From the human T2T-CHM13v2.0 reference genome, Homo sapiens: a stretch of DNA of 64,000 bases. Every line of letters starts with the position of its first letter. The stretch's first letter is position 1. A model generated the notes under the pieces. It was given only the letters and a program-made list of their open reading frames with translations, was not told the origin of the DNA and did not search any database. Of this stretch, positions 1-64,000 are shown piece by piece. Made by a program: the position numbers and the translations under genes. The DNA is taken from the NCBI RefSeq assembly GCF_009914755.1, contig NC_060929.1; one strand, 5' to 3'.

Positions 1-56
1 TCATTGTTTAACTCTCACTTATGAATGAAAACATGCGGTGTTTGGTTTTCTGTTCC
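1..56 (-). mobile_element. L1PA 3'-region fragment (continues off the window edge)
   Basis: tcattgtttaactctcacttatgaatgaaaacatgcggtgtttggttttctgttcc matches the antisense L1PA ORF2 end/3'UTR, also seen at 1700-1750. Confidence 0.75.
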
Positions 57-1485
57 GAAACAAATATTTTTTTCAATAGGAATAGGTTTGACCAAAGAAT
101 CAGTGATGTTAAAGGTAGCAGAAATCTTTAACGAATTCATTTGTTCTAATCTTTAAATGTTCACACAATAATGATTTTATTATCTATCTATCTATTGTAA
201 ATGAGTCAACAGGAGTCAAATTGATTATCTGCTATCTGACAGATGACTCAATACATTCTGGGGGACGATACCATAGGAGGATGAGGGGGAAGCAAAATAG
301 CTGTTATTTCTGAACTTCACCTCTGATATCCAATAGTCACTCTGTTTTATTTTGAATCAGTGTTATTTCAAATTAAATTTAAAATTCTACCAAAAAGACT
401 ATCTTCAAAATAGGAATGTCCTCTTTTCGTGGAATAAGGATATCTTCCTGATAGGTTTGAATTAATATCTCCAGTAATAAATTAGAAAGTACATTTTATT
501 TTTAAATTGCATGCGTTTAACTATTAATGGCATGGACTATATTTCAAAACTTACTGTGACAGCTTCAATTTTGTTTTATCAAAATAACTTATGTTTGATC
601 ATAGGACATTTCTTTTACATCCAAGGCACAGAAAAGCATTTTTGTAGCATGTCTATTTTAGAAGAACAGTAATACTTGATATTTTTTACTTCATAGGTCA
701 ATATAAATAAACATCAAAATAGATTTTTACAGTTTTTCCCTTACAGAAATGTAATTCTTGCCAGTAAAAAGCAGGTCATATGCAGAGGTTAAATGAAACA
801 CTTGTAACTTGAGGAAATTTGTTTTAAAATAAACATTTTGGTTTACCACAGTCTTTCCTCCTCCTTCAAACTTACCCACAAAGTGAGCTTTCTTTTCATT
901 GTAAGATTGAAAATTTATAGCAATGGTATAATAGAGATAAATCCCAAAGCCACCTATTTCATATTTAGCTCATTTACTCAATATTGACTGGTTAGAAAAA
1001 TTAATCTAGTTTTAAAAAAATAGAAATAAAAATAAAAAGTTTTACCCAAAGCAGGAAATATACTTTCTGCCAACGCTAGCATTGAGTCAAAATATAAAAC
1101 AACTGAGTGCCTGTCTTAGTGTGTTTGTTGGAGTTATGTTTCTTTAAAGATAATACTTTAAAAGTGTTTGCTTATACGCCAACCCAATCTTTAGATAGTT
1201 ATTAGAGAAATTAAATTCTTAGGCACTGATGTTGGTATTCTGTGGAAATATGAGTTGGTTGACAATCATATAGATGACCAAAGCATAATGGGATAAAATG
1301 CAGACCATTAGCTGCTTAGTGAAAAAATGTATCTATCATGGGAAAAACAGACCAGTTTAGAGAGAGCCAGGGTACCAGATGGAGTTGAAGACTAAACAAA
1401 TGGAATTCAGCCAGTATTTTAAGGCAAAATCAAAAGGGGAAAGCAACAGTGCGTTTATGACATAAATCAGTGTCTGAGTCTAGCA

Positions 1486-1942
1486 TTTTTATTATTATTA
1501 TTATACTTTAAGTTCTGGGATACATGTGTATAACATGCAGGCTTGTTACACAGGTATACATGTGCCATCGTGGTTTGCTGCACCCATCAACCCATCATGG
1601 ACATTAGGTATTTCTCCTAATGCTATCCCTCCCCTAGCTCCCCACCCCCCAAACAGGCTTTGGTGTGTGATGTTCCCCACCCTGCGTCCTGTGTTCTCAT
1701 TGCTCAACTCCCACTTATCAGTGAGAACATGCAATGTTCGGTTTTCTGTTCCTGTGTTAGTTTGCTGAGAATGATGGTTTCCAGCTTCATCCATGTCCCT
1801 GCAAAGGACATGAACTCATCCATTTTTATGGCTGCATAGTATTCCACAGTGATTATATGCCACATTTTCTTTATCCAGTCTATCATTGATGAGCATTTGG
1901 GTTGGTTCCAACTCTTTGCTATTGTGAACAGTGCTGCAATAA

Positions 1943-1981
<39 letters not shown>

Positions 1982-2263
1982 TGTCTTTATAATAGAATGA
2001 TTTATAATCCTTTGGATATATACCCAGTAATGGGATTGCTGGGTCAAATGGTATTTCTGGTTCTAGATCCTTGAAGAATCACCACACTGTCTTCCACAAT
2101 GGTTGAACTAATTTACACTCCCACCAACAGTGTAAAAGCATTCCTATTTCAACACATCCTCTCCAGCATCTGTTGTTTCCTGACTTTTTAATGATCACCA
2201 TTCTAACTAGTGTGAAATGGTATCTCACTGTAATTTTTATTTGCGTTTGTATAATGACCAGTG
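1486..2263 (-). mobile_element. 5'-truncated L1PA (L1PA5-8-like) with internal (CA)n at ~1947-1978
   Basis: Antisense 3' end ttattatactttaagttctgggatacatg; ORF 1704-1976 encodes the L1 ORF2 C-terminus (MFIAALFTIAKSWNQPKC...WIKKMWHI). Confidence 0.9.
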
Positions 2264-2730
2264 AGGTTTAAGGCTGAGTATTGATGATGATCAAGGTTAA
2301 GTGGCTGGTAGAGGAGAGGGCTCCTGTGAAGGAGGCTAAGAGAGAATGGTATCAATGGATATAACGTGTTCAGTGAATGCAATGAAGGAAGTTGTTTCAA
2401 AAGCAGGCTGTCATCAACAATATAAAATGTTAATTAGAACTAAGTTGAAGAATGAATAAGGGCTTGACAACGTGAGTGACCTTGGTGCCATTAGTAAATG
2501 AGGTTCAGTGGATGGATATAAGGGCAAGAACAAGTGGGTGAATATGATTCAGGAATCTGGTTAACCAGGCAATGGAGAATCAGAGGCCAGATGAGATGAT
2601 GCCAAAACCGAGATATTGGCAACGACAGAAACCACTACTATGCCCAGGCTACAGGCAATAAAGGAGGGAGTTTCTCAGAGCAAAGAGGCAGGATCATCTG
2701 AAGCAATCTGTAGACCTAAATTGTGCTTAT

Positions 2731-3200
2731 TGAAGGGGTGACCTTCCCCTCCACAACTGTGGGTATTTCTAGTCGGGTGGGACGAGAGACTGAGAAAAGA
2801 AATAAGACACAGAGAAAAAGTATAGAGAAACAACAGTGGGCCCAGGGGACTGGCGCTCAGCATACCAAGGACCTGCACCGGCACCGGTCTCTGGAAAGCA
2901 GGGTGATAATAAGGAGAAGGTCAGCAAAAAACATGTGAGCAAAAAAATCTATGTTATAATTAAGTTCAAGGGAAGGTACTATGACTGGACGTGCACATAA
3001 GCCAGATTTATGTTTCTCTCCACCCAAACATCTCAGTGGAGTAAAGAATAACAAGGCAGAATTGCTGTAAACATGTCTCGCCTGCCACCATAGGGCAGTT
3101 TTTCTCCTATCTCAGAATCGAACAAACGTACAATCGGGTTTTATACCGAGACATTCAGTTCCCAGGGGCAGGCAGGAGACAGTGGCCTTCCTCTATCTCA
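2731..3200 (-). mobile_element. Partial HERV-K(HML-2) LTR5 (LTR5A-like): intact U5 end, U3 truncated, internal deletion
   Basis: Reverse complement aligns by eye to 14578-15098 of the full LTR; starts tgaagggg (= ccccttCA terminus). Confidence 0.9.
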
Positions 3201-4685
3201 GCCTCCAAATATACAAATCAGACCAGGTACCAAGGTTCTGTTTTGGGTGGAATTACAATTAATGAAGTGTGTGCTAAAAGTAGCCCAAAAGGAGCAGACA
3301 CCTCAAAATAGAATTCTGGATCTAAATTCCGTAGTTTACCCTTAACTATCCAGGAGAACAGAATGAACTCCCAACCATCTGTTAGAGATCAGCTTCTTTG
3401 TGCCTGAAGACTCTGCAAAGGTCTGACATCAAGGAAAGAGATTTTGTGATGATCTTCATCAACCCACATTGCTTCCACACTAATAATTATGGACAGGACT
3501 CAACATAATGCAAGGGTAGAAATACACTCCCTAATTCAGATAAAAAATATTTTACAAAGGAAATGCAGGACTTGATTAATATTACTAGCAGAAGAAATAA
3601 TCCATTTGGAATGGATCTTCAGATGTTAGACTACAAAATAAGACTTGATTGAAACTGATAAACAGAAAGTAAGAAATGGACTTGAACCACGTAATTTATT
3701 TTCCAAACATAGACAGTGAGAAACAGGGAAATAAAAATAACTAAAATGGCAAAATATTTGAAACACTAGTTTGTTAATTGATAAATTGGTTCTATTATTG
3801 TTTTGAACTAATTAAATAATTATAGTCAACAACTATTATAAAGATAAATTTATTTCTAAAAAAATAAAAACATGCACTTATGAACAAAACAGAAAAGAAA
3901 ACTTGCTAAAAAGTAGGATACATATACATCAAATTTTGTAAATTAAAATGTTGACAAAAATATAAAAGAAGAATATTATTTCTGATACATATTCAGGCAC
4001 TATTTTTATGTATACTTTCGCTGGCATCTTCTGATAAATAAATGCATTCAATATGGCCTTATATTTTAATTTCTCAAATTAAAATTATCAGCAATCTTCT
4101 TGAGTGTGCACTTAAAATCATTGCCATCTTCAAATTACTCTATTTTATAAGCATAATACTTTAAAGCTAGTGATATACTTTCCTTAGAAAACAAATACCT
4201 TATAACACTGAGAGCAAATTCTGCTACATGGAGCATATTCTTAATTCTAATATTTTTCATATTGAAATTTGTAAATATTTCAGATTAGATATTTTCATAG
4301 GACTTTATATCTCCATTCACAAACTTTAAAAACCTTTCAGAAAAATGTTTCTATAAAGGAAACTTCTAAAATAGATTCACTCTGTCATTTGACTTTAGAT
4401 TCTGTGAAATGTGTAGCTCTGTTTGTATTTCAGTAAATTGGTATTACAATAATTTATTCAATTAAAAAGAACTCCATCAAAAGATTTCTCTCACAAGTTG
4501 AAATATTTCAAAGCACAATTATAAATTTTATAATAAAATTCTGTACACTGTTTTAAAAGTTATTTTAATATTTTTTCTTTTCTCATTTTTTTAAGACTGT
4601 GTTTTAGTTTCTTCCAAGTTGCAAGCTTTAACAAGTATTATTAACTAAAAGATTCAAACCTAAGTTTTGATGCACAATTTTTTAA

Positions 4686-5070
<385 letters not shown>

Positions 5071-5116
5071 ATTTATTTTGCTTTTAAATCAAATTTATTT
5101 ACAAAACAGTCACTTC

Positions 5117-5231
5117 AGCTTAGTGCAGTGATGTGCACCAGTGGTCTCAACTACTCTAGAGGCTGAAGCAGAAGGATCCATTGAGGCCATGAGTTTGAGG
5201 CCAGCCTAGGAAATATAGTGAGATGCCATCG
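5117..5231 (+). mobile_element. FLAM-like Alu monomer
   Basis: gaggctgaagcagaaggatc...gagtttgaggccagcctaggaaatatagtgaga; single monomer. Confidence 0.75.
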
Positions 5232-6423
5232 CTAACTTTCTTTTTTAGTCTTATTTTTAGAAAAGAGCCAGCTCACTACCAGTTCTATGCTATTGTAGGA
5301 CACTGAGACTTATTTTAAAGTGACTTTTTTTCAAATTGATTATAGGCATCAAAGAGAGAATACTTGGCTGTCATGCTTTTTACCTCATACTGCATTATGA
5401 TAAAAGTTTCATAGTTCATATTCTGTTACTGTGCATACATAAAATATGCTTTTGTCTATAGCTATCCAGTTTATTACAATAGGTAAAACATTACAGGGGT
5501 TTTGAGGCAGTTATAAACTGTATATTTATATCACTGCCAATCCAAAGTAAACTTTTCCTTTATAAGATCCTTAATAAAACACATTAAAATATGACGCTGT
5601 GTTCTATCAAAATTTACATTTATATTAGCACAAAATTTGCATTCATATTAGTGCAAAACAATTTTTTATTTAATATTAACTTTTTAGACTAATATTTCCA
5701 CAAATGAAGGATATTTTATCATTGACATAATGAATTCCCAGAAGCTTCAATTCATTTGCATTAATTGGATGAAAAAAGTCAAACAATTATTGAATTAATT
5801 GACTTTTTATCTAAAAGTTGTGATGACACTAATATTAGATACTTTTATTATGTATCCTTAACTGTTTGTAAAGTATGTTTTCTGGCTAAGGGAGCCAGTG
5901 TATTAAGATCTACTACAGATATCTAGGTGTTCTATTGATGCAAAGGCAGTGGTTGGATAAGAATAAAATAAAATGAGGAAAATTTGTAAGTTAACATACT
6001 TTATATTGCCTTCATTTTCACAAAATCTACTAATTATATTATAATGAGGCTTTCCCATGATTTAGTTACACTGATTTATCACCAAATTAAAAATGCCTTG
6101 AGTTATTTTAGCTCCCAAAATTGTCTTAATACTTTTAATTTTGAGAAACTTTTTCTGCTAAGATTGCAACTAAATTTCAACAGCATTCATAAGCAATATT
6201 TAGATTCAGAAGCTAACCCTGAATCTTCAAATATTTTATATAATTATCATTATTGATTTATTTTAATTTTAGTACGTAGATCAAAATAACTTGCATCAAG
6301 AGGATAGCTGATTCTGAATACCTAATCCATGCTGTACTAAATAATTTGTCTTTCAGAATTTCTATACTAGGATTATATAAATAAAACATTTTAAAGAGAA
6401 GTATTTTGTTTATATGTTTACAT

Positions 6424-6541
6424 TTTCTTTTATTTAAGACTATACCTTGATCTAAAAAAGCCAGTTTATAGTCTCTTTAAACTTTCTTTTATTTAAGACT
6501 ATACGTTGATCTAAAAAAGCCAGATCATTGTCTCTTTAAAC
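6424..6541. repeat. 59-bp tandem duplication (2 copies)
   Basis: tttcttttatttaagactatac(c/g)ttgatctaaaaaagccag...gtctctttaaac repeated at offset 59. Confidence 0.95.
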
Positions 6542-6997
6542 TTTTATTTTGGGATTAGTTATGTGAATTTTCTTTTCCATGGTATTATGAACGTTTCATG
6601 CTGTTGTTCTAATTTTCTTATATTTTATTGGAATATAATTATGTCGAATATTTCATATGCATTGTTTTCTATTAAAAATAATTTTCTCTTTTTTAAAAAT
6701 GTTTCAACCTATTAAAAATTAAACAATAAAACTTAGACATCCTTTTTTTGAGTGTACATTATCATAACAGATAAAGAGTTCAAATTAAATGACAGAATAT
6801 TTTTCCCAATAAAGAAAATGATTTGCCACTTTTCATAAAGGGTGTGTTTTATTTCATTGTTCTTGTGAGTACTATGCACTGTTTATTTAAATGTATTTGC
6901 TTTAATAGTTTTTAGTAATTCTTCTCTTTGATTGTCTAACAGAAGTGGTAAGCTCATCTTTGATATGTAATTCATCAAGTTGTTTTAACTTTTGGAG

Positions 6998-7185
6998 CAG
7001 TGGCCCCAGCCCTTTTGGCACCAAGGATGGTGCCAAATGTCTCGTGGAAGACAATCTATCCATAGATGGGGTTGGGGGATTGGAGGGTGGAGGGAAGGTT
7101 TCCAAGATGAAACTGTTCTACTAATGCCAAATCATCAGGCATTAGATTGTCATACGGAGCTCTGCCTGGGGGTTGGGTACCTTTG
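6998..7185. mobile_element. MER1B-like hAT-Charlie MITE, internally deleted
   Basis: cagtggccccagccccttttggcacc...gggggttgggtacctttg TIR-like ends; 8-bp TSD ttttggag (6990-6997) / ttttagag (7186-7193). Confidence 0.8.
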
Positions 7186-10094
7186 TTTTAGAGAATCCAG
7201 AATATGTTATAAGGAATATTTAAATTGTTCTAAAGAATGTCATTGTAATTGGCACAATTCAATTCAAGTCTCATCTTCTTGTAACTCATTTAAATTTTGG
7301 GCTATTTATGGAACGAAGAGATCTCTATTTCTAGCAAAAATTCTGGATTGTATTATTTTTATTCTTATTGCTATCATTAAAGTTTCAATTAATGATTTAA
7401 ATTGCAGTCTGCTTTTTTAATCTTCACATAAGTCAAGGCTTATTTTTTATCAAGGAAAACCCAATGATACAGTCATGAGTTTAAACTTTGTTTTCTTTTG
7501 TAGTATAAAAATGTGTAAAATAAGTCTCAGTTGTTTAACATGACTTTATGCTTGTTACAAACTACTTGACCTGAGTAATGTTTACTTTTAAAATTTTATG
7601 CATGTCATAAAATTATCCATTTTATAGTGGATAATAAAACAAATTTTCTATCCTAAAGAGTAATTCTTTATTTTACCATGTTTTTTAAAATCTATCTTAC
7701 ATGATTTGTCATTCAAAATCAAATTTTATAATAATTTCTACAAAAAAATAAAGTTTATATTGTTTTCTGCAAATAGCAAATGATCAGGGCCACAAGAATT
7801 ATCATTATTATTGGCTAGATGTTAGATATGCATTTTTTTTAAGAACAGCATGGAAATGGTCTTTACTAATAATATGTGTTGAATAACATGGTGTAGCTTT
7901 AATTTATTCATATATATAGTAATTGCTACATAGAGGAAACTGCTCTATTTCATTATTGTCAGTTTTTGAAAATCATTCCAAACCACCTTTCTAAATATTT
8001 TATCTTCTTTTATTCTGCTTTTGAGTTTCCTGAGTTCCAACTTTGTAATTTTGAGATACATTAAGATTCCACATTTCACTCATTCCCAATGATCTAAATG
8101 TTTTTAAAAATAAAACTGAACTGTACCTATGTTTAAGAAAAGTAATATGCTTTCTTAAAAGTGAAAGACTGATTTACTACTCTATGGTTTCAGAGATCCA
8201 GAATCTTTGTATTTTGGTGCTAAAAAAAATATGCCCTGTATGTTGTGATCCAAATGGAAGCATCTACACTGAAAACAACAGGATGTATGAAACTGATTTT
8301 TCAAACATGAATAAGATGTAAAACCCCACAATAAGTTCAAACCGAGAATCTCCACTTACATCCAAAATTTCCTCATGTGTTTGTTCCTGTCTGTAAGTGA
8401 CAATTCAGAAAACATGGTTTCTTCTGCATAGTCTTATGTCTGGGGGTGGGGAAAAAAAAAAACCTTTAGGTGTTTTCTATAATAAGGAAAATAGAGAAAG
8501 AGAAAACAAAGATCCATAGTAAACAATTAGTACTCTCTTGTCAGCTTGGGGTTCTGATGATTGAAAAGTTTGCTTTGAAGTCATAACCATATAATAACCT
8601 TTAATGCATCCTTTTTTCATATACATTCAGATTCTTCTTTTTCCATTTGAATCTATTGCTTCAAACTGCCTTATTTAAAATTAACTTCATACTAAAATAT
8701 CCTGTTTTTCCTGGAATACAGCTTCTGAATACGTTGTGAAATATCTTTTTAATTAATCATTACGTATTTAAGATTTGTATGTAGAATTTTATGTATGTTT
8801 ATGTGTAATGTATCCTTATAGATGTCCATATATATGTATAAGTTTCATATGTATTATTTTTTCAAGTTTAAGAGTTTTATAATAAATATTTAGGAATTAT
8901 CATAAAATGAGTATAAAATATTTGATATTTATGTGAAATATAATTCATATTATATGCATAGTTCATATCACACACATACACAGAAAATTATAGCTAATCT
9001 GGAGTTTCTACTGTTTTTGTGGCAATGAAAATCTTGTATTATAAAATCAGCTATATTTTCAGATTTATTAGCATTGATTATATCCTGTATTATTTAATGC
9101 ATTTTAAATCTTCCACATATCACTTGGTATGCTGCACTTCTCATTTCTAATTATGTTTTTATTTGTACTTTTGCACTTTTGTTAATGAGATTGTCAGCTG
9201 CTTATCTATTTTATTTTCAAAAGCAAGCACACTGCTGCATTTACTTACCAAGTCTATTTTGTTGAGACTCATATATAACACTGCTGTGTTGTTAAGGTAA
9301 ACAATATGAATCACAAACATTGAGCTTTTGGTTGTTATGTTTGTAAGGTTATTTGACCCTGGGATATAAGTCCATGAATGCAAGGTTGTTTGACCACAAG
9401 ATGTAAGTCCATAAATGATAGCATAGTGTCTCATTAGATAGGAATGTGCCTGTTTTTAATCCTTACAAAAAGAAATAGTAGATGTGTTATACATAATGTA
9501 GGTCTTTTTTCAGGGAAGTATATGGAAGTAATCTCCTGAAAATGCAAATGTTCTTAAGTTGTTTTCAGTATTTGGAGAAATTTGCATATGGCATTTTTTT
9601 TTTTCTGAAAGGTAGTGAGGAATAAGTGGGTGGATTGTGTTAGGCACGACATCTCATCCCAGTGGTGACATTTTTTGACACTCATTGGGCAAAGCATGTA
9701 TAGACAAAACCCAAGGATGTTTTTATAAAGGACTCTAAGATCTGGTTGAGGTAGGGTTGGAGTATAAAAATGAAACTGAGAAGACCTATATAGGTGATTC
9801 AGGGGATAGAACACAGAGCAGGGCATAGAATTGGAGAAGAGGGTGCTTCTATTATATGTAGAAAACAGCATAATTCTGGTAACTCAAGGAATTGCAGAAT
9901 TATTGGTGCAGGGTCTAATAAAGAATGCCATCAACAGAGAAGAAAAATAATCCTTGAATTAAGGTAAGAGAAGAGACCTGATACAAGTAACACCTTCATG
10001 CAGGGCAGAACAAAAATGGTGGTGAGCACATAGTGCCACTCTATGTGAGTGTTATATTACCAAGGAGTCAGTGGAAGCAAAAACAAACAAACAA

Positions 10095-10670
10095 AAGAGG
10101 TTGCAACTTATCTGTTACTCTTCACATCTAAAGTTGAGGTTTTTGTCAACTCCTCTTGAATCTAGTCAGGCTTAAATTAATCTAGTGACTGCTTTGACTG
10201 CTTTGATTACTGCGGTGTGGCAGAAGCAATGCTAAGTGACATCCAAGGAAAGATCATAAAAGGCTTTGGGGTTTCTACTTCATCTCTTGGCAAACTTGTG
10301 CTTTGGAACAATCCTTCTGATGGCTCTTCTTGCTGCTCCTTTTCTGGCAACCCGTAGCAGGTTTTGAGAAGTCCAAACCACGCAGGAAAGCTAAATGTAG
10401 GTAATCTGATCAACTGTCCCAGCTAAGTCCAGTCTTGGAATAATCCCAGCCCAAGCATCACACATGTTAAAGAAAAAGCCTTAGGTTAATTATAGCAGTA
10501 ATTAACATAGCTCATGGCACTCGCAGGCATTTGAGTCAACTTAGATGAGAACCCAGATACAGTGGAGCAGGAACGAGCTATCTAAATTCCTGACACAGAG
10601 AAACCATGACTGTAATGAAAGAATGTGTTATAGATTGAGGTAGTTTTTATGCAAAAAAAAGGTAATCAGA
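10095..10670 (+). mobile_element. Old MaLR LTR (MLT1G/H-like)
   Basis: ctcctcttgaatct...gtgactgctttgac...gcagaagcaatgctaagtgac...aaattcctgacacagagaaaccatga motifs typical of MLT1. Confidence 0.55.
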
Positions 10671-10899
10671 ACAAAACACATAAACGTATATGTATACCAC
10701 TAGAAAGATGGAAGTATTTGCTATAGGGTGAACATAGAATGTATTGAGCAAGAACAGAAAATCTACATTATCAATATAATTAGCCTTTTTATCTGGTTTA
10801 AAATGCTGTGATACAAATAGATACATACATGCATGCATACATAGATTAAATATATAGAAACATAAATAAGCAGAGAATACTACCTCTATGCATACTTAG

Positions 10900-11208
<309 letters not shown>

Positions 11209-11216
11209 TGTTTTAA

Positions 11217-11450
<234 letters not shown>

Positions 11451-11499
11451 TGATAAGCAACAATAGATAACCTACAATAAATAATATATGTAGTATAGT

Positions 11500-13250
11500 A
11501 CATACACTATGTGTGTTTCTGTAACTACTTCTTTTGCTCATTATAATGTTTTTAAGGTAAATTTTTCAATATTTATCCATGTTATGGCATATTCCACTAA
11601 TTAATTTATTGTTATCACAAAGTAGAATTCCATTGTATGAAAATATAATTTTAAGATTATTGGCAGTTATTGAAATCTTATTTGTTTCCCTTTTTTGGTT
11701 TATTATGAATAAAGCTGATGCAAATTTCTCGTGGACACACATTTTCATTTTTTCAGGAAAACGGTATCTTGGTCATGACATAGAAATATTTTTTATTTTT
11801 AAGATATTGCCAAAATCTTCTCAAAAGCTTTAAAACTTTACACTCTCATTAATAAAATATGAGAGTTCTATTTGTTATACATCCTCACCAATATTTTCCA
11901 TTGTCAGTCTTCTTGATCATAGCTTTTTTAGAATTGCTTTATGGCTTAATTTTCATGTCTGATAACTAATGATGTTCAGCAACTTTTAAGGGGCTTTCTA
12001 AAGATTTGTATATCTTATTTAGTCAAATATAATCAATTTTTATCTGCATATTTATCTATTAAATTCCCTTGTTCTTTCTAGGGGTACTTGCACATTTTGG
12101 ACATGAATGTTTTTTCATATATGTATACAATAATTATTTTCTATCAGTGTGTTTTATCAATTCACTTTTTCTTTTGATGACCAGATAAGTTATCCTTATT
12201 CATATGTTTACCAATTGCGGTATTTCTCTCTACACATTTGGATTTCATATTATATAACTTCAGAATGAAAAACTACTTTATCAATTATTGCAATGCAACT
12301 TTGCTGGAGAAAAATTAAATTATATCTTTAAAAATTATTTTTAAATATCTTTTTATTTTGCCTTCTTTTTGAAATATGTTTTTTCTAGATATAACATTTC
12401 AGGTTTATAGTTTACTTTGTCCTCAGCACTTTAAATATGTTATTCCATTATCTCCTTTGTCTTCTTTCTCTATTTTATTCTAGTAAGATTTTAGTGTCAT
12501 TTTGCTTATTTGATTTTTTAAAGTGTGCCATTTCCCAAGAGCCCAGCAGTTTTTATGATTTCTTCCTTTATTTAATGTACAGTCCTTTGACTATAATATG
12601 CTTAGTTTAGTTTTCTGTGCATTTATCCTGATTGGGATAGACTGAGCATCTTAGATCTCACAGTTAAGGCAGTACAATATTTTGGGAAAATTCTTGGCTA
12701 CTGTTTCCTCAAATGTGTCTTATGCTCAGTTTTTTCATTGCTTTCCACCTGGTATTCCAGCAACATGCATGCTAAACCATTTTACATTTTCCACAGGTCT
12801 TGTGTATTCTGTTGATTTTTTAATTGTTTCTTATCATTTTTATTTTTGTTATTTTTTTGTTTTACTCTTCAATTATAGATAATTTATAGACTGGCTTTAA
12901 TTTGAATGATACTTTTTTATATTGAATCTAATTCACTGTGAATTTCAACGACAGATGTTTTTATTAACATTATTTCATTTTTCCGTTCTAACATTCCCAT
13001 TTGCTTTTTATATCTTCATTTTATGTGTTAAAAATTGTCATCTGTTTATCCATGTAACTTTCTAATAGATCATTTATCTAATATTTTGCATAGTTATTTT
13101 AAATGTTTGGTTTGATTATTTCAAAATATTCTTCTATTGATCTTTTTCTCTTTTGATTATGGGTTATGTTTTTGTACTTCTTTCAAATTTCACAATCTTA
13201 TTTATATGTAGGTCAGTGTCTATAAAAACAAACACTAAAGGTTGATACTA
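11500..13250 (-). mobile_element. Old L1M fragments
   Basis: T-rich; L1M-like motifs (attccattgtatga, attatgaataaagctg, acatcctcaccaa, cagcactttaaatatgttattcca). Boundaries approximate. Confidence 0.55.
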
Positions 13251-14632
13251 ATAATGTGACTTCCAGAATCTGTCTGTCATACTCCATATTCTAACAGGCT
13301 ACTAGATTGTATGATCGATAACTAGTCAGCAGCTTAGTTGTATCTGGCCTTTTTACAGCTGTAGTTAGATTTAGCCTACTACCCGTATTTTAGGAGAATT
13401 ATTAAGACCTTCCCTCTAACAGGAATGGAATCTCAGGACTCTTACTCTGATATGATTTTTTTCTACTATGGAAGATTTCACTTTGATTTTTAATCCACTG
13501 CCAGATATTTGGGTGTGTGTATATTGTTCACGCTCCACTCCTGTCCCTCTTTTTAAGTTGCTCAAATATTTTGTTGTTACTGCAGTTCCCTGTTCTTGGC
13601 CTTTAGCAGGCCGTTGCCTGACACTCAGGATAAGCCACTCTCGTTTGGTGCTACGTCTCAGCTCTCCTGCCCTGCCCTGTGGTTTGGGCTGTTGCCTTAT
13701 ATCTGAGAAGTCCACTGCACATTCTAGAGAGCTATTTTGTCTTTACTAACAGGTTCTCAGCTATTGACATGCTGTCTGTATTTACTCAAGGAAGAATATC
13801 AGAGTTACTGTTGGTAATTAGAAGGAGGTTCACTTGGTAACTAGGAATCCTCAAGGTTCTAAGTCATCACTTAGCCTATGCATGGCCATTACAAGTTTCA
13901 TAAAACTTCATCTGGTTTCTTTTTCCCTTGTGCATTCAGGACTCTGTCCATTATGCTCCCAAAATGAAAATAGCAAAGAGACTCTTATCTCCTATAAAGG
14001 GGCATTCTTTTTCTAGAATTTACTTTACTTAAATTTGTAAATGTTTAGTTCTGTGAAAGGAAGGAGATAGCTCTGATTTGGTAACCTATATTGTAGGGAA
14101 AAGAAAGAGACACCAGACTGTTACTGTGTCTATGTAGAAAGGTAAGACATAAGAGACTCCATTTTGAAAAAGACCTGTACTTTAAATAATTGCTTTGCTG
14201 AGATGTTGTTAATTTGTAGCTTTGCCCCAGCCACTTTGACCCAACCTGGAGCTCACAAAAACATGTGTTGTATGAACTCAAGGTTTAAGGGATCTAGGGC
14301 TGTGCAGGACGTGCCTTGTTAACAAAATGTTTACAAGCAGTATACTTGGTAAAAGTCATCGCCACTCTCTAGTCTCAATAAACCAGGGGCACAATAGACT
14401 GCGGAAAGCCGCAGGGACCTCTGCCCTTGAAAATGGGGTATTGGCCAAGGTTTCTCCCCATGTGATAGTCTGAAATATGGCCTCATGGGATGAGAAAGAC
14501 CTGACCGTCCCCCAGTCCGGCACCTGTAAAGGGTCTGTGCCGAGGTGGGTTAGTAAAAGAGGAAAGCCTCTTGCAGTTGAGATAGAGGAAGGCCACTGTC
14601 TCCTGCCTGCCCCTGGGAAGTGAATGTCTCGG

Positions 14633-14639
14633 TATAAAA
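14633..14639 (+). promoter_or_regulatory. LTR5 TATA-like box
   Basis: gtctcggTATAAAAcccg at the position expected in HML-2 U3. Confidence 0.7.
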
Positions 14640-14925
14640 CCCGAGTGTACATTTGTTCAATTCTGAGATCAGAGAAAAACCACCCTATGGTGGGAGGTGA
14701 GACATGTTTGCAGCATTGCTGCTTTGTTATTGTTTACTCCACTGAGATGTTTGGGTGGAGAGAAGCATAAATCTGGCTTACATGCCCGTCCAGTCATAGT
14801 TCCTTCCCTTGAACTTAGTTATGATGTAGATTCTTTTGCTCACATGTTTGTTGCTGACCTTCTCCTTATTATCACCCTGCCCTCTTACTACATTCCTTTT
14901 TGCTGAAATAATGAAGATAATAATC

Positions 14926-14931
14926 AATAAA
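14926..14931 (+). terminator. LTR5 poly(A) signal
   Basis: aatcAATAAAaactgaggg in the R region. Confidence 0.75.
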
Positions 14932-15100
14932 AACTGAGGGATCTCAGAGACCAGTGCCAGTGCAGGTCCTTGGTATGCAGCCCCTGGGCCCACTGTTGTT
15001 TCTCTATACTTTTTCTCTGTGTCTTCTTTCTTTTCTCAGTCTCTCATCCCACCCGACTAGAAATACCCACAGGTGTGGAGGGGCAGGCCACCCCTTCATC

Positions 15101-15176
15101 TGGTGCCCAATGTGGGGCTCGAACCCACAACCCTGGGATGAAGAGTCCCATGCTCTACCGACTGAGGTAGTCGGGC
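15101..15176 (-). tRNA. Full-length tRNA-Lys(CUU) copy including CCA, fused to the LTR5 at the PBS (pseudogene/primer copy)
   Basis: Reverse complement gcccgactacctcagtcggtagagcatgggactCTTcatcccagggttgtgggttcgagccccacattgggcaCCA, 76 nt; 6 differences from human tRNA-Lys-CTT (TGGGA/TCCCA anticodon-stem isodecoder) as recalled; anticodon at 15141-15143. Confidence 0.95.
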
Positions 15177-17985
15177 TTGATTTCATGGTTATAGTGTAAT
15201 TGATGGTCATATGAGTTACTAAATACTAACTAAAACCAAAATATTTTTAATAAACAGTCAATTTTACTTTGTTTGCAAAGAAAAGTATCCAATATATATT
15301 TTTTTTAAAATTCTGTTTGCCCATTGTAATACTGTCCATCATATGTAAAATGCTTGTGTTTAGATGTCAAAGTGTCTTCTTGAAATATGCATTATTACCT
15401 TCAAAACTGTAAATATATATCATTTAAGTTCTTACCTTGTATAGTCAGTTCAACCTTGAAAAATATTTCTTTCTATATTTTTTCTAAACCATTGTAGACT
15501 TTTGATAAATCTGGAATAAGATATTAATTGACTATTACTAGAATTGTCTAAATGCTAAATCAATTAATTCATATATTTATAACAAACTTTTTGTAAAGAA
15601 AAAGTTTAACATTTTCACAATGTTAGAAAAGAATGAAGTGAATAAAGAAGATAAATATTAAGCTTTGTAGCATATATATGCCCTTTTAAAATATAAGCAT
15701 TTATATTTTCATCAACTGGTTAAAATTAATAAAAGAACCTGAAGTTTTCTATTTTATATCTAGTTTTAACTTCTTTACATTCATTTGTCTTTTTATGAAG
15801 AAACTTTGAGTTGGTATTTATCTGTGAAGTACATGCATTTGTTTTAGGATGACATAAAGTATGAAATCACTGAGAAAGTTGTGAAGGCAAAGTATTGCGT
15901 CTTAAGGTAATCTTTTGCATTGAATAATTTTCCTTAATACAAATGAAATTTAAAAGTTCTGAGAGAGGATAAAAATTGTAAAATTCGAGTGTGTGTATTT
16001 TTAATTCAATTATTTATTTTTCTTCATTACGATCCAAATGTACAGAAAAGTTAAAAGAATAATAACAAATACACACACATCCTTCACACAAATGAATAAA
16101 TGGTTAAAACCTTGCCAAACTTGTTTCACTGGTGTATATCTTTCCTTCTGGCATATCACTGCAGACATCAGAACCTCACACTCCAAAATACTTCACCATC
16201 CACCTCTCAGAGGTAAAGGGTATTAGCTCCCATGAAAATACAACCAAATTACCATGAATTGCCTACAAAAGTAAACAGTGGTGCAATGATATAATCAAGC
16301 AAAATATCTATTCTCAAATTTCATAGTTGGCTGCACAATTTCCTTTACCTTTTAATTTTTTAATCCATTTTCATTCCTTGCGTTTTTCTGTTATAGGTCT
16401 TTATTTAGTCTTCCCCAATCTAAATAATTTCCATTACTTCTCTGTGTTCTTCATAACATTAAAGGCAAAGAGTCCAGGCCAGTTACCTTGAAGAGCATCT
16501 TAGAGTGTCTTGTTTTGGGAATTAAATTTTCTTTTTTTCTATATTCTGGTCAATAATTTCTGCAAAGATACTGCATTGCTGATGTTGCTTAATTCCTGCT
16601 GTACAGTATTCATGTCAGGCTGCCCATATTGGTGATGGCAAATTTGAGCACTGAGTTAAGGAAGAGACAGATTACATTATTATGAATATATTTTTCAATT
16701 TGTAGTGAAGAAACAAAATATTGGATTATTCTTTGAGACCATGTAAATAACTTGTTCCTCAACAACCATTCACATAACTTAGCATTTCTTGATATTCTTT
16801 GCTTGAACTAATAATTAAATTGCGTTTAAAATATGATGATTTTCAAAAATGCCATCATTTGTTGTGTAAAAATACACTGGTTTAATAAAAATTAACTGGT
16901 TTATTACTGCAAAGAACAAACTTTTCTCACTTATTTTTTGTATCTCTTCTCCCGGATTCAAGTAAATGTTTATTTAATTACACAATTTCAATTCATTACT
17001 GATTTATCTTTTTATTCTCCAATTGTTCTCACCATGATCAATGGGAACTTTTTCAATTTAGTCTTATATCCTATTTTTTGGAATGTTATTGAAATATGAA
17101 AGATGTACAGAAAAGTACACAAATAATTGTATTTATACATTTTCACAAAGAAGGCAAATGCTTTTATCTGTTAATCAGATTAATAAAAATAAGTTTAAAA
17201 AACTATAGCAATTCTCTTCATGTTCCCTCCTAATTACAATTTTCCTGCTGGAGAGGGAGGGTTCCTGATTTTTAAGTTTTCTGGGGTGAACTGAAGAAGC
17301 CACCATATCTCACAGTCCTAGCAATCATTCTTAACATAATAGACAAGTGAAATAATCAAATGATTCTCTAAAACGTTTGCTTCAGAAGTAATTATTCATA
17401 ATGCCACTACATGTCCATAGTTGCGGTTATCTTACTTCTCACTGGCTGTAACTAACATGAAGTCTAAAGATACATGCAAATAAATTACTAAATATCATGT
17501 CTAAGGATCTATTTCTGTGGCTACTCCTGGACCATAGGCTGAGCCCCAGCCAGGTCCTATCCAAAAGTAGAAAAGAAGTTAGATATGTCAAAACATAGAG
17601 GTTAATGTGAGGATATAATATACATTAATGGAAAAAAGAAATGCGAATAATAGACACAAGGTGATTGAAGATGCCATTTCTGGGAGTATCAGAGAAAAGT
17701 TGGAGGTGGTAATTAATAACTTCTACCTGCACGAAGGGCAATTTATGTGGCAAACATTTGAGGAAAGCAAACAAACAGGATGGAGCAAGTCTTTTCTCTT
17801 CCTTGATTCCTTCCTGTGACTCCTTTCTTAATTATGAAACTCCTTTCTCAATTATAAAGTCAGCTGGTATAAAGAAAAAGGTAATTTTCAGAGAACAAAA
17901 CATAGCGTCAAAGAGTAGCTTAATGACTCTGATTTCTAACATTGTGGATTAGATTTCTCAAGCATTGAACATTAATATGCTTATA

Positions 17986-18062
17986 GGAATATATATATAT
18001 TATATATACACATATATGTGTGTATAAATATATTATATAATATATATACACACATATATATA
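17986..18062. repeat. (TA)n-rich microsatellite
   Basis: Direct inspection. Confidence 0.85.
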
Positions 18063-18929
18063 ACTATGGCCAGGAATGACATTTGATTTAATGTAGAATG
18101 CTCCTCTCTTATGTAAGAAGAGTTAAATTTGTTTTTTTGCTTTATTGAGGTATAATTGCTATACAAAAAACTTTACACATTTAATGTATATATCTTGATG
18201 AGTTTAGACATCTGCATATACATGTAATACTATAAATATAGACATCTATATCAAAAAAGAGAAGAGAGAGCCCAGAAATAATCCCATGTACATATAAGAA
18301 ACTAATCTTTTACAAGGATGGCAAGAACACACAATGGGGAAAGGAAGTGTGATCCACAAATGGTATTGGAAAAACTGCATATCCACATGCAAAAGAATAA
18401 ACATGATGCCTATCTTATACCATACACAAAAATCAACTCAAAATGCAGTGAAGACTTAACTGGAAGACCCGGAACTGTAAAGCTCCTTGAAAAAACACAG
18501 GTGAAAATTCTTGACATTGATCTTGACAATAGTTTCTTGGATTCCACACAAAAGCACAGGCAGCAAGCACAAATATGGACAAGTGAGGCTACATTAAATT
18601 AAAAAGCTTCTGCACAAGACTGGAAACAAGCAACAAAGTTAAAAGCTATTCTGTGGAATGGGAGACAATCTGTGCAAACCATACATTTAATGAGAAGTTA
18701 ATATTTATAATACGTAAGACTCTCCTACACCTCAATAGCAGAAAACAAAACAAAATGAAACAACCTGATTAAAAATTAGGCAAAAGATATAGATAGACGT
18801 TTCCCCAAGGACATTTACAGATGGCCAACAGCTATATGAAAAGCTGCTCAATATCACTAATCAGGGAAATTCCAATCAAAACTCACATTTGCTAGGGTGC
18901 CTATAATGAAAGAAAAAAGACAAGTGGTA

Positions 18930-19192
18930 CACTTTGGGAGGCCGAGGCTGGCAGATCACCTGAGGTCAGGAGTTCGAGACCAGCCTGGCTAACATGGTGA
19001 AACCCTATCTCTACTAAAAATACAAAGATTAGCTGGACCTGGTGGCTGGCGCCTGTAATCCCAGCTTCTCGTTAGGGTGAGACAGGAGAATCGCTTGAAC
19101 TCGGGAGGCGGAGGAGGCAGTGAGCCGAGATCATGTCACTGTACTCCAGCCTGTGTGACAAGATCAAGATTCCATCTCAAATAAAAAAAAAA
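18930..19192 (+). mobile_element. 5'-truncated AluS
   Basis: TSD acaagtggtaca at 18920-18931 and 19194-19205. Confidence 0.92.
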
Positions 19193-19755
19193 TACAAGTG
19201 GTACAAGCATTTGGAGAAATTGGATCACTTATATACAGTGTTGGTGGGAATGTAGGATGGTGCAGTCACTATAATAAACATTATAAAGGTTCCTCAAAAA
19301 GTTAAAATAGAACTACCATTCTATCCAGCAATCTCATTTCTGAATATACATCCAAAAATTGCAATCAGGATCTGGAAGAGATATACATCAATGTTCATTG
19401 CCACATTATTTTTGTTGCAGGACTATCTTTAATATCCAAGATATAGAAACAAACCAAATGTCCGTCAATAGATAGATGGATAAAGAAAATATGTTACCTA
19501 CAACATAACATTACTCAGCCCGCCATTTGTGCCTTATCCTACCATTCGTGTCAGCATGTATGAAACTGGAGGGCGTTATGCTAAGTGAAATAAGCCAAGC
19601 AAAGGAGGACAAATACTGTATGATTCCACTTATATAAAATATCTAAAATAGTTAAACTCATAGAAGGAGAGAATAGAGTGGAGGTTGTCAGGGGCTGGGG
19701 GAGGAGGAAGTGGGCAATTATTCTTCAGTGAATATAAAATATCTGTTATATAAGA

Positions 19756-20452
19756 TGCCATGGTATGAATAATGTCCTCCCAAAATTTATATGTTGAAAC
19801 ACAAACCCCAAACCGATAATATTAATAGGTGGGGTCTTTAGAGGGGCTCACTCTGCCTTCATAAATGGGATTAATGACCTTATAAAAGATATCTAATGGG
19901 CCGGGCGCAGTGGCTCACGCCTGTAATCCCAGTAATTTGGCAGGCCGAGGCGGGCAAATCACGAGGTCAGGAGATCGAGACCATCCTGGCTAATACGGTG
20001 AAACCCCGTCTCTACTAAAAATACAAATATATATATATATATATATGTATTAGCCGGGCGTGGTCGCGGGCACCTGTAGTCCCAGCTTCTCAGGAGGCTG
20101 AGGCAGGAGAATGGCGTAAACTCCGGAGGCGGAAGTTGCAGTGAGCCGAGATTGTGCCACTGCACTCCAGCCTGGGTGACAGAGAGAGACTCCGTCTAAA
20201 AGAAAAGAAAAGAAAAAAAAAAGATGTATAATGGAGCTGTTCCTCTCCTTTGCCATTCCACCTTCTGCCATGTGAAGACACAGCAACAAGACACCATCTT
20301 GGAAGCAGAGAGAGACCCTCACTAGACACTGTATCTGCCAATACTTTGATCTGGGACTACCCAGTCTCAAGAAACGTCTGAAATGAATTTCTGCTATTAA
20401 TAAATTCCCAGTTTGTGGTATGTTTTTATACCAGCAGGAGTGGACTAAGATT
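19756..20452 (+). mobile_element. MaLR MST-like solo LTR split by an AluY
   Basis: tgccatggtatgaat...ggactaaga; 5-bp TSD-like taaga/caaga. Confidence 0.75.
19899..20222 (+). mobile_element. AluY with (TA)n expansion in the middle linker
   Basis: AluY diagnostics gagatcgagaccatcctggctaa and gagaatggcgt; TSD aaaagat(a/g)t(c/a)taatgg. Confidence 0.92.
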
Positions 20453-20502
20453 CAAGATGAATAAATTCTAGAGATCTCTGTATGATATAGTGCCAACAGT
20501 TA

Positions 20503-20900
<398 letters not shown>

Positions 20901-21097
20901 ATAAATCTTACATTAAGTGTTCTCACCAAAAGAAAAAAAAAAAACTTCACAAAATAACATGGAAATTTTTGGAGGTGATGGATGTGTACTTCTTTCTGAA
21001 ACCTTTCTTACAGTACCCTAGTCAAAAGGTTACTTTTTTTTTTCCTTAACAACTGATAATTTCTTATGCTCTCATTGTTCAGGTTCAGAAGTGGAAG

Positions 21098-21207
21098 AGT
21101 TTGGTTCTGTGTCCCTATGCAAATCTCATCTCGAATTGTAATCCCCATGTGTTAGGGGAGTGGACTGGTGGGAGGTGATTGAATGATGGTGACAAACGTC
21201 CCCCTTG
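21098..21207 (+). mobile_element. MST/THE-like LTR 5' fragment, truncated at the inverted-repeat arm
   Basis: gtttggttctgtgtccc...caaatctcatctcgaattgtaatcccc...gggaggtgattgaat. Confidence 0.75.
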
Positions 21208-21740
21208 CATAAATTTGAGACCCTTACTTTGGAACTCAGAATTTCTCAACTGAGTAAAAATATGTCATAAGGCATGACTCAAGCTCAAGCTTGACAAGTG
21301 CAGATGGAATTTACAAAGCTAGACTGTCTCTTTTCTGTCGTTTTTTTCTGTATTTGCGGGTGTTATTTGCTAGTATCTTTCCTTCAGATTCGCAACTAGA
21401 GCTATATTTCAACATAAATGATTTTTTGTATTTCACCAGGAATCTATATTCATTAAGCTACTATAGTATGGGACACCTGAAGGCAGAATATGGCTTATAG
21501 AAGGAGACTAAACTCTGTAGAAGAGTAGAAAGTTCAAAGACAAGCATACTATGCCTTTGGTTAGCAGAGAAAGTAGATGATTTAATTCTCAAACATTTGT
21601 TATGAATTTAGAAAGAGCTTTCCTTTCTTTTTTGAGAGATCATGGTAAATTGTTGCCATTAAGAGCTCCCAGATCCTCAAAGGTCAAAGCTAAGGAAATT
21701 TAATAAGGGCGAGGCCTAGGAGTCTTGAAATTATTCAAGT
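21208..21740 (+). repeat. Left arm of long inverted repeat
   Basis: Reverse complement of 22838-23376, roughly 85% identity by eye. Confidence 0.93.
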
Positions 21741-22837
21741 TTATCTCTATTTCATCTTGTCTGTAATTTGTATATGGAAAACAATTTGGAATGTTGGGCA
21801 TGTTTTTCTCTTTCTAGATGTTTCTCATGATTTTCCTTCTGTGCCTTTGCCCATTGCTTGCGAAAGCAGAGAAAGTGTTCTCTATTTTGGAAATCTGCAG
21901 ACATTTCTTTCCAATTTCCTCCATCCTATCTAGGCAGGAATCTATTTTCTGTCTGGCAACATGCTTCTCCTGTCCAGTGTTTGAAGAATATGTTTTCTCT
22001 CTGTGAATTCTCTCCTCTTGCCATGTGGAAATAATGCTGTATTTGGCATCAAAATTCTATTTGCCTTCTGCCCATTCTGCTTTCTGAACTGTGCACAGAG
22101 GAATCTAAATATTTCCGTAGAAGAAAGAGAAGATGGAGTCAAATGAAACATATTAGAATCAGAACCTATTACACCAGATACAGTCCCTCACGACAAAGCT
22201 GTCTAGTAAATAAAGTTTTCTCTTTATCATGTCTTCCTCCCACAGAGAATCTTAATTGTGTTCTTTCAGACAGTAATGGTTACCTGCAAAGCAGCATCAT
22301 GCTAAGAAAATGACATTTTTCTCAGTGTCTCTAAGTGTTTGAGGAAAGGATTTAGATATTGGCTGTATATCTGCCTCTTTCTATTATTTACCCTATTTTA
22401 TTTCTTACTGGGCTTACCCCTAGATCAGGTGGAATCATTCCCAAAATAAGATGAACTCCACAACAGGTGGCCAGATGGTGAGAAGCAGGAAAGTGCCCGA
22501 ACAGTTGACTTGTTGAGTTTTCAGTTTTTGCATATAACCATCTGGTTTAACAAGCCATAGTTCCAGCTGAAAACAGTTTCTCTTTTAAGACATTATTGCT
22601 CCATTATCTGGACATAACAAATGAGAAGAGGTTTTCTGTTATGAGTTTTCCACAGTGGGAAATAGATTAGGAATAAAGCTGCTATGTTACCAGTACCTAC
22701 TAAGTGTAATTATGAAAGGTAATTATTTTGTCTCATTCTCCTTACACTCCTGAACTGAATTTGCCTGGAGGAGGAAGGAAAATGAGAGCTAACTGATCAT
22801 ACATGCTTGCCTGACTGGAGTGGCACCAAACAATGTT

Positions 22838-23376
22838 ACTTAAAAAATTCCAAGGCTCCTAGGCCTCGCCCTGATTAAATTCTCCTTAGCTTTGACCTTT
22901 GCAGACCTGGGAACTCTTAACAGGAACAATTCACCATGACCTCTCAAAAAAGAAATGAAAGCTCTTTCTAAATTCATAACAAATGTTTGAGAATTAAATC
23001 TTCTACTTTCTCTGCTAACCAAAGGCAGAGTATGCATCTCTTTGAACTTTTTACTCTTCTACAGAGTTTAGTCTCCTTCTGTAAGCCATAGTCTGCCCTC
23101 AGGTGTCCCACACTCTAGTAGATTGATGAATTATATAGGCCCGGTGAAACAAAAAAAATCATTTATGTTGAAATATAGCTCTAGTTGGGAATCTGGAGAA
23201 AGGATACTAGCTAGTAACACCTGCAAATACAGAAAAAAGGTAGAAAAGAGGCAGTCTAGATTTGTAAATTCCATCTGTACTTGTCAAGTGTGAGCTTGAG
23301 CCATGCCTTATCATTCGAGATAGATTTTTACTCAGTTGAGAAATTCTCAGTCCAAAGTAGGGGTCTCAAATTCATG
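22838..23376 (-). repeat. Right arm of long inverted repeat
   Basis: e.g. gctctttctaaattcataacaaatgtttgagaattaaatc is the reverse complement of gatttaattctcaaacatttgttatgaatttagaaagagc. Confidence 0.93.
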
Positions 23377-24856
23377 TCCTTTCTTTTCAGGTATTTTTAA
23401 AAAATTTTTTATTTGTTGCATAACTAGAAAATATGTTCTGATCAGCAAAATCAAACAATCAGCTTTTTCCACTTTTTTTCTTTCCTTTTTGCCAGCACAC
23501 TGTACTCAGAGACATTTAAAGCATTCATTCATCAGTTGACAACATGATCAACTCAGTCTCAAAGAAGTTCACTGGTATCCCCTAAATGTCAATAACTTAT
23601 TATAACCTTATTACCACACATAGATTTTCAAAGAGGGCCTTGGTTATTATATCAGTAGTAAGTGGTTGCAATTTTAGATGTGATTGATATGTTACTTGTG
23701 CACATTTGCAATCCTGGACACCTTTAGTTTGACAAGCCAAGTCCCCACATGAATTGGGAGTAGATTGCAACCTTTGAACTGATATTTTTCAAGAAATAAA
23801 CTTTTATATAACAAATTTATTTCCTACAGAATCACCATCCCAATGGAATGGCAGGAAAAAAAAATTAAACCACACTTTTCTATGTGCCATCCTGCCCCAG
23901 AGCAGGTGATGCTCTGACACGTGGACTAAAATGTGCGAAGGCATCAGGAATTGGGATCTAGAGCTTTTCATAGTATCTGTATTCTTATAGAATATATTTT
24001 TAATATCTGTAATCGTCAAATGTCTTTTAAACCTGCAAGACTAAGGGCTATCTTCTATTTGCACTCGATGTTTAGAACATCTCAGTAAATTTCAGTTGCA
24101 TGGTTTATTACCTTTGTTCTGCATTTCTGTTTTCTGAAAATGAGAAATGTATAATGTTGCCTCTCTGTGAAGTAAATTATAAAACCATGCAATGGATTTA
24201 TACACATAATAAATACACAAAACTAATTAGTTTTATCTGAACCTATATGAAAATTATTTGATATTTATACAAATTTATTTTTAACAAATATTTGAGGATA
24301 AATTTCGATTAAAATCATTTTGGCATATATATGCCAAAGTAATTTTAGATTTATATTTGTGGGAAAATTTAATTTGTCAGACTTGTCTGACCCAAAGTGT
24401 CAAACTAAAAATTTAAGTATCTAAAAAAAAAAAAGGCTAAATTTACTATGAAAACATCTGATGTTCAAAATAACTAGGTTTAAAGCATAAGCTTCCTATG
24501 AATAGCTAATAGAAAATATATTAATATACTTAAATTTTATATAAATTATTACACTGAGGACTCTAAGATGTTCAGGTTTAAATAAGTTATACTATTTGAT
24601 TGCAGTGTGTTGATGTCTTCTGGGTAAATTAAGAAGGATTACATGTAAAAATATAAATATAAACATGAAAATATAGTTATATTCATTTGGAGCCAGCTAT
24701 ATTTTTTAGGACATTTAATTGAAGAAGAAGAATTTGGCTCACTTGGAAAATTTCCTAACTTTGATTTGTAGAGAAATGTAAACAGTAGAAATCATATGAA
24801 ACTCTGTTAATTATTCAAAACCAAATATGTGTATTTTAGAGAGTATTAAGAAAAAC

Positions 24857-25142
24857 AGGCTGGTGCAGTGGCTCACTCCTGTAATCTCAGCACTTTGGGA
24901 AGCTGAATTGGTCAGATCACGAGGTCAGGAGATCGAGACCAGCCTAGCCAAAATGGTGAAACCTCATCTCTACTAAAAATACAAAAATTAGTCAGGTGTG
25001 GTGGCAGGCACCTGTAATCCCAGCTACTTGGGAGGTTGAGGCAGGAGAATCGCTTGTGAAGGTTGCAGTGAACTGAGATTGGGCCACTGCACTCCAGCCT
25101 GGGCAACACAACGAGACTCCATCTCAAAAAAAAAAAAAAAAA
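24857..25142 (+). mobile_element. AluS with small right-arm deletion
   Basis: Alu consensus; gaatcgcttg|tgaaggttgcagtg lacks ~10 nt. Confidence 0.9.
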
Positions 25143-25289
25143 GAGAGAGAGAGCATTCAGAAAAACAAGGTAGAAATAATATGTAGGTATGTATGTATAT
25201 ATACGTGTGTTTTTATATGTTTGCTTGGTTAACAGAAAATGTAATGCGGAGAAAATATACCATTATCTTTAAAGTAAATTTGGTTTACC

Positions 25290-28135
25290 ATCTCAAAAAA
25301 TACAAAAGTTCATCAGAGACTATTATGAACACTTCCATGCAGCAAACTAGAAAACATAGAGAAAATGGATAAATTTCTAGAAACACACAACCTCCTAAGA
25401 TTGAATCAGGAAGAAATTAAAATACTGAACAGATCAATATTGAGTCCCCAAATTGTCTCAGTAATAAAAAAACCTACCAATAATAATAAAAAAAGCCCAA
25501 GACCACGTCGATTCACAGCAGAATTCTACCAGACATCCAAAGAGCTGGTACCAATTCTACGCAATCTATTCCAAAAAATTAAGTAGGATGAAATCCTCCC
25601 TAACTCATTCAATAATGCCAGCATCACTCTGATACCAAAACCTGGCAAAGAAAAAACAAAAAAAAGAAATCTACAGGCCAATATAGCTGAATAACATAGA
25701 CACAAAAATCCTCAAAAAAAAAAAAAATACTAGCAAACCAAATCCAGCAGCACATCAAAAAGTAAATACACCATGACCAAGTAGACTTCATTCCTGAGAA
25801 GCAAGATTAGTTCAACATATGCAAATCAATAAATGTGATTCACCACACAAACGGAATTACAAATAAAAACAATATAATCATCTCAGATACAGGAAAAGCT
25901 TTCAATAAAATTCAACATGTCTTCATGATAAAAACCCTCAACAAACTAAGCTTTAAAAGAACATACTTTTAAAATAATAAGAGCCATCTATGTCAAATCC
26001 ACAGCCAACATCATACTGAAGGAGAAAACCTGGAAGCATTTCCCTTCAAAATCAGAACTAGCTTAAGATAACCTCTGTCACCACTCCTATTCAACATGGT
26101 ACCAAAAGTCCTAGCTAGAGCAAACAGGCAAGAGAAAGAAATAAAAGAATTCCAAATTAGAAAAATAAGAGGTCAAACTATTTCTCTTTGCTAATGATAT
26201 GATTCTATAGCTAAGAAAACCTTAAAGACTCTCCCAAAAAGCTCTTGGAACTGATAAAGGACTTTGGTAAAGTTTCAGGATACAAATTCAATGCGAAAAA
26301 ATTGGTATTATCTCTATGCACCAGTAACATTCAAGCTGAGAGCCAAATCAAGAACACAATCCCATTTACAGTAGCCAGAAAAAGTACATGGGAATACATC
26401 TAACTAAAGAGTTAAACAATACTTACAAGGAGAACTATAAAGACTGCTAAAAGAATCAGAGATGACAGAAAATAATGGAAGAAAACATTTCTTGCTCATG
26501 CATTGAAAAAATGAATACCATTAAAATGGCCATACTGCCCAAAGTAATCTACAGATTCAACACCATTCCTATCAAACTACCAATGTCATTTTTCACAGAA
26601 TTAGGAAAAAAAAAACTATTCTAAATTTTATAGACCCAAAAAAGGATCCTGAATAGTCAAATAATTCCTAAGCAAAATGAAAAAAGTTAAAGGCATTATG
26701 CTTCTGAACTTCAAACTACACTGTAAGGCTGCAGGAAAGTAAACAGCATGGTAGTGGTAGCAAAACTGACACATAGACCAATGAAAGAGAACAGAGAATC
26801 AAGAAATAAAGTTGCACACCTAGAGCCACCTGGTCTTCAACAAAGTTGACAAAATAAGCAATGGGGAAAGGACTCCTTTTCAATAAATGGTGATGGGATA
26901 CCTAGATTGGGCCCCTACCTTTCATTATATATGAACATGAACTCAAGATGGAGGAAATATTTAAATGTAAGACTTCACAGTGTAAGAATCCTAGAAGAAA
27001 ACCTAGGAAACATCATTCTGGATATCAGCCTTGGAAAAGAATTTATGACTAAGGCCTCAAAAGCAACTACAACAAAAACAAAAATTGACAATTGGGACCT
27101 AATTAACCTTATGGGTATCTACACACCAAAAGAAATGGTCAACAGAGTGAACAGACATCCTACAGAATGACAGACAACCTACAGAAACCTATGGAATGGG
27201 AGAAAATATTCACAAACTATGCATTTGACAAACACCTAATATCCAGAATCTATAAGGAGCTTAAACAGTTCAACAAGCAATAAAACTAACTCCATGTTAA
27301 AAAGAGGGTGACATACATGAACAGACATTTCTCAAAAGAAGACCTACAATAATCCAACAAAGATACGAAAAAATGCTCCACATTACTAATAAGAGAAGAG
27401 CAAATCAGAAATACAATGAGATAAAATTTCACACAAGTAAGAATGGCTATAATTTAAGAAAAAATAAAAAATAACATATTTTGGTGAGGTTATGGAAAAA
27501 GAGAATACTTGTAGGCTTTTGACATAAATATAAATTAGTTCCGCTACTGTGAAAAGCAGTTTGGAGATTACTCAAAGAACTTAAAACAGTACCATTAGAC
27601 CCAGAAATCCCATTACTGGGTATATATCCAGAAGACAACAAATTGTTCTATCAAAAATATGTGCACTTTCATGTTTATTGCAGCACTATTCACAAGAGCA
27701 AATATATGAAATCAACTTAGCTGCCTATCAATGGTGGATTGGATGAAGAAAATATGGTACATATATACCCTGGAATGCTACACAGCCATAAAAAGAATGA
27801 AATAATTCCTTTGCAGCAATATAGATGCAGCTGGAGGCCATTATCCTAAGCAAATTAGCACAGAAACAGAAAACCAAACATCCCATTTTCTCACTTAACA
27901 GTGGGAGCTAAACAATAGGTACTCATGAACATGAAGATGGCAACAATCGATACCAAGCACTAATAAAGTGGGGGAGAGACACAAGGTCTGAAAAACTAAC
28001 TGTTGGGTGCCATGCTCACTATCTGGGTGATGGGATTATTTGTATCCCAAACCTCAGCATCATACAATATACCCATGAAACAAACCTGCACATGTACCTA
28101 AAATAAAAGTTGAAATTATAAATTAATAAATAAAT
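25290..28135 (+). mobile_element. 5'-truncated L1 (L1PA15-17/L1PB-like), ORF2 decayed
   Basis: ORF 25365 [18 protein letters not shown]...FTAEFYQT; RT-motif remnant tttgctaatgatatgatt; 3'UTR caaacctcagcatcatacaatataccc. Confidence 0.92.
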
Positions 28136-29877
28136 GAGATGTATTAGGTTTAATACTATATTATTCCACTTCTTGAAATATATGTTAAACATGACAATGA
28201 AATTCCTTTAACATTAATTATTAATAAAAGAAATAAGATTATTTCTAATACTGGTAAACATGAGAAAAATTCATGAACATGAAACTATTCCTACTATAAA
28301 TGCAAATTTTGTTATAAAATGTGAGGTATGTAACAGAAGATGAAAAATGGCTTCTCTTTTTCATATGTTTGATGACCATCAGAATTTATAAGTTGATTTC
28401 CCAAACTGTGTTCCCTGGCCACAATGCATATGTGTATGTGAATTTGTGTTTACGCATGCCAAAATTTAGTATTGGGTGGAAAATAAACAAAAAATACTTA
28501 AAGGAAACAAGGACAATAATGATTTGTCTAGCTTTGCAAACAGAATTGTTTTGTGTCATATAAAACTCTCAAATTAATGTGATCAATTAATATAATTTAT
28601 CTACCTAAACATTTCTGAAAAAATAAATTGTATAGAATTAATCATATTTTAAACTATGTTTTTATAAGTTTTATGATACCCAAATGAGTGTGTATGTTAA
28701 CTAATACAGAATAAGAAAACACTGACCTTGCTTTTTTGAAGATGCAATAAAATAAAGAGGTTTGGGTAACTGAGGTATAGACAAATGTGCCCCAAAATGC
28801 TTTATATTTGGAACTAAACTTAAGTCAATTGCCGTGTATAAAAAAATACAAGACAATATTTTGGAAAAGTCATTAATGTGTTGTAGTTATGTGTTTTTAT
28901 GGTCTTTAATACTAGTCTTTTAAACAATTTCACATCAAGATGACTTCATTAGTATTGGTTCCTGACAGAAATAAAATAGATAAAAGTTTAAAATGTGCTA
29001 GAAAAGTTATAGCTTCACTTAACATTTTCACACATGACAATTCTTATTCAAATTAACAAATAGGTGTTCTTCCAAATTAAATGAAAATCATTCTAGTTAA
29101 TGTCTCAAAAGTCCTCCCCATTAAAGGGTATGATCTAGTCTTTAAATGCTACATAAATATGTCCCTAATCAGTGATATAATAACAACTATATTTTGTAAT
29201 ACAACTGAAAACATTTTTCCACTGCTCAATTAGTGATAAAGATAAGACCAGTCACTTCCTTGATTTAAGCTGAAAATGTGTGAAGGCTATCACACACAAT
29301 ACATCATTTACATATAGCCATTTACATATAGCCTATTGACAATTCACAGCCAAAGAATCATGCACAAAGATAGTAACCCATCATGATTCAGTGCTAATTA
29401 ACTGCTTTTGCTGGAAGTTTTCCCTGTTAATACTCTCATAACATGCTTAAATATTTATATTCTATAGGGCATGCTTCATGTCATTTCAATTAATCCATCT
29501 TTTTTTGCTTCTTACTGCTGCTACGTAAACAAAGATAAGCCTCTAGCACCTTACAATTTAAACATATCCTTCAGTAGAGCATAAAATTAATATAAAGCTA
29601 AACATACATGCCATTACAAATAAATTATTATTAATCATAATCTATATAATTGTGAAGAGGGTAAAATATCTAAATTGTAATGAACTCTGTATTGGGAACA
29701 TCATTTATTTAAAAAATAACGCTTGGTTTGTGTACCCAGATGTGGCACCAATATAGTAAACACAGTGTTTTTGTTCACCTAGCTTACCATAATATTTGAT
29801 TTTTTTACTTTTAAGTTAAAGGCATTTAACTTTTTTGAGTTGAAACTTCGTAAGCATAATCTCTAAAAATTCTTTAT

Positions 29878-30180
29878 AGCTGGGCACAGTGGCTCCTGCC
29901 TGTAATCCTAGCACTTTGGGAGGCTGAGGTGGGTGGATCACGAGGTCAGGAGATCAAGACCATCCTGACTAACACGGTGAAACCCAGTCTCTACTAAAAA
30001 TACAAAAACAAAATTAGCAGGGAGTAGTGGTGGGCACCTGTAGTCTCAGCTACTCAGAAGGCTGAGGCGGGAGAATGGCACGAACCTGGGACGGAGGTTG
30101 CAGTGATCCGAGATTGTGCCACTGCACTCCAGCCTGGGCGACAGAGTGAGACTCCGTCTCAAAAAAAAAGAAAAAAAAAA
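29878..30180 (+). mobile_element. AluY-like, followed by (TG)n at ~30243-30268
   Basis: gagatcaagaccatcctgactaacacggtg; A-tail. Confidence 0.9.
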
Positions 30181-30237
30181 TCTTTACATAGAATTCTAAA
30201 CAAATGATACAAATAAATATGTTTACCTGTGTATGTG

Positions 30238-30268
<31 letters not shown>

Positions 30269-30429
30269 CATGTGATAGTATGAGTATTCTGCTATTAACC
30301 ATTTATTTCACCACTCATACTTTGGTGAAAAATCCATAATACTGATGAATAAAAATGCCTCTCATATATTCTTAGCTTATCACCCTTTTTCACTACAGTA
30401 GTTTGTTGATCAGCTTTAGTTTCCCATTA

Positions 30430-31303
<874 letters not shown>

Positions 31304-31378
31304 TAAAGTTCTCAATGTCAAATCTGAGTCAAAGTGTAGTCTGCAAAGAAGAAAACTTTTAAAATTACCTTAAATGTT

Positions 31379-31757
31379 TTATGTGGCACATATACACCAT
31401 GGAATACTATGCAGCCATAAAAATGGTGAGTTCATGTCCTTTGTAGGGACATGGATGAAATTGGAAATCATCATTCTCAGTAAACTATCGCAAGAACAAA
31501 AAACCAAACACCGCATATTCTCACTCATAGGTGGGAATTGAACAATGAGAACACATGGACACGGGAAAGGGAACATCACACTCTGGGGACTGTTGTGGGG
31601 TGGGGGGAGGGGGGAGGGATAGCATTAGGAGATATACCTAATGCTAGATGACGAGTTAGTGGGTGCAGCGCACCAGCATGGCACATGTATACATATGTAA
31701 CTAACCTGCACAATGTGCACATGTACCCTAAAACTTAAAGTGTAATAATAAAAAAAA
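31379..31757 (+). mobile_element. Young 5'-truncated L1 (L1PA2/3-like)
   Basis: atgctagatgacGAGttagtgggtgcagcgcaccagc, near-consensus 3'UTR; TSD-like gttttat on both sides. Confidence 0.88.
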
Positions 31758-32109
31758 GTTTTATACATATCTGCTGCTCACAAACCATTAAAATTTGGTA
31801 ATAATGAATTTATTTCCCCAAATTTCATGCTGTAAATATTTCAACAGCCTGAGAAAGCCTATGAATGTCCTTGCACTGACAGGAGAAATTGAAGTAAAAT
31901 GTTTCATTCACTGTCACAAGAAAGACAACATTTTCCCCAACTTCCAGACTCACTTCGAGCCCGTTACTCAGTTATTTCACAGCCACAATATGAGAAGTGG
32001 TTAAAACAAGTCCAGAATTAAAGACAGCATTTAAGCAGCAACTATAATAAAACTCCAGTCATCCATAAACTTTAAAATCAGGAAAATGTATAAAACTAAA
32101 TGTACACAT

Positions 32110-32650
32110 ACAAAAAGACCCAGCAATTCCATTCATACATGTTTATCTTAGGGAAAGGAAATCATATATGTACACAAAGCCTCATATGAAAGTTTATAGC
32201 AGCTCTATTCACAGTATCCAAAACCTGGTAAAAACCCAAATGTCAATTAATGTGTGAATGGATAAACACATTGCAAAAAATTTATTACAAGAGAATACTA
32301 TTCAGCAATGGAAAGTAGAGAACTACTGTTAACATTTAATGGCATTCATAAACACATTATGCTGATTAAAAGAAGCCAGTCATCAAATAGGGTATACTGC
32401 TTGATTCAAATTGTGTGAGACTTAGAAGGGGAAAATTAGTATATAGTCTCAAAAAACACATTGGTCATTACTGGGGACTAGGGAAAAGAACATAAAGAAA
32501 CCTTTGGGGTTTCTAAAAAAGCTTTCTATCTCCATTGGGGTGGTAAATAATAGAGTTTGACTTTCGTCAAACTCATTTTAAAAGGTACACTCAAAATGGA
32601 TGTGGTTTTTGAAATGCAAATTAGATCTCAAAAAAGTTGATTAAAAATTT
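32110..32650 (+). mobile_element. Old L1M 3' fragment
   Basis: gacccagcaattcca, aacccaaatgtc, gaatactattcagcaat motifs. Confidence 0.6.
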
Positions 32651-33699
32651 CTAAAAGTACTAATATTTATTTATTGCTTACAATGTATGCTTCACCATCT
32701 CATGACTTTGCATATATTTTTATACGTTTATTTGGTGATTTCTACTGGTGTAAAATTTACCTTCATGTTGCAATGTTTTTAACGTCTTACTTCCAATAGG
32801 AGCTTTGATGGTCATAGAAATGGGTAGAAATAAATCAGATAAATAAAAACAAATATGTTCATGTTACCCTCATATTCCCATTTGCATGGTAATAATATCC
32901 TAATTTAAAAACAGGTATTTTCTGAATAATACAATTATTATAGCAAGACCAACTGTATTCTACTTCCACCACGTCAAATAGTCTTTTTGATATGTTTTAT
33001 AGCTTACTTCATTTAGCTGCTATAAATCTTTGATGAAGCTTCCTACTTGTAAAGTGGAATTTTCTCAAAATCGAAAGCATTTTTAGAATTATTTCAATTA
33101 GAATGTGTTCAATACCTCTTTAGCAATTGCAGCCACATGAGAAAGAGTATATATTATTTTAGTCAGCCAGTCAACAAGTATTTATAGAGCTCTCACAGGA
33201 TATCTTATATTGTACTAAGCAAATTTATTACTTCCTTACAAGTATCTATGAGGCATGATAATATTTTCCCAGAGTCGCTGTGAAATGTATTTCACAATTT
33301 TGATTAAATAGGGATGAAAAAAGGGAAGAAATTGGCATTTTCATGTAAGATTTTTTTCCTTTTTTATGTTATAGTGTATGCTTTCAGATAAATCTCTCTC
33401 ATTTGAGTATGTAAGGTATACAGGATTGCAAATATTATGATACACAGGTCAGAATTGACACCAACATTAAATGTAAAATTACTCAATATGTTCCCTTATA
33501 GCTCCATGGACAAATAATAAGGGTGTAAAAATTAGATACTGAAGCAAATGCCAATTATCTTTGGCCCATTTATTTCATGTAAACTGCCTAAATGCAAGAT
33601 TTCTTCCAATACCATAATATACATTACCATTTCCAATTATAAACTCACACTTGATCCTAAAAGTAGAAACTGCTGAGCCCCTCTGGACCCTGATCCATT

Positions 33700-33829
33700 G
33701 ATATTTTTTTGTAGAGATGGGGTTTCACCGCATTGTTCAGGCTGGTCTTGAACTTGTGAGCTCAGGCAATCTTCCCGCCTCTGTCTCCCAAAGTTATGGG
33801 ATTACAGGCATGAGCCACGGCTCCCAACC
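33700..33829 (-). mobile_element. Alu left monomer/FLAM
   Basis: tttttgtagagatggggtttc...ggattacaggcatgagccac. Confidence 0.8.
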
Positions 33830-33980
33830 AAGAATACGAATGATTTTAATACAGCACTCTTGTATCCCGTGACCTTGAGAAATTCATTTATTGGTTCTAG
33901 AAGTTTTTTTGTAAATGTCTTGGGATATTATACAGAAGCAATCATAAACATTGCAAATAAAGATAATTGCACTTATTTCT

Positions 33981-34310
33981 TTTTTTAAAAAAATTTACTT
34001 TAAGTTCTGAGATACATGTGCAGAACGTGCAGGTTGGTTACATAGGTATACATGCGCCATAGTGCTTTGCTGCATCTATCAACCCTTCATCGAGGTTTTA
34101 AGCCCCGCATGCATTAGGTGTTTGTCCTAATGCTCTCCTTTCCTTTGCCCCCCATCCCCCGACAGGCCCCGGTGTGTGATGTTCCCCTCCTTGTGTCCAT
34201 GTGTTCTTATTGTTCAACTCCCACTTATGAGTGAGAATATGTGGTGTTTTGTTTTCTGTTCCTGTGTTAGTTTGCTGAGAATGATGGCTTCCAGCTTTCA
34301 TCCATGGCTG
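33981..34310 (-). mobile_element. 5'-truncated L1PA (L1PA8-like)
   Basis: ttactttaagttctgagatacatgtgcagaacgtg...gttttaagccccgcatgcattagg. Confidence 0.88.
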
Positions 34311-34633
34311 AATTTTTTTTTTTCTTTCTTTCTTTCTTTTTTTTTTTTTTTGAGACAGAGTCTCCCTCTGTTGCCCAGACTGGAGTGCTGTGGCACAGCC
34401 TTGGCTCACTGAAACCTCTGCCTTCTTGGTTCAAGTGATTCTCCTGCCTCAGCCTCCTGAGTAGCTGGGATTACAGGTGCCCACCACCAAGCCCGCCTAA
34501 TTTTTGTACTTTTAGTAGAGACAGGGTTTCGCCATGTTGGCCAGGCTAGTCTCAAATTCCTGACCTCGAGTGATCCTCCCACCTTGGCCTCCCAAAATGC
34601 TGGGATTACAGGCGTGAGCCACCTGGCCTGACC
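34311..34633 (-). mobile_element. AluS abutting the 5' end of the L1PA
   Basis: T-rich tail 34312-34351; full Alu body. Confidence 0.92.
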
Positions 34634-36429
34634 TAATTATACCTATTTCTAATCATCATACCTTTTCTTTCTTTTTTTAATCTTATCACATTGGCTAGGG
34701 CTTTCCAAACAATGTTGAAAAGGTGGTGAGAAGAAAGTGAAGCAAGATATTCAAGCGGAACCCTCCAGCAATCATCCCACACCCCCCACCCCACCCCACC
34801 CCTGCCTAGGACCACAAAACGGAAAACTCTCAAGATGAGAAAGCACCTTCATAAGAACCAAAAATCAGATGAACAATTGCAGTATCTGGTTTTAATATCA
34901 TCTCAAGAAAAGAGGCGCTGAAGAGGACAGGAAGGACGGTCTTGAAATGCTAACATCACCCATCTCCTATCCCATGGCAGCAGTCCCATGGCACAGAGAG
35001 AGAATCTGTGTGCTGGGGAACTTAGAGCACAGTGATGATAGGACTTTGCATTGGCACTTGGTGCTGCCCAGTCACAGTGGAAAACAACACAGGGCAGCAC
35101 TCAGCGGGCACTCACAGACACAGCATTTACACCAGCCCTAGCAAAGGCAAATCCTCAATCCCAGTGGTGTGAACCTGAGTTCTGGCAAGCCACACACTGC
35201 TGGCTAAAGGGCTCTGGGGTCCTAAATAAACTTGAAAGGCAGTCTAGGCCGCAGGGATTGCAATTCCTGGAAGCGCCCTGGAGCCACTGGACTTGGGGTG
35301 CACAAGACCTAGTGAGACACCAGTAGGGGCAGCCCAGGGAGTGTTTGTGTCAACCCTCACCCACCCCCCAGGCTGTGCAGCTCACAGCGCTGGGAGAGAC
35401 TCCTTCCTTCTACTGGATGAGAGGAGAGGAGGATAAAGAGGACTTTGTCTTGTCACTTGGGTACCAGCTCAGCCACAGTAAAATAACTCACCCAGCAGAG
35501 TCCTGAAGCTCCCCTGTTCTAGACCCCAGCTCCTGGACAACATTTCTAGACACATGCTGGGCCAGAAGGAAACCTGCCGCCTGGAAGGAAAGGGACCCAT
35601 CCTGGCAGCATTCTTCACCTCCTGACTAAATAGCCCTTGGGCCTTAAATAAATATCAGCAGTAGCCAGGCAGTACTCACCAGGGGTCTTGGGTGAGACTC
35701 AGAGCCTTACTGGCTTTAAGTGTGACCCAGCACATTCCAGCTGTGATGGCCACAGAGAGAGGCTCCTTCTCCTTGAGAAAAAGGGAGAGAAGAGTAAAGA
35801 GGACTTTGTCTTGCAATAGGGGTACCAGCTCACCCACAGTAAAGAAAGCACCAAGCAGACTCCTAAAGTCCCAGGTTCCAGGCCTTAGTTCCTGGATGGC
35901 ATTTCTGCACCTGCTCTGAGCTGGAAGGGAATCTGCCACCCTGAAGAGAAAGACACAAGCCTGGCTGCATTTGCCACCTGCTGACTAAAGAGGCCCTGGG
36001 GCTTGAAGAAACATCAGTGGTTGCCAAGCAGTTCTTGCCACGGGCCTGGGGTGGTAGTGGCCATGGGGAGAGGCTCCTTCTGCTTGAGGAAAGGAGAGGG
36101 GAGACTGAGAACGACTCTGTCTTTAACTAGGGTGCCAGCTCACCCACAGTAAAATCAAGCACCAAGTAGATTTCAAAAATTCTCAATTCTAGGCCCTAGC
36201 TCCTGGAAAGCATTTCTTTCAAGATTCACCCTGGTTTCTAGACCCACCCTGGGCCAGAAGGGAACCCACACCCTGAAAGGAGAAAGACAAGCCTGGCTGC
36301 ATTCACCTCCTGCTCAGCAAAGAGCACTTGGGCCTTAAAGAAACATCAGTGGGAGTGAAGCCATAGTTGCTGCAGGCTGTGGGAGAGACCCAGTGCTGGG
36401 CTGGCTTCAGGTCTGACCCAACATGGTCC

Positions 36430-36789
36430 TGAGGAGAGAGGCCATTTCTCTTACTGTCTCCTGTCTCTGAGGAGAAGGAGGAAGTAAAAGCCGAAAAACA
36501 GCAGGAATGAAGTCAGTGGCAAAACCAGCCAGTGCCACTGATGACCAGGCCTGAGGTTAAAAAACTAACCCCCCATTCTAACCACATGTGCTATCTATAG
36601 ATCTCAATCTATCACAACCCTTTCACATGGAACCCCTTAGAGTTATAAGCCCTTAAAAGGGCCAGGAACTCTTTCTTCGAGGAGTTCGGTTCTTGAGACA
36701 CAAGTCTGCCGACGCTCCCAACAGAATAAAGCCTCTTCCTTATTTAACCCAGTGTCTGAGGGGTTTTGTCTGTGGCTTGTCCTGCTACA
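36430..36789 (+). mobile_element. ERV1 solo LTR, MER61-like
   Basis: TG...cctgctaCA; AATAAA at ~36725; 4-bp TSD gtcc (36426-36429 / 36790-36793). Confidence 0.8.
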
Positions 36790-37109
36790 GTCCCAGTGCC
36801 GGTGGCCACAGGAGTACTTGTGTTGCCCTTCTCTAACTCCAGACAGCTCAGCATGGAGAGAGAGACTCCATTTGTTTGGGGGAAAGTGAAGGAAAAGAAC
36901 AAGAGGGTCTGCCTGGTAATCCAGGGAATTCTCCCAGATCTTACTTAAGACCGCCAAGGTGGTACCTCTATGAGTCTGCAAGAGTCATAGTGTTATTGGG
37001 CTTGAGGTGTCTCTAATGCAGATATGTCTGCAGTGACCAAAGACTTAGATCACATCACAACCGTCAATTCCCTTTGAATACTGGAAAAGCCTTTTCAAGA
37101 AGGATGGGA

Positions 37110-37787
<678 letters not shown>

Positions 37788-38564
37788 TTATTTAATGCCC
37801 AGACATTGACCAACATCCACAAGCATCAAGAGCATCCAGGAAAACATGACCACACAAAATGAACTAAATAAGGCATGAGGGACCAGTCTCAGAGTGACAA
37901 AAATATGTGAACTTTCAGAGAAAAATTTCAAAATAGCTGTTTTGAGGAGGCTCAATGAAACTCAAGACAACACAGAGAAGGAGTTCAGAATCCTATCAAA
38001 TATATTTAACAAAGAGATTGAAATAAATTTTAAAAATCAAGCAGAAATTCTCGACCTGAAAAATGTAATTGACATACTGAAGAATGCATCAAATCTCTTA
38101 CCAGCAGAACTGATCAAGCAGAAGAAAGAATTAGTGAGGTTGAAGACAGGCTATTTGAAAATACACAGTCAGAGAAGACAAAATAAAAAAGAATAAAAAA
38201 CTGTAAAGTGAGAAATAAAATAAAAACAATGAAGCACACCTACGAGATCTAGAAAATATCCTCAAAAGAACAAATCTAAGCATTAGAGGAGGTAGAGAGA
38301 GAGATCAGCATAGTAAATCTATCCAAAGAGGTAGTAACAGAGAGCTTCCCAAACCTAGAGAATGATATCAATATACAAATGCAAGAAGGTTATAGAACAC
38401 CAAGTAGATTTAATCCAAAGAAGATGACCTAAAAGGCATTTAATGATCAGACTCCCAAAAGTCAAGGATGAAGAAAGAATTCTGAAGGAAGAAAGATAAA
38501 AGAAACAAATAACATATAAGGAGCTCCAGTATATTTTGCAGCAGACTTTTCAGTGGAAACCTTA

Positions 38565-38935
<371 letters not shown>

Positions 38936-40611
38936 GCAAAAATTCAAAGAACTAAACAGAAATTGGGCAAAAGAGTTGAACCAGCCCTCCACAGAAGAGG
39001 AAATGTGGAGAAATGGCTACTAAAAACATGAAGAGAGTCTCAGCCTAACAGGGAGATATCACCTGACACCCACCAGACTGGCAAAAATCCCACAACCCAA
39101 TCAATGCAAGTGTTGAGGAGAATGGAAAGTAGCAGGAACACCAGGAACTGCTAAGAATGGTTGTGAGATATATTTTTGTTATGCTTGTATCTGAAAGGGT
39201 ATGTGTTGTGTGTTATAAGGAAATTACATTTCTTACCTGGGATGAAATTTAAAAATTGAAAGCTACTGACCAGAAGAAACTTGCACTTGTGTACAAAAGA
39301 AATGCCCAAGAACATTCCTAGCAAACCACAGTCCTAAGGGCCCCAACCTGGCCAAACACTCATCCACAGGGAAATGAAGACATTTCCCATGCTCCCCTCA
39401 TACGACAGGAGATTACACAGAAATGAAAATGAATCATGTCAATGTAGGTGGGTATCAGGAAGAGAATGGAGGACAAAAATAGACACCAAGCCGATGCTCA
39501 GAGCCATACAGCATAGGAGCAGCCACACAGGAGAATTTCTTCACATGAAAGTTCAAAACTACAGCCGGGGCAACAGAGCAAGACCCTGTCTCAAAAAGAC
39601 AACAGAAAGTTCCAAAACTAAATGGCATATTTTTTAGGGATCTACACAGGGTGAAAGAAATGTACTGTGAAGCAAATAAAGACTAAAGCAGGAAGTGATT
39701 CCCTCTGTAGGAGAAGAGAAGTGACTGGAACTCAGGCAGGGCCACCAGGGAGCATCCAAAGTTATATCTCTTCAGATTCTATTCCCTAAACTTGATGGAG
39801 GTCCTCTGTGTGCAATGTGTCGATATTCTTTATACCTTACCCATATTGTACAAATGCTTTATTTCTATTCAATATTTAGAAGACAGTTACAAACAAGATG
39901 CATTAAATAGCAAGACGGCAGATGAACATTAGGAAGGAACATCAGGAACATCCATGAGGTTCCATCCACAGAACTTCACCAGGGATATGCTTGTGATCAA
40001 GGGCCTGGTCTCCCCTCAAGACACAGTCAGAGATGAAAGGCTGCACCATCACAGCAGTGGAGCAGGACAAGCTGGGACAGTGTCCTTCTGTGACACCTGC
40101 TGCATCACCAGGCTGTGCGAACGAACTCAGCTGCCAGAACTCACAGAATATCAGCATCAGCACCGAAACCTCACAGGAAAAATAGTAAGTTTTAAGTTTC
40201 TCCATTAATAGTAACTCTCAGATTAATCTCTGTCATCCATCACTTCTCCATTAAATAACTTTTTATAGCTTTGCATGGGTCTATTTTTCAATTTATATTT
40301 TATTTAGCTAACTGATTGAAAAGATATATATTGCATGTGGTGTGTGATTTTGTATCTGTCAGGATAATCATAGTTCAATTTCTATTATTATTATACCAAT
40401 ATCATTTTGTTTTCTTTTTAATTCTGAGGGTATTAATCAGGGTCTTTCTATCACGTGAGACACAAAACAAATCCAAACTGTGTAACAGAAAAAGGAATTC
40501 ATTGACCACAAGGACTGAGAAGCTCCCAGACTTAACTTGCTTAGGATTCAGCTATATGTACAGTTTCAAGTGGCATCCTGTAACTCTCTCTCTACTCTAC
40601 TTCCCCAACAT

Positions 40612-43600
40612 CAGCTGCATGTTTAGCTCCATGAACTTCAGACTTAAACAGCATCACTGGCTCCTGACCAGGATTCCAGCTCCACAAACTTCAAACTAGA
40701 ACACCAGCCCGGCTTCTCCGCAGGTCTCCGGCTCCAAAACCTAAGACATCAGTGGCAGTACAAACTCCTCCTGGGGGCTCCAGCTCTGGGACCCTCAGAC
40801 TTGAACCACAGCACCCACTCTTCCCTGGATCTCCAGCTCCACAACCCTCAGACTTAAACAACAATAGCACCAGCTCATCCATGAATCTCCAGCTCCACGA
40901 CTCTCAAACTAGAACAGCACCAGCTCCTCCCCAGGTCTCCAGCTGCAAGACCCTCAAACTAGAACAACATCAGCTCCTTCCCGGGTCTCCAGCTGCATGA
41001 CACTCAAACTAGAACGACAACAGCTTCTCCCCAGGTCTCCAGCTGCACGACACTCAAACTAGAATAACACCGCTCACCCTTGGATCTCCAGCTCCACAAA
41101 CCTCACACTAGAACAGCAACACTGGTTCCTCCGTGGATCTCCAGCTTTACAACCTAAGACATGAGTAGCAGCACCAACTCCTTCCAGGGACTCAAGCTCC
41201 AGGACCCTCAGACTTGAACCGCAGCACCAGCTCTTCCCCAGATCTCCAGCTCGATGACCTTCCAACTTAAACAACAGAAGGATCAGCTGACCTCCCTGGT
41301 TTTCCAGCTCCACAGCCCTCAACTAGAACACCATCAGCAACTCCCTGGATCTCCAGCTGCATGACCCTCGCACTAGAACACCAACATCGGCTCCTCCGCA
41401 GGTCTCCAGCTCCACAACCTAAGACATCAGTGGCAGGATTGGCTCCTTTCATAGATTCAGCTCCGGGACCCTCACATTTGAACTGCAGGACTACCTCCTC
41501 CCTGGATCTCCAGCTGCACGACCCTCAAACTAGAAAAACACCAGCTCCTCCCTGGGTCTCCAAGCTCCATGACCCTCAAACTAGGACAACATCAGCTCCT
41601 CCTTGGGTCTCCATCTGCATGACCCTCAAATGAGAAAAACAGCAGCAAACTATAAAAACCTTCCAAGCTTTTTCTAGTTTGAGGATCATACAGCTGTACA
41701 CCCGAGAAGGAGCTGATTTAAATCTAGTTTGAGCATCGTGGAGCTGGACATCCAGGGAGGAGCTGGTGTTTTTCCAGTTTGAGGGTTGTGGAGCTGGACA
41801 CCCAGGGAGAAGCTGATAATTTTCTAGTTTGAAGGTCTTGGAGCTGTACACCGAGGGAGAAGCCGGTGTTTTTCTAGTATGAGGGTCGTGGAGCTGGACA
41901 CCCAAAGGAGAGCAGTGTCGTTCTAGTTTGAGGATGTTTGAGGGTCAGCTGCATGACTCTCAAACTCAAAAAACACCAGCTTCTCCCTGGGTCTCCAGCT
42001 CCATGACCGTCAGACTAGAACAACATCAGCTTCTCCCCTTGTCTCCAGCTTTACAATGTTCAAACTAGAACATCAGCTCCTCCCCGGATCTCCAGCTTCA
42101 TGACCCTCAGACTTAAACAACAGCAGCACCAGCTCCTCCCCATTTCTCCAGCTGCACGACCCTCTGATCAGAAAAACATTGGCTCCTCCCCATGTCTCCA
42201 GCTGCATGATCCTCAAACTAGAACATCAGCTCCTCCCCAGGTCTCCAGCTGCACAACCCTTAAACTAGAAGATGAGCTCCTACCCGGGTCTCCAGCTCCA
42301 TGACCCTCAAACTAGAACAACATCAGCTTCTCCCTGAGTCTCCAGCTAAAGACCCTCAAACAAGAACAACATCAGCTCCTCCCTGAGTCTTCAGCGGCAC
42401 AACCCTCAAACTAGAACATCAGATCTTCTCAGTGTCTCTAGCTGCAGGACACTTATAATAGAAAAACGCCAGCGCCTCCCAGGTTCTAAAGCTGCACGGC
42501 CCTCAAACAAAAACACCAGCTCCTCTCTGGGTCTCAAGCTGCACGAAACTCAAATTAGAACAACACCAGCTCCTCTCTGGGTTTCCAGCTCCATGACCCT
42601 CAAAGGAGAACAACAACAACAGCTCCTCCTCGAGTCATCAGCCGCACGTCCTTGAAACTAGAACATCAGCTCCTCTCCAGGTCTCCAGCTGCATAACACT
42701 CATACTAGAAAAACGCCAGCTCCTCCCGGGTTCTACAGCTGCACAACCCTCAAACTAAAGAAACACCAGGTCCTCTCTGGGTCTCCAAGTGCACGAACCT
42801 CAAAGTAGAACAATACCAGCTCCTCTCTGGGTCTCCAGCTCCATGACCCTCAAACTGGAATAACATCAGCTCCTCTCTGGGTCTCCAGCTGAAAGACCCT
42901 CAAACAAGAACAACATTAGCTCCTCCCTGAGTCTTCAGTTGCATGACCCTCAAACTAGAACATCAGCTCCTCTCTGGGTCTCCAGCTGCAGCACACTCAT
43001 ACTAGAAAAACGCCAGCTCCTCCGGGTTCTACAGCTGCATGACCCTCAAACTAAAGAAACACCAGCTCCTCTCTGGGTCTCCAGTTGCACAACCCTCAAA
43101 CTAGAACATCAGCTCCTCCCCTAGTCCTCAGCTGCACGACCCTCAGTCTAGACCATCACCTCCTCTCCGGGTCTCCAGCTGCATGACACTCATAATAGAA
43201 AAACACCAGCTCCTCTCGGTTCTACAGCTGCATGATCCTCAAACTAAAAAACACCCACTCCTCCCCAGGTCTCCAGCTGCACGGCCCTCAAAGTAGAACA
43301 ATACCAGCTCTTCTCTGGGTCTCCAGCTCCATGACTTTCAAACTAGAACAATATCAGCTCCTCTCCAGATCTCCAGCTGAAAGACCCTCAAATGAGAACA
43401 ACATCAGCTCCTCCCCGAGTCTTCAGTTGCACGACCCTCAAACTAGAGCATCAGCTCCTCTCCGGGTCTCCAGCTGCAGGACACTCATACTAGAAAAATG
43501 CCAGCTCCTTCCGGGTTCTACAGTTGCATGACCCTCAAACTAAAGAAACACCAGCTCCTCTCTGGGTCTCCAGCTGCATGAACTTCAAACTACAACATCA

Positions 43601-44890
43601 GCTCCTGCCAGAGTCTTCAGCTGCACAACCCTCAAACTAGAACATCAGCTCCTCTCTGGGTCTCCAGCTGCAAGACATTCATACTAGAAAAACACCAGCT
43701 CCTTCCAGGTTCTACAGCTGCATGATCCTCAAACTAAGGAAACACCAGCTCCTGTCTGGGTCTCCAGCTGCATGAACCTCAAACTAGAACAACATCAGCT
43801 GCCCTCTGGGTCTCCAGCTGAAAGACCCTCAAACGAGAACAACATCAGCTCCTCCCCGAGTCTTCAGCTGCACGGGTCTCAAACTAGAACATCAGCTCCT
43901 CTCCAGGTCTCCAGCTGCAGGATACTCATACGAGAAAAACGCCAGCTTCTCCCAGGTTCTAAAGCTGCATGACCCTCGAACTAAAGAAACACCAGCTCCT
44001 CTCTGGGTCTATAGCTGCACAACCCTGAAGCTAGAACAACATCAACTCCTCCCAGGTTCTACAGCTGCATGACCCTCAAACTAAGGAAACACCAGCTCCC
44101 CTCTGGGTCTCCAGCTGCACGAACCTCAAACTGGAACATCAGCTCTTCTCTGGGTCTCCAGCTGCAGGACACTCATACTAGAAAAATGCTAGCTCCACTT
44201 GGTTCTACAGCTGCATGACTCTCGAACTAAAAAACACCCGCTCCTCCCCAGGTCTCCAGCTATATGAACCTCAAACTAGAACAACACCAGCTCCTCTCTG
44301 GGTCTCCAGCTAAATGACCCTCAATCTAGAACATCAGCTCCTCCCCAAGTCTTCAGCTGCACGACCCTCAATCTAGAAAATCAGCTCCTCCTCAGGTCTC
44401 CAGCTGCAAGTCCCTCAAACTAGAAAAACACCAGCTCCTTCCGGGTTCTACAGCTGCATGACCCTCAAACTAAAGAAACACCCACTCCTCCCAGAGTCTG
44501 CAGCTGCACAAACTTCAAACTAAGAAACACTAGCTCCTCCCCAGGTCTCCAGCTCCATGACCCTCCAATTAAAACAACCCCAGCTCCTCCAGGGTCTCCA
44601 GCAGAAAGATCCTCAAACTAGAACACCTCCCTCGCCTGGATCTCCAGCTCCACGACCCTCACAGAAGAACAGCAACACCGGCTCCTTCATTGGTCTTCAG
44701 CTCCACAACCTAAGACATCAGTGGCAGCACCAGCAGCACCAGCTCCTCCATGGACCTCCAGCTCAACGACTCTCATAGACTTAAAAGGCAGCGCCCGCTC
44801 CTCGCCAACGTTCCATTTCCACCACCCTCAGATTTCAACAGCGGTAGCACCAGCTCCTGCCCGGGTCTTCAGCCCCACGACCCTCTGAAC
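40612..44890 (+). repeat. ~4.3-kb satellite/minisatellite of 47-53-bp monomers (CTCCAGCTGCACGACCCTCAAACTAGAACAACATCAGCTCCTCCCTGGGT), about 85 units
   Basis: Direct inspection; the many LEQHQLLPGSPA-type ORFs are translations of the repeat. Confidence 0.95.
41668..41947 (-). repeat. Inverted block of ~5.5 satellite monomers
   Basis: ttctagtttgagg...gagctggacacccagg units in the opposite orientation. Confidence 0.93.
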
Positions 44891-45264
44891 AATCCCTTCT
44901 TATGAAATTCTCAGTCAAGAAAACAGCAGCGGAAGTAAATGAATAAATGTTTTGTTTTCAAATCAACGTTATCTTTTATGTTCATGCAACTCAGTTAACT
45001 TTCCTGCTTTCCATTAACCTTGTAATCTTATGTTCAACGTGAGATAGAAATACACCATTTGAAATGACGTTTAAAAACTTAGTAATATTTTTAATATGAT
45101 CATCACAGGGCTCTAGACATGATCTTATTTCTCTCTGCCTGTGCAGAAATCTTATGAAAATTCAAACCATGAATTTCCTTTGCTGAGATTCCCAGAATAC
45201 ACATTAATCCCAAATGTTACTCCCCTCCTTAAAATCTTTTAACATGTTCCCATCACCCCAGCAT

Positions 45265-45770
45265 AAATGCCAGCTCCCGTCCACAGCCCACAGTGCCCAG
45301 CATGGCCCTGCCCTCTGCCCTGGTCTATGGACTCCCCTCTTAAATGCCAGCTCCCATCCACAGCCCACAGTGCCCAGCATGGCCCTGCCCTCTGCCCTGG
45401 CCTATGGTCTCCTCTCTTAAATGCCAGCTCCCATCTGCAGCTTACAGTGCCCAGCACGGGCCTGCCCTCTGCCCTGGCCTATGGTTGCCAGCTCCCATCT
45501 GCAGGCTACAGTGCCCAGCATGGCCCTGCCCTCTGCCCTGGCCTATGGTCTCCACTCTGGTGCCCAGCACGGCCCTTCCCTCTGCCCTGGCTTATGGTCC
45601 CCCCTTTTAAATGCCAGCTCCCATCCACAGCCCACAGTGCCCAGCATGGTCCTGCCCTCTGCTCTGGCCTATGGTCTCCCCTCTTAAATGCCAGCGCCCA
45701 TCCATAGCGCACAGTGCCCAACACAGCCCTGCCCTCTACCCTGCCCTCTGCTCTGGCCTAAGGTCTCTCC
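45265..45770 (+). repeat. 77-bp minisatellite, ~6.5 copies
   Basis: aaatgccagctcccatccacagcccacagtgcccagcatggccctgccctctgccctggcctatggtc at 45265, 45342, 45419, two partial copies, 45609, 45686. Confidence 0.93.
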
Positions 45771-46223
45771 CCTCTGCGGTTCCCTTCCTGCTGGACAGGC
45801 CTCTGTCAGTTCCTCAAACCATACAGGCTCAGGCCTGACTCTGGGCCTTTGCCTTGCTGTGCCCTCTGCCTGGGGTGCCTTTCCCGGGCTTCGCATCCTC
45901 CTCTCAACCCGCTCAGCTCCAGCCTGCTTGCCGCCCCTCAGGTGGATGCACACAGTGTGTCCTCCCACCCCCCTGCCTCCCCGGCCTTTGCACAGGCTCT
46001 TCTCTGTGCTGGAAACACCCCCCCTCTCCCAATCGGGGTTTACTCTCTAATTACCATTCACCCTTGGAGTCTCCACTGACATATCACTCCCTGCCCACCC
46101 CCCTCACTTGGACTTAACCTTGGTTAGGTTGCAACCCCTGTCTCCTGACTCCAGGAAGCTAGATGCTATCCTAGCACTTGGAAGTTCCCTATTGCCACAT
46201 TGTGCACACCTGTAATTATGCTA

Positions 46224-46353
46224 TTAGGTTGGTGCAGAAGTCATCGTGGTTTTTGCCATTACTGTTAATGAACTACAGCACCAGCTCCTCCCCACTTTTT
46301 TTTTGCCATTACTTTTAATGGCAAAAACCACAATGACTGCTGCACCAACCTAT
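46224..46353. mobile_element. MADE1 (Hsmar1 MITE) carrying a 50-bp insertion
   Basis: ttaggttggtgca...tgcaccaacctat TIRs; TA TSDs at 46222-46223 and 46354-46355; 130 bp versus the 80-bp consensus. Confidence 0.92.
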
Positions 46354-47073
46354 TAGAGTCATTTATATTTATCTGTCCATCATCTGACTTTCCCTCTAGA
46401 AAGGAAGCTCCATGAGAATACAGGCCAAATCTACCGAAATCACTCCACCTTCCTAGCACGTTGTTTATCAATAATTATTTACCTAGTGACTGATAGAGAA
46501 ATACCTTCACTGTTGCTGGGATGAGGCACATGACATGCGCCTTTGAAAGTCAATTCCGTAGACAGTTAGAATTTGCTCTTCACTCCTGCACCCATGGCAT
46601 GGCTGGGCTTAGGCTGATCTACTCTGGGCTTGACTCTAGGTTGAGGATGGGAACCCTGTGTGCCCCACACGCCTCTCTTCCTGCAGCCAGAGCCGCCATT
46701 CCCTGGGGCATGCGCATCTCATGGGGAAAATCAAGAGCCTTAGAGGGCAGGCCTGGCGGTGCCCACACATTACAGGCTTCTGCTTGTGCCATGTCTGTGA
46801 AAATCTTGTTGGCAGAAGAAAGTCACCCAGCCACGAGCAACACCTCTGGGATGGATAAGTCTATCCACCCTCCCTTGCTGCCGACTAATGCAGCATAACC
46901 CCGGCAAGGATGTGGCTGTGGCATACTCTTATATGGGGAGTGAAATATTGAGGCCTAACGTTAAATCGCCCACAGCAAGACATGTCAGCCTCGGTGTCCC
47001 CACGCTGGAATCATTCTTCGACAGCAGGTTCGCCTGAGCTGACTTCCCTTTGCAATGGTGTCTGCAGGTTTAG

Positions 47074-47835
<762 letters not shown>

Positions 47836-47865
47836 TGCTTTATTTTTGTTTACACTACTTGGAAC

Positions 47866-48042
47866 CTTCTTTTTTTTTATTTTTTTTATTTTTTTTGAGA
47901 CGGAGTCCCACTCTGTCTCCTAGGCTGGAGTGCATGGTGCGATCTCAGCTCACTGCAACCTCTGCCTCCCTGGTTCAATTGATTCTCCTGCCTTAGCCTC
48001 CTGAGTACCTGCGACTACAGGCATGTGCCACCACACCCGGCT
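47866..48042 (-). mobile_element. Alu right arm joined directly to an MLT1 3' fragment (48043-48152)
   Basis: ...ccacacccggct|acaccttgatctcagagacttctggcccccagaaccgtgaga. Confidence 0.8.
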
Positions 48043-50039
48043 ACACCTTGATCTCAGAGACTTCTGGCCCCCAGAACCGTGAGATAATAGGTTGCTGTTG
48101 TTGAAGCCCCCAGTGTCTAGAATGCTGTTAAGTAGCCCAGGGAAGCTGGCACAGAACCCGACTGGCCCTCCTGGGCGAGCTGCTTTCTGCCAGGCTCTGG
48201 GGTTGGTGGGTGGCATTTCGTTGATCTCTTCCAGCACTTGCCCCCGTTCTGACTTGTATTTCAGGAGTGTCTTTCATCTTCCTAATGTTGATAGCCTCAC
48301 ACAGGTGGCATCATACTGACATCCACGAACCAGCACTCACGTATGCAGTACTTTCAGAAATTAGTTATATTTTTGCATGTTCATGGACATACTCATAAAT
48401 CTAACTGGACTTCTTTTTTAAGAAGTGAAACAAAGCCTGAATTCTCCATTGTCATGTAGGCCTCAGTTCCAGGAGCTGTCCTGTAAGTTTCTTGAGAAAA
48501 GGTGCTCCCAACCTGTACGTGGGACCTCTCGACAGCTGCCTCATAGCCTGGGCCCTGGACAGCTCTGAAGTCAGAGAAGTGGGGCTTCAATAGGTTGTGG
48601 TGGGGTGAAATCCTGTCCGTCACCCATGAGGACAGATTAATGCAGCATAACCCTCTTTGTAGCAGTGAAACATGGTCAGAAACTGTCGGTCACCAAGCCA
48701 TCCCTTTGGAAGTTCTTCACAGGACAATACGTCTTAGAATTTTTCACACACAGTGAAGTGCCACGAGGTGGCTTACCCATCCCATTCCTACTGACATAAA
48801 TTTATATTCAAAGTAGAAACAGAAATCATCTTCTATATAACAAAGTCCTGAAAATTGTTATAACACTTAAGCCACGTGGTTCTTCAGCATCACATGAGCT
48901 GATCCATCCCAGCTAATGATCACGTGGACAGACTAGGACATAACTGTAGAAGTGTTGGTATTTTATATGTATCAAATTTCATTTTTAAAAGATTTTTTAG
49001 GGGACAGAAACGTTATAGAACAAATTTTAAAGTTCCACAAAAGTATAAATAGTAGAAAAGGAAACTAGTGCATGTGAACTAGGACTCCATGAAAAGTACC
49101 CAGTGGTTGAAGCTGCACGACTCCGTGGACACAAGTTTGCATAAATATTTAAGTGATGTTAGTTCCTGAACATCAGGACTGAACATACAAGCAAGCCGCG
49201 GCAGGTCTGCTGCCAGAGCCCTCTGGAGCCCTCTCTGAGAAGGTCCTGCTCAGGGGGCTTCCATTACTGGTTGAGGAGGGGAGACGTGCCACTCGCCTCT
49301 CCTAGGGAGTCCCTGGCCACGTACTCTGGAAAGAACAATGGTGCAGAACATGAAGAGCAGCGACCAGGCAGCGGGTGCACCTGTGTCCCCTCCTGGGCGC
49401 CTTCTGCATCCCCTGCCCACATGGAGGCAGCCGGGTCCACAAGCGCTCAGGGGCCATGTGCAGGACACTCCAGGGAAGACCACGCAGTCTGAGCTGGGGG
49501 CCACAGAGAGAGGACCTAAAGGGAAGGGCAGACATCCCACCCCTCCCCACACCCCGCCCTCTGCCCCCTGCCCCCCAACAGTCACCTGGGTCTGTGGCAG
49601 CAGCTGTGGTGACAAAGGCAGAGGGCAGGACCCAGCCCTGCGGGGGAACCTCCTTTCCATGTGGGGCTCCAGCAGGATGGGATCACTCCCTTTGCTTCTT
49701 CCTCCCTCTGTCTTCCCAGTACTTGGCCCAGGCCTGCCACAGCCATGGGAGTGCACAGCTCAGCAGGTAACCAAATCCCTAGCTTTCTAGCCAGAGAACA
49801 AAAATGAGGGTTCCCAGGAAGAAAGGACATTTTAGGGAGATTCGGGAGAGGGAGAGTCTTGGTAAGTGGCGTGTGGCCTCCTGGGCTGCCCTGGGCTGCT
49901 CACATGTGGATTTGAGCTCACGGGCAGACCTCAGCCTAGACCCTGGCGGTGCACACACAGGGCAAATGCAAACAGCACTGAACGTTTTGAGAAAGGAACT
50001 GGCTGTGGAAACCCAGACCATAAAATGTTAGTTGAAACT

Positions 50040-51780
50040 TGCAGCCTGAATTTAATTGGGTTAATGCTCACTAAAACAAACCAATACAAAATCAACATTC
50101 TTCATTGGAGTAAAATAAGATGCAGAGTCTCCTAACATAATATTCATGGTGTCCAGAATGCAATTCAACCTTACTAGGATATGAAGAACCAGGAAAATCT
50201 CAACTCACTCAGGAACCCCAGCCAGCCCATGCCCATGCCAAGACGACTGAGGTGTTGTGATCTGCTGACAAAAACATGAAAATAGCTATGATAAAATCAC
50301 TCCACCCATAGTCACAAACCCTCTTGAATCAAATGAGAAAGGAGAAAATCTCAGGAAGGAACTAGAAGATATAAACATAAACCAAATGGACATCTTAGAA
50401 AGGAGGGGCAATAAGTTCTTTTTGAAAAAAACCTCACTGGATGGGATTATAGAAGATGGTAAAGAAATACCAGAATGGAACAAAGAGTCTGTGGATTTGA
50501 ATATAGATTAATGGAAATTATCCAATCTTAACAACAGAGAAAAACATGAGAAAGGAATGCTTTAAATGAGAATATCTTCTCGTGGAGACTCAGTGTGCAG
50601 ACTAGCTAGTAACTCTCCTGTCACTGGAGGGGCAGGTGAAGGAGATCTACGTGGAGATTGATTCATAAATTCCAACTAGCAAATATGGATTCTAGGCAGT
50701 GTGTGAAAAGTTAACTATGTACATTTTATTTCCTAGACAGTGATGCACTATGTAAAATTAAATCACTCCAAATATAATGATAGAGATAGGATGAAAATCC
50801 AAAGATGAAAAATGAAGCAAACGCCATGCAAACCCTCATCAAAGACAGTGGGATAAGCCACATTAGTATCAGGCAAAGTATGCTTTGAAGCAAACAAAAT
50901 CACCAGGGATAAAGAGAAGAAATAAATAATGACAAAAGGGTCAAGACAACATCAATCCTAAATGTGAATTCACCAAGTGCCAGAACTCTAAAATACTTGA
51001 AACAAAAATTTCAAAACTCAAGTCTTTGCTATTGTGAATAGTGCTGCAATAAACATACGTGTGCATGTGTCTTTATAGCAGCATGATTTATAATCCTTTG
51101 GGTATATACAAGGGTGGTTTCATAGCTAAAAAAGTAAAATTGACTAATGCAATACATCATATTCACAGTCTAAATAATAAAAATGACATGATAATATCAA
51201 TTGATGCCAAAAGGCAGTTGATAAAGCAATATCAATTTATGATAAAAAGTCAGCAACAAAGACTAGAGGAGAACTTCTCCAACCTGAACAGGGCATCTGC
51301 AGAAGGTCTATGGCTGGCCTCACACTCGACAGTGAGGGACCCATGCTTTCTCAGTGAGATCAGGAAGAAGATATGAATGCCCAGATTTTCTAATCCTATT
51401 GGACATCATACTTAAAATCCCAGTCAGTACAATAAGGCAAGAAAAAGAAATAAAATGCATATTGATTGGAGAGAAAACAGCAGTGTCCTTAGTTGTAGAT
51501 GACATGATTTTACACACAGAAAATCCCAAGAAACACAAAAACTAACTAAATAAATAACTCCCAGAAATAATGAATGAATTTGGCAAAGTAGAATTTATGA
51601 TCAACAAACCATATTTCTACATTCACATAGAAAGCCAATCATATTTTGACATAATAGCAATGTATAATTGGAGATTCAATTTTTTAAAAAATGCCTTTGT
51701 ATAATAGGTCCAAACAATGAAACATTTAGATATGAATCTTTCCAAACATGTACAGGATCTCCATGTACTACGAGAGGCCT
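50040..51780 (+). mobile_element. Old L1M ORF1/ORF2 fragments
   Basis: A-rich; ORF 51354 [15 protein letters not shown]...VVDDMILHTENPK is RT-region ORF2. Confidence 0.75.
51019..51109 (-). mobile_element. ~90-bp internal L1PA fragment inserted antisense into the old L1
   Basis: caagtctttgctattgtgaatagtgctgcaataaacatacgtgtgcatgtgtctttatagcagcatgatttataatcctttgggtatatac; compare 1910-2022. Confidence 0.88.
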
Positions 51781-51822
51781 ATGAAGACAATTTTTGCATA
51801 TATGTATATATGTATAAATAAA

Positions 51823-53467
51823 TGGGTGTTGTGGTGGGTGGATATTGTGGTGCGCAGGTAGGTGTGGACTCAGGTGTGGTGGTGGGCGGGTGTTGTGGTG
51901 GTGGGCGGGTGTTGTTCTGGGCAGGTGTGGACTCAGGTGTTGTGGTAGGCAGGTGTTGTGGTGGGCAGGTGTGGGCTCAGGTGTTGTGGTGGGTGGGTGT
52001 TGTGGTGGGCAGGTGTGGGCTCAGGTATTGTGGTGGGTGGGTGTTGTGGTGGGCGGGTGTTGTGGGCAGGTGTTGTGGTGGGCAGGTGTTGTAGTGGGCA
52101 GGTGTTGTGGTGGGTGGGTGTTGTTCTGGGCAGGTGTGGACTCAGGTGTGGTGGTGGGCGGGTGTTGTGGTGGGCGGGTGTTGTGGTGGGCAGGTGTGGA
52201 CTCGGGTGTGGTGGTGGGCGGGTGTTATGGTGGGCGGGTGTTGTGGTGGACGGTTGTTGTGGTGGGCAGGTGTGGTGGTGGGCAGGTGTTGTGGTGGGCA
52301 GGTGTTGTGGTGGACGGGTGTTGTGGCGGGCAGGTGTGGTGGTGGGCGGGTGTTGTGGGCAGGTGTGGGCTCAGGTGTTGTGGTGGGTGGGTGTTGTGGT
52401 GGGCAGGTGTGGGCTCAGGTATTGTGGTGGGTGGGTGTTGTGGTGGGCAGGTGTTTTGGTGGGCAGGTGTTGTGGTGGGCAGGTGTTGTAGTGGGCAGGT
52501 GTTGTGGTGGGTGGGTGTTGTTCTGGGCAGGTGTGGACTCAGGTGTGGTGGTGGGCAGGTGTTGTGGTGGGCGGGTGTTGTGGTGGGCAGGTGTGGACTC
52601 GGGTGTGGTGGTGGGTGGGTGTTATGGTGGGCAGGTGTTGTGGTGGACGGGTGTTGTGGTAGGCAGGTGTGGTGGGCAGGTGTTGTGGTGGGCAGGTGTT
52701 GTGGTGGGCAGGTGTTGTGGTGGATGGGTGTTGTGGTGGGCAGTTGTGGTGGTGGGCAGGTGTTGTGGTGGGCAGGTGTGGGCTCAGGTGTTGTGGTGGG
52801 TGGGTGTTGTGGTGGGCAGGTGTGGGCTCAGGTGTTGTGGTGGGTGGGTGTTGTGGGCAGGTGTTGTGGTGGGCAGGTGTTGTGGTGGGCAGGTGTTGTA
52901 GTGGGCAGGTGTTGTGGTGGGTGGGTGTTGTTCTGGGCAGGTGTGGACTTAGGTGTGGTGGTGGGCGGGTGTTGTGGTGGGCGGGTGTTGTGGTGGGCAG
53001 GTGTGGACTCGGGTGTGGTGGTGGGCGGGTGTTATGGTGGGCGGGTGTTGTGGTGGACGGGTGTGGTGGGCAGTTGTGGTGGGCAGGTGTGGTGGTGGGC
53101 GGGTGTTGTGGTGGGCGGGTGTTGTGGTGGGCAGGTGTGGTGGTGGGCAGGTGTTGTGGTGGGCAGGTGTGGACTCAGTGTGGTGGTGGGCGGGTGTTGT
53201 GGTGGGCAGGTGTGGACTCGGGTGTGGTGGTGGGCGGGTGTGGTGGTGGGCAGGTGTGGACTTGGGTGTTGTGGTGGGTGGGTGTTGTGGTGGGCAGGTG
53301 TGGACTCAGGTGTTGTGGTGGGTAGGTGTTGTGGTGGGTGGGTGTTGTGGTGGGCAGGTGTTGTGGTGGGCAGGTGTTGTGGTGGGCAGGTGTGGACTCA
53401 GGTGTGGTGGTGGGCGGGTGTTCTGGTGGGCAGGTGTGGACTCAGGTGTGGTGGTGGGCGGGTGTTG
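51823..53467. repeat. 1.65-kb G/T-rich VNTR (16-bp GGTGTTGTGGTGGGCA plus GGTGTGGACTCA variants)
   Basis: Direct inspection; extreme strand asymmetry. Confidence 0.97.
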
Positions 53468-53781
53468 CCACGGGTTTGTCACCTCTTCCTGACCCAGGAA
53501 AGTGCAGGTTCCCAAGAGCACTCCCAGGTGTTGGGTTCAGGTTTTCCACTATGGGACCCAGCACCAATTCTGGGCCCCAGGAAATTCTCTCTGGACCCTG
53601 TGCTCTTACCCCGTGTATAGACATTGAGCTATTGGTAGGTCTTTACAAACAATACCGGGTCCACTATTCTGAGAGGAGCTGAACTCCTGTGTGAGACACC
53701 ACATCGGAAACACCAGGGCCAAAAGCCAGGTGAGCTCCCGGCCTGCACTGTCAACCTCACTAGGTGTCAGCCTTCCTTGCC

Positions 53782-53906
53782 GGGTCCGGCAGCCTGCTGG
53801 TGAATCTGGACTCTCCCAGCCTTTCTGGGTCCAGCTGTCTATTGGTGAAACTGGACTCTCCCAGCCTTTTTGGGTCCGGCCGTCCGCTGGCGAAATTGGA
53901 CTCTCC
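53782..53906. repeat. 45-bp tandem repeat, ~2.8 copies
   Basis: gggtcc...ggtgaa(t/a)ctggactctcccagccttt at 53782, 53827, 53872. Confidence 0.88.
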
Positions 53907-54061
53907 GGGTGTTCCTGCATGTGTCACAGGCCAGTTGTGTTGTTACCTGCAAATGGTAAGATGCTTCCATTTTAGCCGTATTGTTTGATGACTTTTGGTA
54001 AAATAACAGTTGAAGAACAGAATGTAGTAACTGGCTACGTAGATCTCACCTTATTCCCGTT

Positions 54062-54415
54062 TTCCTTTTAATTTTGTTAACAGCCTCATTAAGATGCAAT
54101 TCACCTACCATACAATTCACCTATTTACAGTGCACAATTCTTTGATTTTTAGTGATTCACAGAGCTGTGCAACCACAATCAAAAGGAAACCCCACGTCCT
54201 TGAGTTATCACCGCCAAAGTATCCCGAATCCTCAGCAGCCCGTCATCTACTCTCCATCTCTAGGATTCGCTTATTCCGGACATCGATAAAAATGGAATCG
54301 ACGTGTGGCCTTTCCTGGTGGCTTGCTGCCCGGAGCGTGAGGTTCCGAGGTTCATCGTGTGGCTGTGGCCGCGCCTCCTTCCTTCCTGTGGCCAAGCAGC
54401 TTCCTATTGTGCGGG
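54062..54415 (-). mobile_element. Old L1M 3' end, CpG-rich
   Basis: aagatgcaattcacctaccatacaattcacctatttacagtgcacaattc is a typical antisense L1MB/ME 3' end. Confidence 0.7.
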
Positions 54416-56809
54416 ATTCTTGCCACTCAGCACAAAAGAGGCAAATAAACTAATGCAGCAGCTCCTCATCCTGCGGGGCCAAGCGGCTCAGTGTCCTGAT
54501 TCCTCACTCCAAGGCCCCTTCACAAGCCGTCTACATTGCACCTGGTTTTCTCTTTTGTTCTAATTTATTTGTAAGAAATCTTTAAAGAGTCTACTCACTA
54601 GTTATTTGTACGTTGACAATATTTTTTAACAAATAACTTTCTATTTTGACATATTTAAATGTATTAATCTTTTTCTTTCCTTGTTTATTTCTATAGTTAT
54701 TTATCTTTTTATTTTCTTTAATACTTTTCAGGATTTCTTTTCAATGATTATTGTTTATTATTGAATTTATGTATGGATTTATATCATTGAATTTATCGTT
54801 TTTGGATAATGTGAGGTTCGTGTCTACAATTTTTTTCCAATCTAGAATTGACTCGTTCTAATATTATTTATCAAATAGTAGATTTGCCTTTTTCCTTCCT
54901 ACTTAATAGAATGTATATCACATACCAATTCCTGTTGAATAAACAATGCCTTTTCCGTTTTTATTGTCTCTTTATTTGCCAGTGTCTTAATGTCCCATAA
55001 GAATAATCAATTCCTTATTTCCCCATCAGTCACCACCTACATGTCCACAGTACACATTAATTTCAGAGTATGTCAGAGCATATGCTCAAAATTAGCTACT
55101 TTAAAAATTAATGTAGCAAGCTATGCCTTGTAACAGCGTTCTTGGGAATATCACACGATAATATTAAATATCAGGCAGTTTGAGAAGCAAGGTGCACTCA
55201 GACACATGGACCCACGTGCACACACAAGACTCAGTGAGATATCGGGAACATTTTTTTCTTAAATCAGAAATCACTTGTTATTTTTTGATATTCTAAGTGC
55301 AGTTTTCTCCAAATTATAACTCCCTGGTTTCTTCCAAAGTATTCAGCCAGAAAGAGATATAAATGTACATTTGAAATTGCCCAAAATTATGGCTGATATA
55401 GAATACTGTCCTTCTCTAAAATATCCAGTCATTAAACTTTGAAAAGTTATGCTAGTGAGAACATGCAATCACCAGCCAGAGGGTATTAATTTGAAAGCAG
55501 ACAAAAATGGTTTTATATTTCTATTTTGAATGTTCCATATAAAACAATTACAAATATCTGTTTTACTGATCTATATCATAGTTAGCCTACACTTAGTACA
55601 AGTACAAAATAACAATGATTACAATGAAAGTATTATACTTACTACTTTTTTCTTTATACTATTTTAAATGAAATAATACAGCAAAAGAATACTTAAATGA
55701 AAACCACATACATACTATTTTTATGCAATGTTCAGCCCCCTTAGTTCAAAGGAAGATAGAAAAGAATGTTTATTATTCCTGTGAGAAGGAGGAGCTCAGT
55801 CATTTCTATGAGTGTTTGACTTCAGGGTAAGTTACAATTTAAAATTTCCTACTGGGTTAATAGCAGGTACCAAAAGTTCAGAAGAGCAGCAGTAATTACT
55901 TCTCTCAAATGCAGAGATTCATCGGGAATATCACGCAGCTTAGCCTTACGCATATCCTGTTATTTTCATTGTGGCTTAAAATACATGCAATTTAATGTTA
56001 CTTCTTCTAAAATATCCAAAGGCTACGTCATAATCAAGTTAGTATATTTGGCTATTTCAAGTTGTATATTTTTTCTTATAATTCAGTTTCTTTATGAAAG
56101 CACATACAAATAGTATGTGTATAACAGAGGATGACTGTGAACATCTCTGCCCTGTGATGAACAGGGCATATACATAACAGATTTCTCTGAATTGAACTAG
56201 TCTGCGTGTTGTACATAGTCTGGTAATTCGGGCACTATGTAGGGATTGTGTAAATCTCGAACAGGCTATTTTTCTTTCTAAATTGTGTAAAGATCACAGT
56301 CAATTACTTCATATATATATCAAGCTCTCTATGGCTTCAAACCCTTGATATCCCAGCAAATTCTAGGTTCACTTTATTTTATCTTCTCTACTCCCTCAAT
56401 AATCAGATTTGCTTGCTGCTGAGACCTCTGTTATGTTCATGTGGCTTCCTGTTTCATGTGGTTATCGATGCTTCTCTCTCTCCAGGCCTCTGTGCCCCTC
56501 ACTCTGCTGCATCTTACTCTGTGTTCCCATAATAGCTTCATTAAACTCGAGCAAACACTTCTCTTGCTGGGCTTGATTTCACTCCAGTACATGACAATAA
56601 TTTGGACATTGTCTCAAGCGCGCATTAACTCACAGTTATTTTAATGATGTACTTATTTATTTCTTGTTACTGACTTATCCAGCTTCATCACAGGACCCTG
56701 AGGTTGAGCAGTGAAACTGAAGCCAGGACAGAAGATTGCTGAGCAATACAAACTACAGTATACTAAAAAATTAATAAAAAATTAAAAAATAAACAGCACT
56801 ATTTTTACA

Positions 56810-57232
56810 TGAAGCTCAGTGTCTGTTTGCTCTCCCTGATAAGTTAATTCCTTACCTTGAGGGTCCTAGGTTTCCCAAGCAAATAGAAGTTAAGTGCCCT
56901 GCTAGCTTTTCACAAACCCAGAGCCAGATAGCCTTAATGTTCCCCTCAGCTTGGCCAAACTTGTGACCGTTTCTTCCTGATCATGGGACCCTGTCCTCCC
57001 TTTTCTTAGAACATTTACTGTAGAAAACTCTCCAGTGTGAATTCTTCCTTTGACCCTTTGAGATGCAAATCTTCTCCTAGTCTCTGGCTAGGTTTACAAT
57101 TTAGGACTGTCTTTCTTTCTCAAGGAGCCATCCCTTTGAAATGAAATCATCAGGAGAGATAGAGCCCTCATCCCTTAGCCTCTGTGGGAGGGCAGGAGCC
57201 TAATTTCCATAAACACCAATTAGCAAACACAA
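56810..57232 (+). mobile_element. MER31-like ERV1 LTR fragment
   Basis: ttcccctcagcttg...ctcccttttcttaga...ggagccatccctttgaaatg...ctctgtgggagggcaggagcctaa. Confidence 0.7.
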
Positions 57233-57284
57233 AGTAATCCATGTAATTCAAAGTTACCCACATAATTTATTTTAGTGAGGGCAC

Positions 57285-57643
57285 TGTATTAGTCTCTTTT
57301 CATGCTGCTGGTAAAGATATACCTGAGACTGAGCAATTTATAAAAGAAAGATGTTTAATGGACTTACAGTTCCACATGGCTGGGGAGGCCTCACAATCAT
57401 GGTAGGAGGCAAGGAGGAGCAAGTCACATTTTACATGAAGGGCAGCAGGCAAAGAGAGAGAGCTTGTGCAGGGAAACTCTCCTTATAATAAGATCTCATG
57501 AAACTTATTCACTATCAAGAGAATGGCATGAGAAAGACCTGCCCCCATGATTCAATTACGTACCATCGGGTCCTTCCCACAACATGTGGGAATTATGAGA
57601 GTTATAAGATGAGGTTTGGGTGGGACACAGCCAACCCATATCT
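57285..57643 (-). mobile_element. THE1 (B/C-like) solo LTR
   Basis: tgtattagtc...catgctgctg...tgggtgggacacagccaacccatatc; TSD ggcac/ggctc. Confidence 0.9.
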
Positions 57644-59576
57644 GGCTCCTATTTTTATTTTAAAGTAAAATAAAATTATATAACTTAGCCTTATATGTCA
57701 TAATTATATATTCTGATAGTGTATATCATAATATGTATACATACATAATAGTTCTATTCTAAAAATTGAGTATGTAGGCTCTAGTAAGCCAATGGGAAAC
57801 CAGCCTCCACTACAGAAAAAGTAACTTTAAAAGAAGGACTGGGAAGAGAACTTCCTAATATGGACAGTGGAGATTTTGTGTAAGAATATTAAGTCCTCTG
57901 GGCAGGCCATTAGAAATTGGTAGCTAAGGATCCTAAAAATACCACATACAGAAGTCACACCATAAAGTCCTGAAAATATTCTTAAATATGGTGAGAAGCA
58001 TATCAATTGGTAAAAAGTATGTTTTTACTTCTCTTCTTGGAAAACAGAAGAAAGACTACTAGAAAACAACTAATGAAACATGAGAAGTTAACAAAGTGGG
58101 TAACACTGGTTTGTATTATTAGAAGAGTCCTGCAGAGTTGCATGTGACATGCAGGGCAGATGCAGAGTGAGCAGCAGAATGCCTTGGAGATGGGACAGGA
58201 TCTTAAATTAGGAAGAACACACACATTTGATAAGGAAAACCTCCAAAGCAGAAACAAGCACAACAAATTCAGAGTCCCTCTGCTTTGACCTCAAGCGGGG
58301 ACCCTAAAGAAAAGAAAAAGAATCAGTTTCAGATACAGGGGAAAGAGTGTCAGGAAGCCACCTGCTCTTTAAGTTCATTATGCCAGTCAAGGTTGTTGAT
58401 TACTAAATAACCAAAAGTACTCTATCTACTTTAAGTGAAAAAGGGATTCATTATTGAATAAGTCATTTATGAAATCATTAAGTAATGATTGGAGGAACAG
58501 AGGAGCTGTGTATTTGCTTCTCTCGCCAGGTGCCTCCTCAGAAGCATACAGCAAGATCTTACCTGGGGAGAAACCTCCAACTCTGCAACTTCTGCAACTG
58601 TGGGCACAAAACAAGTATGTTCACTAAAGGACAATAGCTACTGCAACCAGAAAGGTGCCATTCTGTGACCTGGCAACCATTAGAAACCTCTGCTGCTGCT
58701 AATTGTGAAAGATAACATCCATTCACTGCTCACATCTGCGAAAAGCAGAAGTTCTATACTGAGTTTTTTCCTTTACACTATTCCATTCTGTAGAGACATC
58801 TCAAATGGGCCTAATTTAAGTAACAGAAGACTCAGTTCTAGCTCCAAATGGAGCTAGAAATATGTCTTGATTCCTTTGCCGGAAGGATAGAACTTGTATA
58901 CGTAGACCGGATATTTGAAATTCATTCTTTGCCATCCTTTATCTTATATTAAACTTTCAATAGCCAGCTGAAATCTGCAATAAAATGTTTAACAAACCTT
59001 CATCTCATATAAACAAAGTCACATTTTTACATAAGGTGACATTGCTAGTTGAGTGTTCTTCAACACATTATTTTCAATTTCAATTTTCAATCTTTCAATT
59101 CTAAGATTGTTACTGATAAGGTTCTATCAGAGGAGTTTTGAAAATTAAAGAATGATACTATTTGTGAAAATATTTCTGGGGATAAGTTGATAAATACTTT
59201 ATCTTTTAACGTTTTTACTGTATCAGGCTAAAAAAAAGAAAATCTGGTGAACTTCAGTTGCTCTATACTTATTTTTTTCAATATTTAAAAAATTTAAAAC
59301 TATGATATGATTTACTTATTGATTATGCATATTTTTCACTGCCAATTTCAAGGCCTAGAGGACAAATATCTTTTCCTATTTTGTTCAGTTATGTTTGCCA
59401 GGAGATTGACATAGGGTAAGTCATAGGCCCGTAATAAAAATGAATGAATGAATAAATGTGTTTTTTAAAATAGGCATAAGAGTTAGGATCAAACTCCTCT
59501 TTCTCATCCTCAAACACTGATTAAGTAGTTTGAATTAAATATTTGATTACTATATTTTGTCTACTTTGTCAGCAGT

Positions 59577-59931
59577 TGTCTTAGTTTGGAATGCTGTAAC
59601 ATCATAGATTGGATGGCTTATAAAAAAACAGAAATTTATTTTTCAAAGTTCTGGAGGCTGAAAGTCTGAGTTCAGTGTGCCACCATGACGGGGTTCTCGT
59701 GAGGCTCCTCTTCTGGGGTGCAGACCACCGACATCGTGTTGTAGCCCCACATGGTGGGAAGAGGGCAAGAGAGTTATTTAGCTTCTTTTTATAAGGCCAC
59801 TAATCCCATTCACGAGGTTCCACTCTCATAACCTAACTACCTCCAAAATCCCTACTATCATATACCATTTCACTATGGATTAGATTTCAAGATATGTATT
59901 TTGAGAGGGACACAAACATTCGGTCCATTAC
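59577..59931 (-). mobile_element. MLT1A-like solo LTR
   Basis: tgtcttagttt...acagaaatttattt...gttctggaggctg...gggacacaaacattcggtccattaca. Confidence 0.8.
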
Positions 59932-60780
59932 AATAGGGCTTGTACGTGATAAATGGGTACCCATATCTATGTTATAACTATACATTTCATTTTATTTTTG
60001 TCAGTGTACATACATAACATGTTCTTGAGTGTATAAATACTTTAAGGTATGGAAATGCACAGTTTTTAAATTTTTGCGCCTTTAGTCTGTAATTATAATT
60101 CAATTTTTTCATATTCTTATATAAATGCAATAATAGCTTATAAATCACTCAAATATGTACATTGAAAGTGGAATCTAAGTTTTAAATTGGCAAACAAAAA
60201 ATTATGGACAGTAGAATTACTAAATGGAATGGCTTTCATTGTGACATAGAATGGACTTAGAATTTTTACTGGAAAATGTTTCTAATTCTGAAATAAAATT
60301 TTAAAAATAAAAAGATATTTGAAACGACTTTTATAGCAGTGGTCTGTGAAGATTTTTTTGGAGATTATATGACAATATTTATTTAGAGAAATTCAGTTCT
60401 TAAGCAGGAGATAAATGTGGTATCATTAGCATTTCACATGTTGTTTCACACAACCTTTCATTTGAAGTATAAAACTGTGTTTCTTTATTGCCAGTTGTAT
60501 CTGTTTTTAGGGATTTGTTTTATTATGAAAAATAGGGCATAATAGAACTTAAAGTCATAGGAAGTTTTATGAATTTGGTTCATATACTTTTCCTGTTTCT
60601 CAATTCTGGAAAATAGATATACCTGGAGTAGCATGCATTTAGGTGAAGGCAGGATGGAAAGCTTCTCTCTTCAAATGAGAAGCAGACCTTACCAGAATTA
60701 AATTTGAAATTTGCATTCTAATTTCTTATTTTATTGACTCTGAAGCAGATGCACACCTAAAAAAGGCAGTCACTGAGGCT

Positions 60781-61427
<647 letters not shown>

Positions 61428-62082
61428 CACTGAGGCTTATTTTTCTTAACTTTACATATAACTTAACTTTACATATAACTTTTAATGTGTCTGCTATGTA
61501 GAGTACAAGACATGCATACAGGAGCAAAGGGACTTAATATTTTGGGACACGTGTTATATCCCAGAATATTTGTTTTATTTTATATACTTATTTTCACAAT
61601 TAACTTTGGAATTGATAGTACCTTTATTATTTTACAGTAGACAAAACAGAAACTGACCAACTCATTCAAGGTCAAACATTCGCTACTGATTCACCATTCT
61701 AGACAGACCAGATAGCAATTGTTGACTGAGAATCTATCCTTTCAAGCATACTGTTTCTTAAAAACACCCTGGCATTCATCCCTCCCCGTTTCATTTTATT
61801 TAAAAAGAAGTAATAAATGCCAGTTAAGAATGTCACTATTATCCTCCCTCCAACTCTCATTAGATAGTTAACTTGCCAGTTTCCATCCACAGCCCCAGAT
61901 CTTAGAGGACGATATGGTTATGTCTCCAGAATCTTAACTTCACATGAGCTGATGCTTCATTAAAAACAGATAAATGCAATTATGTTGTGAATTTCTTGTG
62001 GCTTCCTAGAATTTTTGCTTCTAAATCTACTCTGACTTCAATTTACATATACACAAAACACATGCAACTGTACACAATCATT

Positions 62083-62830
<748 letters not shown>

Positions 62831-64000
62831 GTTTATTCTGTGTGTGTATATATAGATAATGTATTTTAAAAAATATAAATCTTCAAACTGGAGGCATTTA
62901 ACGAGCTATTTTCTTGGCATGGGGTATCTAATTCTTGCCTGAAAGTGAAACGTTTGAGAAAGCGTATTTGATTTTTATGTCCACAGGGTGATATTTAATA
63001 AAAGACCGCTCCAGTGAACTGGAAGGTCCACCCTTAAATAAGCATTAATTTATTTCATATCATTACAATGTTAGAAGATAAATTATAAGAAAAATGTGCT
63101 TCAGGCTTAAATATTATAATTAAATACATGCAAGATATATGGCAGTATAAACTGGGGCTTGAAAGAAAATGTTATACGTGAACAAATGTCTCATTTGCTA
63201 AATATATTTTACTATAATTTTTAAAGGAGATATAGATAACCAGGAGATATAGATGACCAAAACATTCTTTAAATTGATAAGCAAACAAAGATATTGCCTC
63301 TACATAGTTTCTCTTCTTAAAAAATTTCAAATAACAGATGCACAATATCATCTTTTATAAAAAATTTACTTCTGTCTATATATGGGAAAAATTTCATAAA
63401 ATTTTCCCAATATCTTTAATAATTTATAATTGCCGTTATAAAAATACATAACAATTTGTAATCAAGCCTAATTTTATTTCATGAACCTGTTAATACTGTC
63501 ATGGTTATATGAGATCCACCTGGGACAGATATATATTGAATTAAAGAAAGGTTTTAAGTCTCCAAGGCAAATGCAGGTGATGCTTTAGAAGATTTCAAAT
63601 GGAGAAAAATATAGCAACCTAAAACTCTACAGGCAAAGGAAGTAATTTAGCTAAACTTCAAATTAAACAAAAGCAAATTATAGATCACATGCAAAATTAC
63701 CCATTTTGCATATGTAATTACATGTTTTTATGCATCACTAGATATAACTTTTTAAATTTAACCTCGGAACTTGCCTTTCTACTTTGACCAAAATTATATA
63801 AATATATAAAAGGATTGTATTAATACTATCATACCTCAACTTTCCTTTGCAAAACACTGCTTCTTCATTGTTATTTTCTTTTCAATTAAGAGCAATGGCA
63901 TTATCTTATTTTCTCTCATTTCCTAGTTTTATTCCTGCCATTGTCTCAAAGATCCTTTGAATTCTCTCATTCCATTTATTGTTGATCTAAGGTTGTTTAA

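What the first reader, a model, noticed from the sequence alone, without database searches (positions are those of the whole stretch)
15101..15176. Mismatches in the captured tRNA fall on modified-base positions: possible RT misincorporation footprint
Seen, against tRNA-Lys-CTT as recalled: six differences. C48T, G66A and G73A are CpG transitions (ordinary decay). The three non-CpG changes are G6A (15171), G10C (15167) and A37C (15140). Established: mammalian cytosolic tRNA-Lys carries m2G10 and t6A37; m2G6 is known in Lys tRNAs, but I am less sure for the CUU isoacceptor. Inference: these are errors made while copying a mature, modified tRNA, a DNA record of ancient tRNA modification that favours an RNA template. 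G10C also damages the Pol III A-box and D-stem, while the B-box (gttcgagcc) is intact.
Basis: partly seen in the sequence, partly recalled or inferred. Interest (0 to 1): 0.8.

Follow-up and report, generated by a model that had tools for sequence, protein, structure and literature searches.

The report
Retroviral copy of a whole primer tRNA
An ancient retrovirus's copying enzyme ran on through its whole lysine tRNA primer and the product became fixed in our DNA; the three "suspicious" mismatches in this copy look like ordinary decay, though related copies do carry a mark of tRNA methylation at another position.

Summary
Window 15101-15176 (-) is a 73-nt tRNA-Lys(CTT) copy plus an encoded CCA. 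It differs from the nearest real human gene at exactly G6A, G10C, A37C, C48T, G66A and G73A, and the last three are CpG transitions. It is not a tRNA gene. It lies antisense to, and 2 nt beyond, a complete ~1-kb HERV-K-type LTR, which is the anatomy of plus-strand strong-stop DNA that read through the whole primer tRNA.

The reverse-transcriptase (RT) footprint reading of 6/10/37 is not borne out. The number of non-CpG changes (3) fits the LTR's own clock (about 1.5 expected, P 0.18). Cited tRNA-seq work reports m2G and t6A as RT-silent. Eleven independent sister fusions change G10 in 0 of 7, A37 in 0 of 10 and G6 in 1 of 4. A decayed gene-type Lys-CTT copy also carries C10. All three changes do fall on modified positions (nominal P 0.006, post hoc), so the idea is not excluded.

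Position 58, the m1A stop, does carry a footprint, but not here. It is changed in 4 of 12 fusions (T, T, C, G) and reads T in 5 of 6 other RNA-derived tRNA copies, against 0 of 10 gene-type pseudogenes. Ape orthologues, the decisive test, could not be examined.

The parts
14092..15098 (+). Complete HERV-K-type LTR, 1007 bp, from the TG start of U3 to the CA end of U5
   Evidence: 39 relatives elsewhere in the genome align at 91-94% identity over query positions 1-1007 (or from 3-5), out of 1499 first-look candidates of which 40 were scored; 5.4-7.0% pairwise distance to the six nearest. The family name could not be verified because no repeat library is available.
15099..15100 (+). 2-nt spacer (TC) between the LTR and the primer-binding site
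   Evidence: The same spacer stands in the sister fusions L026, L027, L028 and L033 (printout).
15101..15118 (+). 18-nt primer-binding site, the complement of tRNA positions 59-76 including CCA
15119..15119 (-). tRNA position 58 (A), the normal m1A58 stop of plus-strand strong-stop synthesis; read through here without change
   Evidence: The role of m1A58 comes from PMC8599865 and PMC13191261 (passages).
15104..15176 (-). 73-nt body of the tRNA-Lys(CTT) copy, annotated TRK-CTT9-1
   Evidence: One search gives 45.7 bits, against 65.4 and 65.1 bits for real genes.
15101..15103 (-). Encoded CCA tail, which real tRNA genes lack
   Evidence: All real Lys-CTT genes printed have other letters here.
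15171..15171 (-). G6A, a non-CpG transition at the m2G6 position
   Evidence: Also present in the old sister L037. m2G6 is listed for mammalian tRNALys(CUU) in PMC8599901 (passage).
15167..15167 (-). G10C, a transversion at the m2G10 position that breaks the 10-25 pair and the A-box G10
   Evidence: The same C10 occurs in the gene-type copy L014.
15140..15140 (-). A37C, a transversion at the t6A37 position
   Evidence: Unique among the 11 fusions that can be scored there.
15129..15129 (-). C48T, a CpG transition
15111..15111 (-). G66A, a CpG transition that breaks the 7-66 pair
   Evidence: The same change is in 5 of the 12 independent fusions (ours, L028, L032, L037, L039).
15104..15104 (-). 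G73A, a CpG transition at the discriminator base
15115..15125 (-). B-box region (tRNA positions 52-62), unchanged

Best explanation
The locus is a germline-fixed by-product of retroviral reverse transcription. [quoted passage not shown] The RT did not halt at A58, probably because that primer molecule lacked m1A58 (inferred). [quoted passage not shown] It is not a working tRNA gene. Its six differences from the source tRNA are best read as roughly 20-35 million years of ordinary decay (a rough age inferred from the branch length and a recalled rate): three CpG transitions and three other substitutions. They are not RT misincorporations at m2G6, m2G10 and t6A37.
For: Anatomy (shown):
- The CCA is encoded, and the tRNA is antisense to and continuous with the primer-binding site, 2 nt after a full-length LTR.
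- The flank beyond the tRNA matches none of the retroviral parts of the sister loci.
- No flanking repeat is in register.

Clock:
- The LTR terminal branch is 0.038 substitutions per site.
- There are 26 private substitutions in 998 columns, 24 of them non-CpG and 12 transversions.
- This predicts 1.47 non-CpG changes in the tRNA against 3 seen (P 0.18), and 0.88 transversions against 2 seen (P 0.22).
- CpG decay in the LTR is 8 of 16 sites (strict set) or 20 of 30 (loose set), against 3 of 6 in the tRNA.

Sister fusions:
- G10 is changed in 0 of 7, A37 in 0 of 10 and G6 in 1 of 4.
- Across the sisters, modified positions are changed in 8 of 143 cells (5.6%) and unmodified ones in 29 of 590 (4.9%).
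- A37 is also kept in 3 of 3 RNA-derived Lys-TTT copies.

Chemistry (papers, passages only):
- m2G gave no signature and t6A is called silent (PMC11417395).
- No sequencing method detects m2G (PMC8599901).
- Copying to the tRNA 5' end is the product seen with unmodified tRNA (PMC13191261).

Not a gene: 45.7 bits against 65 for real genes, two broken stem pairs, C37, an encoded CCA, and a first run of four or more T about 170 nt downstream.
Against: - All three non-CpG changes fall on positions that carry modifications (m2G6 and m2G10 documented in passages, t6A37 recalled). The nominal P is 0.006, which neutral decay does not predict.
- Two of the three are transversions.
- G6A recurs in one sister (L037), and G6A is the direction expected for a G·T mispair.
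- The silence of m2G and t6A was shown for group II intron RT, not for a betaretroviral RT. PMC11417395 itself cites older reports of mild interference by m2G.
- The sister copies only bound the per-site error rate loosely (0 of 7 and 0 of 10).
- The insertion mechanism and the hypomodified-primer idea are inferences.
Confidence: 0.6

Rival explanations
1. One reading: at least some of G6A, G10C and A37C were written at the moment of copying, when the viral RT misread m2G6, m2G10 and t6A37 of a fully modified primer. On this view the locus records the modification state of an ancient tRNA molecule.
For: - 3 of 3 non-CpG changes lie on modified positions, nominal P 0.006.
- m2G6 and m2G10 are documented for this tRNA (PMC8599901 and PMC10415138, passages).
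- RT footprints demonstrably exist in this class of copies at position 58.
- G6A recurs in L037.
Against: - No recurrence at G10 (0 of 7 sisters) or at A37 (0 of 10, plus 0 of 3 Lys-TTT copies, whose ms2t6A37 is, as I recall, the bulkier modification).
- m2G and t6A are reported RT-silent (PMC11417395, PMC8599901).
- The strongest misreading site, A58, is unchanged in this very molecule.
- G10C would need a G opposite G.
- The count of changes needs no extra source.
- Full-length copying is the in-vitro hallmark of an unmodified tRNA (PMC13191261).
Confidence: 0.2
2. One or more of the differences were already in the primer: the tRNA came from a variant Lys-CTT gene, for example one with C10.
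For: The decayed gene-type copy L014 (C15:74.25 Mb) has no CCA and its own T-run terminator. It has the same anticodon-stem type as the window's copy and also carries C10 and A66.
Against: - The chance that one of the 20 non-CpG changes in the five decayed gene-type copies matches one of the three in site and base is about 0.28.
- L014 keeps G6 and A37.
- No intact human gene has any of the three changes.
- C10 breaks the D stem, so such a tRNA would be a poor primer or a poor tRNA.
Confidence: 0.12
3. It is a genuine, if divergent, tRNA-Lys gene, as annotated in RefSeq (TRK-CTT9-1), that merely lies next to a solo LTR.
For: tRNAscan-SE, ARAGORN and Rfam all call it (hub annotation). The B box is intact.
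Against: - The CCA is encoded, and the 3' end is the LTR's primer-binding site to the base.
- Eleven other loci show the same junction.
- Two stem pairs are broken, position 37 is C, and the score is 20 bits below real genes.
- There is no nearby terminator.
Confidence: 0.02

Closest known systems
Plus-strand strong-stop DNA and its read-through products (HIV-1 / tRNALys3 work: PMC8599865; review PMC13191261; passages read)
   Same: An LTR copy followed by a copy of the primer tRNA. When m1A58 is absent, synthesis runs past position 58, and with unmodified tRNA it runs to the 5' end (the review's 'P1' product). The window holds exactly that product.
   Different: The published products are in-vitro or cell-culture intermediates, and PMC8599865 states that such cDNA 'cannot be integrated'. 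Here the product is fixed in the germline, comes from a betaretrovirus-like ERV primed by tRNA-Lys(CUU), and shows no integrase-type duplication.
Cloned circular murine retroviral DNA with a tRNA sequence between the LTRs
   Same: Primer tRNA copied beyond the 18 nt and retained next to an LTR.
   Different: That was an unintegrated circle from an infected cell, not a chromosomal, inherited insertion.
L1-mediated tRNA retropseudogenes, including 'tailless' ones (PMC5322556, passages)
   Same: Copies of tRNAs made through RNA. Such copies also turned up here: His with CCA and poly(A) at L105 and L107, and 3'-truncated Lys-TTT at L094 and L095.
   Different: Those stand alone, have 8-35-nt duplications, and are tailed or 3'-truncated. 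The window's copy is complete with CCA, is welded antisense to an LTR at the primer-binding site, and has no duplication.
RT misincorporation signatures used in tRNA sequencing (m1A read as A-to-T: PMC11019740; m2G and t6A silent: PMC11417395; passages)
   Same: Position 58 in sister copies shows the A-to-T signature.
   Different: The three positions changed in the window are ones for which those papers report no signature.
Genuine human tRNA-Lys-CTT genes (L002-L004, L006-L011)
   Same: 67 of 73 bases, the anticodon and the B box.
   Different: Real genes have no encoded CCA, have their own terminators, and score 65 bits in Rfam against 45.7 here.

Membership tests
Over-extended plus-strand strong-stop DNA (primer-tRNA read-through product) | A complete LTR, from the first U3 base to the last U5 base | tested here: met
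   relatives align over 1-1007 of 1007..
Over-extended plus-strand strong-stop DNA (primer-tRNA read-through product) | An 18-nt primer-binding site, complementary to the tRNA 3' end including the post-transcriptional CCA, 2 nt after the LTR | tested here: met
Over-extended plus-strand strong-stop DNA (primer-tRNA read-through product) | Complementarity continues past position 58, antisense to the LTR | tested here: met
   It continues to tRNA position 1.
Over-extended plus-strand strong-stop DNA (primer-tRNA read-through product) | No proviral interior follows | tested here: met
   the 1.4 kb beyond the tRNA has no match to any sister locus; no RNA family apart from a weak chance hit.
Integrase-mediated retroviral insertion | A 4-6-bp target-site duplication directly flanking the element | tested here: not met
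   the only shared word is a 6-mer that lies 12 nt from the LTR start on the left and 1 nt from the tRNA end on the right; no longer repeat.
Functional cytosolic tRNA-Lys(CUU) gene | An intact cloverleaf and A37 | tested here: not met
   The 10-25 and 7-66 pairs are non-canonical. Position 37 is C. Score 45.7 against 65 bits.
Functional cytosolic tRNA-Lys(CUU) gene | No encoded CCA, and a T-run terminator shortly downstream | tested here: not met
RT misincorporation footprint of a modified base | The changed position is modified in the source tRNA | tested here: met
   m2G6 is listed for mammalian tRNALys(CUU) (PMC8599901). tRNA-Lys, printed as 'CCU', is used as the m2G6+10 example (PMC10415138). 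t6A37 is recalled only.
RT misincorporation footprint of a modified base | That modification makes reverse transcriptases misincorporate | tested here: inconclusive
   Passages report no signature for m2G and silence for t6A with a group II intron RT (PMC11417395, PMC8599901). No data were seen for a betaretroviral RT.
RT misincorporation footprint of a modified base | The same position is changed recurrently in independent copies, more often than other positions | tested here: not met
   Counts including the window's copy: G10 in 1 of 8, A37 in 1 of 11 scorable, G6 in 2 of 5. Only A58 stands out, at 4 of 12.
RT misincorporation footprint of a modified base | The change was present from the moment of insertion, so all orthologues share it | not testable with these tools
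   No primate genome other than the window's own is held.
L1-mediated tRNA retropseudogene | A stand-alone copy with a poly(A) tail or 3' truncation and 8-35-nt duplications | tested here: not met
   Criteria taken from PMC5322556 (passages).

The most novel reading that the evidence does not exclude
The three non-CpG changes were all written by the viral RT on a single primer molecule, at m2G6, m2G10 and t6A37. That would make this locus a single-molecule readout of the modification state of a tRNA that existed tens of millions of years ago. It would belong to a wider genomic fossil record of tRNA modification, whose clearest layer is A58 read as T in LTR-tRNA fusions and in L1-made tRNA copies.
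Probability: 0.1. Interest if true: 0.75.

Novelty: new variant of a known kind. Interest (0 to 1): 0.45.

Why it matters
For this locus, a RefSeq "tRNA gene" is really a retroviral by-product and should not be counted in the Lys-CTT gene family.

For the class, at least 12 independent insertions show that strong-stop DNA which overran its primer could reach the germline. PMC8599865 describes that product as one that 'cannot be integrated'. Some of these products went on to copy 28S rRNA or gag RNA.

The copies form a natural experiment on primer-tRNA methylation. One third of them are changed at the m1A58 position, and RNA-derived copies of other tRNAs read T there, while gene-type pseudogenes never do. 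If this holds in a full census, old genomes carry a datable record of m1A58 on primer tRNAs and of how different reverse transcriptases read it.

Tried and rejected
- Earlier findings of the scan were not open.
- A 30-letter stretch of the window with up to 3 mismatches found only 3 places, because the window's copy has decayed CpGs. A CpG-tolerant motif replaced it.
- A shorter 26-letter motif, meant to catch short read-throughs, returned 31 places. Eleven of the 12 new places are ordinary proviral leaders of another HERV-K family, whose complementarity to the tRNA runs 8 nt beyond the primer-binding site. They are not fusions.
- A long or short target-site duplication at the window's element was sought and not found.
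- L1-made chimera was rejected. The tRNA is antisense to the LTR, is joined at the primer-binding site, and has no poly(A).
- DNA recombination between a primer-binding site and a tRNA gene was rejected. Twelve loci share the junction, and eight of them stop inside the tRNA.
- An APOBEC-type origin of G6A was considered. The context on the deaminated strand, read by eye, is GC, not CC or TC, so it was dropped.
- Searches with tRNA-His, tRNA-Pro and tRNA-Phe genes showed no clear LTR read-through fusions. No Pro hit was fetched.
- The weak mir-2542 hit at 15989-16078 (22.8 bits against a gathering score of 60) is chance.
- Nine literature searches found no paper describing germline LTR-tRNA fusions or A58 changes in tRNA retrocopies. 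Subscription journals and supplements were not searched.
- The LTR's family name could not be checked.

Full report
**Observation**

ARAGORN finds one tRNA in the window, tRNA-Lys(ctt) at 15101-15176 on the minus strand. Rfam places the 73-nt body at 15104-15176 with 45.7 bits. I took the reference from the window's own genome rather than from memory. A search with the tRNA found 21 places, among them the real Lys-CTT genes. The closest isodecoder, at L002 and L003, differs from the window's copy at six positions: G6A, G10C, A37C, C48T, G66A and G73A. The script classes C48T, G66A and G73A as CpG transitions and the other three as non-CpG. The B-box stretch is unchanged. Rfam flags the 10-25 and 7-66 pairs as non-canonical.

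**What the thing is**

The 73 nt are followed by CCA, which no real gene encodes; all genes printed have other letters there. Read on the plus strand, the order is as follows:
- a complete 1007-bp LTR (14092-15098);
- two bases;
- 18 bases complementary to tRNA positions 59-76;
- without a break, the complement of the rest of the tRNA down to position 1;
- AT-rich DNA with no similarity to the retroviral parts of the related loci.

The LTR is full length. 39 relatives align over essentially all 1007 bases at 91-94% identity (40 of 1499 candidates scored). This is the exact composition expected of plus-strand strong-stop DNA that did not stop at position 58. The RNA origin therefore rests on the CCA and the junction, not on the mismatches. 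The RefSeq label "tRNA gene" is misleading. The copy scores 20 bits below real genes (65.4 and 65.1 bits), has C at 37, and its first run of four or more T lies about 170 nt downstream.

**Is the amount of change unusual?**

The adjoining LTR gives a clock of the same age. Against its six nearest relatives (fetched) it differs by 5.4-7.0%. It has 26 private substitutions in 998 ungapped columns, of which 24 are non-CpG and 12 are transversions. Its terminal branch in a maximum-likelihood tree is 0.038. That predicts 1.47 non-CpG changes in the 61 non-CpG tRNA positions, where 3 are seen (P 0.18). It predicts 0.88 transversions, where 2 are seen (P 0.22). Of the CpGs inferred for the LTR, 8 of 16 (strict set) or 20 of 30 (loose set) have decayed in this copy, against 3 of 6 in the tRNA. 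Nothing beyond ordinary decay is needed to explain six differences.

**Is the placement unusual?**

Papers confirm m2G6 for mammalian tRNALys(CUU) (PMC8599901, passage). They also use a tRNA-Lys, printed "CCU", as the example carrying both m2G6 and m2G10 (PMC10415138, passage). t6A37 and the rest of the map (16, 20, 27, 39, 46, 47, 48, 49, 54, 55, 58) are recalled. With that map, 12 of 61 non-CpG positions are modified. Three hits out of three has a hypergeometric P of 0.006. It is post hoc and rests on a partly recalled map.

A CpG-tolerant motif with up to 3 mismatches found 22 places, against 0 for the reversed control. Ten are gene-type and 12 bear CCA, and those 12 represent 11 independent events because two are a tandem pair. 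A shorter motif added one more, L086. That makes 12 independent copies counting the window's. The sequence next to the CCA end of each sister is as follows:
- in five sisters (L026, L027, L028, L033, L039), an LTR that BLAST aligns to ours at 74-77% identity, which indicates a different family;
- in three (L032, L037, L043), a different end sequence shared among them;
- in three (L030, L046, L086), sequence I could not classify.

The differences from the nearest real isodecoder are tabulated. Counts in the sisters alone are:

| Position | Changed in sisters |
|---|---|
| G10 | 0 of 7 copies that reach it |
| A37 | 0 of 10 (L086 has an indel at 35-37 and was set aside) |
| G6 | 1 of 4 (L037, the most decayed copy, also G to A) |

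Across all sisters, modified positions are changed in 8 of 143 cells (5.6%) and unmodified ones in 29 of 590 (4.9%). A37 is also kept in the three RNA-derived Lys-TTT copies seen (L094, L095, L101). That tRNA's ms2t6A37 is named as a stop site in PMC13191261 (passage). So the three positions are not recurrently hit.

**Chemistry, from passages read**

- A tRNA-seq study saw no signature at known m2G sites and calls t6A silent, while citing older reports of mild interference (PMC11417395).
- PMC8599901 states that no sequencing method detects m2G.
- Both statements concern other reverse transcriptases, so they weaken the claim rather than kill it.
- The 2026 review PMC13191261 lists the strong-stop products for tRNALys3. 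Copying proceeds to the 5' end "when the tRNA is unmodified", and otherwise stops before m1A58, at pseudouridine 55, at m5U54 or at ms2t6A37.

A full-length copy with A58 read correctly, as here, therefore suggests a hypomodified primer. That runs against the premise of a fully modified template. This step is inference.

**A variant source gene**

None of the intact genes has A6, C10 or C37. The decayed gene-type copy L014, which has no CCA, its own T-run, and the same anticodon-stem type, does carry C10. One such match among the 20 non-CpG changes of the five decayed gene-type copies is expected by chance with probability about 0.28. This is a possibility, not a demonstration.

**Where a footprint does show**

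Position 58 is changed in 4 of the 12 fusions: to T in L033 and L046, to C in L039 and to G in L086. It is the most-hit site. The copies carry 40 non-CpG substitutions in all, 16 of them transversions. I shuffled each copy's substitutions over the positions it covers. Site 58 reaches 4 hits in 0.14% of shuffles, and some site reaches 4 in 8.5%. For transversions alone the figures are 0.12% and 7.6%. The shuffle assumes equal mutability of sites. A-to-T is the signature of m1A with retroviral-type enzymes (PMC11019740, passages).

Among 14 small loci I chose from the imperfect hits of Lys-TTT, Phe and His searches (9 of 37, 2 of 28 and 3 of 23 listed hits; no Pro hit was fetched), the results at position 58 were:
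- The three CCA-bearing copies (L101, L105, L107) all read T. L107 has an adjacent 1-nt deletion, so its alignment is less sure.
- Two of the three 3'-truncated copies (L094, L095) read T. L102 keeps A.
- Five copies without CCA (L096-L100) all keep A.
- Three copies I could not class (L103, L104, L106) keep A and were left out of the test below.
- The five decayed gene-type Lys-CTT copies all keep A.

RNA-derived copies are thus changed in 9 of 18 and gene-type copies in 0 of 10 (Fisher P 0.007). For LTR fusions alone, 4 of 12 against 0 of 10 gives P 0.07.

**How such products arose and entered the genome**

The sisters show what the enzyme did at or near the tRNA's 5' end.
- In L046 the tRNA is joined to 28S rRNA. 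Rfam gives 162 bits, and the 59 nt next to the tRNA are 98% identical to rDNA. The junction lies where 28S and the tRNA share 11 of 12 bases, which is a template switch by microhomology.
- In L039 the tRNA is followed by gag read backwards (Gag_p10 and Gag_p24 matches).
- In L027 the copy jumps back into U5. In L028/L029 it jumps into the LTR interior and forms a 459-bp tandem unit.
- Copies end at tRNA position 1-2 (five copies) or 7-15 (seven copies), and none ends between 16 and 57.
- L033 is flanked by a 55-bp direct repeat and L030 by one of about 62 bp.
- The window's element has none. The only shared 6-mer is out of register.

None of this looks like integrase. Capture at a chromosome break is my inference.

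**Comparison with what is known**

Read-through of the primer tRNA is textbook for in-vitro and cell-culture systems (PMC8599865, PMC13191261; a 1986 circle clone is recalled). PMC8599865 states that such cDNA "cannot be integrated". tRNA retropseudogenes made by L1 are known, and in PMC5322556 the word stem "modif" occurs 0 times. In nine searches of the open-access library I found no description of germline LTR-tRNA fusions or of position-58 changes in tRNA retrocopies. Subscription journals, supplements and repeat-database notes were not covered. I rate the locus a new variant of a known kind.

**What stays open**

- No other primate genome was available, so whether the three changes date from the insertion cannot be told.
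- The LTR family name is unverified.
- The census of other tRNAs was a small, hand-picked sample.
- The permutation and Fisher figures are indicative only.

Noticed in passing
L046 (G000:C19:38.12 Mb), locus 1217-1535: An LTR-tRNA fusion whose tRNA 5' end is joined directly to a sense fragment of 28S rRNA. Rfam LSU gives 162 bits, and the 59 nt next to the tRNA are 98% identical to the rDNA arrays. At the junction 28S and tRNA-Lys share 11 of 12 bases. This is a template switch of the RT from the primer tRNA to ribosomal RNA.
   Followed up: yes
L039 (G000:C16:2.95 Mb), locus 1-1535: In this fusion the tRNA is preceded, on the tRNA-sense strand, by HERV-K gag from matrix to the first zinc knuckle (Pfam Gag_p10 at 1.8e-19, Gag_p24 at 1.2e-7). 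After the tRNA the RT therefore copied viral RNA, giving an inverted LTR-tRNA-gag arrangement. A58 reads C.
   Followed up: yes
L033 (C19:55.01 Mb) and L030 (C1:54.84 Mb): These LTR+tRNA elements are flanked by unusually long direct repeats of 55 bp (96% identical) and about 62 bp (95%). That is far longer than integrase-type duplications.
   Followed up: partly
L028/L029 (C1:39.372 Mb): The tRNA complement (positions 76 to 11) is joined to the interior of its own LTR, and the 459-bp unit is repeated in tandem at least three times.
   Followed up: partly
L082-L085, L087-L093 (11 loci on C1, C5, C6, C7, C10, C11, C17, C19, C20, C24): These are ordinary proviral leaders of another HERV-K family. 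[quoted passage not shown] It recalls the extended complementarity that PMC8599865 describes for lentiviruses.
   Followed up: partly
L094, L095, L101 (Lys-TTT); L105, L107 (His): These RNA-derived copies of other tRNAs (CCA-bearing, poly(A)-tailed or 3'-truncated) read T at position 58. Five Lys-TTT-like copies without CCA (L096-L100) keep A. L107 also has C in place of G37.
   Followed up: partly
L014 (G000:C15:74.25 Mb): A decayed gene-type Lys-CTT copy with its own T-run terminator. It carries the same G10C as the window's copy, and ARAGORN no longer calls it.
   Followed up: partly
BLAST lists: Many hits cover only tRNA positions 1 to 36-38, or 1-44 (Lys-CTT, His, Pro, Phe). They fit the 3'-truncated 'tailless retropseudogenes' of PMC5322556. 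None was fetched.
   Followed up: no
All 12 fusions: Read-through ends either at tRNA position 1-2 (five copies) or at 7-15 (seven copies), and never between 16 and 57. Two copies end at position 7, just before the m2G6 position. The junctions are uncertain by a few bases.
   Followed up: no
window 15989-16078 (-): A weak Rfam match to mir-2542 (22.8 bits, gathering score 60, E 0.29) in AT-rich DNA. Taken as chance.
   Followed up: no
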